64,000 nt of DNA. It comes from an uncultured Planctomycetota bacterium (GTDB lineage Bacteria > Planctomycetota > Planctomycetia > Gemmatales > Gemmataceae). Both the position numbers and the translations under genes were made by a program. The notes beneath the pieces were generated by a model that was given only the letters and a program-made list of their open reading frames with translations, was not told the origin of the DNA and made no database searches. Where the stretch lies: assembly GCA_963849325.1 (NCBI GenBank), contig CAWKHF010000003.1:32001-96000 (forward strand). Reading direction: 5' to 3'. This document shows positions 1 to 64,000 of the stretch, in pieces (the stretch's first letter is position 1; the number at the start of each line of letters is the position of its first letter).

Positions 1-1539
1 CGCGGTACGGCGGGGCTACCGACCAGAATTCGGCGTTCGTTATCGGCGGCCCGAAGATGGACGCGGTTCCGCTCGCCTCCCCCAAGCCGCTGGACCAGCT
101 CGTCTTGTACGAGCTGATGATCGACGACTTCACCGCGACAATCCTCGGGAACAAGGCACGCCTCGCCGTCGTCCGGGACAAGCTCGACTACCTCGCCGGC
201 CTGGGCGTCACCGCGATCCAGTTCATGCCCTGGACCCAGTGGACGGGAGAGAATTATGACTGGGGCTACACGCCCCAGGACTATTTCGGCGTAGCGCTCC
301 GCTACACGCTGAACCCGGCCGACGAGACCGAGAAGCTGTTCCTGCTCAAGCAGGTCATCGCCGAATGTCACTCCAGGGGAATACACGTCTTCCTCGACGG
401 AGTGTTCGACCACGTCACCGATACCGGGTCAGAAAACGGGTTTGGCTACTACTGGATCTGGGAAAATCCGGAAGATTCACCCTACATTGGCAACTTTGAA
501 CAACACCTTTTCGGCCTCGACCTCAATTTCGCGAATGGCTGCCTCGCCGATTTCATCTTCGACGTGTGCCGCTATTGGGTCGAAGAATTCGCCATTGATG
601 GTATCCGTTTCGACGACACTTTGGGCTTCTATGCACCTGAAGATCCGGAAAAGCACGGGCTGGCGACCCTGGTTACTCGCCTCCAATCGTGGCTGGGGGA
701 GAAGCATCTTGACAACTTCGCCCTCATCATCGAGCACTGGTGGGATTACCGTTCGATCGACGTGGTGAATAAGGTCGGCGTGACGAGCTGCTGGCTCGAC
801 CAGTTCCGCAGCCAGTCGCAGGGCTTCTTGCGGAATCGCCAGATCCAGCCGTCCATCATGCGGATGCTCGACTCGGCCCGGGATTTCGACAAGGGGCGGA
901 CCCCGGTCACCTACATCGAGAACCACGACCACGAGACGATTACCCTGAACGCCGGAAGCCGTGGCGAGTGGTGGCGGATGCAGCCCTACGCGATCGCACT
1001 GCTGACGGCTTCCGGCGCCCCGCAGATCCACGACGGGCAGGAGTTCGCCGAGATCTACCCGATGCCAGAGCAGGACGACAAGACCGCACCGGCGGATAGC
1101 ACGGACCCGTGGCGGAAGCGGGTCGTGCCGAGGCCGCTGCACTGGTCCAACCAGACGGATGGCCCCGGAAGCGCGCTGGTGAGCCTGTACCGTAAGCTCA
1201 TCGAGATCCGCCGCACGCACCCCGGCCTAACCTCGCCGGACTTTCACCCGCGGGGTTGGGACGAGTCGTGGACGAAGCGGGACCGTGACGGTTTCGGGAT
1301 CGACGTCTGAACACCAGGTAGTCGTCTATCACCGCTGGGGGACGATCGCGGACGGCAAGACCGAGAAGTTCTACGTCGTCCTGAATTTCTCACCGTACAC
1401 CCAGACGGTTGACATGTCGTTCCCTGACAACGACGGGTGGACGGATCTGCTGAGCGGATGGAAGCCGACAGTCAGCAATAACTGGCTTCGCGTCGATGTG
1501 GGGTCGAACTGGGGGCACATTTTCTACAAGTTGTATTGA
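1..1539 (+). CDS. GH13 alpha-amylase-family glycosidase (5' end outside window; apparent frameshift near 1305)
   Basis: Motifs LYELMIDDF, LDYLAGLGVTAIQFMP, WGYTPQDYF, FLDGVFDH, IDGIRFDD and YIENHD in ORF 57..1310. The C-terminal beta domain (VVVYHRWG...FYVVLNFS) continues in frame 1285..1539. Confidence 0.85.
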
Positions 1540-1845
1540 GGCAGGCGGGTTCGATGGGTAGGCCGGAGCGGGCAGCGGCGGTTCCGCAATCGTCAGGTCG
1601 GCCATCTGGTTGCCCTCTCACGCATGGCTCGCCGCCGCGTGGTCATGGGCGTTTCCTTTTCACAGTATCTGATAGCGAAATCAGGTTGTAGTCGTATGAC
1701 TGGTCGTGTTCTATATATCCGTGTAGCAGCCGAGTGTCCTCTTCACCGAAATAATGGTGCAGGTAAAGGCTGAAATGGTCTACCAGCAGCAAGCCCGGGA
1801 CGCAACCGCGGTCGTGCCGACTCCCGCCCCATCTTCGAGACTATC

Positions 1846-2028
1846 GGGAAGCGGCCGTGGCGTTACCGCTGGCCGGACGACTTCCGCGACGAGGTGCTGG
1901 CCCGCCTGCTGGAGTTGAACGAGCAACGCGCCGAGCACGAAGCGTTGGCCGGTCCCGCCGAGAAGCCGAAGAAAGGGCGCGGCAACAAAGCCCTTCGACG
2001 ACCGCCTGAACCTCCCGGGCTGTTCTAA
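1846..2028 (+). pseudogene. C-terminal remnant of a type IIG/IIL (Eco57I/MmeI-like) restriction-methylase
   Basis: Hand translation GKRPWRYRWPDDFRDEVLARLLELNEQRAEHEAL...LF* resembles the typical C-terminus of these enzymes; no upstream body is present. Confidence 0.55.
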
Positions 2029-2079
2029 CGCTCCGCCGCTTGTTACGATCAAAACCATCCCAATTCGAGAGGAGGAGCG

Positions 2080-2208
2080 ATGACACTCGAAGGCACCGTG
2101 GTCAATGGCGTGATTGTGTTGGATGGCGGAGCGCGGCTGCCCGAGGACGAGCGCGTGCGCATCGAGCTGTTGGACGACGACACGGTTGCTCCGCCGCCGG
2201 AGCCTTAG
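2080..2208 (+). CDS. Small antitoxin-like protein (AF2212/DUF104-like), possibly truncated
   Basis: GGAGGAG RBS, then ATG; translates MTLEGTVVNGVIVLDGGARLPEDERVRIELL...; no partner toxin follows. Confidence 0.45.
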   Translation: MTLEGTVVNGVIVLDGGARLPEDERVRIELLDDDTVAPPPEP

Positions 2209-2300
2209 CGGAATCGTTCCGGTCCCCCCGCGCAAACCACCTGAAAGTCCAATTCCTCAACCAGACGCTCCGCGTTCCGGACCAAATGGAAGAGACTGGC

Positions 2301-3902
2301 TCACTTCTTCCGCGGCGGCGCGTCGGCGAACGGCGGCCTCTCGAATCGGCAGTTCGGCTCCACGAGCCGCGGATCGCCCGCGTCCGTGAGGATCTGCGTC
2401 AGCCGCTCCGAGAGTTGCTTCCGCGTCGCCGCATACGCCTTGTCGCCGACCACGTTCTTCATCTGATCCGGGTCGAACCGGAGGTCGTAAAGCTCCTCCG
2501 CCGGACGCTTGCCGAAGGCCAAGTCGTAATGCCGCTTCCACGCTTTGTCGTGGCGATGCGCAATCAGCCACGCCTTGGTCGGACTGGCATCCAGATCGGC
2601 GAACGCGATGCGCGTGTCGTTCTCCAACACGCTGGCCGCCGGCGCCTTCTCTGCCGTCACGTACTTCGGATCTCCCAGCGGATAGCGGTCGGGAGCGAAG
2701 TTGCGGATGTACAGGAAGTCCTTGGTGCGCAGTGCCCGTTGTGGGTACGGCTTATTTCCCTCGCGCGCGTCATCCACGTGACGCTCTCGCCCCGTCACCA
2801 CCCCGGTGCGTTCCGGGTCCACCTGACCGGACTTCTTCGAGGTGAGTACGGGCCAAAGAGACTTCGCGTTCAGGCCAGCGGGATGCTTCACCCCGGCGAC
2901 GTCGAAGAACGTCGGTGCGAGGTCCATCAGGTTCACAAAGTCCTCCAGCACGCGCGGCCCGCGCACGCCCGGTCCCGCCGCCACCAGCGCCACGGCGGTG
3001 CCGAAGTCGTACAGGTTGCACTTGCTGCCGGGAAAGCCGCCCGCACCGTGATCGCCGCTGATTACCACCAGTGTGCGTTCGAGCTCGCCAGCGTCCTTCA
3101 GCTGTCGCAGCAGCACGCCCACGTAGGCGTCGAATGCTTGTGTTTCGCCGAGATAGTCGGCGAAGTCCTCACGCACCTCCGGCACATCGGGCAGGAACTT
3201 CGGCAGCTTGCCCTGGAGCGATTCCGGATCAATTCCCCACAGGTCCTTACCGGAGCCCTTCACCCAGGTGCGGTGCGTATTGGTGGGGCCGAACCAGAAG
3301 AAGAACGGCTGGTTGGCGACGCGGGCCTTGAGGAAGGCGGCAAAGTTGCCCTCCACTTGCCCAAGCAGGTCGGCCCGCGCCTGCGCGACGCTCTTGCCGT
3401 TCCTGACTGACTGGGTTGCCCGTGCGGAAAACCGGTTGAAGGCCATGCCCGCTTTCTGAAAGGCATACTGTTGTTGGCCGATCGGCGCGTCCACCGGCGT
3501 GCCGGGACTCCAGACCTTGCCTGACTTGCCAATCTGGTAGCCCGCGTCCCGCAGCAGCAGCGGGAAAGCCGGGATACTCTGGTCCCAGACGGCCCCGAGC
3601 AGGATGGCTCCGCGGCCGGTGTTGAAGAAGTAGCGGCCGCTGAGCAGCGAGCTACGGCACGGCGTACAGGAGGGGGCCGGAACAAAGGCGTTGCGAAACA
3701 ACACCCCGCGAGCCGCGACCGCATCGATGTTCGGCGTATGGACGACGCGGTTGGCCGTCGGCCTGGCGTCGAGCGCCGCGTAGGCTGAGGCATAGCGGCC
3801 CCAGTCGTCGGCAAAGCAGAAGAGGATGTTCGGACGCTCCGCCGCCGTGGCCTGGCTGGCGAGCAAGAGGGCAGTGAGAAGGCAAACGGGAGAGGCGTGC
3901 AT
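2301..3902 (-). CDS. Secreted formylglycine-dependent sulfatase
   Basis: Signal peptide, then PNILFCFADDWG, CTPCRSSLLSG (CxPxR), SGDHG and ELYDLRFDP. Confidence 0.92.
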   Translation of the reverse strand: MHASPVCLLTALLLASQATAAERPNILFCFADDWGRYASAYAALDARPTANRVVHTPNIDAVAARGVLFRNAFVPAPSCTPCRSSLLSGRYFFNTGRGAILLGAVWDQSIPAFPLLLRDAGYQIGKSGKVWSPGTPVDAPIGQQQYAFQKAGMAFNRFSARATQSVRNGKSVAQARADLLGQVEGNFAAFLKARVANQPFFFWFGPTNTHRTWVKGSGKDLWGIDPESLQGKLPKFLPDVPEVREDFADYLGETQAFDAYVGVLLRQLKDAGELERTLVVISGDHGAGGFPGSKCNLYDFGTAVALVAAGPGVRGPRVLEDFVNLMDLAPTFFDVAGVKHPAGLNAKSLWPVLTSKKSGQVDPERTGVVTGRERHVDDAREGNKPYPQRALRTKDFLYIRNFAPDRYPLGDPKYVTAEKAPAASVLENDTRIAFADLDASPTKAWLIAHRHDKAWKRHYDLAFGKRPAEELYDLRFDPDQMKNVVGDKAYAATRKQLSERLTQILTDAGDPRLVEPNCRFERPPFADAPPRKK

Positions 3903-4129
3903 TGCTGTTCTCGTTCTCAGGGAATGGTTGCTTTTCCTTGGCGGGCGACCGATTGTCCCATGTCGGTGCGACCCGCTCGCCCTTTCAGGTGTCGAGCTGC
4001 TTCCGCAGCGCGGCACGTTCGTTGGGCTTCTTACCGGCAGCGCGTCGAAAAAAGTTCGCGTCCTGCAACTACCTCTTCTGAAACAGACTCCTACTGCCAG
4101 AACGGGGGACTCATTCGCTCACGGATCGA

Positions 4130-7100
4130 TCATTGCCCACTGTTCTCCAGCTGGCTCGCAATAGTCAGGCCTGAGAGGATGGCTTCCAGCCCCAAAGGGC
4201 CTGTAAGCGGATAAAGAGAACCAATCGCCCCGAGCAACTCGGGGACCGTCCCCGGAATCGACTCGTGCAAGAAGAACTGAGAGAACAAGTTCAGCTCCAG
4301 CAGCGCGGTGGGGTTGTTTTGTAACACCAGCGCGGCCGCGTCGAGCACAAGTTCCAGGTCCGCCACCTGGGGTGGAAGCGACGGTGAGGCGGGCGGCGGC
4401 GGCGCGACGTTGAGGTTGCCAAGGGCAGAACTGCCGTTGAAGTGGCCGCTGCCGTCCGAATAGGTCTCGATCAACGAGTAGTTGCCCGGTGACAGATTGG
4501 CTGGGAACGAGACCGGCACGACCGCGGCTCCGCCCGACACGCTTGCCGAGCCGACGACGGTGCTCGTTCCGCCATTCACTAAGCTGATGGTCACGGTGCC
4601 GCCGTTGACCGTACCGGCAGGGCTGTTGACCAGGACGGGGACGGTCGTCGCTCCGCCGCTGCCGTCGATGACGGCGTTGCCCGGAATAATGCTGGTCGGT
4701 CCCGTGGGCACGGCGTTCACGGTCAACATGCCGAAGGCGCTGGTGCCGGAGAATGGCCCGCCCGCCGGGTCGGAATAGCTCTCGACCAACTGGTAGGTAG
4801 CGGCCGGAAGGGCCGCGATGTCGCTGAGGATTGCGGGGTCCGACACCGTTACGTTGGCGACGCCGCCCGAGACGTTTACGGGCGTCGTCGTCAGGTTGAT
4901 GGTGGTGCCGGATACCAGGCTGACCGTTACGGCACCCGTGTTGACCGTGCCGGCGGGGCTGTTGACTCCCACCGCGATCGTAAAGGGCGAGTTGCTGCCG
5001 ACCGTGATGCTGACACTGCCGGGCACGACTGTGGTGGCCTCGGCCGTTACTGTCAGCGTGCCAAACGCGCTACTGCTGGGGAAGGAAGAGCCGGCCGAAC
5101 CGGTATAGGTCTCGTCCAGCTGGTATGCGCCGGTTGGCAGGGCCGCGATCGCCGCGAGGGCTGCGGGGTCCGATACACTCACGTTGGCCATGCCCCCTGC
5201 TACGCTGACGGGTGACGGCGTCAGATCCACGGTGGTGTTGCCGGCGATCAGGCTGATGGTCACGCTGCCGCCGTTGACCGTCCCGTTGGGGCTGTTGACC
5301 GCCACCGCGACGGTGAAGGGCGAGTTGCTGCCGAGGTTGACGCTGGCATTCCCCGCCACCACGGTGGTCGAGGTGGAAACCACCGTCAGCGTGCCCGAGG
5401 CGCTGCTGCCGATGAACGGGGGACTGCCGGAGTAGGTCTCGACCAATTGGTAGGTTCCCAGCAACAGGTTGGCCGGCAACGCGCCGGCCGCCACCGACAC
5501 CGTTGCCGTGCCGCCCGACACCGTCCCGGTGCCTAGCGCCGTGGTGGTGTTGCCCGAGACCAGGCTGACCGACACGCTGCCGCTGTTGACCGTGCCCTGG
5601 GGGCTGTTGACTCCCACCGAAATGGTGAAGGGGGATTGGCTGTTGAGGTTGACGCTGGCATTGCCCGGGACAACGGTCGTCGCTGCCGAGGATACCGTCA
5701 GCGTGCCGTCGGCGATGGCGTTGCCGAACGGCCCTCCCGCGACGCCGGTGTAGCTCTCGATCAACTGGTAAGTGCCGGCTTGCAAACCCGTGATCGCCGC
5801 AAGGGCCGCCGAGGATGTTACCGTCACGTTGGCCACGCCGCCGGACACGGCGACGGGGGTCGGCGTCAGGTTAATGGTCGATCCGCCGGCGATCAGGCTG
5901 ATGGTCACGCTGCCGCCGTTGACCGTCCCGTTGGGGCTGTTGACCGTCACCGGGATGGTGAAGAGGGAGTTGCTGCCGAGGTTGACGCCGGCATTCCCCG
6001 CTACCACCGTGGTCGTCGTGGAAACCACTGTCAGCGCGCCCGAGGCGCTGGTGGAACCGAATTGTCCTCCCGCAATGTCGTTGTAGGTTTCGACGAGCTG
6101 GTAGGTGCCCGGCTGCAGGTTGGCCGGCAGGACGCCGGCCGCCACCGACAGGGTGGCCGTGCCGCCGGCGCTCATGCTCGCCGTGCCCAGCGCCGTGGTG
6201 GTGTTGCCCGAGACCAACGCGAAGGACACGCTACCAGTGCTGACCGTGCCGGCCGGACTGTTGACGGCCGCCACCAGCTGGAAGGCCGGCGACGGGGAGC
6301 CGCCGTAGTAGTTGACGCTGCCGTTGCCGGCGACGACCGAGGTGGAGGCGCTGCTGTTGACCGTCAGCGTACCCAGGGCGCCGCTGCCGGCGAACGGCGG
6401 GCTGCCGGAGTAGGTCTCCACCAGTTGGTAGGTGCTCGGCTGCAGGTTGGCCGGCAGCGTCCCGGCCGCCACCGACACCGTCGCCGTGCCGCCGGTCACC
6501 GACGCCGTGCCCAGCGCCGTGGTCGTGTTGTTCGCCACCAGGCTGACGGAGACCGTGCCGCCGCTGACCGTGCCCAGGGGACTGTTGACGGCCACGGCGA
6601 TCGAAAACGCCGGCGACGGTGTGCTGCCGTAGTGATTGACACCGGCATTGCCGGCGACGACGGTGCTCCCCGAACTGGTTATCGTCAGCGTACCCTGGGC
6701 GGTGCTGCCGGCGAACGGGGAATTGCCGGAGTAGGTTTCGACGAACTGGTAGGTGCCCGGCTGCAGGTTGGCCGGCAAAGTCCCGGCCGCCACCGACACC
6801 GTTGCGGTTCCTCCCGAGACCGTCGCGGTGCCCAGCGACGTGGTGGTGTTGTTCGCCACCAGACTGAGGGAGACGCTGCCGCCGCCGACCGTGCCGTCGG
6901 GGCTGTTGACACCGACTACTACCTGGAACGCCGGCGACGTGGCACTCCCGTAGAAGTTGAGGCTGGCGTTCCCAGCGGCAACCGTGGTCGCGGAGCTGAT
7001 TACCGTCAGCGTGCCCTGGGCGGAGGCACTGCCGAATTGTCCTCCCGCAATGTCGTTGTAGGTTTCGACGAGTTGGTAGGTGCCCGGCTGGAGGTTGGCC

Positions 7101-10100
7101 GGCAGGGCGCCGGCCGCCACCGACAGGGTGGCCGTGCCGCCGGCGCTCATGCTCGCCGTGCCCAGCGCCGTGGTGGTGTTGCCCGAGACCAGCGCGAAGG
7201 ACACGCCGCCGGTGGCGACGGTGCCCGACGGGCTGTTGACGGCCGCCACCAGCTGGAAGGCCGGCGACGGGGAGCCGCCGTAGTAGTTGACGCTGCCGTT
7301 GCCGGCGACGACCGAGGTGGAGGCGCTGCTGTTGACCGTCAGCGTGCCCAGGGCGCCGCTGCCGGCGAACGGTGGGCTGCCGGAGTAGGTCTCGACGAGC
7401 TGGTAGGTGCCCGGCAGCAGGTTGGCCGGCAGCGTTCCGGCCGCCACCGACACCGTCGCCGTGCCGCCGGTCACCGACGCCGTGCCCAGCGCCGTGGTCG
7501 TGTTGTTCGCCACCAGGCTGACGGAGACCGTGCCGCCGCTGACCGTGCCCTGGGGGCTGTTGACCCTCACCGCGACCTGGAAGGCCGGCGATGTGGCGCT
7601 GCCGTAAAAGGCAAGGCTGGCGTTGCCGGCGGCGACGGTGGTCGCGGAGCTGTTTACCGTCAGCGTGCCCTGGGCGGTGCTGCCGGCGAACGGGCCACCC
7701 GCCGGATCGGTGTAGGTTTCGACCAGCTGGTAGGTTCCCGGCTGGAGGTTGGCGGGCAGGGCACCCGCCGCCACCGACACGGTAGCCGTGCCGCCCGAGA
7801 CCGACGCCGTGCCCAGCGCCGTGGTCGTGTTGCCCGAGACCAGGCTGACCGACACGCTGCCGCCGCTGACCGTGCCGTTGGGGCTGTTGACCCCCACCGC
7901 GACCTGGAAGGACGGAGATGTGGCACTCCCGTAGAAGTTGAGGCTGGCGTTGCCGGCGGCGACCGTGGTCGGGGAAAGGTTTACCGTCAGGGTGCCGGTG
8001 CCGCTGCTGCTGGCGAACGGGGAGTTGCCGGAGTAACTCTCGATCAGCTGGTAGCTGCCCGGCTGCAGGTTGGCGGGCAGAGTACCGGCCGCCACGGTGA
8101 TGCTGGCCGTGCCGCTCGTCACTGTTCCCGTGCCGACTGCCGTGGTGGTGTTGTTCGCCACCAGTTTGACGGACACGGTGCCGCCGTTGACCGTGCCCTC
8201 CGGGCTGTTGACCGGGACGGTGAGAGTGAACGCCGGCGAGGTGGCGCCGTAGAAGTTGAGGCTGGCGTTGCCGCCGACAACCGTGGTCTGGTCGGTGGTG
8301 ACCGTCAGCGTGCCGAAGCCGGTGCTGTCCTGGAAATTGTCGGCGCCGCCGAAGGTCTCCTTCATCTGGTAGGTGCCGACGGGGAGGCTGCCGGGAATGA
8401 GCGTGCTCGTTACCGCTGCGGTGCCGTTGACGACGGAGAAGTTCCCGAGGTTGATGGAGGGTAAGCCGTTGACCAGCACCGTGACCGACACCGAGCCGGT
8501 GCCGTTCACTTCGCCGCCGGAGCTGGAGACGCCCACGTCAAAGGTCACGCCCGCGCTGCCGGCAGGGACCGTGTCGTTGCCGGCAACGATCGAGGTCGTC
8601 GGGGTGGTTTGCGTGGCGCTGACCGTCAGCGTGGCCAGGGCGTTGTTGGAGGCGAAGGAGGCGTTGCCCGAATAGGTCTCGAGGAGTTCGTAATCGCCGG
8701 CTTGCAAATTGGCGGGGAGGGCGCCGGCCGCCACGCTCACCGTGGCGACGCCATTGACGCCTACGTCCGCCGTGCCCAGCGGGGTGGACGTGTTGTTGGC
8801 GACCAGGGTGAGGGAGACGGTCCCGCCGAGGGCCGAGCCGCCAGAGACGGCGTTGACCGCTACAGAGACCTGAAAGGCCGGCGAAGGGTTCGTCCCATAG
8901 AAGGCGACGGAGGCGTTGGCCGGGACGACCGCGGTTGCCATCTGGGTCGAGGAGCCCAACGGCTGGACGGCCCCGAGAGTGATGGAACCGCTCGCGGTCC
9001 CGTTGGTCGTGCGGAGATCGCCGATCTCGTCGGTGGCCGGGGTATGTCCTTCGGCGGCGGCGATGGTTCCCAGGACGCCGGTGGTTCCCGCGTTGATCGA
9101 GACGGCGCCACTCTGGACCGGATAGTAGATGGGTCCGCCGGTGGGGTTGCCGCTGCCGTTGACACCCACGACGCTGCCCAGCTGTGCCGAGCTGTTGTTG
9201 AGGATGTTGGTCGCGCCGCTGACCGTGGTACCCGGGTTGACGGCGGTGATGAAGTTGTGGGTGGCGTTCGTCAAGGGTTCGACGGTATTTCCGTTGCCGG
9301 CGATGCTGGACAGGTCATTCTCGACGTCGGCAGGGGCCTGAGTCACGTTCTGATTGCCCTGGATCAGATTGTTGAGGAGGGTGGGATCGCAATTGGGTCC
9401 GCCGGAAGTGGTGCTTACGATAGCAATGCCGCCGCCATTACCCCCGGGTCCGAAAAAGGTATTCTGCGTGATGGTGTTGTTGTCGAGAGTGACCGTCGTC
9501 CCAGGGTCGTTATCGTAGATACCGCCGCCGCTGGCCAGGACAGAGCCGCCCGGACCCGTTCCACCATAGGCTCTGTTCTTGGCCACGGTGTTGTTGACGA
9601 GCGTCAGGGTGCCGGAATTAAAAAACAATCCCCCGCCGAAAGCATTGCCGCCACCCCCATTCGTTCCCGTCACGCCGGCGGAACTGCCGGTGGGGCCTGC
9701 GCGGCCGCCCGCTGCGCCATCTCCTCCGAGGGCGCTGTTGTGATAGAAGGTTGTGTTGCCGATGTTGCCGGTTACGGGGCCGGTGATGAAGAGTCCTCCG
9801 CCGAAGACGCGTCCGCCGTCGCCGCCGTTCCCGCCGTTGCCGGCGCGGACGGAGGTTGCGGCCCCACCGACGCCACCTGTCCCGCCGTCGCCGCCCTCGG
9901 CCGTGTTGTTAATCAAGGTGGAAGGATCGTCAAGCGGTGCGGCGAGGTCGTTGAGGATCGTCAATGTGCCGGAGCCGTTGACGTACAGACCGCCGCCATC
10001 GGCGGGGCCGCCGTTGCCCCCATCGCCGCCGTTGCCGCCGTTTCCGTTACTGCCGTTCACCCCGTTGCCGCCGGCGCCGCCTTTCGCCGTGTTTCCTGAA

Positions 10101-10939
10101 ATCGTGTCCCCCTCGAACGTCAGCGACCACCCGTTCCCCAGGGCCAGCAACCCGCCGCCGGCCCCCGTGCCGCCCGTTCCGCCGCCGGACCCCGCAGTCG
10201 TTGGAGAGAACCCCACGCCGCCCAGAGCGCTATTGTTGCTCAGGGTGCTGTCGATGATCTGCACCGTGCCGGGACCGGTGACGAATACGCCCCCGCCGAT
10301 TGCGTTTCCTGCGTTGGGCGAAGCGCTGGCTCCATTGAAACCCTGGGCGACATTATCGCTGATCGAGGAGTCCTTGACGGTCAGCGTACCCTGTCCGGAG
10401 AAGAACACGCCGCCCCCGTCGGCATTGTGTGTTTTGTCTCCCGTAACGGTATTGCCCTGGATCGTTACGTGGTTGAGCGAGACGTTGCCGCCCTTGACAT
10501 CGAGAGCACCACCGTCGATGCTCGCGCTGCCGCCCGTGAGCGTCAGGTTGTCCAGTGTCACGTTCTGGCCACTCGTAACAGAGAACAGGCGGTTGCCGTT
10601 GCCGGTCAGCGTCTCGTTGTTGCCGTTCTGCCCCTGGATGGTCAGGGTGGAACCGGAACCCAGGGACGAGATGGTCGCCTGCTGACCCGCCGTGAAGGTG
10701 AAGCTGTTGGTGATGTTGATGACGTAGTCGGTGTTGGCGGCCGTGTCCCCCGCGACCAGGCCGGTGAGCTGGGTGAAGCCGCCGGCCGACTGCGTCACGG
10801 TCGCGTTCGGTGTCACGCGCTCTTCGAGAGATTCCAGGATCGGGCGCACCGGCTTCCGCGTTTGCGCCGCCTGCCGGCGGCGTAGGTTCCGGGAGGTCCG
10901 CAGGCCCAGCAGCTTGTGAATCCAACGAGAACAAAGCAT
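4130..10939 (-). CDS. Giant extracellular adhesin-like protein (~2270 aa): planctomycete leader, Gly-rich/GGAL beta-helix region, 14 Ig-like (Big_3-like) repeats, hydrophobic C-terminal tail
   Basis: N-terminus RRRQ...PILESLEERVTP; repeated GGG(L/V/I) and NxAxGG motifs; 14 ~105-110 aa repeats ending YQLVETY...GTLTV; Pro-rich linker before a Leu-rich tail. Confidence 0.85.
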   Translation of the reverse strand: MLCSRWIHKLLGLRTSRNLRRRQAAQTRKPVRPILESLEERVTPNATVTQSAGGFTQLTGLVAGDTAANTDYVINITNSFTFTAGQQATISSLGSGSTLTIQGQNGNNETLTGNGNRLFSVTSGQNVTLDNLTLTGGSASIDGGALDVKGGNVSLNHVTIQGNTVTGDKTHNADGGGVFFSGQGTLTVKDSSISDNVAQGFNGASASPNAGNAIGGGVFVTGPGTVQIIDSTLSNNSALGGVGFSPTTAGSGGGTGGTGAGGGLLALGNGWSLTFEGDTISGNTAKGGAGGNGVNGSNGNGGNGGDGGNGGPADGGGLYVNGSGTLTILNDLAAPLDDPSTLINNTAEGGDGGTGGVGGAATSVRAGNGGNGGDGGRVFGGGLFITGPVTGNIGNTTFYHNSALGGDGAAGGRAGPTGSSAGVTGTNGGGGNAFGGGLFFNSGTLTLVNNTVAKNRAYGGTGPGGSVLASGGGIYDNDPGTTVTLDNNTITQNTFFGPGGNGGGIAIVSTTSGGPNCDPTLLNNLIQGNQNVTQAPADVENDLSSIAGNGNTVEPLTNATHNFITAVNPGTTVSGATNILNNSSAQLGSVVGVNGSGNPTGGPIYYPVQSGAVSINAGTTGVLGTIAAAEGHTPATDEIGDLRTTNGTASGSITLGAVQPLGSSTQMATAVVPANASVAFYGTNPSPAFQVSVAVNAVSGGSALGGTVSLTLVANNTSTPLGTADVGVNGVATVSVAAGALPANLQAGDYELLETYSGNASFASNNALATLTVSATQTTPTTSIVAGNDTVPAGSAGVTFDVGVSSSGGEVNGTGSVSVTVLVNGLPSINLGNFSVVNGTAAVTSTLIPGSLPVGTYQMKETFGGADNFQDSTGFGTLTVTTDQTTVVGGNASLNFYGATSPAFTLTVPVNSPEGTVNGGTVSVKLVANNTTTAVGTGTVTSGTASITVAAGTLPANLQPGSYQLIESYSGNSPFASSSGTGTLTVNLSPTTVAAGNASLNFYGSATSPSFQVAVGVNSPNGTVSGGSVSVSLVSGNTTTALGTASVSGGTATVSVAAGALPANLQPGTYQLVETYTDPAGGPFAGSTAQGTLTVNSSATTVAAGNASLAFYGSATSPAFQVAVRVNSPQGTVSGGTVSVSLVANNTTTALGTASVTGGTATVSVAAGTLPANLLPGTYQLVETYSGSPPFAGSGALGTLTVNSSASTSVVAGNGSVNYYGGSPSPAFQLVAAVNSPSGTVATGGVSFALVSGNTTTALGTASMSAGGTATLSVAAGALPANLQPGTYQLVETYNDIAGGQFGSASAQGTLTVISSATTVAAGNASLNFYGSATSPAFQVVVGVNSPDGTVGGGSVSLSLVANNTTTSLGTATVSGGTATVSVAAGTLPANLQPGTYQFVETYSGNSPFAGSTAQGTLTITSSGSTVVAGNAGVNHYGSTPSPAFSIAVAVNSPLGTVSGGTVSVSLVANNTTTALGTASVTGGTATVSVAAGTLPANLQPSTYQLVETYSGSPPFAGSGALGTLTVNSSASTSVVAGNGSVNYYGGSPSPAFQLVAAVNSPAGTVSTGSVSFALVSGNTTTALGTASMSAGGTATLSVAAGVLPANLQPGTYQLVETYNDIAGGQFGSTSASGALTVVSTTTTVVAGNAGVNLGSNSLFTIPVTVNSPNGTVNGGSVTISLIAGGSTINLTPTPVAVSGGVANVTVTSSAALAAITGLQAGTYQLIESYTGVAGGPFGNAIADGTLTVSSAATTVVPGNASVNLNSQSPFTISVGVNSPQGTVNSGSVSVSLVSGNTTTALGTGTVSGGTATVSVAAGALPANLLLGTYQLVETYSGSPPFIGSSASGTLTVVSTSTTVVAGNASVNLGSNSPFTVAVAVNSPNGTVNGGSVTISLIAGNTTVDLTPSPVSVAGGMANVSVSDPAALAAIAALPTGAYQLDETYTGSAGSSFPSSSAFGTLTVTAEATTVVPGSVSITVGSNSPFTIAVGVNSPAGTVNTGAVTVSLVSGTTINLTTTPVNVSGGVANVTVSDPAILSDIAALPAATYQLVESYSDPAGGPFSGTSAFGMLTVNAVPTGPTSIIPGNAVIDGSGGATTVPVLVNSPAGTVNGGTVTISLVNGGTSTVVGSASVSGGAAVVPVSFPANLSPGNYSLIETYSDGSGHFNGSSALGNLNVAPPPPASPSLPPQVADLELVLDAAALVLQNNPTALLELNLFSQFFLHESIPGTVPELLGAIGSLYPLTGPLGLEAILSGLTIASQLENSGQ
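6061..7550. repeat. Near-identical intragenic duplication (~0.5 kb block repeated at a 975-bp offset) inside the adhesin
   Basis: ~6061-6575 matches ~7036-7550 almost base for base. Confidence 0.85.
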
Positions 10940-11003
10940 GGTGCCTCTCTCCGTAATAAGAAGACATAATGGGTATCGAGGACCCGCTCTCCTCGCAGGG
11001 GCG

Positions 11004-13237
11004 TTAGCCTCCGAGGTTTTCCGCCTCCCTGTCGTCCAGCCGATCGAACAACGGCCGCAAGGCCTTCTGGTAGTGGCGCCAGCGTCCCACCGCATGGCGG
11101 TAAATCGGCTGCCGCACCTGCGACAGGCTGGCCGTCCGCACCGGCCGCTCGTTGCGATGAAACTCCAGACAGGCCGGCTCCCACTCCAGGCCGAGGAACG
11201 CCACGACGCGACGCGCCACGCTTTCCAGGTCCGCGATCATGTCCTCGTACCGCACGTCCAGCACAGGCACCGGCAGGACCGTTCGCCAGTGCCCCATGAC
11301 CCGGCGATACTGGGCGAAGCGGCCAGCCAGGTGTTCAAAGTCGTTGGCCCAGGAGATGTCGCGGAACTGCGTCAGCCAGCACGAGACGGCCACGTCGCGC
11401 AGGTCGCGGCAACAATGCAGGAAGCGGGCGCGGGGAAAAGCGTTGCCAGGAAGCCGACATACAGATAATTGTCTGGCATTTTGTCGAGGACCCGCTCGGC
11501 GACGGCGTCGAACGCCGCCAGGCGATCGAGATGGCCGCGCCCCAACCGCCGCACCGTTTCGGCGTCGATTGTTCGCAGGAGGTCGAAGGCGCGTGCTTCG
11601 CAGGCGCCGTCGCCTCCTCCTCCGAGCGCCTCGAAACCTTCGCGGGCGAATCGCAGTTCGCCGGCGCCGTGGACGCGAGAATGGCTGGCCAGCACCTGCT
11701 CGAGCAAGGTGGTGCCGGAGCGTGGCAAGCCGACGATGAACACCGGGCGCTCGCTGTCCAGCCCGAAGCCTCGGACACGCTCGAAGAAAGCCGGGGTAAA
11801 CACGGCGAGCAAGCGATCGACGAACGCGGCGTGGGCCGCGGCGTCGTAAGCCCGCCCGGTTCGTTGGCGCCACGAACCCTCGGCCCGGTTGGCCTGCGCC
11901 AGATGGCGGGCGGCCTCGTCATGCTCGCGGCGGGCGTCGCACACCTGGGCCAGGCCGAAGTCCAGGACGGCGCGGTCGGCGTCGGTCAGGTTCGATCCGT
12001 CGAGGAGACGACGAATCGCCCCCTCATCCTCGGCAGGAAGCCGGTCGCGCAGGTGGGTCGCCAGCAAGGCCAGGGCGGTCGCGCAATCGGGATCGGTGCG
12101 GAGAGCGGTACGCAAACGGGCCAGGGCTTCCTCCCGCCGGTTCAACTGCAGCAGCACGTCGGCCAGGCGGCAGTTGATAGCCGGATCGTTCGGACGAGCC
12201 GCGAGCGCCGCGCGATATTCTTTCTCGACGGCGTCGAGCCGGCCCTGTTCGAGGTACACTCGCGCCAGCACGAGACGGGCTTCGACGTTACCTGGCTCCA
12301 GGCGCTGGGCGTTGCGGGCATGCGTTTCCGCCCCCGTCAGGTCGCGCGTTTCCAGCTGTAGGGTGGCGAGACGCAGTTGCAACGAAGCCGAGTCCGGTTG
12401 CAGCTGCACCGCCCGCATGATCCACGGGCGCGCCTCATCCGGTTTGCCTTGCTTGAGCAGGATCTCGCCGAGGTTGTTGTGGGTCGTGGCGAGGTTCGGC
12501 TCCCGACGCAGGGCTTCGAGGTAGCAGGCCCTGGCCTCGTCGAGGCTTCCCAGCCGCCGCAGGACGTTGCCGAGGTTATTGTGCGCCGCCGCCGACCGGG
12601 GATCGAGACGTACCGCTTCCCGGCAGTGGCCCAGCGCTTCCTGAGGCCGATTGCCTTCCAGCAACAATTGTCCGAGGTTGCCGTGGGCCAGCCCCAGACG
12701 GGAATCCAACTCGACGGCGCGTCGAAAGTGGCCGAACGCCTGCTCTGTCTGGTCGAGCATCCGGCAGGCGTTGCCGAGGTTGTTGTGGGCCAGAGGGAAG
12801 TTCGGACGATGGAGCAGGGCTTGCCGGAACAGCGCGGCAGCTTCGGCGGGTCGGCCTTTCTGCAGGAGAATCGAGCCGAGATTGTAGGCAGCGTCCGCGT
12901 TATCTGGGCGTAATCGTAAGGCCAGCTGATGGCACGCGGCCGCCCGGCCGAGATGGCCGAGGGCGCGATACGCCTCGCCGAGGTTGGAGTGAAAGGCGGA
13001 GTCGTTCGGTTCGAGGGCCACGGCGCGTTCCATCCATTGGAGGGCCTGCCGCGGCTGTCCCCGCTGCAAATAGGCCACCCCGAGCAGATGCAACGCGCGA
13101 GCGTCGGAGGGGTCGGCCGAAACGACTTGGTGGTAAAGCGGAACGGCTCGGGCGAGGTCGCCGCGCCGATGATGAGCCAGCGCGTCTACCAGGACGGCCG
13201 ATGAGGGGCCAGGCCTGAGCGTCTTCTCGTCGTCCAC
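11004..13237 (-). CDS. TPR-repeat protein fused to a PAPS-dependent sulfotransferase (frameshift near 11430; start uncertain)
   Basis: Many TPRs (AHNNLGN..., AHGNLGQ...); PVFIVGLPRSGTTLLEQVLASH; DKMPDNY; second frame gives RDLRDVAVSC, VRYEDM and VRTASLSQVRQPIY. Confidence 0.88.
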
Positions 13238-13931
13238 TCGCGTGTCCCGAAGAGACCACAGAGTTCTGGTTCCGAGGTTTCGCCGCGCGCATGAAGGGCG
13301 CGGCCCGATCGGCGCGACGAATGCGAATAAGGGGCAATCAGGCTGCCGCGACCAACGAACGTAGGGTTCGATCGCGCACCGGCCGCATCGCACATAGGTG
13401 GGTGAGCGAATCGGAGATCCTGATTGAAGTAGAGAAATCTCAGGGGTATAGTCTAGATGATTTCGCGGTAACTGTCAACCAGCTTTTCCACAATGGACTT
13501 ATTGTTAATCGTTTCACGAAATCGCGAATGCCCGAGCTTTAGGTTTATTGATAACTTCAACCCGCAACATGGCACCAAGGTGATTAGCTATTAATTAGAT
13601 AATAATAGTAGCTAATACGATAATCATCATTGCGCTCTTGGTGCGCTCCTACTCCATTTAGTTACAATTACTGCCTATAAAGTAGATAATGCGCACGATT
13701 ACGGTGGGACAAAGGCCCTGCGGACGGCCCGAGAATACCAGCCTAATTTCCCCGTCTGCAACGCCTTCCCATGCGTAACGGTCTTCGGTGCGCCTTGTGA
13801 TGCGAGATCGGTTCTGCCAATGCAGGTTGGTCTCATGGGAAGGAGGTAAGTAATGCACCGCCTTACGGGCTGAGCGCCGGCTCTCCCGGATACCTCCACC
13901 CGAAAGAGGTGGGGGAAAAAGCATGGCGGCA

Positions 13932-14190
13932 TAGAGTTCCCCACGAATTCGGAGCGCGGGGTTAAGGATTACACGGCTTGTTTATACTCGACCGTAGGTT
14001 GCGATCCCATAGCCGAGTGCCGCCGCACATGGTTGTAAAACACTTCGATGTACTCAAACACACTGGCTCATGCTTCCGTTCGAGTCTGGTAATCTGCATC
14101 ATGGACCCACTCTTTCTTCCGCGACGCGAAAAAACTTTCCATCGGTGCGTTATCCTAGTAATCGCCACGGCGGCGTTCTGCTTCCATAGC
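13932..14190 (-). mobile_element. IS3-family remnant: transposase C-terminus with two stop codons plus the right terminal repeat region
   Basis: Minus-strand translation RRGDY*DNAPMESFFASRKKEWVH...EA*ASVFEYIEVFYNHVRRHSAMG, followed by ...GTGGGGAACTCTA. Confidence 0.8.
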
Positions 14191-14362
14191 GTTGCTACGG
14201 CGTGCAGCGGAATTGGACCCGGCGCGTCGCCCCCATACCGGGTGCCGCGGACCCCTCACCGCGTGACAGGTCAACTCCTGTGGCGAGAGCGTTCGGAGTC
14301 TAATCATCCGGACTGGCGGTGGATTGCAGCCTTGGCCCGCTGTCCGACCCGGATCGTGATGA

Positions 14363-14508
14363 GAGTCTGTTCCCGAAGCTCCCCTCTCCCCTGTACTCCG
14401 GGGAGAGGGGTTGGGGGTGAGGGGTGAGAAACCCACGAAAAACCCGCCCTCTCACCCCAACCCCTCTCCCCCGGTACTCCGGGGGAGAGGGGCTTTCGGA
14501 ACAGAATC
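14363..14508. mobile_element. MITE copy 1 (146 bp): inverted REP-like doublet, imperfect TIRs, TGA target duplication
   Basis: TGA[GAGTCTGTTCCCGAAG...CTTTCGGAACAGAATC]TGA with two internal CCCCTCTCCC...GGGAGAGGGG hairpins. Confidence 0.8.
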
Positions 14509-14697
14509 TGAGACGGTTTCGACATCATTCCCTCCTTCGGAAAGGATACCCGGTGGGAATTCCGCGACGCATTTCAGCCTTTGAAGCGGTCAACATTAGC
14601 CATCGGCGTACTGCGTCCTGCACATCGTGCAGATAAAGTTTGGCATGATCTCGACCCACCGTGCGGGTGGTTTGCCCGCACGGGCCGGAAACGACCG

Positions 14698-15285
14698 TCA
14701 GGCTGTCTCCGACTTCAACTCTGCCAGTAGCTTTTCCAGCGCCGCAGGCTCGACAGGCTTGACGAGATGGCCGTTGAAGCCCGCCTCCTGCGAACGGCGC
14801 TTGTCCTCATCCTGGCCCCAGCCGGTCAGGGCAACGATGCCCACATTCTCCCCCCACGGCTGCTCTCGAATGCGACGGCAGGCGTCGTAGCCGTTCAGCT
14901 TGGGCATCCCGATGTCCAGCAGGATGAGGTCGGGCCGGAACGCCGCCCCCGCTTCCACCCCTTCCAGGCCATCGTGGGCGGTCCGAACCTCGTGGCCCAT
15001 CATCTGGAGCATCATCGCCAGGCTGCTCGCAGAATCCACGTTATCGTCCACCACCAGAATGCGTCGTCCGGTCGCCCGGAAGGGTCGCCGGTCGTCCCTC
15101 TCTCCCTGTTGCTCCTGCATCACCGACAGCATGAGCGGCAGGCGAATGATGAACTCACTCCCCAGGCCATGACCTTCGCTGTGTGCCTCAACGCTGCCGC
15201 CGTGCATTTCGACCAGCCGCTTCACGATGGTCAGGCCGACGCCCAACCCGCCCTGCGACTTTTCCAGCGACCGATCTATCTGCGT
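14698..15285 (-). pseudogene. 3' fragment of a hybrid sensor kinase (end of HATPase domain plus receiver domain)
   Basis: GGLGVGLTIVKRLVEMHGG, ILVVDDN, LLDIGMPKLNGY and HLVKPV; the N-terminal part is missing at the presumed island boundary. Confidence 0.85.
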
Positions 15286-15592
15286 GCCCGCACGATGGCG
15301 GAGCGAGCCTCTCGGCCCGTGGCTTGACTCTCCTCTCCGAAGCAGCGGCGTAATACGCTCTCTCTCTGCAGACGTGCTCTCGGTGTCGGTTCCGTGACCG
15401 GCCCGCGCATTCTATCCACCAGTTGCCGGTTCCACGCGAGGCGCCCGCGTAGCAATCCGACCTTAGCCCGCCACTTTTCGCGACTCAAAAAATCTCTCTT
15501 TTTTGTCTCTTATGGCCTTGAGTTCTCCGCCAATACGAGGCTCACTGTCCACTGGGGTTGACCGTTTCCCGATCCCGATAAAGGAGAACCCT

Positions 15593-16238
15593 GTGGAGCT
15601 AAACATCGTCAACGAGGTCGCGATGCTGCAACGGCTGAGCGTCGGCCAACTGCGGCAACGCTTCGCCGAACTGTTCGGCGAAGCCACCGCCGCCAGCAAC
15701 CGCACCTGGCTGGTCAAACGCATCGCCTGGCGAATGCAAGCACTGGCCGAAGGCGACCTGTCCCAACGCGCCCGCCAACGCGCCGCCGAACTGGCCCACG
15801 ACGCCGACATCCGACTCAATCCACCACACGACAAAACCACCCCTGCCGCACTGCCCGAGCCGGTCAACGTCCCGGCGCCGTTCGATCCGCGTCTGCCGCC
15901 GCCAGGCACCATCCTCACCCGGCCCTACAAGGGACAGCAACGGCATGTCCAGGTGCTCCACGACGGCTTCGCCTACGCCGGCAATGTCTATCCTTCGCTT
16001 AGAGTCTGTCCCGTAAGCCCCCCTCTCCCCCGTACTCGGGGGAGAGGGGTTGGGGGTGAGGGGGCGGCAAACCCGCAGAAAACGCCCCCTCACCCCAACC
16101 CCTCTCCCCCGGAGTACCGGGGGAGAGGGGCTTACGGGACAGACACTTAGCGCCGTCGCCAAGGTCATCACCGGCACGCACACCAACAGCTACCACTTCT
16201 TCCGCAACACCCTCAACCACAACAAGGAGACCGCATGA
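15593..16238 (+). pseudogene. DUF2924 family protein interrupted by a MITE
   Basis: [57 protein letters not shown]. Removing 16002-16149 restores the frame. Confidence 0.88.
16002..16146. mobile_element. MITE copy 2 (145 bp) with TTA target duplication
   Basis: TTA[GAGTCTGTCCCGTAAG...CTTACGGGACAGACAC]TTA; 15/16 TIR match; same internal inverted REP-like doublet as copy 1. Confidence 0.88.
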
Positions 16239-16965
16239 ACCCGCACGCCAAGAAAGCCGCGGCCACCCTGACGCTGGTCCGCTGCGCCATCTACACACGC
16301 AAGTCCACCGAGGAAGGACGGGAACAGGAGTTCAATTCGCTGGACGCCCAACGCGAGTCCGCCGAAACCTTCATCCGCAGCCAGACCCACGAAGGCTGGA
16401 CCTGCTTGCCAGACCGCTATGACGACGGCGGCTTTACCGGCGGCAACATGGAACGACCGGCGCTCCAGCGCCTGCTGGCCGACATCCAAGCGGGCAAGAT
16501 TGACTGTGTCGTGACTTACAAAGTCGATCGCTTAAGTCGCTCGCTGTTGGACTTCGCCAACAGGACGACGCCTGCGTCGCCCAGTGGGAAGGCGAGCGTG
16601 TCGGCTTGGAGCGTGATCTGCTGCGGGGGCAGAGCGAAGTCCACAAGCTGCTGGCCGAAGTTGGCTCGGCGCAGCGGTTGGCGGCGCGGTGACACGCTTG
16701 GCCGAGCTGCAAGCACGGCTGTCTCAGGTCGAGCAGCGGCTGGCACGCTTGCGGGGGCAAAGGGAAGCGTTGCAGCAGGAGCGTCTGGACCAAGCCGCGG
16801 CGACCGCAGCGTTGTCCGGCTTGCTTCCGGCCTGGGAGTCAATGACTCCCGACAAGCAGGCGTGGATCGTTCGTTTGCTGGTGTCGCGGGTGGACTACGA
16901 CGGCCAGCACGGCAAGGCGTCGATCGCCTTTCAGCCCTTGGGTCTGAAAACGTTGGCCGGCGAGC
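16235..16965 (+). pseudogene. Large serine recombinase with internal deletion
   Basis: [33 protein letters not shown] and YKVDRLSRS; jumps at ~16560 to the C-terminal coiled coil and [24 protein letters not shown]. Confidence 0.88.
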
Positions 16966-17141
16966 GTGTCGCGTTTCCAGGTGACCTGCTCGCCGTTCGC
17001 CCACTGGATCTTCACCGCGACCCCGTTGGCCCACACGATGCGTCCCTCCACGCCGTCGTCGGTGCAGCGCACGCGGCTGCCGATCTTCAGTGCCGGCAGG
17101 TTGCTGCCGGCGGTCGTCCGCTTGTCCTTCTTCTTCGCCAT
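16955..17141 (-). pseudogene. 5' fragment of an element-associated protein (SH3/KOW-like N-terminus)
   Basis: MAKKK...[45 protein letters not shown] with a GGGAG RBS; 3' end lost at the junction with the recombinase. Confidence 0.55.
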
Positions 17142-17349
17142 GTTTGTCTCCCCAGTGTTTGGTCGATTGCAAGCGGACGCTGCGACGATCGCAACGTCCG
17201 CCAGGGTCAGTCACTTACCTCGTGCGCGGGTACAACCGCAACTCAATTCGCAGACAATTTCAGTCTTTTTTTCAACTTCTGGGTCACCGCCGCTTCAGGG
17301 ACGCCCCCTTCGGTGCAAGACCGTCGTTTGCCAGAGAAAGAGGTGAAGC

Positions 17350-18648
17350 ATGCTCGTGGAAATGCGTTCGCTTGGCAGCATTCGCCCTTACGAAAACAAC
17401 CCGCGTCAGAACGACGACGCCGTGCAGGCCGTGGCCGCATCGATTCGTGAATTCGGCTTTCGCCAGCCCATCGTCGTGGACGAGCACGGCATCATCATCG
17501 TCGGCCACACGCGCTACAAGGCCGCCCTCCTACGGGGCCTGACGGAGGTGCCGGTTCATGTGGCAGTCGGCCTATCGCCGGAGAAGGCCAAAGCGTACCG
17601 CCTCGCGGACAACCAGACGGCGACGCTGTCGCAATGGGATGACGACAAGCTGGTTCAGGAACTGGCTCAACTGCAGGAGATGGACTTCGACCTGGCCCTG
17701 GCCGGCTTCTCGTCCGGGGATCTGCAGCGCCTTTTGGAGGCCGGGTCCGGCGTGGGGCTGACCGACCCGGACGCCGTACCCGAGCCGCCCGACGAGGCCA
17801 TCACGCAATCCGGCGATCCGTGGGTGCTTGGCAAGCACCGCCTGCTCTGCGGCGACAGCAGCAAGTCCCCAGACCTGGACCGCCTGCTCGACGGCGCCGC
17901 CATCCACCTGGTCAACACCGACCCGCCTTACAACGTCAAGGTCGAGCCACGCAGCAACAACGCCATCGCCGCCGGACTGTCGTCATTCCAGGGGACGACC
18001 CCTCACCAGTCCCTCGACCTGGCCCGCCACCCGGAGAAGGCCCAGCCGACAGCGAAGAAACTGCGTGCCAAGGACCGCCCGCTGGCCAACGACTTCGTCT
18101 CCGACGAGGAGTTCGACCGCCTGCTGCACGCCTGGTTCGGCAATCTGGCCCGCGTGTTGCGACCGGGCCGCGCGTTCTACATCTGGGGCGGATACGCCAA
18201 CTGTGGCAACTATCCGCCCGTGCTCCAGGCCACGGGCCTGTACTTCTCGCAGGCGATCATCTGGGACAAGCAACACCCGGTGCTGACCCGCAAAGATTTC
18301 ATGGGCGCGCATGAGTGGTGCTTCTATGGCTGGCGTGAAGGCGCCGCCCACCAGTTCTTCGGACCGGCCAATGCCACCGATTTGTGGAGTATCAAGAAAG
18401 TCAACCCGCAGAGCATGATCCATCTCACCGAGAAGCCCGTCGAGCTGGCCGGCCGCGCCCTGCACTACTCGTCGAAAACCGGCGAGAACGTGCTGGACCT
18501 GTTCGGCGGTAGCGGCTCCACGCTCATCGCGGCCGAGCAGGCCGGACGGCACGCCTTCCTCATGGAGTTGGACCCCCTCTACTGCGACGTCATCGTGCAG
18601 CGCTATGAGCAATTCACGGGCCACAAGGCGGTGCGCACGGGCTCATGA
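17350..18648 (+). CDS. ParB/Srx N-terminal domain fused to an N4/N6 DNA methyltransferase
   Basis: PYENNPRQND, SIREFGFRQPIVVD and GHTRYKAA; HRLLCGDS, TDPPYNV, HLTEKPVEL and VLDLFGGSGSTLIAAE. Confidence 0.93.
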   Translation: MLVEMRSLGSIRPYENNPRQNDDAVQAVAASIREFGFRQPIVVDEHGIIIVGHTRYKAALLRGLTEVPVHVAVGLSPEKAKAYRLADNQTATLSQWDDDKLVQELAQLQEMDFDLALAGFSSGDLQRLLEAGSGVGLTDPDAVPEPPDEAITQSGDPWVLGKHRLLCGDSSKSPDLDRLLDGAAIHLVNTDPPYNVKVEPRSNNAIAAGLSSFQGTTPHQSLDLARHPEKAQPTAKKLRAKDRPLANDFVSDEEFDRLLHAWFGNLARVLRPGRAFYIWGGYANCGNYPPVLQATGLYFSQAIIWDKQHPVLTRKDFMGAHEWCFYGWREGAAHQFFGPANATDLWSIKKVNPQSMIHLTEKPVELAGRALHYSSKTGENVLDLFGGSGSTLIAAEQAGRHAFLMELDPLYCDVIVQRYEQFTGHKAVRTGS

Positions 18649-18706
18649 AGGCGGCGAGGTGGGAGGCGGGTGACACAACGGGGTCCGTTGTGAAGGAGGG
18701 TTAGCC

Positions 18707-19288
18707 ATGTCCGAGTTGTCGCCGGCACCGTGGGAGCAACAACTGCGGGAATCTCCCCGGGCATTCGGGGCGTTCCGTGTGTACCGCGACCTCGGCCCGC
18801 GGCGGACCCTCCGTGCCGCCGCCGAGGCGTTCTACGGCCGCGCGTCGGGCGCACTGGAGCGTCAGGTCGATAAGTGGTCGCGCACCTTCCACTGGGTCGA
18901 GCGCGCCGGCGCCTGGGACCGGCATCTGGACGCCGAGGTGTGCCGGGCCCAGGAGACGGCGCGACGCGAGATGGCGCAGCGACAGGCGCAGGAGGCCCGC
19001 GCCCTGCAAGCCAAAGCCGTGGAGCGGCTGCGAATGCTGCGTCCCGAGGAGCTGGAGCCGGCCGACGTGCTGCGGTTCCTCGTCGAAGCCGCCAAGCTGG
19101 AACGCCTGGCCCTGGGCGAGCCGGATAGTGTGCAGCGGCAAGAGCTGACCGGCCGCGGCGGCGGCCCGCTGCACTTTTCCCTGGAAGATGCGGTGACCGC
19201 GGCCCGCGAATTGGAGGAGTCTCAACGTGATTGCTTACAACGAGGCGGAGGCGAAACGCTTGCAGATCGAAATCCTCAAGTGCCGTAA
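18707..19288 (+). CDS. Probable terminase small subunit-like protein
   Basis: PWEQQLRESPRAFGAFRVYRDLGPRRTL...WVERAGAWD and C-terminal ELTGRGGGPL; lies between the MTase and TerL; AAGGAGG RBS. Confidence 0.6.
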   Translation: MSELSPAPWEQQLRESPRAFGAFRVYRDLGPRRTLRAAAEAFYGRASGALERQVDKWSRTFHWVERAGAWDRHLDAEVCRAQETARREMAQRQAQEARALQAKAVERLRMLRPEELEPADVLRFLVEAAKLERLALGEPDSVQRQELTGRGGGPLHFSLEDAVTAARELEESQRDCLQRGGGETLADRNPQVP

Positions 19289-20682
19289 GTCCTTCGCGTA
19301 TTTCTGCGACAGCTACTGCCAGAACCTGTCCGACTGCGGTCAGGGCGGGAGCTGGGTGCCATTCCACCTCTGGCCGCAGCAGCGGCGCGTGGCCGAACTG
19401 CTCCAGGCCAACCGCCTGGTCGTGGTGCTCAAGGCCAGGCAACTGGGACTGACCTGGCTGGTGCTGGCCTTCACCTTGTGGCTGCTGCTGTTCCACCCGA
19501 TCGCCACGGTGCTGCTGTTCTCCCGACGCGACGACGAGGCGGTGGATTTGCTCACCGTGCGTCTGCGGGGCATGTACGACCGCTTGCCGGCTTGGTTGCA
19601 AGCAAGCGCGGTCACTACCGCCAATGACCACGAGTGGGCGCTGGTCAGCGGCTCGCGGGCGCTGGCCTTCCCGACCACGGCGGGCGACAGCTACACGGCG
19701 ACCTTGGCCGTCGTCGATGAGGCCGATTTATGCACCGACCTCGACCGGCTGATGCGGGCGGTCAAGCCGACCATCGACGCGGGCGGGCGAATGGTGCTGT
19801 TGAGCCGGTCGGACAAGTCCAAGCCGCAAAGCCCCTTCAAGCGGATGTACAGGGCGGCGCGGCAGGAGCAGAACGGTTGGGTTCCGGTCTTCCTGCCCTG
19901 GGATGCCCGGCCTGACCGCGATGCGGCCTGGTACGAAGCCCAACGGCGTGACGTGCTGGCCCGCACGGGTTCTGCCGACGACCTGGCCGAGCAGTACCCG
20001 GCGACCGATGCCGAGGCCCTGGCGCCGCGCGCAGGACAAGCGTATCCCCGCCGCCTGGCTGCAACAGTGCTTCGCGGAGCGACCGCCGCTGGCGTCGCCG
20101 CCGCAGGATATGCCGGCGATTTCTGGCCTGGCCGTGTTCGCGCTGCCGCAGGCCGGCCGCCGCTACGTCATCGGCGCCGATCCGGCCGAGGGCAACCCCA
20201 GCAGTGACGATAGCGCCCTATGCGTCCTCGACACGGAATCCGGCCAGCAGATGGCGGAATTGGCCGGCAAATTCGAGCCGTCCGTGTTTGCCGACTACGC
20301 ATATCAACTGGCCCGGTGGTTCAATAGGGCCGACGTTCTGGTGGAACGAAACAACCACGGCCACGCCGTCTTGCTGTGGCTGCGTGACCATGGGCGGGGC
20401 CTGCAATTGCTGGCCGGTCACGACGGACAGCCGGGCTGGCTGTCCTCGAGCTTGGGCAAAGCGCAGTTGTATGACAAATGCGCCGAAGGCTTCAAGAACG
20501 CCGAGCTAACCCTGCACTCCTTCGCCACCTATATCCAAGTGGCCTCCATCGACGGCTCGACGCTGCGTGCTCCCGACGGGCAGCCGGACGATCGCGCCGA
20601 CGCCTTGGCGTTGGCGTGCGTGGCGCGCACGACGCGGAAGCGCACGTTTTGGCTGCGTTTTGGCGGGGAGGTGTTTCGCTGA
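19227..20682 (+). CDS. Terminase large subunit (frameshift near 20030)
   Basis: VVVLKARQLGLTW (Walker A-like), AVVDEA (Walker B), nuclease motifs YVIGADPAEG, VERNNHG and DDRADALALA. Confidence 0.85.
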
Positions 20683-20721
20683 TACGGTCGCGGCAGTGGC
20701 CTATGTCGGGACAGTGCCGCG

Positions 20722-20991
20722 TTGGGTCCGGTACGACACGATAGGTTACGTCCAGGCACACGCATCGAGTTCCATCCCTGGCAGACGCCCGGCTCCCTCT
20801 TGGAGCCACCTCCCCCGCCGCCCCGAGTTAAGCGCGATCCCATGGAACTTGCGCGATTCTACCAGTCGCTGCTCGACCGCGGCGTGGTGGAGAACCGCGC
20901 GGGCCTCGCCCGCTACCTCGGCGTGAGTCGCGCCCGCGTATCGCAAGTCCTCAAGCGGCTCCAGCCGGCACAGGGGGAGGGCACGTCATGA
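20722..20991 (+). CDS. Small HTH protein
   Basis: RAGLARYLGVSRARVSQVLKRL helix-turn-helix. Confidence 0.6.
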   Translation: MGPVRHDRLRPGTRIEFHPWQTPGSLLEPPPPPPRVKRDPMELARFYQSLLDRGVVENRAGLARYLGVSRARVSQVLKRLQPAQGEGTS

Positions 20992-21267
20992 GCCCTTCTC
21001 TTGTCCCGCAGCGTGCTCACCCGGTCTACACGCTCACGGACATCCTGGCCCGATACGTCGGCGTTGAGCGCGACCTCGTCCAGTTCGTCGAGTTCCTGAG
21101 CCTGCCCGCCGGTCGGATGGTCATGCCAGTCACCACCGCCCGCTAAATGAATAGAAATCCGCCTTACATCCTGAACTGAACGCCACTTCGCCCGCGATTT
21201 TCTTGGCGTTGCGAGGCACCGGCCCGGTCAGGGAACCACCACGGTTCTTCTGGAAAGGAGAGTCACA

Positions 21268-21827
21268 TGATCCTGTTTCAAGCCAAATTAGCCTGCATTC
21301 TCCGCGAACTGGAGAAGTTCGAGCGGGTGCGCGTCATCAGGCCGCTGGGAAAAACCAGCGTCCTGCGGATGCTGTTTGAAGACTTCCAGTATCGCTACCT
21401 CGACGGCAACCTGCCCGCGGAAGGAATGGCCAGGTGACAGGCCTTGCGGGTGGCGTGCCGGGACCGATCGACCTCTGCCAGGGAGAAGAGTCGCGACCTC
21501 TACGCCTGGCTGGTTAAGACGTATCTTCCCTTCCCGCGTCTGCACGTTTGCCTCGAATCCTGGACCCTTGTCCTGGACGGGGTGGCCTACTCGAACATCG
21601 ATCAGACACTTCTGCGTGTGATAATTGTCCTCGATCGAGCGCGGCTGACGGCCGAGTCCGAGGGCGACACCGTGTTCGTGCCCGAGAAGCAAATCAAGGC
21701 ACAGATCTCGGAAGACCTCGGCGAAAAAGCGATCCGCCGACTCCGGAAGCGGCTGCTGCCCGAACTTCAACCGCTGATTTACGCCCACTCCGGAAAGGGC
21801 CTGGCACTCATTCTTCCACCCCGCTGA
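21268..21827 (+). pseudogene. Hypothetical, possibly DNA-binding, protein with an in-frame TGA
   Basis: AAGGAG RBS, then MILFQAKL...EGMAR*QALRVACR..., continuous in frame with ORF 21444..21827. Confidence 0.45.
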
Positions 21828-21845
21828 GGCTGCGGGGTTCGCAAG

Positions 21846-21976
21846 TGTCCGGAAGTGTCCGGATCGGATCCACTACGCGGCCCGTGACGGTGTCCGCAAG
21901 TGTCCGCGGCTCGGCACGGAACTGCCCGCATGTGTCCGAAACACCAGCATCCTCCACAAATGTCCGGAACTGTCCC
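21846..21976. repeat. Four tandem pairs of a TGTCCG-like hexamer, 10 bp apart within each pair (iteron/operator-like)
   Basis: Copies start at 21846/21856, 21891/21901, 21923(TGCCCG)/21933 and 21961/21971(TGTCCC). Confidence 0.75.
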
Positions 21977-22044
21977 TTGGTTCCTCATGGGGCTGCGATT
22001 TACCCTGGGTGCCTCGCCTCAATCAACAATAGAGGGTCATCCCA

Positions 22045-22815
22045 ATGCCAGTACCCGACCAATCAATCTCCCCAGTCCCAGAGCCCGATCACCGCGACCC
22101 CGCCACCGAGCGTCAAGCAGTGGAGGCAGCCGCGGCAGGTACCCCCTTGCTTCCTCACCACGCTGCGCTGCTCACGTCTTCCGGCATCAACCCGGCTGTG
22201 GCCCGCCTTCGTGGCTACCGCACGGCCCAGCGGCAGGCCCAGCTCCAGCGGCTTGGCTTCGCCCGCAACCAGGGCAACGTTCCGGCCCTCGTCATTCCGG
22301 TGTACGGGCTGGACGGGATCGTCCGACTGTATCAGATCCGCCCCGACGAACCACGCGTTAACCGCGACGGACAGCTGGCGCGGTACGAGGTGCCACGCGG
22401 TGCTAGGCTCATCATCGACGTGCCCCCAGGCGGCAGGCAATTCATCCTCGATCCCGCGTTACGGTTGCTGGTCTGTGTCGGCGTCCGCAGCGCCGACGCG
22501 GCCGCAAGTCGGGGCATGGCCTGCATCGCCTTGCTCCACCCGCGGGGCTGGAGGAACAGCAGTGCCGACTGGGACCGGATTCCCCTGGCGGATCGTGAGG
22601 TCGCGATCGTCGTTGACTCCTCCGGCCACGCAACTCCCGAAGCCCTCGAAGGTGCCGCCGACCTTCGGTCCTTCCTCGCGAGGCGTAATGCTGCCGTCCG
22701 CGTCCTGGTCCTCCCTCCCGGCCCTGAGGGCCAGCGGCGGAACCTCGATGATTTCCTGGCTGCCGGCCACGGCGCGGATGACGTTCTGGTCGCTGCCGCC
22801 CGTCGATGTCCCTGA
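22045..22815 (+). CDS. DUF3854 / Toprim primase-like protein with degenerate catalytic motifs
   Basis: SGINPAVARLRGY, PALVIP, YQIRPDEPR, IDVPP and LDDFL; the expected TEGxxKAD reads CVGVRSAD. Confidence 0.7.
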   Translation: MPVPDQSISPVPEPDHRDPATERQAVEAAAAGTPLLPHHAALLTSSGINPAVARLRGYRTAQRQAQLQRLGFARNQGNVPALVIPVYGLDGIVRLYQIRPDEPRVNRDGQLARYEVPRGARLIIDVPPGGRQFILDPALRLLVCVGVRSADAAASRGMACIALLHPRGWRNSSADWDRIPLADREVAIVVDSSGHATPEALEGAADLRSFLARRNAAVRVLVLPPGPEGQRRNLDDFLAAGHGADDVLVAAARRCP

Positions 22816-22866
22816 CTGCCCGGCCCGTCCGTCGCCAAGTTCCATCAAGCCCAGTGCTTCGGCGAC

Positions 22867-23907
22867 GTGGGGCCGACAGGGCCAGTCTCCCCACCGGAAC
22901 CACCACTCTTAACAACGGGTGTGCGCGCGCTCGAACCGCTCCAGCGATTCCGGCTGCCCGTGCCCCAACACGGCGACGCCCTGATTGCGGCCGTTCGCCG
23001 CAGCCTGGAACTCCTCGACCTTGCCCCAGACTGCCTGACGTTACCCCTTCTGGCGGCCACTTACCGCGCACCGCTGGGTGACACCAACTACAGCCTGAGC
23101 GTTGACGGCGTAACCGGGAAGGGGAAGACGACCTTCATGGCGCTGTTCCAGCAGCATTCGGGGGCCGGCCTGGATTACGAGCACCTCCCTGCCGGCTTCG
23201 ATTCGACAGCCAACTGGCTGGAGGCCATCGCGTACTGCGCCAAGGACAACATGGTGGTCGTCGATGATCTGGTCATGCGCGGCTCCCGTAGCGATGTGGA
23301 CCGCGTAAACCGGGAAGCGGATCGATTCCTTCGCAGTCAGGCCAACCGCACCGGCCGTGGCCGGTGCAACGCCAATGGTACCCCGCGGCTCGCCCGCTCT
23401 TCCCGGTGCTTGCCCGTATGCACTCAGGAAGATGCCCCCTGGGGCCACTCGCTGAACTCGCGCGTCTTCCGTCTCGCCGTGTGTAACCTCGACGCGCCCG
23501 GGGGGCGGCATCCGCTCGCCGGGGCGGTTCTCCCACCTTCGCACGACCACGCCTCCGTGATGGCGGCGATCCGGGCCGTGAAGAGGTCCCTGGCCACCGT
23601 ATTTCCAGGACAGCACGACGCCATTGAATCCCACTCCTGCTGGCCTCTCATCGAGGCGATGGCTCTGGACCCGACCTACACCGAGAGGCAGCGGTTGGTC
23701 CTCCTGGCCAACCCCCACCACCTCTCCCCGTCAGACCTGGCCTTCCGCAAGGAGCTGATCCGAGCTTACCGAGTTGGTGACCTCCCCCCTCCCCAGCCCG
23801 GGCAGCGTGATCCACCAGTGGTCATGGCCCGTCCGAAAGCCCTGGGGTCCGCAGGTGAAGCCGGACCCCCAGTCAGTCCTCCTGTTCCGCATACACCGAG
23901 TGGCTGA
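22867..23907 (+). pseudogene. DUF927-like P-loop helicase/ATPase fragment (recognisable similarity ends ~23490)
   Basis: GVTGKGKTT Walker A, STANWLE, VVVDD Walker B, ANRTGRGR. Confidence 0.65.
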
Positions 23908-23997
23908 AGCAGGCATCCCGGTAACTCGGCGGACGACCTTTAGACGCCATGTGCCGGCAAGGTCAGGAACCCACCAGGTGGTTTTGGCCCTCCCAGT

Positions 23998-24777
23998 GTG
24001 GGAAACATTTTCAGAGTAAAGGTGGACGGAGTGGACAACTATGCCGGACCAATAATCCCTTTTTGCGGGAGGGCAGTAACCGTATATCTCATCCGTATTC
24101 AACAACCACCTGGAGACTACTGGCCCGGGTGGCGCATGCTTCTTACCCTGGGCGGCCAGACCAAAACTCTGAGGGAGTGGACATTACTGTCTAGGATCAG
24201 GCAGACGACAGTCTACCAACGAATCAAGCGGGGAGACTTCCCGCTCCAAGCCCTCACAACCTCAGACAGGGAGGGTAACCGCCTCAGGCTGACCACCGCG
24301 CGCTTTCCGTGCCGCAATGTTGGGTTCAACACTGATGGCCCCGTCACGCTATATGCACTATCCAGGGAAACCCTCGAATCCTTGCATGATGCCGTCTTCC
24401 GCGACGGTGGAACCACGAGGTTCGTGGACTCCATCGCTGAATTCGCCGAACGCGACCAGGTCGCTCTCCTCGGTCTCAAGACGGAGGTGGAGGACGCCAT
24501 CGGGCGGTTGAAGGATGCGGGCCAAGTTGCAATGTCGTTGCGATTGCCGTCCTGCCGCGACCACAATCTGCTCGTGGAACTGTTCCTGCGACGGCAGAGT
24601 CGGCTGTCAACGCAACAGACCCCTCCTGCTGGCGTCCTGCCGTTACGGACCACACAACACCTTCAAGAACGTCAGCAAGAACCTGGTTCACCCGACCGCA
24701 CGGAACCCGGTGGCCCTGGTCTCCCCGACGACTTGCCTACCGACGGCTCATGCGAAGTGGCCGCCGAGGTTGGGTGA
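23998..24777 (+). CDS. Hypothetical protein containing a phage HNH-endonuclease-type C-terminal DNA-binding segment
   Basis: LTLGGQTKTLREWTLLSRIRQTTVYQRIKRG pattern; no HNH catalytic motif seen. Confidence 0.4.
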   Translation: MGNIFRVKVDGVDNYAGPIIPFCGRAVTVYLIRIQQPPGDYWPGWRMLLTLGGQTKTLREWTLLSRIRQTTVYQRIKRGDFPLQALTTSDREGNRLRLTTARFPCRNVGFNTDGPVTLYALSRETLESLHDAVFRDGGTTRFVDSIAEFAERDQVALLGLKTEVEDAIGRLKDAGQVAMSLRLPSCRDHNLLVELFLRRQSRLSTQQTPPAGVLPLRTTQHLQERQQEPGSPDRTEPGGPGLPDDLPTDGSCEVAAEVG

Positions 24778-24872
24778 GGTTGCTTGGCGATGTGTCCCGA
24801 CCCGGCTCTTTCCCTTCACGGCCGGGTCGGGACACCTATCATTCAAAGCTACTTCTTCAAGGAGGGGAACAG

Positions 24873-25208
24873 GTGCCCGGCAAGAAATCCGTCCGCCTAC
24901 CCAACCGCCGACGGCGTCTTGGCGTCACCGGCTACCGTGGGGTCGTCGAACTGACCCACACCCGCTGGCTCGCCTGCGTCTCCAAGAATAGCCGCAAGTA
25001 CACCCTGGGTACTTTCGATTCGCCGCACCACGCCGCCGTGGCGGTGAATGTCGGCACCGAACTGCTCTATCCTGGAGTGCCGGCCCCGTACCTGAATGCC
25101 GTGCCCGACGAGCATCTGCCCGGCCCCGAATTGGCCCAGACCATCCGCCAGGAGGTCATCTGCCGCCTGGCCCGCTACGGCCTGGTACCCGCCGCGCCCC
25201 CGACCTGA
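24873..25208 (+). CDS. AP2-domain protein
   Basis: GYRGVV...WLACVS...YTLGTFDSPHHAAVAVN; AAGGAGG RBS before GTG. Confidence 0.7.
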   Translation: MPGKKSVRLPNRRRRLGVTGYRGVVELTHTRWLACVSKNSRKYTLGTFDSPHHAAVAVNVGTELLYPGVPAPYLNAVPDEHLPGPELAQTIRQEVICRLARYGLVPAAPPT

Positions 25209-25432
25209 AACGGGCCAGGCGACGACAGCCGCTGTCACCGGGTAGTCTCCCCTGCATAGATCGTGGTTGCGGCCGTCCTCGCCGCTGCCTCGGCCCGCCC
25301 CCTCCGATCCGTTTCGGATCCCACAGGCCGCCCGCGACCACCCCAGAATCCCAGGGATTATCCGGGTAATGCAGACAGAGGAGACATCTGTGACGGCCCG
25401 CGATCACCGTATGTTCTGAAAGGAGCAACCCC

Positions 25433-25885
25433 ATGAGAGATCAAACTGCTCTGGCGACCGGACCGGACGAAGTCGTCTTGGCTCTGGTGGACGACATTCG
25501 CACGCGGCTCAAGGGGGCCGATATCTCCGCTGCGGCCGCTGTCTACCGGAGTTTCGACGACCACGCCGCCCTGGGGGCCGCCATCGTGGAGGCTGCCGCC
25601 GAGACAGCCGGGACGGATCGCTCCTTCGAGGACGGCGTCCGGCGGTCCTGGTCGCCGACCCGGAGCGAGGAGTTCGCCTTCACCCGCCTCATCACGGAGT
25701 ACGAGGCCGTCTTCTGGTCCGTCCGCCGTGACCTCCTACAGAGCCACGCCGGGTTGACCCGCGGCCTCCCGTCCGATTCCCTCCGGGACTTCCTCGCGGC
25801 CCTGGACCGTCAGGTTCGCCGCGAACTCCTGGCCCGCATTCAGGCCGTGCCGCCTTCCCTGCCCGGGTTGACCCGCACAGCGTGA
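25433..25885 (+). CDS. Hypothetical protein
   Basis: AAGGAG RBS; coding-like codon usage; no recognised motif. Confidence 0.55.
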   Translation: MRDQTALATGPDEVVLALVDDIRTRLKGADISAAAAVYRSFDDHAALGAAIVEAAAETAGTDRSFEDGVRRSWSPTRSEEFAFTRLITEYEAVFWSVRRDLLQSHAGLTRGLPSDSLRDFLAALDRQVRRELLARIQAVPPSLPGLTRTA

Positions 25886-25934
25886 GCCCGGTGTAACACC
25901 AGGCAACGTCGCCCGATGGACTACGAGGTACGCC

Positions 25935-26545
25935 ATGCTGGCCCAGCCATCCGCCCTCTACACCACGATCCGCCGTGGGTTTCTCCAGTACGAAAACCCG
26001 CCGCCGGCCGTCGTCGAGGCAACCCGGCAGATCAGCCGAGCTTTCACGGCCCGCGGCGACGCCTTTCTCGCCAACGGCGAGTATCATCTGGCCGTCAGCG
26101 ACTACGGCGACGCCCTGAACCACCGCTTCCGAGGCCAGGGGGGCTGTCTGTACAACCCCGAGGCCCACCGGAACCGCAAGCATGGCCTGGCCTGCCTGGA
26201 GTGGTTCTTTCTGTCCAAGGGCAACCCGACCACCCCAACCCGGCCATGCCGACCTGGGCCCGCGACGCCGTTCGCAAGGCCAAGGTGCCGCACGGCTATC
26301 TCGTGGTAGCCGACGACAAAAGCATCCTGGTCCACGGCCCGCTCACTCCGGAGGCTCGCGAAGAGGCCATCGCGTTCGCCGACGAATTGGCCAATTCCCC
26401 CGACCTGCGGTTCAAGATCGACAACCTTTACCTGGCCGAGTCGGACGAGTTCGACAGGGTGGTCTATCGCCACGACGGAACAACCCTGGAAGAAGTGTAC
26501 CGGGCCCCTGCCCGCGACGAACACGGAGAACTCGTCCGCAAATGA
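25935..26545 (+). CDS. Hypothetical protein, paralog A (single TPR-like motif plus unknown domain; frameshift near 26225)
   Basis: Frames 25935 and 25916 together align by eye with 27638..28213. Confidence 0.6.
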
Positions 26546-26573
26546 TTTCGTGAACCTTCGAGGATACGGCACC

Positions 26574-27498
26574 ATGGATTTTGAAGCAGGAAACCCGGCG
26601 GGATCTTCCCCACCCCTGGAAGGGGTCGGCCGGGTGTACGAGGCCTACGCCCGGAGCCTGGAGGAAGTCTCCGGAACGGACGGGCCGGTGGCTGTTGAGA
26701 TTCCGGAGGAGTTCCGGCCGATACCGCTGGACGAGGGGCTACAGGCGTTGCGGGAGCAGACACAGGAACTCTGCCGCCTCGGCTTCGCCCTCCGCAACAG
26801 CCTGGCCGATCTCCTCTATGCATCAATCGGCACCGAACTAGGCGAGTATCACCGCACCGGCGAAGCCAGGCCGAATCCGGAGCTGGCCGGCAAGTTGCGG
26901 GAAACGAGCCACGCCTTGCAGGGTTGCCTGGCCCTCAGTGTGCAGGCCGCCTGGCTGCTCCGCCACTACCGGTGCTTGCCCGAGTTCCTCAAGCTTGCCG
27001 TAACCCCAACCGCCGACCTGCACCCGGACTGGCGACCGCCCGAACTGGGCCAGCCCGTGCCGCTGACCGACCCCGGATTGCCTGCCGAACTCGGCATCCC
27101 GCCACTCTCCCGGCCGCTGGACGATATGGCGAGGCAGCTCGGGGAGAACACGCGGCCGCCGCAACAGGCGGAGACGCATCTCCCTGAGGTTACCGGAATC
27201 CCTCCACCCCCGGCCCTACGCCGAGGGCATGCGACTCGTCTGGGACCACGCCGCGAAGGCGACGCGGGCGGCCGCCGCCCTGGCCCTGGCCGCCCTCTGT
27301 CAGACCATCGTCCGCACCGAGCTGGGGGAGGCCGCCCGCACCGGGTCGGTGGCCCCGGCCCCGGGACTGCCTCCGCTGGTCAGAGCTGCCGGGACCACTG
27401 CCTGCCTGCTGCTGGAAGAAGGGTGGAACATTGCGGGGTGTTTGTGCAGCCAGCCCAGACTGGACGAACTCGTGACCGGCCCCCGGCCGCACGGCTGA
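26574..27498 (+). CDS. Hypothetical protein (probable frameshift near 27200)
   Basis: Coding-like ORF 26550.. continuing in frame 27229..27498. Confidence 0.4.
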
Positions 27499-27637
27499 AT
27501 GCTCACGGCCGCCCCACCAAAGTTCGCCCTGGATGAACGGCGGAGTCTCCCGTTTGCCAGGAGGTACGAGTCGATTCAAGCGGCAGTCCCAAGTGCGGCC
27601 GCCGCCCGCCTGCTCAAGCTCAAGAGGGAATCCCACC

Positions 27638-28213
27638 ATGCCTGACATCACACCGCTCCATAGTTTCCGGCGACCGGACCCAGATCGACAATTGGCCGTA
27701 AAGAACCCTGGCGAATTTCACCTTTGCAACTCCTTCATAAGCCACACGTTCCAGGCTTGCGGCCGGTCGTTTCAGGACTGTGGCGAGTACCCTCAGGCAA
27801 TTGCCAGCTACGGGTTGGCCATTGAGTTTGACGACATCGACGAGAGGGTGGCCGAGGCGAAGCGTGACGTGCATCGTGCCATCAACCTCCTCTTCGATCC
27901 CAGCCTGGCTGAGCGGCACCCCTGGCCGGGCGACGGCTTTGCCCAGGCTCTTGTCCAAAGAATGGCTCTCCCCGACGGCTACCATGTGGTCGGCGGCGGC
28001 AACATCCTCGCCTCCTACCCGGCAACAGAACAAGGGTTACGGGCGGCCATCGCGGATGTCGACCACGTTGCGAGGGATGAAGGACTGCGACGCGACCTGT
28101 TCCACCAGAGGCTGACGGAGGACTACAAGTTCGACCCCGTGGTCTACCGCTGCGAGGGAGAGCTGGTCACAAAAGTTCAGGAGGTTCCCACAGCAGCCGC
28201 ATCCAAGGAGTGA
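27638..28213 (+). CDS. Hypothetical protein, paralog B
   Basis: AGAGGG RBS; similar to 25935..26545. Confidence 0.65.
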   Translation: MPDITPLHSFRRPDPDRQLAVKNPGEFHLCNSFISHTFQACGRSFQDCGEYPQAIASYGLAIEFDDIDERVAEAKRDVHRAINLLFDPSLAERHPWPGDGFAQALVQRMALPDGYHVVGGGNILASYPATEQGLRAAIADVDHVARDEGLRRDLFHQRLTEDYKFDPVVYRCEGELVTKVQEVPTAAASKE

Positions 28214-28251
28214 TCTTCTTGATCGATCCGCCCGCGAACGATGGAATGCGC

Positions 28252-28562
28252 ATGACTGAAGAGCAACCATTCGTGGGCGTATCTTCCGCCGAATCCGTCC
28301 CCCACGCCTGGCACGACCGGAAGGGGTCCGACGCATCGATCGCCTGGTACGGCGGCAAGTACTACCTGGCCGAATGGATCATCGGTCAGGTTCCGCCGCA
28401 CCGGGATTACGTCGAGCCTTTGGGGGCATGGCCAACGTCCTCCTGAAAAAGCACCCCAGCGAGGTCGAGGTTCTCAAAAACCTGGACGGCCGGGTGGTCA
28501 CGCACGTGCAGTTCTCCAACTCCGGCGGTTGCCAACGCGAACTGTTATGGATGAACGGATGA
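28252..28562 (+). pseudogene. Dam-family (D12) adenine methyltransferase with internal deletion
   Basis: IAWYGGKYYLAEWI, YVEP[F]GGMANVLL and EVEVLKNLDG joined almost directly to the C-terminal RELLWMN; DPPY region absent. Confidence 0.75.
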
Positions 28563-28670
28563 GTCACCGGACGTGGCGACACGCAGCCCGGAAACCGGCC
28601 GACGATCCGACCTGGCAAACCGGCATGCACGATCTCGAGCAGTCCCGCCCCGGCGACGAGTCGGGCGATA

Positions 28671-29357
28671 ATGGGACTGATGGCCCATAACCCGATTGGG
28701 AAAAGGAACCATGCACGACAATACACCCTGCCCGCGCTAATCGCCGCACTGCACCGACACCTTGGCGTCGTCTTTCACACCGCCACCGGCCTGGAACTCG
28801 GGGCCATTTCGGAGGCCCCGTTGCCGCCGAAGCCCACCCACGCCGCAGTGGTGCGTGATGTCGGCTCCCGCGTGGATCGGTTCGTCCGGTCGGCCGTCGT
28901 CGAGAACGCCTGGCGGATCCTGCACTACCGAAACCTCCGCTCACTCCTGGCGGAGGGGCCGACCGGTGACGACGGCGGGATGGGGGTAATGGGCGAAGCC
29001 GCGGCCAAGCGGCTCGGCCGGGACTTTCACTTCGGAACCCCCGCCGCCGAGGTATTGCAGCGGTACCGATTACCGGACCTCAAAGAGCCGCTGCGGCTGT
29101 ACGACGACTACCTGGGCAGCCTGCAGCGCGACCGCTGGGGGGCAGTGACCGTCCGCCGCATCCCGACCGCAATCTGCCCGCGGCCCTACCCGGAGGCTCT
29201 CGCCACGATCGGCAGCCACGCCCAGGAGGCTTTGCGGCTCGCTGGCGAACTTTCGCCGCGGATCGCGGACGTTTATCGACTGGGCCCGGTCCGAAGAGCA
29301 ACAATCCAAGCCGGCGACGGGCCACGCAGTCGATCTTCCGCAGCCCCCTCGGGTTGA
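28671..29357 (+). CDS. Hypothetical protein
   Basis: ORF with a plausible RBS and coding-like composition. Confidence 0.4.
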   Translation: MGLMAHNPIGKRNHARQYTLPALIAALHRHLGVVFHTATGLELGAISEAPLPPKPTHAAVVRDVGSRVDRFVRSAVVENAWRILHYRNLRSLLAEGPTGDDGGMGVMGEAAAKRLGRDFHFGTPAAEVLQRYRLPDLKEPLRLYDDYLGSLQRDRWGAVTVRRIPTAICPRPYPEALATIGSHAQEALRLAGELSPRIADVYRLGPVRRATIQAGDGPRSRSSAAPSG

Positions 29358-29499
29358 ACCGCCCGGCCCCGCCTGAACCGGCCCAAACCCAACCGTTCTC
29401 CCCTCCCCCCCGTTTGTGTCCCTTCCGCCGGGTAAGCCTCTGTGAACGAGGTTTTGGCGGCTCGCCTCGCGAGCCTTCCCCTCTCACAGGAGCTACGCC

Positions 29500-30150
29500 G
29501 TGACGCCACAATTCACCACGCCGCATATCATCGACGTGGCCCGGCTCCACGCCGGGTTTCTCACCATCCTGCCCGCCGTCGAGCGCCACGCCCGGTTCGC
29601 CCTCCGGCACTTGCACAGCTACCACGACCGCGAAGATGCCGTCGCCGAGACGGTCGCCGTGGCCTGGGCATGGTTCATCCGGCTGGCCCGGCGCGGCAAG
29701 GATGCCGCCACCTTCCCGTCGGCCCTCGCGTCTTACGCTTCCCGTCACGTCAAGAGTGGCCGACGCCTCTGCGGAACCGGGCAGGCCAGGGACGTGATGT
29801 CACCGACCGCGAGACGGCGGCGCGGCTTCTCGGTCGAGCGGCTTCCGCAAGCGTGTTCGCCCGGCCAGCCGGCCTGGGAGGAGGCTTTGATCGATAACAC
29901 CCAGTCCCCGGTCCCCGACCAGGTCGCCTTCCGGGTGGACTTCCCCGACTGGTTGGACACGCTCGGCGAGCGGGACCGCCGGATCACGGAGGCGATGGCG
30001 TCGGGGCATCGGACTCTCGACCTCGCCCGGGATTTCGACGTGAGCCCCGGCCGGGTCAGCCAGCTGCGGCGGGATCTCCAACACTCCTGGCATCGCTTCC
30101 ATGCGGAGGCGGGGACGGGAACCCCACGAAACACCGTCACGGCGGCTTGA
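29500..30150 (+). CDS. Sigma-70/ECF-like protein of planctomycete mobile elements
   Basis: DREDAVAETVAVAW (region 2-like) and LARDFDVSPGRVSQLRR (region 4 HTH); AGGAG RBS. Confidence 0.6.
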   Translation: MTPQFTTPHIIDVARLHAGFLTILPAVERHARFALRHLHSYHDREDAVAETVAVAWAWFIRLARRGKDAATFPSALASYASRHVKSGRRLCGTGQARDVMSPTARRRRGFSVERLPQACSPGQPAWEEALIDNTQSPVPDQVAFRVDFPDWLDTLGERDRRITEAMASGHRTLDLARDFDVSPGRVSQLRRDLQHSWHRFHAEAGTGTPRNTVTAA

Positions 30151-30192
30151 AATGGGAACATCTGCCCCGCAATTCTGTGAGCTATTCCCACC

Positions 30193-30765
30193 ATGAACCC
30201 TCACACCGAAGTAGCGAGGGCAGCCCGAATCGCCAGCACCCTCATCGACGCGGCCCTAGCAAACAAGGACATTCAGGGCTATCTCCGAGACCTGACCTCG
30301 CCGCGGCTCTGGACCGTTGATGGAATTCACCGCAACCCGACGTGTCGGATCGAATGGGAATTCGTCACAGTCATCGGCGGGGTCGGTGAGTCCCTGGCTG
30401 CCGCACGGCACAAGAATTGGGGACGGTTTCTCGGCGTTCAGCCCCTGGAGCCGGATGCCCCGGTACACTGGTGCCGCATCCTCTACATCTACAAGGACAC
30501 CAGCCCGTATAACCGCCGGGTCGAACAGCGGAAGGCCCTGAAGCGAATCCTGGGCCGCGAGCACCGCAAGCTGGTCACTCTCGCCGCCCGGTCCACCAAG
30601 AAGGACTTCCTGGCCCGCCACCTGACCGAAGCCGGAGCGTACGCCATCCGCCGTCGCCTCCGTCTCGATCCCGGCCAGTTCTGGCGTGCCGCCCGGGGCA
30701 ATGACTTTCTCGACCTGCCGCGGCCCTCGCGGCAACTCCTCCTGTTTCTGGATGGACCTCCCTGA
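30193..30765 (+). CDS. Hypothetical protein
   Basis: Intact 190-aa ORF co-oriented with its neighbours. Confidence 0.55.
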   Translation: MNPHTEVARAARIASTLIDAALANKDIQGYLRDLTSPRLWTVDGIHRNPTCRIEWEFVTVIGGVGESLAAARHKNWGRFLGVQPLEPDAPVHWCRILYIYKDTSPYNRRVEQRKALKRILGREHRKLVTLAARSTKKDFLARHLTEAGAYAIRRRLRLDPGQFWRAARGNDFLDLPRPSRQLLLFLDGPP

Positions 30766-31152
30766 ACCAGAGCTGCCGGCCGCCTCACCTCTTGCCGCCC
30801 TCACCCGTCCTGGGCCGGCGGCGGGGGTAGGCAGCGCCGGGCAGGCGGCACCCGACCGATCGCTCGAATTCGCGTTCCGCGTCACCGGGCTCGGAACAGA
30901 CCACTCAGTCCAGGGACAGGAACCCACTCATGGCCGGAGGCAAGATTCAGGCCGGGCAAAATGGGGCAATAGCGACCGGCTCTGCGTCCACGGGTACCGC
31001 GAACTCACCCAGGCCGAATGCCGGGCTAGGGAGATTCCGCACCACGGCATGTGCTGGCACGTCCTCGAATGCACGAGCTGCGGACGCCGCCTTTCCTACG
31101 ACTCCGGGGACTGATTCCGGTCCCCTTCACCCGCTTCTGGTGACACGACCCG

Positions 31153-31370
31153 ATGAAGCCGCGCAACCTCCTGACGCGGAGCAACGGCAAACTGGGCGAG
31201 GGCATTCACGCCTGGTCCCTGCCCGCCGTGGAAACCTGCCCCGGCCATTCCGCCCTGTGCGAGCGAGTCTGTTACGCCCGTACCGGACGCTACCGCACGC
31301 AGTTCATGCAGGACCGCCTGGCGGAAAACCTGGACGCCGCCCTGGCCGAGGACTTCGTCGCCCGCGTGAC
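31153..31370 (+). pseudogene. Phage Gp88-like protein, 5' fragment
   Basis: LLTRSNGKLG...WSLPAVETCPG...CERVCYA Cys motif; ends abruptly. Confidence 0.65.
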
Positions 31371-32476
31371 GGCCGACGCCACGTCCGGCCCCGCGCCCGG
31401 AGGAGCCGGGGCTCGGAGTTCCAGGCCATCCTGCGGATGACACGGGCCGAGTACGACGAGGCCTGCGCCTACCTCCGCTCGCTCCTCATCCCTCCCGGCG
31501 TCGCCGTCACCCTCAACGGCGGGGCACTGCGGCCGCGCAGCCCGTCCACGCCTTCGAGGCGAGCCTGGAGACGGAGGCTGCCGACGGGGAAGGAATCCTG
31601 CGCCGCCGGGTCCGCAAGGCCCGGGTGGAACTTTACGACCCGCTGCCCGGCGAGACGCCCACCCTGTACGAGTTGGGGCTGCCGGTGGTCGAGACGGCCG
31701 ACCGGTGGCACGTCAACGTCGGCCAGAAGGTGCCGCTGACCTTGAGCCGCGATAACGTGCCGCCTGCTTACCTGCGGGCACTGCGTACCCTGGTTCTCAA
31801 CGAGATGCACCGGCGGCTGAGTGAGGAGGACGTAAATGCCTCCTGGGTCCAGCAGGCCACGTCCGACCCCGAATGCTCACACGTGGCCATCACGACGTTC
31901 CTGGACCTCCGCTTCGGGACGAACCGGGCCTCCTACGACCCGACCGACCCCGAGGCGAACAAGGCGGTCCAGGCGGCCGGCGGCACCATCGTAACTGGGA
32001 GGATGCTCAGCCGGCAGCAATGGCAGAAGGCGCGGGAGGCCGCGGCCATCGAGCCGGCCAACCGGGTCAAGCCGACCGCCAGGCCGTACAGCCTGGACCC
32101 CGCCGCGCCGGCGGCGGAGGTGATACCGCCGGGCCAATGGAGCCCGGCAGTCCAGAACGTCGCCGACTACGCGACGTTCCTGGCGTGGGAGCTCATGGGG
32201 GTGACACTCACCGTCACCGTCGTCCGCACCGCCAACAACTTCCTGGCCTGCTACGGCGCGGGACGGCTGGACCTCAACCTGCTCCGCCTCGGCGACGGCT
32301 GGTTCGAGCGAGGCGCGGGCGAGGACGTGGACCGACTGCTGATCCACGAGTTCGGCCATCAGTTCTCCGGCGACCACCTCAGTGACGAGTACCACGACGC
32401 CCTGTGCCGGCTTGGGGCGAAGCTCAAGCGGCTGGCCCTGGAGCGGCCGGAAGCCATCCGACCTTTCCTGCGCTGA
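31371..32476 (+). pseudogene. 5'-truncated protein with a C-terminal HExxH metallopeptidase-like motif
   Basis: GSEFQAILRMTRAEYDE... (frameshift near 31545) ...LLIHEFGHQFSGDHLSDEYH. Confidence 0.55.
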
Positions 32477-32579
32477 GGACATCAGGACGGCCCATCGCCT
32501 GCGGCCGCTGCCGCGGGTTAGAAGGCAAGGAGGCGAACCGTGGCCGCCCCACCACCCCGCAGCCCCAAGGGAGACCCTG

Positions 32580-33683
32580 ATGAAAGTCCTCTGCCGCCGC
32601 GAAGAGTTGCTGTCGGCCTTCCAACAGGCGAGCGTGGCCGTGCCGGCCCGTGATTTGAAGCCCGTCCTCCGCAACGTCAAGGCGGTTGCCGAGGAGGGTC
32701 GCTGCACGCTCCTGGCCACTGACCTGGAGTTGGGCACCCGCCTGGAGGTGCCGGGTCTGACCGTGGAGGAGCCGGGCTCCGTACTCTTGCCGGCGGCTCG
32801 GCTGCACGCCATCCTGCGCGAGTCCCCGGATGAAACGCTGGTCGTCGAAACCGCCGACCAATCATGCCTGGTGCGGGGGGAGCACAGCGAGTTCGAGTTG
32901 GCCGGCGAGGATCCGGCGGCTTTCCCTGACGTGCCGGAGTTCGTGGCGGACGCATACCACGAGGTGCCAGCCTGCGCGTTCCGCGAGTTGATCCGCCGGA
33001 CCGCGTTTGCGGCCGCGACCGACACCAGCCGCTATGCCATCACCGGCGTCCTCTGCGAGCTGGACGGGTCGGTCGCTCGGCTGGTGGCGACTGACGGCCG
33101 GCGGCTGGCCGTGGCCGAGCGCGAGGCCGTCGCGCACGGGGAGCATTCCACGAAGGGACAAGTCCACATCCTGCCCCCGAAGGCCCTCCAGCTGCTGGAC
33201 CGCAACCTGCACGATCCGGCCGAGGCGGTCCGCGTGTCACTGTCGCCCAACGAGGCCCTGTTCCGCACCACCCGGGCGACGATTTACACCCGGCTGGTCG
33301 AAGGCCGGTTCCCGCCGTACCGAGAGGTCATTCCCAAGAAGCCGGCCGCCAAGGTCGGCCTCCCGGTGGACGCCTTCCACGCGGCCGTGCGTCAGGCGGC
33401 GATCATGGCGGACCAGGAGAGCCGCAAGGTGGTTCTCGGCTTCGCCAAGGGCAAGCTGACGCTCAAGGCCCAGGGTTCGGACGTTGGCCGGTCCCGGGTC
33501 GAGATGCCGTTGGAGTACCAGGGCAAGCCCCTGGAGATCGCCTTCAACCCGCAGCTGCTGACGGACATGCTGCGGGCGTTGCACGGGGAGGAGGCGGTGG
33601 AACTGGCGCTGACCGACGGCGCCAGCCCGGCACTGTTCCGCTGTGGGGGGAACTACTCCTATGTCATCATGCCGCTGACGTGA
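32580..33683 (+). CDS. dnaN: DNA polymerase III beta sliding clamp (element-borne copy)
   Basis: LLATDLELG, RYAITGV, VATDGRRLA, RLVEGRFPPYREVIP, IAFNPQLL and YSYVIMPL; not in a dnaA-recF context. Confidence 0.92.
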   Translation: MKVLCRREELLSAFQQASVAVPARDLKPVLRNVKAVAEEGRCTLLATDLELGTRLEVPGLTVEEPGSVLLPAARLHAILRESPDETLVVETADQSCLVRGEHSEFELAGEDPAAFPDVPEFVADAYHEVPACAFRELIRRTAFAAATDTSRYAITGVLCELDGSVARLVATDGRRLAVAEREAVAHGEHSTKGQVHILPPKALQLLDRNLHDPAEAVRVSLSPNEALFRTTRATIYTRLVEGRFPPYREVIPKKPAAKVGLPVDAFHAAVRQAAIMADQESRKVVLGFAKGKLTLKAQGSDVGRSRVEMPLEYQGKPLEIAFNPQLLTDMLRALHGEEAVELALTDGASPALFRCGGNYSYVIMPLT

Positions 33684-33805
33684 GCCAACCCGAAGTGGAG
33701 CGTCGGTTCGGCAGGGGCGCGTCGCCGTCTCTTCCGCAGGGTAGAGGTCTGCGGGTGCCGGCATGCCGTTGCCTGGTTCGGATTCCGACACAAGGGGAAA
33801 TCGAA

Positions 33806-34909
33806 GTGAGAACGCTGGCAGAACTCCAGGCGGAATGCGCGGGACTTGGCCTTGCGGTCACGAGCGGGGGCCGGCCGAGCAAGGAAGCCTACGTTGCCGC
33901 CCTGCGCGAGCATTACTGGCATCGGGAGTACCCGGAGCGGCCATTGCCGCCGCAGGTGTTGCCGATGCTCCTCGGGGTCTGGGCCGACCTCGACCCGGCC
34001 GATGCGGAGCAGATCGAGCAAGAAGGTTCGGGCTGGCTGGTGCAGCCCAAGCTGGACGGGGTACGGGCGCTGCTGCACGTCGGGGCGGACGGGGTCCGCA
34101 TTACCAGCCGCCACGTCAGCGTCGTGAGCTACCGCTTGGCCGAGTTGCAGGACAACTTGCCCCACTTGGCGGAAGGGCTGGGGGCACTGCTGGGAACTGT
34201 CTTGGACGGCGAGCTGGTCTGCCCCAGGGCGGTCCTGGATACCGGTACCACCGTGACGGCCCATCCGCTCCAGGCCGCAATGGCCGTCCTGGCAACGAGT
34301 CCTGTCGCTGCACGTCAGTTGCAAGAAAGGTACGACGCCCGGCTCCGCTTCCACGCCTTTGACGTCCTCAGCTTCCGCGGGACAGACGTCACTCGCTTGC
34401 CCCTGCTGGACAGGCAAGACGTGCTGGCCGAGGCGCTGGCCGCGGCAGACACTCCTTACCTGGAGTCGGTGCCGGCCTTCGTGATCGGCAAGGGCGCGGT
34501 CCATCGCAGGCTGATCGAGCGGGAAGGCGAAGGGACGGTGTGGAAACGCCTGGACGGGCTTTACGAGCCCGGACGCAGGGTGACTCATTGGCTCAAGCGG
34601 AAACGAGGGGTCGAAGTAGAGGCGTTCGTCACCGGCTGGAAGCCCGGCGGGGAGGGCAATGGCCACGCCCACCTCGTTGGGGCCGTCGAATTCAGCGTCC
34701 GACGGGATGACGGCTCCGCCTGCCCCGTGGCCTGGGTAAGCGGCTGGACCGACGCCGAGCGGCGCGCGCTGACGACCCACGATGCCACGGGTGCCAGCCG
34801 GCTGAACCCGAGCTACCTGGGCCGGCGGGCGCTCATCGCTGGCCAGGACCACGCGGCCAAGTCACGCCGGCTCCGGCACGCGCGCTTCGTATCGTGGGTA
34901 CAACCCTGA
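33806..34909 (+). CDS. ATP-dependent DNA ligase
   Basis: Motif I QPKLDGVR, LDGEL, FHAFDVL, EGEGTVWK and WLKRK, plus an OB-fold tail. Confidence 0.88.
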   Translation: MRTLAELQAECAGLGLAVTSGGRPSKEAYVAALREHYWHREYPERPLPPQVLPMLLGVWADLDPADAEQIEQEGSGWLVQPKLDGVRALLHVGADGVRITSRHVSVVSYRLAELQDNLPHLAEGLGALLGTVLDGELVCPRAVLDTGTTVTAHPLQAAMAVLATSPVAARQLQERYDARLRFHAFDVLSFRGTDVTRLPLLDRQDVLAEALAAADTPYLESVPAFVIGKGAVHRRLIEREGEGTVWKRLDGLYEPGRRVTHWLKRKRGVEVEAFVTGWKPGGEGNGHAHLVGAVEFSVRRDDGSACPVAWVSGWTDAERRALTTHDATGASRLNPSYLGRRALIAGQDHAAKSRRLRHARFVSWVQP

Positions 34910-34937
34910 CCAGGCCTTTGCCTCCTAAGGCCCTCCT

Positions 34938-36226
34938 TAGTACACAAAGGCATTGAAAAGGTGGCGAAATCATGCGGCCTGTGCGGGTTCGGGCGGACTG
35001 CTCGATTCGTTCGGCAGTCGCGGCTCGCACTTGGCCATGATCTTCGCCACCGACTTCGTACTCCAGGCAAACGGATGAGCGACTTCGTTCCACCCCCGAA
35101 GGAACGCTTCCAGCCGCTCCGCCAGCGCCGCCTTGTCGGCGAAGTCAGCGATGCACAGCCGCTTCCGCTGCAAGATGCTGAACCACTGCTCCCCCTGGTT
35201 CATCCACGAGCAAGGAACCGGCGGGTGATGGAAAACAAAGCGCGGGTGCTTCGCCCGCCACGCTTGCACCTGCTGGCCCTTGTGCATCCGCAGGTTGTCC
35301 AGCACTACATGGATCATCGTGACCGTCGCCGGGATCTCCCGGTCCAACATCTCCAGGAAGGCGATGAACTCCGCCTGCCGCTTGCGCTCCGCCGTCATCC
35401 CGTACACCTTCCCCGTGCGCGTGTCGAAGGCGGCGAAGAGGTTCAACGCGCCGCAGCGCCCGTACGCGTGCTCGACGCGCACCGGCTGCTCCGGCAAAGC
35501 CGGTCGCGTCGGCGCCATCCGCGGCCGCGGCTGCAAGCTCGTCTTCTCATCTACGCACAGCACGACCTCGTGAGCCGCGAGCGGCCGCGTGTACAGATCA
35601 CAGACCTCTTGGACCTGGGCGGCGAAAGCCGCATCGCGGGGCACCTTGGGGGACAGCCACAAGTGGTGGCGCCACGGCTGGAGCCGGTGGTTGTTCAAGA
35701 TCCGGCCGACGGTGTCGGCCGAGATGCTCTCGACCAAACCGTCGTTGACCAGTTGGCGGGCCAGTTCCTGGCAATCCCACTGGGCCAGCGAGCGGCCGTA
35801 GCGATCGGGCCGTTCGCAGGCGACCTTAACCAGATGCAGCGCGACCTCGGGGGGAAAAGACCGGCCGGCGTCCGCGCCCCGGTTGGTCGTCTAGCCCCGC
35901 GGTCCCCTGTCCGAGGAAGCGGCGCACCCACTTGCGGGCGTTGTTGGGCGCCAGGCCGGCGATCTGGGCGGCCTCCGTCACGGAGCGGCCCTCGCTCAAG
36001 GGCAGGATCAGTCGCCCCCGGCGAACGAGCCTGCGGGGAGGGTGGTGGAGCGCTGCCAGCGCAGCCGTTCCGCTCGTTGAGGATCGGTTAATTCTACGGA
36101 GAACATTTTCTTGCGGCCGCGCATGGGAACACCGGGGAAAGAAAGCCTGGAATGCTCGTAACCCCGATTGTCCTTCTTGCCCAGCTGATGTCAATTAGCG
36201 CTGCTTTCAATGCGTAGCTGTACTTA
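34938..36226 (-). mobile_element. IS630-family insertion sequence; transposase in two frames with a TTTTCCCCCC slippery site (~35848-35858)
   Basis: HTH ORF (ARKWVRRF...GLDDQPGRGR) plus DDE ORF (VDEKTSLQ, VLDNL, SWMNQGEQWFS); imperfect TIRs GTAC...GCATTGAAA with TA at each end. Confidence 0.9.
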
Positions 36227-36399
36227 GGCAGCCGCGGGGGTGCGAAAGGTAAGAATGCGGGCCGCTGGCGAGCTTTTGGCACGGGGATTGTGCGCAAGAG
36301 AGACGACGCCTCATGCGAGGGCGACCCGGTGCCTGAGCCGACCGCGCGGTACTCGGCGTGCCGGACGCAGGCACCGCCAAGCGCAGACCGCAGGTGCGA

Positions 36400-36873
36400 A
36401 TGATGAGTACGCCAGGTGATCCGCCGCTGGAGAACTGCTTCCTCTACCAAGTCCAGCGGCTCCTCCGGGCGCTCCGCGAGTCCTTCGAGCGGCGGTTAGC
36501 CCCACATCACCTTTCCATCTCGGAAGGAAGGGTGCTGATTCACTGCTCCCAGGGCGTCGGAACCCCCGCCGGCTTGGCCGATTGTCTCGACATCGACCGG
36601 GCGGCAGTTACGCGCCTCGTGGACCAACTGGAGCAAAAGGGTCTGCTGTCGCGTGAACCTAACCCCACGGATCGTCGCTCGACCGTCGTCCGGCTGACCG
36701 AAACCGGCCGCGCACTGGTGCCCCAACTCAACGAATATGCAAAGGCAACTGACCAAGAATTCCTCGGACATCTACAGGGCAACCGGGTGACCGAACTTCG
36801 GCAACTCCTCCAAGAAGCGGTTAGGGGTCTCCCCAGGCGAAGCTACGACGGCGACGAATGCCCGGAAGGGTAA
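36400..36873 (+). CDS. MarR-family regulator
   Basis: LADCLDIDRAAVTRLVDQLEQKGLLSREPNPTDRRSTVVRLTETG. Confidence 0.9.
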   Translation: MMSTPGDPPLENCFLYQVQRLLRALRESFERRLAPHHLSISEGRVLIHCSQGVGTPAGLADCLDIDRAAVTRLVDQLEQKGLLSREPNPTDRRSTVVRLTETGRALVPQLNEYAKATDQEFLGHLQGNRVTELRQLLQEAVRGLPRRSYDGDECPEG

Positions 36874-37263
36874 TTGCCTCTTTTGAGCCGGCACTACAAC
36901 CGCTTACGGAGCGACGCCGGTCGTATACCGTCGCAACGTACCAGGCCCATTCCAAATGGCCCGCCCGAGAGCCGTCGCACCTTCACTGGACGATAATCCT
37001 TATCGTCGTCGTGGGGTAGCGGCTCCTCCCCGCCCGCGCCCGCAAACCAAGTGTCCCGTCAAGCTCCCTCCCGCAGAACTCTGAAGAATCGAGACTGGCC
37101 ATAAATCCGGCCGACCGTCTTTGCGACCGGCCGCCGACACCGCCGTCACGCGAGATGCCCGTAATGCCTGCCGGAGGCCCGGATACTGGAGTGTCCGTCG
37201 GGGCCGTGAGAGGCCGCCCGGGTGGTGTGGCTCGGCCTCGACAGGTTTCTTTGGGGAACCCCT

Positions 37264-38160
37264 ATGCCACGACAACTCCCTGCCGCCGAAGAACTCCGCG
37301 GGGCCAATTTCCTGTCGGCCCGGATCCCGCAGTGGTTGCGGGATCTGTTTCACCGGCACCGCAGTGCAAGCAGGCTCGCGGACGGCTCGCCGATGCCCGC
37401 TTATGCTTTCGCGGAACTCATCTGGCGCGAGGGCGGCTCTCCCATGGCCCAGCCGCTCATCCCAGCCCTGGGCGTGAACGCAGCCCCCGCAGCCGTCAGC
37501 TTTCGTCTCACCACGGAAACCTACAACCGCTTGCGGTCAGACATCCGGGCCTCGCAAGTCCCCAAGGACCAGTTCATCGCCAGGGAACTCGTGACGCGCC
37601 TCCGGACGATTCGGCTGGACCTGGTTCAGCGCCAGGAAACGCCGGAGCCGGTGCGCGTGGTGTGCGCCAACACATTGTCGCTGGCCCACCGCCAGGGGGC
37701 GGGCGAGGGCGTCAGCATCATGCACAAGGGCGACCTGCAGGCCAAGATCCGCCAGGCCCAGGAGGTGCTGGGGCTGGCCCGCCGCTTCTTCGACGACGCG
37801 GCCGCAGTCATCGACCGGCTGGCCGGCTACTCGCCAACGTCAGCCCAGCTCGCGGCCTATTTCGCCGAGCTGTACCCCGACCCGGAGGGGGGCAAGGACA
37901 ACGCCCGGGCGGCGAAGGCCCGCACCGAATTGCAGCGGCTGTTTGAAGAAGGCCGTGGGCACGACCAGCCCGGCGTAAAGGGAACGGCCTGGGCGGCCTA
38001 CAACGCGGGTCACCGAGTACGTGGATCACCATCGCCAGGCCCGGGCGCGAACGACCGCGACCGCGCCAGCCGCCGCCTCAACTCCGTCTGGTTCGGCTCC
38101 GGTGCCCGACTCAAGGCCCGCGCCTGGAACCTGGCCGCCGCGATGGCCGGGGGCGACTGA
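37264..38160 (+). CDS. DUF932-like C-terminal half fused to an unrelated N-terminus (probable chimera or pseudogene)
   Basis: PVRVVCANTL, IMHKGD, KGTAWAAYNA and SVWFGSGARLKARAW; first ~125 aa do not resemble DUF932; local frame disturbance near 38010-38040. Confidence 0.7.
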   Translation: MPRQLPAAEELRGANFLSARIPQWLRDLFHRHRSASRLADGSPMPAYAFAELIWREGGSPMAQPLIPALGVNAAPAAVSFRLTTETYNRLRSDIRASQVPKDQFIARELVTRLRTIRLDLVQRQETPEPVRVVCANTLSLAHRQGAGEGVSIMHKGDLQAKIRQAQEVLGLARRFFDDAAAVIDRLAGYSPTSAQLAAYFAELYPDPEGGKDNARAAKARTELQRLFEEGRGHDQPGVKGTAWAAYNAGHRVRGSPSPGPGANDRDRASRRLNSVWFGSGARLKARAWNLAAAMAGGD

Positions 38161-38351
38161 CCAACCGGCACGCGCTCCCCGGGACATTCCACCGGGGAGT
38201 GTGCCAGCCCTGCCAACACTCAAAGCCTCCTGGGGACAAGCACGAGACTCCCGGTGCCGGCGGATACTGCGGTCGAGGTGACCGAAGCACTCACCGCTCG
38301 GCTGGAGGGCTCTCCGCAAGGTGACGAGAGCCGATACGGCGCGGAGGCTCC

Positions 38352-39242
38352 TCAGGCAAACCGCCCAGAGTGGAACCGCACCCGTTCGCCGTGCCGGGCC
38401 AGCACCTCGTACTCCTCGGCTGGTAGCGGGCCAGAGGCGGAGAGAACTTCCAAGTCCTGGTCGAGTTCCGCCCAGGTGTGCGGGGCGGCCAGGACGACGG
38501 AAACGGCCGGCTGCTGCAGGGCGAACCGATACCAGGCGCGGGGCGGGGGTGGGGTGAATGCGGGTGGGTCGTCCGGTGTTGGCCGCAGCAGTGCTCCCCA
38601 CCGGAGGGCGGTGTAGGCGATGACCGGCAGGCCGCGGGCGGCGGTCACCGGGAACACCTCCTGCTCAGCCCCGCGGTGGGCCGCGTTGTACCGGACCATG
38701 ACGCAGTCGAGCAGCCCCGAGGCGGCCATCGTCGCCGCGAGTGGGCGCTGGTGGCTCGTCACCCCGAGCCGCCGCACGACCCCGTCCGCCTGTGCGGCCC
38801 GCAGGTACTCGACCACCCCGCCCGGGGCGGTAAGCGCTTCCCACTCGTCCGCCCGCTCGACGTAGTACAGGGTGAGGACGTCGACGTAGTCCGACCGTAG
38901 GGCGGACAGCACCGACCGGAGTTCCTGGGTGGCCTCCGGGGCGGTTCGGGCGGAGAACTGCACGCACACCGCGACCCGGTCGCGTTCCGGGCCGAGGGCG
39001 GTGACTGCGGCGGGGAACGACTCGTCGTCGGGCGGTCCCTCGGCGAAGCCGGTCCAGTTCAGGAAGTTCACGCCGCGCCCAACCGCGGCGAGCACGTCGT
39101 CGGGCGTGATCGCGGTGGCACCATGCGAGGCAAGACCGAGGCGGCAGACGGGCTTGCCGAACTCCCGCGCCGGGCGAGTCAGGAATGGCGCGAGCGCCGG
39201 GGCATCGGGCGGCGTGCGCTCTTCGCGAGCGGGCTGGTTCAT
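38352..39242 (-). CDS. Aldo/keto reductase-like protein
   Basis: VCRLGLA, LRSDYVDVLTLY, GVVRRLGVTSH and MVRYNAAHR. Confidence 0.8.
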   Translation of the reverse strand: MNQPAREERTPPDAPALAPFLTRPAREFGKPVCRLGLASHGATAITPDDVLAAVGRGVNFLNWTGFAEGPPDDESFPAAVTALGPERDRVAVCVQFSARTAPEATQELRSVLSALRSDYVDVLTLYYVERADEWEALTAPGGVVEYLRAAQADGVVRRLGVTSHQRPLAATMAASGLLDCVMVRYNAAHRGAEQEVFPVTAARGLPVIAYTALRWGALLRPTPDDPPAFTPPPPRAWYRFALQQPAVSVVLAAPHTWAELDQDLEVLSASGPLPAEEYEVLARHGERVRFHSGRFA

Positions 39243-39298
39243 TGCGATCTCCGCATCACCGGATGGCATCTCGCCGGCCTGTCGTCATTCGCGGCCGC

Positions 39299-41038
<1,740 letters not shown>

Positions 41039-41120
41039 TTATCCCTCTCTTGAGCTCCTGACTCTGGCCCAGGCGTGCGGTCGATCACGACGGATGCGAC
41101 CGGGCCGGCTCCCCGCGTCA

Positions 41121-41864
41121 TTACCAGGGCTGGTTGGCCGGGCCCACCGTGAACTCGTTGATGGTCGTGTCCTCGGGCTGGTCAATGGCGAACGCCACCA
41201 CACTCGCAACCCGGTCCGGCGAGATCCCGTATCGCTCATAGATCTTCTGCATCCCGTTAGCCGTGTCCTTGTGGCTGATCATGCCCAAGAGCTCGGTGTT
41301 GATCGCGGCGGGGTAGATCGTCGCCGTGCGGATGTTCGTCCCCTCCATGGCGGACTCCATGCGGAGGACCTCCATGAAGTCGCGCACGAACCATTTCGTC
41401 CCGCCGTACACCGCCCCACCGGGGTAGGCCTTGAGCCCGGCCACCGACAACGTCGCGATGACGTGCCCGGACTTCTGCTCGACGAACGTCGGCAGCACGG
41501 CCGCGACGCCGTTAAGGACGCCCTTGATGTTCACATCGACCGTCTGGTGCCAGTCGTCGGTCTTCAGCGCCGAGAGCGGGGAGTTCGGCATGATGCCGGC
41601 GTTCAGGAAGATCACGTCCACGCGGCCGAACGTCTCTCTGGCCAGTTTGACGATGGCCTCGTTGTCGAACGGTTTCGTCACGTCCAACTCCCGGTAGACG
41701 GCCTGGCCGCCGTCCTTCTCGATCGCGCCCGCGATCTGCTTCAGCTTGTCTTCTCGTCGGGCGCCGAGGACGACCCTGGCGCCTTTGCTCGCGAGCAGCT
41801 TCGCGGTCGCCTCACCGATCCCGGATGACGCGCCGGTGATAACGACGACTTTATTCTTGATCAT
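41121..41864 (-). CDS. SDR oxidoreductase
   Basis: ITGASSGIG, LNAG and YGGTK. Confidence 0.92.
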   Translation of the reverse strand: MIKNKVVVITGASSGIGEATAKLLASKGARVVLGARREDKLKQIAGAIEKDGGQAVYRELDVTKPFDNEAIVKLARETFGRVDVIFLNAGIMPNSPLSALKTDDWHQTVDVNIKGVLNGVAAVLPTFVEQKSGHVIATLSVAGLKAYPGGAVYGGTKWFVRDFMEVLRMESAMEGTNIRTATIYPAAINTELLGMISHKDTANGMQKIYERYGISPDRVASVVAFAIDQPEDTTINEFTVGPANQPW

Positions 41865-41920
41865 GTTGGTCCTCCGCTCTTGTTGATCTGGTGATGGGTT
41901 TGCTGAGCTTCTCTTTCCTT

Positions 41921-42689
41921 TCACACGACCGTCATCCCGCCGTCCACGGTGAGGGCGTGGCCGACGACGTAACTCGCCGCCGGGCTGCACAGCCACAGGA
42001 CGGCCGCGGCGATCTCCTCGGGCCGGCCCGCGCGGCCGATGGGAACCTGCTTTGCGAACTCGGCGTACGCCCGCTCGTCACCGCTCGACGACGTCGCGGG
42101 CGATCTGCGTGTCGATGAGGCCGGGGTTCACGGCGTTGACGGGGATGCCGCGCTTGACGTACTCGAGCGCGGCGGTCCGCGTCAGCCCGACCACCCCGTG
42201 CTTGGAGGCGATGTAGAACCCGATGCCGGGGTTGCCGGTCAGGGCCCCGACCGACGCGTTGTTGACGATGGCGCCGCTACCCTGGCGCTCCATCTGCCGG
42301 AGCTCGTGCTTCATGCAGCTCCACACGCCCCGCAAGTTGACCCCGATCACCCGGTCCCACTCCTCGCGGGTGCTGTCGGCGGTCGGCGCGATTCGGGCCA
42401 TGACCCCGGCGTTGTTGAACGCGGCGTCGAGCCGGCCGAATTGGGCGACGGCGCGGTCCACCATCGCGGCCACCTGGGCGTCGTCACTCACGTCGCACCG
42501 AACGGCGAGCGCCTCGTAGCCGGCGGCGACGAGCTGCTCGGCCGCCGCCTTCACCGCGTCCTCCTTAAAGTCCGCGAGGACGACGGCCGCGCCCGCCTCC
42601 GCGAACGCCCGCGCCGTTGCGAGTCCCATACCGGCCGCGGCCCCGGTGACGAGGGCCACCTTCCCGCTGAAATCCAACGGATTGCTCAT
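41921..42689 (-). CDS. SDR oxidoreductase (frameshift near 42090)
   Basis: [14 protein letters not shown] and YIASKHG; C-terminal [10 protein letters not shown] in a shifted frame. Confidence 0.88.
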
Positions 42690-42708
42690 GATGTCCTTCC
42701 TTTCTCAG

Positions 42709-43884
42709 TCACCCCTGGTAACCGTCCGCTGTCAAACACCCTTGACGCACCGTTGCCGCGCGTTCTCCCTGGTGGGAGTAGAGCGGCAGGGTCTTCGCGA
42801 ACCCCTTCGCGTGAAAGATCGCGGAGCCCCGTCCCCCCTTGCCGTCGGTCGTCACGACGTACAGGTCGTTGGTCCCGGGCTTGATCGCCAGGCTGGTGGA
42901 ACTCAGGTTGTGCCCCTCGTTCCGGCCCGGCAGGAGCACCTGCCCGATGGGAATGCCGTTCCGGTTGAGCACCAGCACCCGGCCCTGCCCGTACATCGCC
43001 ACGTACAGGTTGCCGTCGGCGTCGGCCCGCATCGAGTCCGGCGCCGGGCCGGTGAAGTGGTACGCGACGGCCGTACCGACGGGCGCGATCGTCGTCGCGT
43101 CTGCCAGTTGCACCCGGTGCAGCAAGTTCCTGCTGAACTCCGTCGTCCACAGCTCCCGCCCGTCCGGGCCGAGCGCGACGCCGTTGGCCATCGCCAGGCG
43201 CGGCAGCACGGGCGTGACCACCTTGAAGTCCGGCGAGACGTAGTAGACGCCGCCCTTCGGGTCGGTGGAGGTGCCCCGGAAGTCGGTGAAGTAGAACCCG
43301 CCCCGGGCGTCAAACACCAGGTCGTTCGGGCAGTAGCCGTCTGCCTCCGGGACGATCGTCTGCATCCCCGACCCGTCCGGCCGCACCGCGACGACGGCCC
43401 CGGTGCCCTTGGCGAGGTCCAGGGCGGCGATGAAGACGCGCCCGTCCCTGTGGACCGCGAGCCCCGCCGGGCCGAGCCGGTCCAGGGTGAGGACGGTGGA
43501 CAGCCGCTTCTCCGGCGTGACGCGGAGCACCCGCCGGCCCGACAAGTCGCTGAAGAGGAGGCTCCCGTCGCGGGCGAAGGCCGGGCCCTCGAACACCTGC
43601 CCCTCGTCGGAGACCTTGAGCCAGCTTTCCGCTACGACGGCCTGCAGGCCCCGCTCCGCGGGCGGGATCGGGACTGGCCCTCGCGTCAGCGCGTCGTAGG
43701 CCAGTTCGGGGGGCATCCCGCCCCGCTGCGCGTGGGCGGCGGCGACGAGGGCCGCGCAGAGGGCGGCAAGGACCAGGGGGCGGCGCGGGACGAGCGGGAG
43801 GTGTCCCCGCCGGGCCGGACTCGGCCCGCGATCGACGCCCGTCGTGGCATCGGTTTCGGACGCGACCTTCGCTGCCGTTGTCAT
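42709..43884 (-). CDS. SMP-30/gluconolactonase-family (Drp35-like) lactonase with signal peptide
   Basis: FEGPAF, PNDLVFD, ANGVALGPDG and PDSMRADADGNLYVA. Confidence 0.88.
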   Translation of the reverse strand: MTTAAKVASETDATTGVDRGPSPARRGHLPLVPRRPLVLAALCAALVAAAHAQRGGMPPELAYDALTRGPVPIPPAERGLQAVVAESWLKVSDEGQVFEGPAFARDGSLLFSDLSGRRVLRVTPEKRLSTVLTLDRLGPAGLAVHRDGRVFIAALDLAKGTGAVVAVRPDGSGMQTIVPEADGYCPNDLVFDARGGFYFTDFRGTSTDPKGGVYYVSPDFKVVTPVLPRLAMANGVALGPDGRELWTTEFSRNLLHRVQLADATTIAPVGTAVAYHFTGPAPDSMRADADGNLYVAMYGQGRVLVLNRNGIPIGQVLLPGRNEGHNLSSTSLAIKPGTNDLYVVTTDGKGGRGSAIFHAKGFAKTLPLYSHQGERAATVRQGCLTADGYQG

Positions 43885-43952
43885 GTATCACCTCTCAGGG
43901 TTGTAGGAGATTTATATTTTTTGTTGGCAGGTGTTCTTGTCATTCATCGCGA

Positions 43953-44973
43953 TCAAAAACCCTCAAGCACGATCTTGCCGCGTGCTTTGCCGCTCGCCAG
44001 CAGCCGGTGTGCCCGTTTGAGGTTGGCCGCATTGATCGTGCCCATGGTTTCAGTCAACGTCGTCCGAATCTTGCCAGCATCAATCAGGTCGGCCACTTGT
44101 CGGAGTATGTCGCCTTGCACGCTCATATCCACTGTCTGCATCAAGGAGCGCATAAAGACAGCTTCGAGGTGAACCGAAATGCACTTTCATTTGAAGGGGT
44201 TCACGTCGAACGTCTCTGGACTGTCAATGTAGCCAAAGCGCCCTTGAGCGCGAGCAGCTTAACGATGTCGTCGCGATACTTGAATACTTGACTGAACCGG
44301 CTGTCGAAAACACGAAGCCGGGCGCTCCAATGCCCAGAGCTTCGATCTGTGGGGCCAGGGGCTGGCTATGATCGACGACATAATGCGCGCCGAGGCTGGA
44401 GCACCATTCCTTGGTTTCCGGTCGCGATGCGGTGGCGATCACCGTGAGATCGGTTCGGACGCGAAGCAATTGGATCGCCATTGATCCTACACCTCCAGCG
44501 GCACCGATGATGACCACTGCCGGGGCGGCTCCCGGGACGGGGCGTGCCACGTCGAGACGCTCGAAAAGCATTTCCCAAGCTGTGAGGGAGGTCAGCGGCA
44601 AGGCAGCCGCCTGGGCATCGGAGAGGGATGCCGGAGCCTTCGCCGCGATCCGTGCATCGACAAGGTTGTACTCCGCGTTTGTCCCCTGCCGCCCAATGGC
44701 CCCGCAATAGTAAACCCTGTGTCCGATCTCGAAACCTTGGACGAGCGATCCCTTTCCTACGACGGTGCCGGCAGCGTCCCATCCCAAGATGCGAACTTCG
44801 CCCTCGGCGGCTGAACTGCTGGAACGGATCTCGCAATCAATCGGGTTGACAGCAGTGGCCGAGATTTCGACGAGCAGGTCGTGATCCGTGGGAACGGGTT
44901 TCGGCAGGGTAATGTCTATGAGGGCATCGTCGCGGTCGATTGGTCCCTTGTCTCTGTAACCTACGGCTTTCAT
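43953..44973 (-). CDS. Zinc-type alcohol dehydrogenase-like / quinone oxidoreductase (MDR), frameshifted near 44150-44290
   Basis: AVNPID, LGWDAAG, AAALPLTSLTAWE, IIGAAGGVGS and GKARGKIVLEGF. Confidence 0.85.
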
Positions 44974-45127
44974 AATTCTTATCCTCGATAGCTAGTTTCT
45001 AGAGATTGACTTCATTGCGTAGTTGATAGAGGTATCGATCACGCGGTAACCGTCCGCCAGAGCGGCCTTCACCGTGTCGACGCTCTCTTCGGGGCCGGAC
45101 TGGAGGACGCCAAGCCGGAGAGCAGGG

Positions 45128-46177
45128 TCAGTCGTCCTGCCTCAACGGCAGGACCTTTTCGGCGTCGGAGAGCCGAACCGCGACGGTCTTGCGCCGGTGC
45201 CAGATCGGGTAGGGCAGGCGCGGGCGCGAGGCTCGTTCGATCCGGTCGATCTGGTCGCCCGTCAGCTTTAACTCCATCGCGGCCAGGTTGTCGGCGAGCT
45301 GGTCGCAGTTGCGCGCGCCGACAATCACGCTCGCGACGCCGGGGCGAGCCATCAGCCACGCCAGCGAGACCCGGGCGGCGGAACAATGGTGCTCCTTGCC
45401 GACCTCGACCAGCGCGTTGACGGTGTCCCACAGCCTGTCAGGGTCGTCGACCGGCGGTTCGTCCCACTCGGTCAGGTGACGGCCGCTCTCGGGCTGCTGG
45501 TCACGCCGATACTTGCCGGAGGTCAGTCCACCGGCGAGCGGGCTCCACACCAGCATCCCCATGCCGGCGTCGATGACAGCCGGCAGCAGCTCCATCTCAA
45601 CGTCCCGGAACGCCGGGCTATAGAAGCTCTGCGTCACCACGAACGGCGGCAGCTGTTCGCGATCGGCGATGCCCAGCGCCTTGACGAGGTGCCACGCCGA
45701 GTAGTTCGAGCAGCCGACGTAGCGGACCTTGCCCTGGGCCACCAGATGTCCCAACGCGCTGAGCGTCTCCTCCAGCGGGGTCAGGCCGTCCCAGGAGTGG
45801 ACCTGGTACAGGTCGATGTGGTCTCGGCCGAGGTTCCGCAGGCTCTGTTCGCACTGCCGGATGATGTGCGTGCGAGACAGGCCGCGGTCATTGGGATCGT
45901 CGCCCACCTGCATGCCGACCTTGGTGGCGATCAGCACGTCGTCGATCGCGTCGCCGAGGGCCGCGCCGAGCATCTGCTCCGAGGTGCCCGTCGAGTAGAC
46001 GTCGGCGGTGTCGAACAGATTCACCCCGGCGTCGCGGCTCTTCGCGATCAGCTCGCGCGCCTCGTCGATCTGGGTGCTGCCGGCGTTGGCGAAGAACCCT
46101 TCGCCACCGAACGTCATCGTCCCGAGCGTCAAAGGCAAGACCATCAGCCCCGAGTTTCCAAGTGTACGGTATTCCAT
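45128..46177 (-). CDS. Aldo/keto reductase
   Basis: LTLGTMTFG, FDTADVYS, IATKV, DLYQVH and WSPLAGG. Confidence 0.92.
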   Translation of the reverse strand: MEYRTLGNSGLMVLPLTLGTMTFGGEGFFANAGSTQIDEARELIAKSRDAGVNLFDTADVYSTGTSEQMLGAALGDAIDDVLIATKVGMQVGDDPNDRGLSRTHIIRQCEQSLRNLGRDHIDLYQVHSWDGLTPLEETLSALGHLVAQGKVRYVGCSNYSAWHLVKALGIADREQLPPFVVTQSFYSPAFRDVEMELLPAVIDAGMGMLVWSPLAGGLTSGKYRRDQQPESGRHLTEWDEPPVDDPDRLWDTVNALVEVGKEHHCSAARVSLAWLMARPGVASVIVGARNCDQLADNLAAMELKLTGDQIDRIERASRPRLPYPIWHRRKTVAVRLSDAEKVLPLRQDD

Positions 46178-46335
46178 CGTCTTCCTCCTTGGGTGGTAGT
46201 TCAAAACGGTCAACTTGCAGCGTACGACGTGTCAGATGGTGCTCGCATCGATCACGTACCGGTAGCATGCTTCCTTGTCGGCCACCGCTTCCCAAGCTCA
46301 GTTGACCTCATCAGTGCCAATCACCTCGGTCTCGG

Positions 46336-46876
46336 TCAAACTTTTCGTCGAATCCCGTGCTCCTGGTAGATCTTCTGCATCTGATCGGCCGTGCCCTTAT
46401 GGCTAATCATGCCCAACAGCTCGGTGTTAATTGCCGCCGGATAGATCGTCGCGGTGCGGATGTTCGTTCCCTCCATAGCCGACTCCATGCGGAGAGCCTC
46501 CATGAAACCGCGTAGGAACCACTTCGTCCCGCCGTACACCGCGCCGCCGGGATAGGCGTTGAGCCTGGCGACCGAGGAGGTCGCGATGATGTGCCCCGAC
46601 TTTTGCTCGATGAACGTCGGCAGTACGGCCGCGAGGCCATTTAAGACGCCCTTGATGTTCACATCGACAGTTTGGTGCCAGTCGTCGGTCTTCATCGCTG
46701 GCAGCGGGGAGTTTGGCATAATGCCCGCGTTTAGGAAGATGACGTCGATGCGGCCAAACCTCTCCTAACGATGGCCGCGCCCGCCTCCGCGAGCGCCGCG
46801 CCGTCGCCAGTCCCATGCCGGATGCGGCCCCGGTGACGAGTGCAACTTTGCCACTGAAGTCCAACGGATTGTTCAT
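46336..46876 (-). pseudogene. Deleted duplicate of the 42689/41864 SDR pair
   Basis: [22 protein letters not shown] joined at ~46770 to FGRIDVIFLNAGIMPNSP...YGGTKWF, closely matching 41121..41864. Confidence 0.85.
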
Positions 46877-46915
46877 GGTGTAATTGCTCTTTCCGTCACT
46901 CTGTTCGTCACGCCT

Positions 46916-47683
46916 CTACGCCGTTTGCCCGCCGTCAACGACCATCGCGTGCCCGACGACGAAGCAGGCCGCATCCGAACACAGCCAGACGACGGCATCG
47001 GCGATCTCTTCGGGCTGGCCCATCCGTCCTACCGGCTCCTGCGCGATGACCCTCTCCCGCCCCTCGGCAGTGCCGCCGGTGACGCGACCCATCATCGGGG
47101 TGTCGATGATCCCGGGGCACACGGCGTTGATGCGGACGTTCTGCGGGGCGTAATCGCGGGCCGCTCCCTTGGTGAGGCCGATGACGCCGAACTTCGCGGC
47201 GCAGTAAGCCGCCTGGCCCTTGAAGCCTTTGACTCCAGCGCCCGAGGAAGTGTTCACGATCACGCCGCCTTGCTTGAGCATCAGCGGGATTTCGTACTTC
47301 ATGCACAGGAACACGCCGCGCAGGTTGATGTTGACGAGGCGATCCCACTCTGCCTCTTCCAGTTCCGCAGTCGGGGCAAGCCGCTGTTCGACGCCGGCGT
47401 TGTTGAAGGCGAAGTCCAGCCGCCCGAAGGTTTCGATGGTTGCGTCCAGCGCCCGCCGCACGTCGTCAGCCCGTGACACGTCGCATCGGACGGCGAGCGC
47501 CCGCCCGCCCATCCCTTCGATCATGCGGGCAGTTTCCTGGTTGCCCTGTTCCGACACGTCGGCGACCACCACGCCAGCTCCTTCGCGGGCAAATGCCAGC
47601 GCCGTCGCCCGGCCGATGCCGTTCGCCGCCCCGGTCACGAACGCAACCTTCCCCGTAAAGCTCCCGTTCTGATTCCCCGCCAT
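46916..47683 (-). CDS. SDR oxidoreductase
   Basis: VTGAANGIG, FNNAG, YCAAKFG and VVDGG. Confidence 0.93.
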   Translation of the reverse strand: MAGNQNGSFTGKVAFVTGAANGIGRATALAFAREGAGVVVADVSEQGNQETARMIEGMGGRALAVRCDVSRADDVRRALDATIETFGRLDFAFNNAGVEQRLAPTAELEEAEWDRLVNINLRGVFLCMKYEIPLMLKQGGVIVNTSSGAGVKGFKGQAAYCAAKFGVIGLTKGAARDYAPQNVRINAVCPGIIDTPMMGRVTGGTAEGRERVIAQEPVGRMGQPEEIADAVVWLCSDAACFVVGHAMVVDGGQTA

Positions 47684-47713
47684 CTCTTGCTCCTTTCGCT
47701 ATTCGGCCCTTGT

Positions 47714-48550
47714 TCATTGCCGGAGCACTTCATCCAATTTCGTCGCAAATGCTCGCGGCCGTAGCAGCCAGCCGGTATGGCCGCCCGGAAACTCGACGAA
47801 GCTGGCACCGAGACGCTCCGCCAGCGCCGCCGCGCATCGGTAGGGGGCGCAGTCGTGGTCCGACCCGCCCGCGGCCACGATGCGCACCGGCGCCGCTTTG
47901 AGCGCCGCCAGATCGAGCTGATAGGCGCAGTCGGCCGGTACGTCGTGCGAGAAGAAGAACTGCTGATTGGCTTCGACCTGCGGGGTTGGCGGTGGCAGCG
48001 CCACGTCGGCCTCGCGGTCCGCATCGTCGATGGCCGCCAGTGCTTCAATCTTCCGAAAAGCGGCGGCGGCTCCTTCCCGGTGGAATGTACTCACCGCGTC
48101 TTTAAGGGTTTGGACGGCACGATCCCGTTCGGCCTCCGGTAAGAGTTGCCAGGCGGGTGCTTCGTGCGCCACGAGGACGCGGACCTGCTCGGGGTATCGG
48201 GCGACGAGGTCGAGGCCGATCAGACCGCCGAAGCTGCTGCCGAACACGAGCGCGGGCTCGGTCGTTAGCGCCGCCAGCAAGTGGTGCGCGTCGTCGCCGT
48301 GCGTCGCGATGGTGGGCGGGCCAGTGGAGGCGTCGGTCGTGCTCCGCGACTGCCCGCGGCAGTCGTAGGTTACCACCGTGTAGCGATCGGCGAGCTGTTC
48401 GCGTAAAGTCTCCGCCGCCTCCGCATCGCCGGGCCCACCCTGAAGGGTCAAGAGCAGCGGGCCGGTCCCGCGCACTCGGTAGAAGATTGTTGCGCCGCGT
48501 ACGCGGAGCCTGTTGCCCCTGATCGTGCCCCTCTCCTCCCTCCTTTCCAT
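47714..48550 (-). CDS. Alpha/beta hydrolase
   Basis: YDCRGQSRS, nucleophile elbow GSSFGG and FPGGH. Confidence 0.88.
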   Translation of the reverse strand: MERREERGTIRGNRLRVRGATIFYRVRGTGPLLLTLQGGPGDAEAAETLREQLADRYTVVTYDCRGQSRSTTDASTGPPTIATHGDDAHHLLAALTTEPALVFGSSFGGLIGLDLVARYPEQVRVLVAHEAPAWQLLPEAERDRAVQTLKDAVSTFHREGAAAAFRKIEALAAIDDADREADVALPPPTPQVEANQQFFFSHDVPADCAYQLDLAALKAAPVRIVAAGGSDHDCAPYRCAAALAERLGASFVEFPGGHTGWLLRPRAFATKLDEVLRQ

Positions 48551-48609
48551 GTCGCTCGCCTCTCGGGCATCGTGCGGCACGCTGCGTTACGGCCGGGACG
48601 CCAGCAAAC

Positions 48610-48737
48610 TCACTTGCGGTCCTGCTCGTCGCTGACCTTCTCCATCCAGTCCACCGACTTACCGTCCAGCTTCTCTTGGAAGGCGATGTGGGCCATGGTC
48701 GTGGTCGGGGCCGCCCCGTGCCAGTGCTTCTCGCCCG
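48610..48737 (-). pseudogene. Cupin-domain protein, 3' remnant
   Basis: Hand translation [41 protein letters not shown]. Confidence 0.75.
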
Positions 48738-48929
48738 TCTACGCGGCTGAGTCGCGTCGTCGGCCACTTCCGCCCGACAAAGGGATTGTAGGCGAAGTCC
48801 CCGGCGGGCCGGTATCACAATCGTCCAGGACTTTAGCCTAATCCTCCACGGCGTGGCCGAATCCCCTGTCCGCAGCGATCCGGGGCGGGTAAACTGGAAG
48901 GGGGCGAGGGGAAACGACGGGGTAGAGAC

Positions 48930-49828
48930 GTGGCGACGAAGGATCTGACGATGCTTGCCGCGGCGGTCGAGCGGCACACCCGGACGGACGGCGATCACGA
49001 GACGGCCGTGCCGGGACTTTGGCTATACCGATCCTCCACGCCGTCGGCGGAGCACGCCGTCGTGTACGTGCCGTCCGTGTGCATCGTGGCGCAAGGGGCC
49101 AAGGAGGTGGTCGTCGGGGGCGAGGTGTACCGCTACAACCCGGCCCAGTCGCTCCTCGTGTCGGTCGATATGCCCGCCTCGACCCGCGTGGCCGAGGCGG
49201 CTGCGGATCGCCCGTGCCTGGCGGCCCGCGTCCCGATAGACCCGGCCGTCGTGGGCGAACTCCTCGCTGACGGCACGGCGACCCCGCCGCCCGGCCCGCC
49301 GGCGCGGGATCGGGGTCATCAACCTCAAGCCGCCGCTCCTCGACGCCGTTCTATCGACTCCTGGGCCTGCTCGACGCCCCGCACGAGGTCGCCGCCCTCG
49401 CGCCGCTCGTGCTCCGGGAGATCGCCTTCCGGGTGCTCACCGGCCCGGAGGGGGCGAGGCTCCGGCAGATCGCCTCGGCCGGCGCCCCGGCCCAGCGGAT
49501 CGCGCGGGCGATCCGCTGGCTACGGGACCACTTCGCCGAGCCACTGCGGATCGAGGGGCTCGCGAAGCGCGCGGGGATGAGCCCGTCGGCGCTCCACCTC
49601 CACTTCAAGCACGTGACGGCCCTGAGTCCGCTCCAGTACCAAAAGCGGCTGCGGCTCCAAGAAGCCCGGCGGCTCATGGTGGGGGAGGGGCTCGACGCCG
49701 GCGAGGCGGCGTTCCGCGTCGGTTACGAGAGCCCGTCCCAGTTTGGGCGGGAGTACCGGCGGCTCTTCGGCAAGTCGCCGCGGCGGGACGTGTCCGGGGT
49801 GCAGGCCGAGGCCCAACCGGCGGTCTGA
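48930..49828 (+). CDS. AraC-family regulator (AraC_N plus HTH; frameshifts near 49300-49350)
   Basis: PSVCIVAQGAKEV; LAKRAGMSPSALHLHFK, SPLQYQK and VGYESPSQFGREYRRLFG; divergent from the redox cluster. Confidence 0.9.
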
Positions 49829-50127
49829 TCCAGCTTCTTGCGACGCGGTTTGCGCATTGACACCTGACGCACAAAAGCGTGCTCCGGTCCGCCACACGTC
49901 CGCCACACCGGACGGGCCTGCGGTCAACACCGCCAGCCTCTTCAAGGCGCCCCTCCCTCCCCCGGCACACCGCACCCCGGCCTGAACCGTCAAGGCCTCC
50001 CGGCCAGCTCGACGTGACGTCCTGCGGGCCATTTCTCTCATCCATTCCGATCCACATCAGCGCATGCCTGCCCTCCCCTGGGTAGTCCGAGGGGCCAAAG
50101 GTCCCTCTTCCCCGAAGCGAGGCAGGC

Positions 50128-51160
50128 ATGCGTCTAGCGGCACAGACTCGCGGGGGGTTTTACCCCGCGCACGAAAAGGCGGTCGCGCACGCCGCGTTTT
50201 TCCTGCGTCCCCCCGCAGGTAAGCCGTTCGCCATTCTCGACCCGTGTGCCGGCGAGGGGGCCGCCGTCTGCCAACTCCGGGAACTGCTCGGATGCTCGCC
50301 CGGGCTGACATTTGCAATTGAGTTGGACGACGGCCGCGCCGAAGTCGTCCGTGCGCTCCTGTCCGGTGCTCAGGTGCTCGCCCCGGCCAGCTTCTTCGGG
50401 TGCCGGGCCACCCTGAACAGCTTCTCGTTCATCTGGCTGAACCCGCCGTTCGACGACGGCTACGGCGGTTCTCGTGTGGAGGACCAGTTCCTGCGACGAG
50501 CCACCGACTGGCTCATGCCGGGCGGCGTGATGGCCCTGGTCTGCCCGGAAAACGTCGTGGACGTGTACTCGGACGCCTGCCGGCACTTCAAGACCTACTA
50601 CGAAAACCGCACCATCCTCCCCTTCCCAGAGAAACACCGGCCGTTTCGCGAAGCCGTTGTGTTCGGCCACAAGCGCGTCAGGCCGGACGCGGACAGCGTC
50701 CGCTCCGGTTGGAAGCCGTGGGAGTCCGTCGCGGCACCGAAACACTTCTGCTATCACATCCCGCCGGGAAACGGCCCTCGGGTGTTTCAGAAGGTCGAAC
50801 CGACCGAGGCGGAACTGCAGCGCATGCTGGTCGAATCGCCGCTGCGCTGTCACCTGGCGGTGCCGCCGGCAACGCCGCTGCCTTCCCCACCCCTCGCGCT
50901 GGGTATCGGACATGTGGCGCTGCTGCTGGCCAGCGGGCACCTCAACGGGGTCGTGCAGCCGGAAGGCGGGACGCCCCGGGTGGTGCGGGGCACGTCGCGC
51001 GAAACGCGCCTTCGTCTCCGACGAAACCGACACAGTCAACCCGGACGGCAGCGTCACCACCCGGACGACGGTCTCGGAACGCATCGACCTGGTGGTCCGC
51101 ACCGTGGACCTCACGGGGGCGATCCGCACGTTCTCGGAGACCGACGCAGGGCAGGAATGA
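50128..51160 (+). CDS. DUF6094-like class I SAM-dependent DNA methyltransferase (frameshift near 51000)
   Basis: GGFYP, ILDPCAGEGAA, AIELDDGRA, WLNPPFD and LLLASGHLNG. Confidence 0.82.
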
Positions 51161-51206
51161 ATTCCGCCTCCCGAACACGTCCTTCTTCAACCGTGTGGAG
51201 ACTTCC

Positions 51207-52748
51207 ATGCAAGCAACCGGGGAGCCGATGGCCCCTTTCGCCGGCGAATTCGAGTTAGAAGTCTACAGCTCCGGCCGGGGCGGGCGCCATCGTGCGTCGC
51301 ACTTCAAGTTGCGTTGCGACGCCATCGGGCTGCACGAGAATGAAATCCTGCTGCTCTCCGTCATCGGTTCCGAGACCAGCGTCAAGGCCCTCACGGCCGG
51401 CCTGCGCTCCTCCGGCAAGGACCAGCAACGGATCCAGTATTCCGCCCGGGTCGGCAATGTCAGCGGCAGCAACCTGATCCGATGCCCCGGTGGCTACCGG
51501 GTCCACCGCGCCAGGCTCGATTACGGCCTGTGGCACGTCCTGTGTCTGGCCCGGCGTGAGGGCTTCATGCCGGTCCTGTCCGAGGAGGCCGTCTGGCAAA
51601 ACCTCAAACGAGACCCGTTCACGACGCCGCTGCTGCGCGAGTGGGTGCCCTGGCTGTGCCGGGAGATGAGGGAGCGGGGCGCCATCGTCGAGCTGACCCA
51701 GAGCGGTTGCCAGGGCGGGTTGTTGCTGGCCCAGAACGATCTGCTGGACGCGCTGGTGAGCGAGGGGCTCCGGCAAGGCCATCTATCGATCAACGGCCAA
51801 ACGGGCAGGCCTCCCCGCCCGGAGGCATCGGCCGGGAACGAGGGCGCCCAGAACCTGGACGAGTTCATGTGGGCGTACGGGCCGATGCTCCGCCGACAGG
51901 CGGAACGGTCGCTGCAGCCGCTGCACGTGCCCGGCCGCGATTTCCTGCCGTGTCCAGACCTGCTGCGTGAGCCGTTCGAGGCCCAGACCCAGGTGATCGA
52001 GGCGGCACGCAAGGCCCTCCGCCGTCAGCAGTCGCTCCTCATGGTTGGAGAGATGGGGACCGGGAAGACTCTCATGGGGATGGCCGCAGCCCACGCACAT
52101 GCCGCAGGGCGGCCGTACCGCGCGCTCGTGTTCTGCCCCGGCCAGCTCGTCCACAAGTGGGAGCGCGAGATCCGCGAGACCGTCCCGGGTGCCGAGGTCA
52201 TCCAGATCGAGTCCTGGAGGGACTTGCTCCACCTGGACCGGGTGAGAAAACCGGCCGGCCCGGAATGGTACGTCATCGCCCGGGACCGGGCCAAGCTCGG
52301 CGCGACGTGGCGGCCCGCTTACCAGCGCCGCAACAAGGCCGACAACGGCTTCCTGCGCTGCCCGGGGTGCGGCCGGCGCCTTGTCGATGACAAGCGCGAG
52401 CCGCTGCGGGCCGGCCAGCCGGGAACGGGTGGACAGCCGGGCACCGGCCTGTGGAAGCGGCGGGCCCGGTGCGAATGGGTCCTGTCCTCGCACGGGCCCG
52501 ACGAGGATGGCGAGGCCGGGCAAGGGGACCGCTTGGTTCGGGGGTGCGGGGCACCACTTTGGCAGATGACCGGCGAACTCCGGCGGTACGAACCCGCGCT
52601 GCTCATCAAGCGATGGCTGCGGCATTTCTTCAAGTACCTGATTCTCGACGAGGTCCATGAGGAGACCGGCTGGACCATCGGCTCGGCGAGTGTTTCGCGA
52701 TGGACGCGACGGCGACCGCGAGCATCGGCAAGAAGGCCGAAGAGCTGA
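51207..52748 (+). pseudogene. SF2 (SNF2/DExH-like) helicase fused to an N-terminal unknown domain, truncated after Walker B
   Basis: GEMGTGKT, CPGQLVHKWEREI, CxxC insert and LILDEVHE; no C-terminal helicase domain. Confidence 0.78.
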
Positions 52749-52854
52749 TGGCCCGTCTTGACCGGGAGGCCCAGCAGCTCGGCCTCGAAATCCGCGCCGG
52801 CGTCTTCGAGTGACCCGCGGACGCAAGAGGTTTCCCCAACCGGAGCGGAGTCAT

Positions 52855-53431
52855 GCTGACCGAGCTGTACGGCAAACAGGGCTGCCTCTGTCAGCCCGCC
52901 CGGGCGGGGGAGCTGCGCTGCCCGCTCCTCATCCGGCCTAACGGCGAAGACGTCATTACCGGCCACCTTGCCCTAGCTCTGCGCGTCCTCGACCCCTGCC
53001 GGCTGCTGCCCGACCTCCTGAACGCCGCCCTCGGGGCGGCCCGCTTCCGCTGTCAGGTGTTTCGGCGGTTGCGCGTCGAGCCCCTGGGTCAACCGCCCCC
53101 GCTACCCGCGGGAGCTGCTCCCCTGGGAGGAGGGGAGCACGCAGGTGGACCTGCACCTGTCCTGGGAGAACCCGCCGACCACGGTCTACCTGGAGGCGAA
53201 GTACGGCTCGGGCCTGACCCGGAAAACGGCACGGGACGACGGCAGCCACGGCTTCCCGTCCGACCAGCTCGTCCGCAACGCCCGGGTGGGACTGCTGGAA
53301 GCGGGCTACTTCGGGGGCCACGGCCTCTTCCCGGCGGGGCCGCGGGACTTTGTCCTCGTCCTCCTGAGTCCCTCGCGGCCTTGCGGGAGTGGATCGACCG
53401 GGCGGCGCGGCCCTTGCCCGGGCCGACGTGA
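52855..53431 (+). pseudogene. PD-(D/E)XK-like nuclease fragment (frameshift near 53085)
   Basis: EDVITG...EEGSTQVD...VYLEAKYGS...DQLVRN across two frames. Confidence 0.55.
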
Positions 53432-53876
53432 GGCAAGTGTGCCCCGTGGCACTGCGCCCGAAAGCCCGCGCAAGTTTCCGTGGGGCTCCATTTTCCCATC
53501 CGGCCGAGCTATTCCGGCACCCCGCTCGGGCCGGTCATCACCGTGCCCTGGCGACGCCTCCATGTCGGATCGAATCCATTTAGCCAGTCGCGGCGAACGG
53601 TCGTGCGGCGGTCAGCCGCGAATCCCGCGCATCAGGCACATGCGTGGTAATGCACAATCTTGACGGGAGCGTTGCTACTCCAGTCGGGCGGACTCAGCGG
53701 CCAGCTCACTTGAATCGGCCGCGATTCGCCCCCGGACCTTACGATGACGTTCGGGCCGGAGCGCTGTGAGGTCCGTCATCCCGAACCAGGGGCGGTCGTG
53801 GAGGTCTTCAGGTGGTCGAAGGCGCTGGCGAGTTGGGCGAGGCAGGCATCGAATTTCTCAGCCGCAGCTGAACGTG

Positions 53877-55365
53877 TCATTCTTCGGGGGCAAGAGGTGC
53901 GGGCAACCCACGCCCAGCCTCCTCAACCTGCTGGAGCGCGCGGCGAAGGTCCGTGGCCACGCGGTCGGCGAGAACTCGGAGACGTTCGGCAGCGGGGACC
54001 GGGTTCTCGATGGACTCGGGGGACCAGCTGAGATCCAGACCGCACGACGGCCGTTCGAGGATCCACGACACGTCGAACGCCCGCCATCGTTGGAACTCGC
54101 TACCCCTGAGTACCCCCGCCTTTCGCCTGCGGCGATCGCCAGGCTTGTAGCAGGCGACGAAATCGGCGAGGTGGCCCGCGCCGAGTGGGTTCGCTTTGAG
54201 GGAGAATCTGTTCCCCGCCCGCAAATCGGAGACCCACAACTTCTTCGCTCCGGCCGCGCCGTTCCTCCCGGGGGGCAACAGGTCGAAGAACAGTACGTTG
54301 GCCTTCACTCCGTGGGCGTAGAAGATGCCCGTCGGGAGCCGCAAGAGGGTATGGAACGTCACACGTCGCCAATAAACGCCGGCGAATTTCTTCTGCGGCG
54401 CCGCCTTCAAACAGCACGTTGTCAGGCACGACCACGGCAGCGCGGCCTCCCGGCTTCAGCATCGTATAAACGTGCTGGAGGAAGTTCAGCTGCTTGTTCG
54501 ACGTTCGGACCCAGAAATCCTTGCGGACCACCTCACCCGCTGAACTCTCGTCCGCTGTCGAAAAGAACGACCCTTTCACCCCGAACGGGGGGTTGGTCAG
54601 CACCACATCGACAAGTCTTCGCGGCGGGTTCGCAAGGCTGTCCTCACACGAGATGGGGAGCTCCGCCTTCCCGGTCGGGTCACCAACCCCGTGGAGCAGG
54701 AGGTTCATCATGGCCAGCCTGGCCACCTCGCGGACCAATTCGCTTCCTTGGATGGTCTCGTACTGAAGACGCCTGCGCTGCGCCGGTTTGAGGTCGGGGT
54801 GGTGCTGGCGGATAAAATCGTGCGCGGCAAGCAGGAACCCGGCCGTCCCACACGCAGGATCGCAGACGACCTCGCCCGGTGCCGGGCGGACACAGGACAC
54901 GATGGCGTTGATCAGGGGCCGTGGCGTGAAGTACTGGCCGGCACCGCTCTTGGTGTCTTGAGCGTTCTTTTCCAGCAGTCCCTCGTAGGCGTCTCCCTTG
55001 ACGTCGTCGCTCATCCCCGTCCAGTCCGTCTGCCCGATCAAATCCTGCACGAGCACGCGGAGCTTCGCCGGGTCGCGGATCTTATTCTTTGCGTCGTGGA
55101 AAACCAGCCCGAGCATGCCGCCCTGCCGGCCAAGGTGCTTCAGCGCTTTAGAGTAGTGGCGGTGCAGCGCCTCAGCGTCCTTGCCGGAAAGCGACGCCCA
55201 ACTGAACTCCTCCGGCACCACCGCGCCGCCACGCTCCTCTGCCATTTTCAGGAAGAGTAGGTAGGTGAGTTGCTCGACGTAGTCGGGGTACGAGAGGCCA
55301 TCGTCTCGCAGGACGTTGCAGTACTGCCAGAGCCTTCTCACCAGCCTCGTAGCGGGGGACGTCAT
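53877..55365 (-). CDS. hsdM: Type I RM methyltransferase subunit (frameshift near 54350)
   Basis: LWQYCNVLRDDG, GAGQYFTPR, DPACGTAGFL, TNPPFG, VPDNVLFEGG and LRLPTGIFYA. Confidence 0.92.
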
Positions 55366-57101
55366 GCGGCTGCCCTCATCCTTGAGTGGTTGTTGTGGGA
55401 GTGATCCGCAGAACATGCAATTCGACCCACCAAGAACTCCTGAACATCATCAGGTACGCCTTCGCCGCCGCCGAATAAAGTTGGTCGCGCTCCATCAGCA
55501 TCTGCCCGGAGTTCAGCAACGATCTTGTTGGCCAATGCCACCCGCTCTTGACGCTGCTCTTCGGTCAGCTGCGCCATTTCGAGCCAGGTTGGGTCCTCCT
55601 GCGCCGTCCATGCCTGGAGGAAAAGCTGGTAGAGAGGATCCCGCGTGGTCTTGGAGAACGCCAGGGGCGCAGGAGGTCGTTTAGTTTCGCGAGTTCCGCC
55701 TTTTCGTGCTCGTCCAGCGGGCCGCCTTTCAGCGCGAGCCGCCGCCGCCGGTCGAGGAGGTCTTGCGTGGGCCGGTCGAGCGTTGAACTCAGCCGGAAGA
55801 TGTCGCTGGTCAGGATGGCCTCGATTCCCATCCCCTGTGGGTCTTCCTCCGGCTCAGCGATGGACAGGCCCCCATCAACGTCCCGGCGAATGATCCGGAC
55901 CTGCTCCTTGAGAAGGCTTGCGAAAAGCAGCGGGTCGTGAGTCGCCATGACGATGTGACAATTCTCCCGGCGCTTCACGAAGCGGTCGAGAAAGCCGAGG
56001 TACTCCACGCTCCAGGTCGGGTTCAGGTGGGTGTCCGGCTCGTCGAGGAGGAAGAGCAGCTTCGTCCTCGGCGGTGAACTTCAGGAGCCCGAGCACGAGC
56101 AGAAGTTGCTGTTCTCCTTCGCTCAGATCCCGGTACGTGACGGCACCACCGCCCGCCTCGGGCGAGATCTTCACCCGCGTGACGACTTCGCCGAGGAGGG
56201 TCGAAATGTCAATGCTCTCCAGGGCCGTGAAAAACGCGTACTGGTTCTGGTAGGGGCGGTATACCTCGACGAGCGCTTCCTGATTCGGAAGGAAAAGGTA
56301 GAGGTTCTCGACGAGCGGATTCTTGGCCAGGTCAACCGGCATCCGCCGAGGCATTCGCATCGGGGTCATTGCGGCATCGTAGAGGCGGCTCAGCAGGTCT
56401 CGGACCTCGCCCTCCGCACGCCAGAAGCGCTCGTCGCCACCCTTGCGGCTCCGCCATCCCCAGATGGGCTCTTTCAGCGCGAACAGCACCGAGTCCAACC
56501 CCGCGATGCGGAGGTAGTCGCGGAGGAAGTCGCGGTCGTCGGACTCTTGGCCGGGTGGGTTCATGAAAAACGCGAGCAGGGCGAACTGGCCGTGGACGGT
56601 CCGGGCGTAGAAAAGCCGGCGCAGGGAGTTCGAGCTCACCGGCTCGCGCTTCTCCGCCGGCTTGATGATAAACTTCCTGAACCTCTCGCGGTGCTTCTCG
56701 AACAGCTCGGCGAGCCGGTCGCTCGGGCCCGAATAGTAGCCGAAGACGAACGCGGGGCGGTAGAGTGGCCGCTCTTCGCCGTCCTCTTTCATGAATTCCG
56801 TCTTGGTGATGCGGGCGAACTCCTCCTCCCCGGGTCGCCTGACTTCAAACCGCGGCGTCCTCTTGCTCTTCGCCTCAATCTTAACCTCGTTGCCGCGGCA
56901 GCGGTACTTGAGTTCGTACTCGAAGGGCGCGGGCTCATCGAGGTCCAGGTTGCGGAAGATCCACGCGACAGCCTCGATCAGATTCGACTTTCCGGTGCCG
57001 TTACCGCCGACCAGAACGGTGTACGGGGACTTCTCGTCGAAATCGACGTACACGTCGCGGAGGTTTTTGAACTGGCGGATCCGGAGTTCATCAAGTCGCA
57101 T
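55362..57101 (-). CDS. ABC/AAA_21-type ATPase embedded in the type I RM operon (frameshifts near 56050 and 55660)
   Basis: Walker A GGNGTGKSN, signature LSEGEQQ, Walker B/D-loop LLDEPDTHLNP in the shifted frame, H-loop ATHDP; ATGA overlap with hsdM. Confidence 0.85.
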
Positions 57102-58803
57102 CGGGAGTCACCTTGAGGATCGAGCGTCCCCCGTCTTGGCCTTCCGACAGGATCGTCTTTCCCATTGACTCCCGGAGTTCCAGATAGAAGCTCTCCACCT
57201 CCCTGGTCAGATCCCGGTCGTAGCCTGCGGTCGCAAACAGATCTTCGGCCGAACAACGCCCGCCGTTCCGCCTGAGCGCCGACGCGAGTTCCTGGTGGTC
57301 GCCGGCCTCCTCGTTCTCCTCCAATTCGTCCGCCGCCCGCTCCGCTCGCGGCGGCCGATCCTGCTTGGGAGGCGGGCCGAGTCGTGCGAGCATCGCTGCC
57401 GGTGATTCTTCGGTGGCCACCCGCTCGCTCAGGTCACCGCGGACCGCCGCCTCGTAGAATCTCCCGCCTCATGTCGTCCACGCCGCCGCGCGACGCCTCC
57501 ACCGTAGCCCGCTGTTCTCGGAGTTGCTTCAATTTATCCTGAGCAAGCCGCACCAGTTCATCCTGAATGCTACGGGGGGGCAGCGGGAAGGGGAGTTCAG
57601 AGAACCGCTTGAGCCCAAGCGTCGCGATGTTCGTTGACCACCGGGCGATCGACCGGAAGACGCCGGCCCTCAGGTAAAAACGGAACACGAGCAGCGCGAA
57701 CTCCGGGTTCGTCTCCGGGGACGCCCGGAAACGGATGAGGTGGTTCTGATAGCAGACGTTTGCAGGTTCGCCCCGGTACATGGCCGGTCTGCCGACGAGG
57801 GCAGGGCTTTGTCCGTCGTTGAGCAGCACGTCCCCTGCGGCGAGCCGGTAGACCTCCTGCTCCTTCGGGGTGAAGTTCATGCTCAACACTTCGGTCGCGT
57901 CGATCCGGTCTTCGAGTACGTTTGCGACCCGGAGTTAGGGGGTGAGGTACTCACCCTGCTCACGCTTCGGCTCTCTCGCCTTGCCCAGTTTTGCCTCACC
58001 CACCTCGCCCACGGTAGACCACGCCCAGGAATCCGGAATCGAGACCTGCGCCAAGGTCTCGATCTCCGTCTTCACCTGCTTTCGCGCCGACCCGCCCTCC
58101 GCACTCCCAACCGCTTCAGCCTCCACGCCCAACTGCCCGGTCACCGCGGCTTCGATGACCGTCGTCACCTGCTCCTCGATCCCCCGGAGCGCGGACGTCA
58201 GCGAGGATTCGGCCGCGGCGACACGCCCCAGCCGGTTGTTGGTTTCCGCAGCGATACGCGCCTGCTCCTCCATGCCTGGGACTGGCACTTCCATCTGGGC
58301 GAACCGCCGGCCCCCAGGTGTTGTATGCCCACGCCATGCGCCAAACGGGCGAATGCACCCGACAGCAGAAAATGGCGGAAGACGATCAGCGCGAAGTCAG
58401 GAAGTAGCGCGTGTGGTCGGAAACGGATCACGGTGTTCTGGAAGCAGCAGTCGGCAACCTCCTCGTTCCAGAGAGCGCTCTTGCCAACGTGTGCCGGGCT
58501 ACCCGAAGCCTCTCCCAGCAATACGTCGCCCCGCGCCAGCTGGAACGACGCCCTCTCCCACTCGGTGAGGTCCATCCGCAGAACCTCGGTCAGATCGAGG
58601 CCTGCCGTCGTGATGTTCGCCGCCCGGATGTAAGGCGTCGATGTGGTCCCCCGTCGCTTCGCCGCCGCCAGCTGTCTTCCGAGCTTGACGTTGCCCACGT
58701 CCGAGACACGAACCCATTTCCACTCGGGCGGGCTGGGCCAGCGTTCAACGGGAGCGGGAGGAGGGGTGCGCTCGTCTGGTTGCTTGGACTGCTGCTTCGT
58801 CAT
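57091..58803 (-). CDS. hsdS: Type I RM specificity subunit with C-terminal extension (three frameshifts)
   Basis: Two TRDs beginning PPEWKWVRVSDV and PDSWAWSTVGEV, CFQNTVIRFR / CYQNHLIRFR, VPGMEEQARI / LPPRSIQDELV, and a tail AEDLF...VESFYLELRE. Confidence 0.85.
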
Positions 58804-58855
58804 GCTACTGCGTTCTCCAACCCGGTGAAACCGCCCGCGGCATCCGCCGGCGGGA

Positions 58856-59100
58856 CTAAGCGCGCCGAGTCGTGCTGATGGTACAGCCAGCGGCGGGGTG
58901 CGGGACGAAACGGATCTCCAGGCCTCGGTTCAGGGCGGAGGCAACGCGCTCAGCATGGCGACCGAGTGTCCCTCGTAACGGGCATCTTCGAGCCGACAGA
59001 TGACCGAGGTGGTGGTGCCAACGAGGTCGGCAAGCTCTTTTTGCGTGAGGCCAGCCTCGGCCCGCAGCGTGTGGATGGATTGGGCGACCTCGGCGTTCAT
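58856..59100 (-). CDS. XRE-family HTH regulator (frameshift near 58950)
   Basis: LRAEAGLTQKELADLVGTTTSVICRLEDARYEGHS, continuing RVASALNRGLEIRFVP. Confidence 0.78.
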
Positions 59101-59712
59101 CGCCTCTGGCGGCGCGGGCGCTGGAAGGCGTTTGTCATCGCCAGCATGGTGATCCCTGACCGACGCCCGTTCCACTTTCCTCGGCCTGCACAGCCCCCAA
59201 GACCAATAGAAGTGGGTAGTCGGGAACGCCCTTTAAACTCGCAGGCTATGACTTTTTCGCAAATTTGCGAAATCAGGTCAAGGCAAGGTGGGAAGAATCG
59301 AGGAAGTTCGGCCGACCCAGGTCCGGTTTTTCTCACGGTAGAGTTTTTGCGGCGCAAAACCGAAGCGCGACGTGGCATGCCAGCGGCTGAGGTGCCTTAA
59401 CCCCACCTCATGCGGATTGGCCTCCGGTAGACCAAGGGCTGACTCCGCGGGTAGGATACTCAGAGAAGGGTCTGAACTGGCTAGTCGGTCCGTGGTCAGA
59501 GAATGGCCTCTCCAGATTGCTGCCGCTTGTACTGTGGTACTGGATTTTGTACTGGATAAACGAAAAAGTACTGCATTTCCCGGCACTTCCTTGCAAGAGG
59601 ATGAGAGATCTTGCAACAGAACGCTTGCCAGGAGGCAATCCAGAAGTACAAGTGGGTTCAGCAGTTACGACGGCAAGTTGGCGTCTCCCAGCCAAGCTCG
59701 ACACGCTGGGTG

Positions 59713-60009
59713 TCACTCGCCTGCAGGGCCGGCAGCGCCGCGGGGCGGATACAATTCATCGACGTGGGACCGCAGCTCTTCACCGAGTGGTGGGACCAGT
59801 TCAAGCAGTTCCCCCGGCTGACAACGAAGGAACCGGCATAGTGCCTCGATGTACCGGCTGTTTGACACGATCCCAGGTCGCACCGAGGCGAGCGACGAGA
59901 GCACCGAGGTCGAGATGCCCGTTTGCTCGCTCACTTCTTTCCAGGTAATCTTCCGACCCTCGGCCTCTTCAAGGTCTCGAAGCCGCCGGACCAGGTGAAA
60001 GCGTATCAC
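59713..60009 (-). CDS. Cro/C1 (HTH_26-like) regulator
   Basis: AAGGAGG RBS before GTG; ITWKEVSEQTGISTSVLSSL...IEALCRFLRCQPGELLE. Confidence 0.78.
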   Translation of the reverse strand: MIRFHLVRRLRDLEEAEGRKITWKEVSEQTGISTSVLSSLASVRPGIVSNSRYIEALCRFLRCQPGELLELVPPLGEELRSHVDELYPPRGAAGPAGE

Positions 60010-60499
60010 GCAACCTCCTTGCGGATTCCCGGGAAGATCGACCGTTGGACAGGCCAGCCAAGTCGGCATGATAATAATCCTTCCACAGACAATTTCTTGT
60101 GGGTGGAAGAAATTCCTAGTGACGGAAGGACTCCTCTCGTTTATCCTATTCTCCAACCACGCCCGTGGCGAGTCGTGCGGAGGGTATGTACCTGGCGCGC
60201 GGGGTTCTAAATTCGTAGTGCCTGAACCCGGGCTTCTTGTCCCGACTGTTGGCAGGCGTCTGCTGAATCCGGAACAACTGAAGGGTTGCCGCCTTCAGCC
60301 GGCAATTCACCAGGTTCAAGGGTGCCATTGCGCACCGGAACTGGTGAATTTCCATGAAGGCGGCAACCCTTCTTGCTGTCCCCACCGCGGGGCAGCGGCA
60401 CCCTGGCCGACCGCCCAGGGCCGTGACCGTGGACGTGACACTCGGCGACTCTTTGCCGGGGAATTCTATCCATCCACTCGCCTGCCTGACAGCGGCCCA

Positions 60500-60900
60500 G
60501 CGCACCGAGGAACGACGGCACGCGCTCGCCCAGGTTAAGGAGCAGTCCGACCTCCGGCAGCGGCTGCAGGCGCTGTCCGCCGAGAGCGCACCGCTCGCGG
60601 CGGCAATGGCGAGAGCCCGTGAGTTCGTCGCCGGCTGGGCCACGGTCGCCCAGATCCTGGACGCCGCCGAGGAGGACGAGCTGCGGCTCCTGTTGCAGCA
60701 CTTCGTCGAGGTGATCGAGCTGGCCCACGAGTCGGCCGACGGCAAGACGGGCACCTACGCGCTGCGGCTTTTCCCGGAGGTGCGGCCGCTCGACCCGCCG
60801 CACGGGCCGGAAAACGAAGGCGGGCCACCCGACCCGACATCCGGGGGGCGGCCCGCGTTAACCGAGGCCGTCGAAACTTGTGGCGACCAGCAAAAAGCTC
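60500..60900 (+). pseudogene. C-terminal remnant of a large serine recombinase, reading into the tRNA 3' end
   Basis: Coiled coil, then EEDELRLLLQHFVEVIEL...GTYALRLFP; the frame continues as APRVGLEPTT (antisense tRNA). No catalytic domain. Confidence 0.6.
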
Positions 60901-60935
60901 CCCGAGTAGGACTCGAACCTACAACAAACCGGTTA

Positions 60936-61599
60936 CGTTTGCCCCCATGTTTCCATGGGGAACGGACTATCTCATCACCCCAGAGGGGTGCAGGGCGCTC
61001 GAGGCTGGGTTATTGGATGGGCTCCTCACCAGCTAGTCTCTGCACCTTCCCGGCTACTGATTGCCCTTCGCCGGGCTTGGCTCAGGATTGCCGCCACCCA
61101 AAGTGCTGCGGGTTCCCTGCTAGGCCAACCGTTTCAATTCCTTGAGTAAACAAGGAATCTGCAGGTCTTCCTCCGTGGCGTGGTAAAACGTCACCGTACT
61201 GGCTTTGGCCAGGTATTGCTGAATCAGCAATAACTCCGACCTTTTCACCACAGAGTAGGGGAGGATGAGATCGCATAGAGCCAATCATGCCTGTTTTCGA
61301 TAGACGCGGATGCGATAAGAAGGCCGCGTCGATCTCGGCCTTGGAAGCGGGCCTTTCGTGGAGTAGGCGATGACGTTGTCCACGAGGATGGCAACGACCT
61401 TCCGGTGCATGGCTTCGCTAATACTCTCAATCGTCACACGGCAACTCATGCCGCGTTCCGAATCTCGATGCACCGTCACGCAGCCTTCGCCATCAATAAT
61501 TCCCGCCAGCCAGGCAATGTCGGCAATACCCATCTCCCCTGCCTAGTTTAATTCACCCTGTTTTCCACTGGCCATTGCTGACCAGCGCTGCGATTCTTC
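60936..61599 (-). ncRNA. Group I intron (664 nt) at tRNA position 35/36
   Basis: Exon-terminal U with P1 GCUGU/GCAGC, terminal omega-G, P2 GCAA tetraloop, P3 CAGGGUG/CGCCCUG, Q AAUCCUGAGC, R GCAGAGACUA, S GAGAUAGUCC, P8, and P9 CCCCAUG-GAAA-CAUGGGG. Confidence 0.93.
61120..61533 (-). pseudogene. Single-motif LAGLIDADG homing endonuclease inside the intron (137 codons, in-frame TGA at 61285-61287)
   Basis: IAWLAGIIDGEGCV; past the TGA the same frame continues LALCDLILPYSVVKRSELLLIQQYL to TAG at 61120-61122. Confidence 0.88.
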
Positions 61600-61688
61600 A
61601 CAGCCGGTTGCTCTACCATTGAGCTATCGGGGAAAATCAGACGAGGGTGTTGGCCGGGCAGATCCCATCCACACGCTCGCCCGCATAT

Positions 61689-61717
61689 GTTCTAAAACAA
61701 CTCCCGCAACTTCGCAA
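61689..61717 (-). promoter_or_regulatory. Candidate sigma-70 promoter of tRNA-Asn
   Basis: TTGCGA-17 bp-TAGAAC, ~55 bp upstream of the tRNA 5' end. Confidence 0.4.
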
Positions 61718-61773
61718 GTCTATTTTCGTGAATTCACCGAGGCGAAGCAGCCAGAGGGAGGTGCGGGAGGATC

Positions 61774-63120
61774 ATGACGGTTCGGGTGACGGTCATCGGG
61801 GCGGGACTGGCGGGACTGGCGGCGGCGGCGGCGCTGGCGGAACGCGGCTTCGAGGTGACAATGCTCGAAGCGCGAAACCGAGCCGGCGGCCGGGCCAGCT
61901 CCTTCGCCGACGCCGCCAGCGGACAACTGATCGATACCTGCCAGCACGTCAGCATGGGCTGTTGCACCAACTTCGCCCATTTCTGCCGCACGGTCGGCAT
62001 CGCGCACCTGCTCCAGCCTCAACCCGCCCTCTGGTTCGTGACGCCGGATCGGCGCAGGAGCCGCCTTGCCGCTGGTCCTCTGCCGGCCCCGCTGCACCTG
62101 GCAGGCAGTTTCCTGCGCGGCCATTATCTCACCCTGGCCGAGAAGATGCGCATCGCCTGGGGCCTGGCCTGTCTGCGGCGCAGGCCGATCGAGGACGATC
62201 CGCCTTTCCTCGACTGGCTGACGCGCCATCGACAGACGCCGCGCACCGTGACCCGGTTCTGGGGACTCGTGCTGACCAGCGCGCTCAACGAGACGCCCGA
62301 ACGCATCGGCCTCCGCTACGCGCGCAAGGTCTTCCTCGACGGATTCCTGGGCCATCGCCGAGGCTACGAGGTCCAACTACCGCGCGTGCCGCTCGGCCGA
62401 CTTTACGGCGAGGAGCTGCAAGCCTGGCTCAACCGTCATGGCGTTCGTCTCCGCATGGAGTGCGGCGCACGGCGATTGCGGTTGAACTCGGGACGGATCG
62501 AGGGTGTCGAACTGCGAAACGGCGAGAGGACGGTCGCCGATTGGTATATCGCGGCGGTGCCGTTCGACCGCCTGCTCGACCTGTTGCCAGCAGAGTTGAT
62601 CGAACGGGAACCCTACTTCAAGAACCTGCGGCGGCTGGAGACCTCGCCCATAACGAGCGTCCATCTCTGGTACGATCGACCGATCACGCGGCTGCCGCAT
62701 GCCGTGCTGGTCGATTGCACCGGCCACTGGCTCTTCAACCGTGGCGAGGCGGCCCCCGGCGAGTATTACGTCCAGGTGGTCGTCAGTGCCGCCCGGCAGT
62801 TCCGCGGGATGGGACATGCGGAGGTGCAACGTCTGGTCGTCGAAGAACTGGCCCGGCTGTTTCCGAAGGCGGCGACGGCGACGTTGCGACGCGCGCGCGT
62901 GGTGACCGAGCATGCCGCCACGTTCAGCGCGGTGCCGGGCGTCGATCGGTGGCGTCCGACCCAGGCATCGCCCCTGCCCAACCTGTTCGTCGCCGGCGAT
63001 TGGACGGCAACGGGCTGGCCGGCGACGATGGAAGGGGCCGTCCGCAGCGGCTACCTCGCCGCCGAAGTCGTGCTTGAGCGTTGCGGTCGAAAAGAACGTC
63101 TGCTCCAGCCGGACCTCTAG
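61774..63120 (+). CDS. hpnE: Hydroxysqualene dehydroxylase HpnE (FAD-dependent, hopanoid pathway)
   Basis: VIGAGLAGLAAA, GGRASSF, IDTCQHVSMGCCTN, SALNE and AGDWTATGWPATMEGAVRSG. Confidence 0.88.
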   Translation: MTVRVTVIGAGLAGLAAAAALAERGFEVTMLEARNRAGGRASSFADAASGQLIDTCQHVSMGCCTNFAHFCRTVGIAHLLQPQPALWFVTPDRRRSRLAAGPLPAPLHLAGSFLRGHYLTLAEKMRIAWGLACLRRRPIEDDPPFLDWLTRHRQTPRTVTRFWGLVLTSALNETPERIGLRYARKVFLDGFLGHRRGYEVQLPRVPLGRLYGEELQAWLNRHGVRLRMECGARRLRLNSGRIEGVELRNGERTVADWYIAAVPFDRLLDLLPAELIEREPYFKNLRRLETSPITSVHLWYDRPITRLPHAVLVDCTGHWLFNRGEAAPGEYYVQVVVSAARQFRGMGHAEVQRLVVEELARLFPKAATATLRRARVVTEHAATFSAVPGVDRWRPTQASPLPNLFVAGDWTATGWPATMEGAVRSGYLAAEVVLERCGRKERLLQPDL

Positions 63121-63147
63121 CTCGAACGAGGACCGCGGCCTCGGTGT

Positions 63148-64000
63148 TTACCCCTTCGTGACCGCGCGAAGCTGGGTCGAGGACAGGTCCACACGGAAGG
63201 CGCGGGCGGGGATGGACGTGAACAAGTCCCGATGCGCGGCGGGGATGTCCAACTCCTCCAGACCAACAAGCAAGCCCTCGGCATTGACCCGACCGGCCAC
63301 AAGGAAACGACAGCGGCCGCAGCGCAGGGCCTCGAGCGCCTCGATCATCCGGGCTTCGTTGTCGCCGTAGAAACGGGGCTGGACGATGCGGGCGGCGGTG
63401 TCGGCGCCGACGACGAACACGGCGCCGGGGAAAAGGCGCGCCTTCTCGGTGAAGGTCGGCGCCCGCGTCAACCACAGCGGCGCCCGCCAGGCGAAGGGAG
63501 ACAAACGCCGACGGACTTCCTCGTCGGCCAGCGGTGGCTTGTCCGCGTTGGCGATGCCCAGCTCGAAGGCGACCGGCGCGCCCGCGAGGGCCGAGGCCAC
63601 TCTCGCCAGGATACAATGACCATCGTGAAGGGGGTTGAATGAACCCGGCAGCAGCACCGTCGGCCGGGGACCGTCGCCACGCATCCGACCGTCTGCCTCT
63701 ATACATACGGCCGAGAGCCGGCCTGCCAGGAACGCGGCCAGGGCATCCTCGGCAGGCCATGTTTCCCGGACAACCTCTTCGCCGGGTAGCAGCGCGACCG
63801 GGACGCGCTCCGCAAGGTTAAATGCCTCGGCCATCGCGTTGAGCAGTACCCGGTCCAGGACCATCTCCTCGCCTTCCCGGTCGCGCGCCTCGCGCGTAAG
63901 CGTCAACGAATAGGTCGAGGTTTGCCGGTCGGTCTGAATGGCGAGATGGAAGCGATGATCGCCGCGCTTGGGTCGATCCGAGCGCAAGCTGGCGGTGCAA
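63148..64000 (-). CDS. Nucleotidyltransferase-like (HxGH) protein; 5' end outside window
   Basis: LLPGSFNPLHDGH, NADKPPL, VVGADT and DLSSTQLR. Confidence 0.78.
   Translation of the reverse strand, partial: CTASLRSDRPKRGDHRFHLAIQTDRQTSTYSLTLTREARDREGEEMVLDRVLLNAMAEAFNLAERVPVALLPGEEVVRETWPAEDALAAFLAGRLSAVCIEADGRMRGDGPRPTVLLPGSFNPLHDGHCILARVASALAGAPVAFELGIANADKPPLADEEVRRRLSPFAWRAPLWLTRAPTFTEKARLFPGAVFVVGADTAARIVQPRFYGDNEARMIEALEALRCGRCRFLVAGRVNAEGLLVGLEELDIPAAHRDLFTSIPARAFRVDLSSTQLRAVTKG

Follow-up and report, generated by a model that had tools for sequence, protein, structure and literature searches.

We consider it very probable that the window, a 64,000-nt stretch from an uncultured member of the Gemmataceae (Planctomycetota), contains a tRNA-Asn gene interrupted by a group I intron, and that this intron carries a homing endonuclease gene (HEG) cassette of the I-CreI type, with a single LAGLIDADG motif, at the boundary between J3/4 and P4 of the ribozyme core. 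The unusual feature is the location of the cassette, at the P3/P4 junction of the ribozyme and not in a peripheral loop. Endonuclease ORFs are described as sitting in loops where they do not disturb folding, according to passages of two reviews (PMC3984707; PMC1995217), and J3/4 is described in part of PMC2396411 as a core element that is normally 3 nt long. Here, a 430-nt gene lies exactly at the J3/4-P4 boundary, is kept there across diverse hosts and host genes, and is closed off by a covarying helix (Table 1).

Table 1. Features of the interrupted tRNA-Asn gene, in the order of transcription (positions are those of the window).
Feature	Position	Strand	Basis or remark
tRNA-Asn(GUU) 5' exon	61600..61633	-	Acceptor stem to anticodon U35; direct reading
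Group I intron, 664 nt	60936..61599	-	First G follows U.G pair of P1; terminal G at 60936
P1, exon GCUGU (61604-61600) with internal guide GCAGC (61591-61587)	61587..61604	-	U.G at splice site
P2 hairpin, GCAA tetraloop	61568..61585	-	Both-side changes in 6/7 pairs; in minimum-free-energy (MFE) fold
P3 5' strand, CAGGGUG	61554..61560	-	Partner 60997-60991
J3/4, AAUU	61550..61553	-	Directly adjoins CAGGG in L136 and in the contig that skips 430 nt
HEG cassette, 430 nt	61120..61549	-	AAA linker, 5' helix arm, LAGLIDADG ORF, 3' helix arm
Closing helix 5' arm, CUAGGC	61541..61546	-	Pairs with 61120-61125 in MFE fold
Single-motif LAGLIDADG gene, 137 codons	61120..61533	-	ATG at 61533, TAG stop at 61122-61120
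Closing helix 3' arm, GCCUAG	61120..61125	-	Last Ala codon and stop codon
P4 (CAGGG 61119-61115 with UCCUG 61087-61083) around P5	61083..61119	-	Pair probability 0.965
P6 and P6a	61044..61081	-	Compensatory pairs 1/3 and 3/6; both helices 100% paired
P7 5' strand, GACUA	61034..61038	-	Pseudoknot with UAGUC 60969-60965
Extra P7.1-like hairpin between P7 and P3 3' strand	61004..61033	-	4/5 pairs compensatory, 100% paired
P3 3' strand, CGCCCUG	60991..60997	-	Homologue pairing and ensemble probabilities
P8 hairpin	60977..60989	-	3/5 pairs compensatory
P7 3' strand (60969-60965) and P9 hairpin (60960-60943), GAAA loop	60943..60969	-	Rfam alignment, MFE fold
tRNA-Asn 3' exon	60898..60935	-	U36 to discriminator; CCA not encoded

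The tRNA-Asn(GUU) gene lies on the minus strand (61633-60898) and is interrupted after U35 by the 664-nt intron (61599-60936). By eye, the joined exons are the same as the tRNA-Asn(GTT) that G007, a genome in this genus, carries uninterrupted, and BLAST against that tRNA aligned the 5' half at 97% identity, with the alignment extending 3 nt into the intron, and the 3' half at 100%. A second tRNA-Asn(GTT) is present in the same genome, intron-less, divergent and located within a 12-tRNA array (C12:838633-838706). The cell may therefore not need splicing at the interrupted locus, and its viability is no argument for activity of the intron. ARAGORN found no tRNA at the split tRNA-Asn locus. The Rfam model RF00028 scored 56.6 bits against a gathering score of 50 (E 9.7e-13), covering 61162-60943 only; its alignment cannot span the cassette, and P1-P3 are mis-threaded onto the tail of the ORF. 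Since both tools fail here, routine annotation is likely to overlook the tRNA and the full length of the intron.

The structure of the ribozyme was drawn by hand and scored over 13 homologous introns (80 of 368 related stretches were considered). From P1 to P9 it was 97.7% paired, compared with 28-44% when the 3' partners were slid, a contrast inflated by the fact that the structure was drawn from the same 13 sequences. Both sides changed in 22 pairs across these introns, which are related to each other and include near-duplicates (L051/L055/L059 and L056/L057), and none of 500 shuffles reached 22. This count leaves out P9, which MAFFT shifts by one column; a one-column shift also causes the outer pair of P2 (54-72) to be scored as unpaired in 12 of the 13. 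All five pairs of P1 are invariant in 13/13 sequences and are found in the MFE fold, and the five pairs of P7 are likewise invariant in the 12 of 12 sequences that reach it. P3 is 100% paired over seven pairs, three of them compensatory, and its pair 61560-60991 has a probability of 0.973. P4 is fully paired in 13/13 introns, with one-sided variation in one pair, at the last base of CAGGG. At the 3' end, the terminal G (60936) is followed by UAACC, and G|TAACCG is kept in all 12 sequences that reach the end of the intron. Folding of the single 669-nt exon-plus-intron RNA independently recovered P1, P2, P3, the closing helix, P4-P6, P8, and P9 in the MFE structure, with a z-score of -4.39 and none of 20 shuffles folding as well. 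IC3 is the usual subgroup of bacterial tRNA introns. The covarying hairpin between P7 and the P3 3' strand, which is doubled in L136, recalls P7.1/P7.2 of other subgroups, and the intron is therefore left without a subgroup.

The cassette falls exactly between J3/4 (AAUU) and the P4 5' strand (CAGGG): GAAUU ends at 61550 and CAGGGAA begins at 61119, and between them stand AAA, CUAGGC, the 137-codon LAGLIDADG gene, and GCCUAG, which includes the stop codon. An earlier note on this DNA had placed the hexamers, GAAUU, CAGGGAA, and the LAGIIDGEG ORF at these coordinates, all of which were confirmed on the minus strand. The position and exact boundaries of the cassette are given by relatives that lack it. 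In a soil metagenome run (X3, record 8), a near-identical intron joins 61119 directly to 61550 and so skips exactly 430 nt, with 4 differences in 172 positions over 60948-61119, and 5 differences and 2 gaps in 80 over 61550-61629. The junction has no letters that fit both sides and no direct repeat; the absence of ambiguous letters fixes the cassette boundaries. L136, a tRNA-Asn intron without an ORF from a genome of this phylum, reads ...GGGUGAAUU|CAGGGAAGCC... without a break at the J3/4-P4 boundary, and contigs of X1 and X2 follow the window as far as 61119, beyond which they carry the reverse complement of ...CAGGGUGAAUU. All of these ORF-less relatives (L136 and the contigs of X3, X1, and X2) run GUGAAUU|CAGGGAA uninterrupted. 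The cassette is a discrete unit, and the claim of the earlier note that the ORF is inserted between P3 and P4 is borne out by the compensatory pairs of P3, the pairing of P4 and the contiguity of the ORF-less relatives.

The same comparison bears on an alternative placement, raised in the earlier note as grounds for rejecting its own reading, in which an upstream CAGGGG (61541-61536) is the true P4 5' strand and the ORF lies between P4 and P5 or in the loop of P5. This CAGGGG is able to pair with UCCUG (61087-61083), and it belongs to a near-repeat in the window, with CUAGGCAGGGGA upstream and CUAG-CAGGGAA downstream, but it occurs in only one of the 13 aligned introns, that of the window, whereas the downstream CAGGG is invariant save for the one-sided variation at its last base. 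An upstream P4 would also imply a J3/4 of 12 nt, although AAUU joins the downstream CAGGG directly in the ORF-less relatives, and it is the downstream copy that pairs in the MFE fold (probability 0.965). We regard this alternative as extremely improbable, and the comparative data contradict it. The near-repeat was also rejected as a target-site duplication, since its upstream half is unique to the window and is thus attributed to chance. With P4 at the downstream CAGGG, the last U of J3/4 would, in ORF-less relatives, form the first pair of P4 together with A61082; U61550-A61082 was dropped as a maintained pair, as this position is C (AAUC) in three of the 13 cassette-bearing introns (L048, L052, and L054).

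The two hexamers that bracket the gene, CUAGGC and GCCUAG, are perfectly complementary and pair with each other in the MFE fold of the 669-nt RNA, with ensemble pair probabilities of 0.977-0.992. The chance of a 6-bp match anchored at two fixed positions is about 1/4096. In the 13 homologous introns, 96.6% of the cells of the closing helix are paired, with two pairs changing on both sides and three on one side, so that the covariation named in the earlier note as a check on this helix was found. The arms are CUAGGCA/UGCCUAG in L054 and CUAGGCC/GGCCUAG in L048, and in an Acidobacteriota set (relatives including L023 and L024) they are CUAGG-G-CGGU/GGUCGCCUAG. Three distant intron lineages, one of them in a phage major head gene, possess unrelated arms at the same spot, after AAU(U/G)AAA and directly before P4, with lengths of 10 bp in L058, 10 bp in L062, and 9 bp in L025 (also L060 and L061) in a scan that allowed G.U pairs; matches of the scan in L072 and L093 were AT-rich and were treated as chance. 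The same placement in 13/13 introns, together with unrelated arms in three further lineages, makes a chance origin of the helix untenable. Thermodynamics and covariation thus demonstrate that the closing helix is real, in agreement with the earlier proposal that the ORF is extruded by a helix of its own. The helix of the window is just 6 bp long, with an A.G mismatch at the seventh position; those of the relatives are 7-10 bp.

The protein family encoded in the cassette comprises 21 homologues at E<=0.01, most of them 137 aa long, with the intact 137-aa proteins being 53-70% identical. The LAGIIDGEG motif occupies residues 9-17, of which G11, I12, D14, G15, E16, and G17 are invariant in 19 sequences, and the copy in the window retains all of the invariant residues. 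In LAGLIDADG enzymes, the acidic residue with which the motif closes helix 1 has a catalytic role. The earlier note had named the protein a LAGLIDADG endonuclease and looked to profile searches for confirmation. This holds for the family, with 16 of 17 homologues matching PF14528 at E<=0.01 (29.5 bits for the 70%-identical homologue), and a family profile search matching I-CvuI (6.2e-5); the window's own protein falls short, at 20.5 bits (E 6e-4) against a cut-off of 22.5. The evidence on the fold comes from the intact 70%-identical homologue (P0002) and not from the broken ORF of the window: its AlphaFold2 model (pLDDT 94.1) has the alpha-beta-beta-alpha-beta-beta-alpha order, and Foldseek returned I-CreI, I-CvuI, and I-MsoI as the top matches (E 5e-7, TM 0.66-0.71, probability 1.00). 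The dN/dS ratio was 0.09-0.21 (five of eight pairs with unsaturated dS). These data establish that the family is of the LAGLIDADG type and is under purifying selection. The ORF of the window is broken by an in-frame TGA at codon 83 (61287-61285), a position occupied in 18 relatives by Val (14), Ala (3), or Ile (1). This TGA may be an assembly error; no examined contig spans codon 83.

Three allele states exist in nature: no intron, intron without the cassette, and intron with the cassette. Among 10 genomes of the same genus, the exon halves abut in seven, all seven of which were called as uninterrupted tRNA-Asn(GTT), and the remaining three gave no tRNA-Asn match; no relative matched more than 35 nt of the cassette. 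A contig of X3, from another organism, skips exactly 664 nt between 60935 and 61600 and represents an intron-less allele. Across 401 genomes of the phylum, a search with the 3' pattern gave two true matches, the window's own genome and G431; a match in G455 (L138) had no surrounding intron and was discarded as a chance match. Short matches to the intron core in G054, G010, G008, G006, G009, and G053 are probably other group I introns. In the search of sequencing runs, no run shared more than 0.15 of the sequence's words, and the four runs examined contained contigs of relatives, which reveal allele states, not splicing. An RNA library (X7) covers both ends of a cassette-bearing relative, which is no proof of transcription. 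The presence/absence polymorphism supports the earlier claim that the intron is mobile; given the stop codon in its ORF, the copy in the window is probably no longer autonomous.

We infer that formation of the closing helix would juxtapose U61550 and C61119, allowing P3, J3/4, and P4 to take their normal places, with the ORF projecting as a third arm of the junction and AAA serving as a linker. Translation of the ORF and folding of the ribozyme would probably be mutually exclusive, as the helix contains the stop codon and adjoins the ribosome-binding region. As the earlier note reasonably proposed, an intact enzyme might act as a homodimer on an intron-less tRNA-Asn gene, with cleavage close to the near-palindromic anticodon arm. 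Repair of the cleaved gene would then copy the intron in.

A further possibility, which we consider unlikely, is that the cassette is an autonomous homing unit, with an enzyme that cuts the P3/J3-4/P4 core DNA of cassette-less introns whatever the host gene. The same AAA-plus-helix cassette occurs at the same ribozyme position in different host genes, namely tRNA-Asn, the gene for a phage major head protein (phrog_9953; E 2.5e-33 and 1.2e-35 for the two exon halves), and two other loci, but a cassette inherited as part of an intron lineage, itself moving from gene to gene, accounts for the shared position just as well. Among known relatives, the ribozyme closest to that of the window belongs to the cassette-less allele that lacks exactly 430 nt, and there is no direct repeat at its junction to account for a precise deletion; a precise loss is nevertheless explicable by selection alone, if the ribozyme works only after exact excision. 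Invasion of pre-existing introns by HEGs is the accepted origin of such composites according to part of PMC3984707. The expected targets speak against autonomous homing, in that the empty core site is palindromic over GAAUUC only, compared with about 19 bp of symmetry at the exon site, and the core site and the exon junction have no resemblance when compared by eye. An argument of the I-TevII type, from similarity between flanks and junction, is described in passages of PMC3984707; a likeness of the cassette flanks to the exon junction, sought by eye in both orientations, was set aside at only 4-5 matches in 13. If the cassette did home by itself, the gene would pass between introns of tRNA and phage genes without depending on intron homing, and its closing helix would be an evolved adaptor rendering core insertion harmless.

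A core insertion might instead have abolished splicing, leaving the interrupted gene as a dead tRNA pseudogene while the copy in the array supplies tRNA-Asn. We judge this to be quite unlikely. It would accord with the second, intron-less tRNA-Asn(GTT), with the HEG being already broken, and with the treatment of a 162-nt insert in the normally 3-nt J3/4 of yeast aI5beta as noncanonical in part of PMC2396411. Against it, the exons are identical to the functional-looking orthologue in G007, all core helices pair, and the U.G of P1, P7, and the terminal G are intact. Moreover, 13 introns of diverse hosts retain this architecture and show compensatory changes, along with purifying selection on the ORF, which would be unexpected for dead elements. 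A role of the encoded protein as a maturase that the core-interrupted ribozyme requires is a very unlikely reading: some LAGLIDADG proteins do double as maturases (e.g., I-AniI, in passages of PMC1995217), and the yeast intron with the J3/4 insert needs protein factors that bind this region (part of PMC2396411), but the ORF is broken while the ribozyme remains intact in L055, L056, L057, and L059 as well as in the window.

The preferred reading remains that of a tRNA-Asn intron with a core-junction HEG cassette. With one in-frame TGA in the endonuclease gene next to an intact ribozyme and intact exons, the element of the window probably represents an intron that was immobilised recently but remains able to splice, at an early stage of the cycle of gain, decay, and loss. 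The J3/4-P4 core junction also appears to tolerate a 430-base insert.

Several known systems share parts of this arrangement. The tRNA-fMet intron of Synechocystis sp. PCC 6803 is likewise located in the anticodon loop of a bacterial tRNA, is about 655 nt long, and encodes an endonuclease of about 150 aa, as given in passages of the 2007 compilation (PMC1995217). The enzyme, I-Ssp6803I, is of the PD-(D/E)XK type, not LAGLIDADG, and the host tRNA is different; in the same passages it is the sole HEG of a bacterial tRNA intron, which agrees with the background in the earlier note. Bacterial LSU rRNA introns (Thermotoga, Synechococcus C9/C1, Simkania, and Coxiella) resemble the present one in length (650-775 nt) and in their single-motif LAGLIDADG proteins of 143-189 aa (passages of PMC1995217). 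In contrast, they interrupt 23S rRNA and have ORFs described as peripheral (e.g., from P6), sometimes extending into the core, with no closed J3/4-P4 cassette in the portions of that source covered here. A parallel in position is the yeast mitochondrial COX1 intron aI5beta, in which the 162-nt insert interrupts the normally 3-nt J3/4 that links the P3 and P4 5' strands (part of PMC2396411). The yeast insert consists of AU-rich, non-coding RNA to which Pet54p binds, with a degenerate endonuclease ORF elsewhere in the intron, whereas in the tRNA-Asn intron a conserved helix closes off an insert that is itself the endonuclease gene. I-CreI, I-CvuI, and I-MsoI are also encoded by group I introns and have one LAGLIDADG motif, about 140-170 aa, and the same predicted fold, but they are only 10-20% identical to the present family and come from chloroplast rRNA introns; they are homodimeric, whereas a dimer is presumed here. 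Known ORF-less anticodon-loop introns have a comparably compact core, with an A-rich J3/4 adjoining P4. Their P3, J3/4, and P4 are contiguous, and the tRNA-Asn intron differs further in its extra hairpin between P7 and the P3 3' strand.

Our literature search found no bacterial tRNA-Asn group I intron and no LAGLIDADG gene in a bacterial tRNA intron, nor an arrangement with a HEG between P3 and P4 or in J3/4, in a scope that mostly excluded subscription journals and figures. With this locus, tRNA-Asn joins the bacterial tRNA genes known to harbour group I introns, and a LAGLIDADG gene is placed within an intron of that kind. Natural matched alleles with and without the cassette provide a ready-made test system, which bears on the tolerance of ribozyme core junctions, the taming of invading genes, and the entry of HEGs into introns. 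The locus also differs from its surroundings in base composition: GC content is 0.505-0.57 in 200-nt windows across 61100-61599, including the 5' part of the intron and P4-P5, compared with 0.66-0.73 in the flanks.

In the window, a tRNA-Asn group I intron carries a LAGLIDADG cassette that a conserved closing helix holds at the junction of J3/4 with P4. The earlier note had read an ORF inserted between P3 and P4 and looped out by its own helix; that observation is confirmed, and the boundary, helix and family evidence supports this first reading. When joined, the exons form a tRNA-Asn with anticodon GUU, identical by eye to the tRNA-Asn(GTT) that stands uninterrupted at the corresponding locus of a genome of the same genus (G007). 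ARAGORN made no tRNA call at the interrupted locus, and the Rfam group I model scored the intron at 56.6 bits (gathering score 50) with a match limited to 61162-60943 and P1-P3 misplaced onto the ORF tail, so that routine annotation will overlook the tRNA and also miss where the 5' part of the intron truly lies. The same genome (G000) holds a second tRNA-Asn, divergent and intron-less, within a 12-tRNA array, and cell survival is therefore no proof of intron splicing.

Features of the interrupted tRNA-Asn gene, its intron and the flanking genes (window positions)
Feature	Sequence or extent	Position	Strand	Remarks
tRNA-Asn 5' part	acceptor stem, D arm, anticodon stem to ...CUGU	61633-61600	minus	direct reading
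Group I intron	664 nt; first base G, last base G	61599-60936	minus	
P1	exon GCUGU with GCAGC	61591-61587 (GCAGC)	minus	U.G at splice site
P2	GCAA loop	61585-61568	minus	
P3	CAGGGUG with CGCCCUG	61560-61554, 60997-60991	minus	
J3/4	AAUU	61553-61550	minus	
Cassette	430 nt between AAUU and CAGGG	61549-61120	minus	order AAA, CUAGGC, ORF, GCCUAG
Helix 5' arm	CUAGGC	61546-61541	minus	
Endonuclease ORF	ATG to TAG	61533 to 61122-61120	minus	
Helix 3' arm	GCCUAG	61125-61120	minus	final six ORF bases
P4	CAGGG with UCCUG	61119-61115, 61087-61083	minus	
P5, P6, P6a	after P4 5' strand		minus	hand placement
P7	GACUA with UAGUC	61038-61034, 60969-60965	minus	
Extra hairpin	between P7 and P3 3' strand	61033-61004	minus	
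P8, P9	intron 3' part		minus	hand placement
tRNA-Asn remainder	UAACC... via T arm and acceptor stem to discriminator	60935-60898	minus	direct reading
HTH_26 (Cro/C1-type) protein		59713-60156	minus	
Flavin amine-oxidase-type oxidoreductase		61774-63120	plus	PF01593, 5.2e-49
Cytidylyltransferase-like protein		63148-63987	minus	

The cassette limits were defined by relatives that lack it. An ORF-less tRNA-Asn intron from the same phylum (L136, genome G431) reads ...GGGUGAAUU|CAGGGAAGCC..., while a soil metagenome contig (run X3) matches 60948-61119 with 4 differences in 172 positions and 61550-61629 with 5 differences and 2 gaps in 80, fusing 61119 directly to 61550 such that exactly 430 nt are absent and no letters fit both sides. 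Contigs of runs X1 (soil DNA) and X2 (a marine RNA library) diverge from the window at 61119, beyond which they read the reverse complement of ...CAGGGUGAAUU. Together these sequences show that the 430 nt are a discrete cassette inserted between AAUU and CAGGG, and the "split P element" proposed from the sequence is literally correct, the cassette-less relatives showing the join. The alternative raised at the same time, that CAGGGG upstream of the ORF serves as the P4 5' strand, fails: this hexamer is found in only one of 13 aligned introns, whereas the downstream CAGGG is invariant in its first four bases, with one-sided variation at the fifth.

Ribozyme elements were placed by hand, and the structure was scored across 13 aligned homologous introns, with the 3' partners slid by 1-3 columns as a control. 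The hand-drawn structure was 97.7% paired, compared with 28-44% when slid, and 22 of 59 pairs changed on both sides, a level reached by none of 500 shuffles; these counts come from the same 13 sequences that were used to draw the structure, several of which are near-duplicates. Compensatory pairs occurred in P3 (3), P6a (3), P8 (3) and the extra hairpin (4) of this alignment. Independently of the alignment, the minimum free energy fold of the window's own 669 nt recovered P1, P2, P3, P4-P6, P8 and P9, with a z-score of -4.39 and an equal fold in 0 of 20 shuffles.

The closing helix itself is borne out both by the window's own fold, in which its six pairs (61546-61120 to 61541-61125) have ensemble probabilities of 0.977-0.992, and by covariation over the 13 introns, where it (columns 94-103 with 521-529) is 96.6% paired, with four pairs that never vary, three that vary on one side and two that change on both. 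Arms are CUAGGCA/UGCCUAG in L054, CUAGGCC/GGCCUAG in L048, and CUAGG-G-CGGU/GGUCGCCUAG, with one bulged G, in the Acidobacteriota set; those of L024 and L052 resemble this last set, with one A-U replaced by G.U in L024, and C-G by U.G and G.U by A-U in L052. The strongest evidence for the predicted helix comes from three distant intron lineages, the endonucleases of which are merely 30-38% identical to the window's family and the arms of which are unrelated in sequence. All three share the order AAU(U/G)AAA, helix arm, ORF, and complementary arm adjoining P4: L058 pairs CUAGAGAUAU with AUGUCUCUAG (10 bp, then P4 CGGUG), L062 pairs GUAGUAUCAG with CUGAUACUAU (10 bp, then P4 CGGGG), and L025 (also L060 and L061) pairs CCGUUUCGU with GCGAAAUGG (9 bp with G.U allowed in the scan, then P4 CGGGGG). 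The window's helix is the shortest, at 6 bp followed by an A.G mismatch.

These distant loci have features of their own. The L062 intron (344-1829), in which P2 is apparently absent, lies in a phage or prophage major-head-protein gene and splits it into exon halves that match phrog_9953 positions 4-106 and 108-231 (E 2.5e-33 and 1.2e-35). In L025 (1480-2088), the reading frame passes the closing helix without a stop and continues through P4-P8, for a stop-to-stop length of 202 codons. At L058 (1540-1700), a second group I core (P4-P7-like) is present about 150 nt past the 3' part of the first intron; two introns may lie close together there, and there are no flanking ORFs.

With X at its TGA, the window ORF encodes 137 residues, with LAGIIDGEG at 9-17, and its intact relatives have 137-138 aa and 53-70% identity to it. 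Among 42 candidates, 21 proteins, including the window's own 82-aa fragment, had E<=0.01. The LAGLIDADG identity given in the earlier note holds for the family: PF14528 is matched by 16 of 17 relatives, and the window protein alone reaches 20.5 bits against a Pfam cut-off of 22.5. The family profile also matches I-CvuI (E 6.2e-5), and the AlphaFold2 model of the closest intact relative (pLDDT 94.1; alpha-beta-beta-alpha-beta-beta-alpha order) has the homodimeric I-CreI, I-CvuI and I-MsoI as its top Foldseek matches (E 5e-7, TM 0.66-0.71). Where the window has its stop, Val is present in 14 of 18 relatives, Ala in 3 and Ile in 1; all family-invariant residues are retained in the window copy, and of eight pairs, the five with unsaturated synonymous distance have dN/dS of 0.09-0.21 (window vs. 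L048, 0.21). Together, the profile and fold matches, low dN/dS and kept invariant residues indicate that the family encodes a selected, functional protein and that the window's in-frame stop is recent, in a gene just broken. Decay is also seen elsewhere in the family, with an in-frame TAG in L056 and L057 and frame-breaking gaps in L055 and L059.

At this same position in tRNA-Asn, the intron and its cassette recur in two MAGs labelled Pyrinomonadaceae and Acidobacteriota (L023 and L024) and in ten metagenome contigs (L048, L050-L057, L059); in an eleventh cassette-bearing contig, L049, the 5' exon lies beyond the contig end. Exon sequences differ among the cassette-bearing groups, and the hosts are thus diverse. 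Within the window's own genus, seven of ten genomes have an uninterrupted tRNA-Asn gene, and the other three (completeness 93, 82 and 64) gave no tRNA-Asn match. A search of 60 relatives found no match to the cassette longer than 35 nt, and among 401 genomes sampled from the phylum the 3' pattern occurred only in the window's genome, in the cassette-less G431 and in one chance match. This patchy distribution, together with a GC content of 0.505-0.57 within the intron and 0.66-0.73 in the flanks, fits a horizontally acquired, optional element. In L049 (1-147), the end of another ORF (...CANCHREAH...), presumably HNH-like, takes the place of the sequence that precedes the internal guide. The contig begins within this ORF, which crosses P2 and P3 and ends at the UAG of the closing helix 5' arm; the intron may carry two endonuclease genes.

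The closing helix would juxtapose U61550 and C61119, letting P3, J3/4 and P4 adopt their usual places, with the ORF forming a projecting third arm and AAA, which is conserved, acting as linker. Its 3' arm includes the stop codon, and its 5' arm lies 8-13 nt upstream of the start codon; ribosomes passing along the ORF would thus melt the helix, and in the folded ribozyme the start region would be hidden. Translation and splicing probably alternate. The enzyme is predicted to act as a homodimer upon the intron-less gene, in which the anticodon arm is, by reading, symmetric about U35 at six of eight flanking positions; the intron directly follows U35. On the boldest reading, the cassette would be a homing unit in its own right, targeting core DNA in introns that lack it; this seems to us rather improbable.

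Reviews state that endonuclease ORFs are placed in loops where folding should stay undisturbed (PMC3984707). A 2007 compilation has all bacterial LAGLIDADG ORFs in peripheral regions of LSU rRNA introns, and its sole homing endonuclease gene in a bacterial tRNA intron is a PD-(D/E)XK enzyme in a tRNA-fMet intron (PMC1995217). The one precedent found for a large J3/4 insert is yeast aI5beta, whose 162-nt "noncanonical" insert is non-coding and binds Pet54p (PMC2396411). The literature searched, which left most subscription journals and figures outside, describes no bacterial tRNA-Asn group I intron and no J3/4 endonuclease gene. More distant LAGLIDADG ORFs (25-33% identical) are present at many loci (L027-L037, L068, L077, L080, L081, L085, L086, L093 and L098). 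In contrast to the J3/4 cassette, these have the classical P6-side position, ending ...UAG fused to a conserved AGAC(U/C) before P7, and several sit in a tRNA with the 5' part ...CAGCCUUUAAAU.

Near the intron, three ORFs scanned in 60068-60803 matched no Pfam family at E<=0.001. Elsewhere in the genome, a second, ORF-less group I intron (L002 1420-1690, minus strand; G000:C2, about 959.7-960.0 kb) splits tRNA-Leu(UAA) between U34 and A35; it scores 35.1 bits, under the Rfam gathering score, and its tRNA is uncalled by ARAGORN. Dense arrays of 12 and 13 tRNA genes (G000:C12, about 838.4-839.6 kb, and G000:C4, about 433.7-435.2 kb) carry intron-less second copies of both intron-bearing tRNAs, Asn(GTT) and Leu(TAA), and the array Asn(GTT) differs from the main copy in its anticodon stem. 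The 92 tRNAs listed by ARAGORN for this genome include one with anticodon TTA ("tRNA-Stop"), a tRNA-SeC(TCA) and two with odd anticodon loops.
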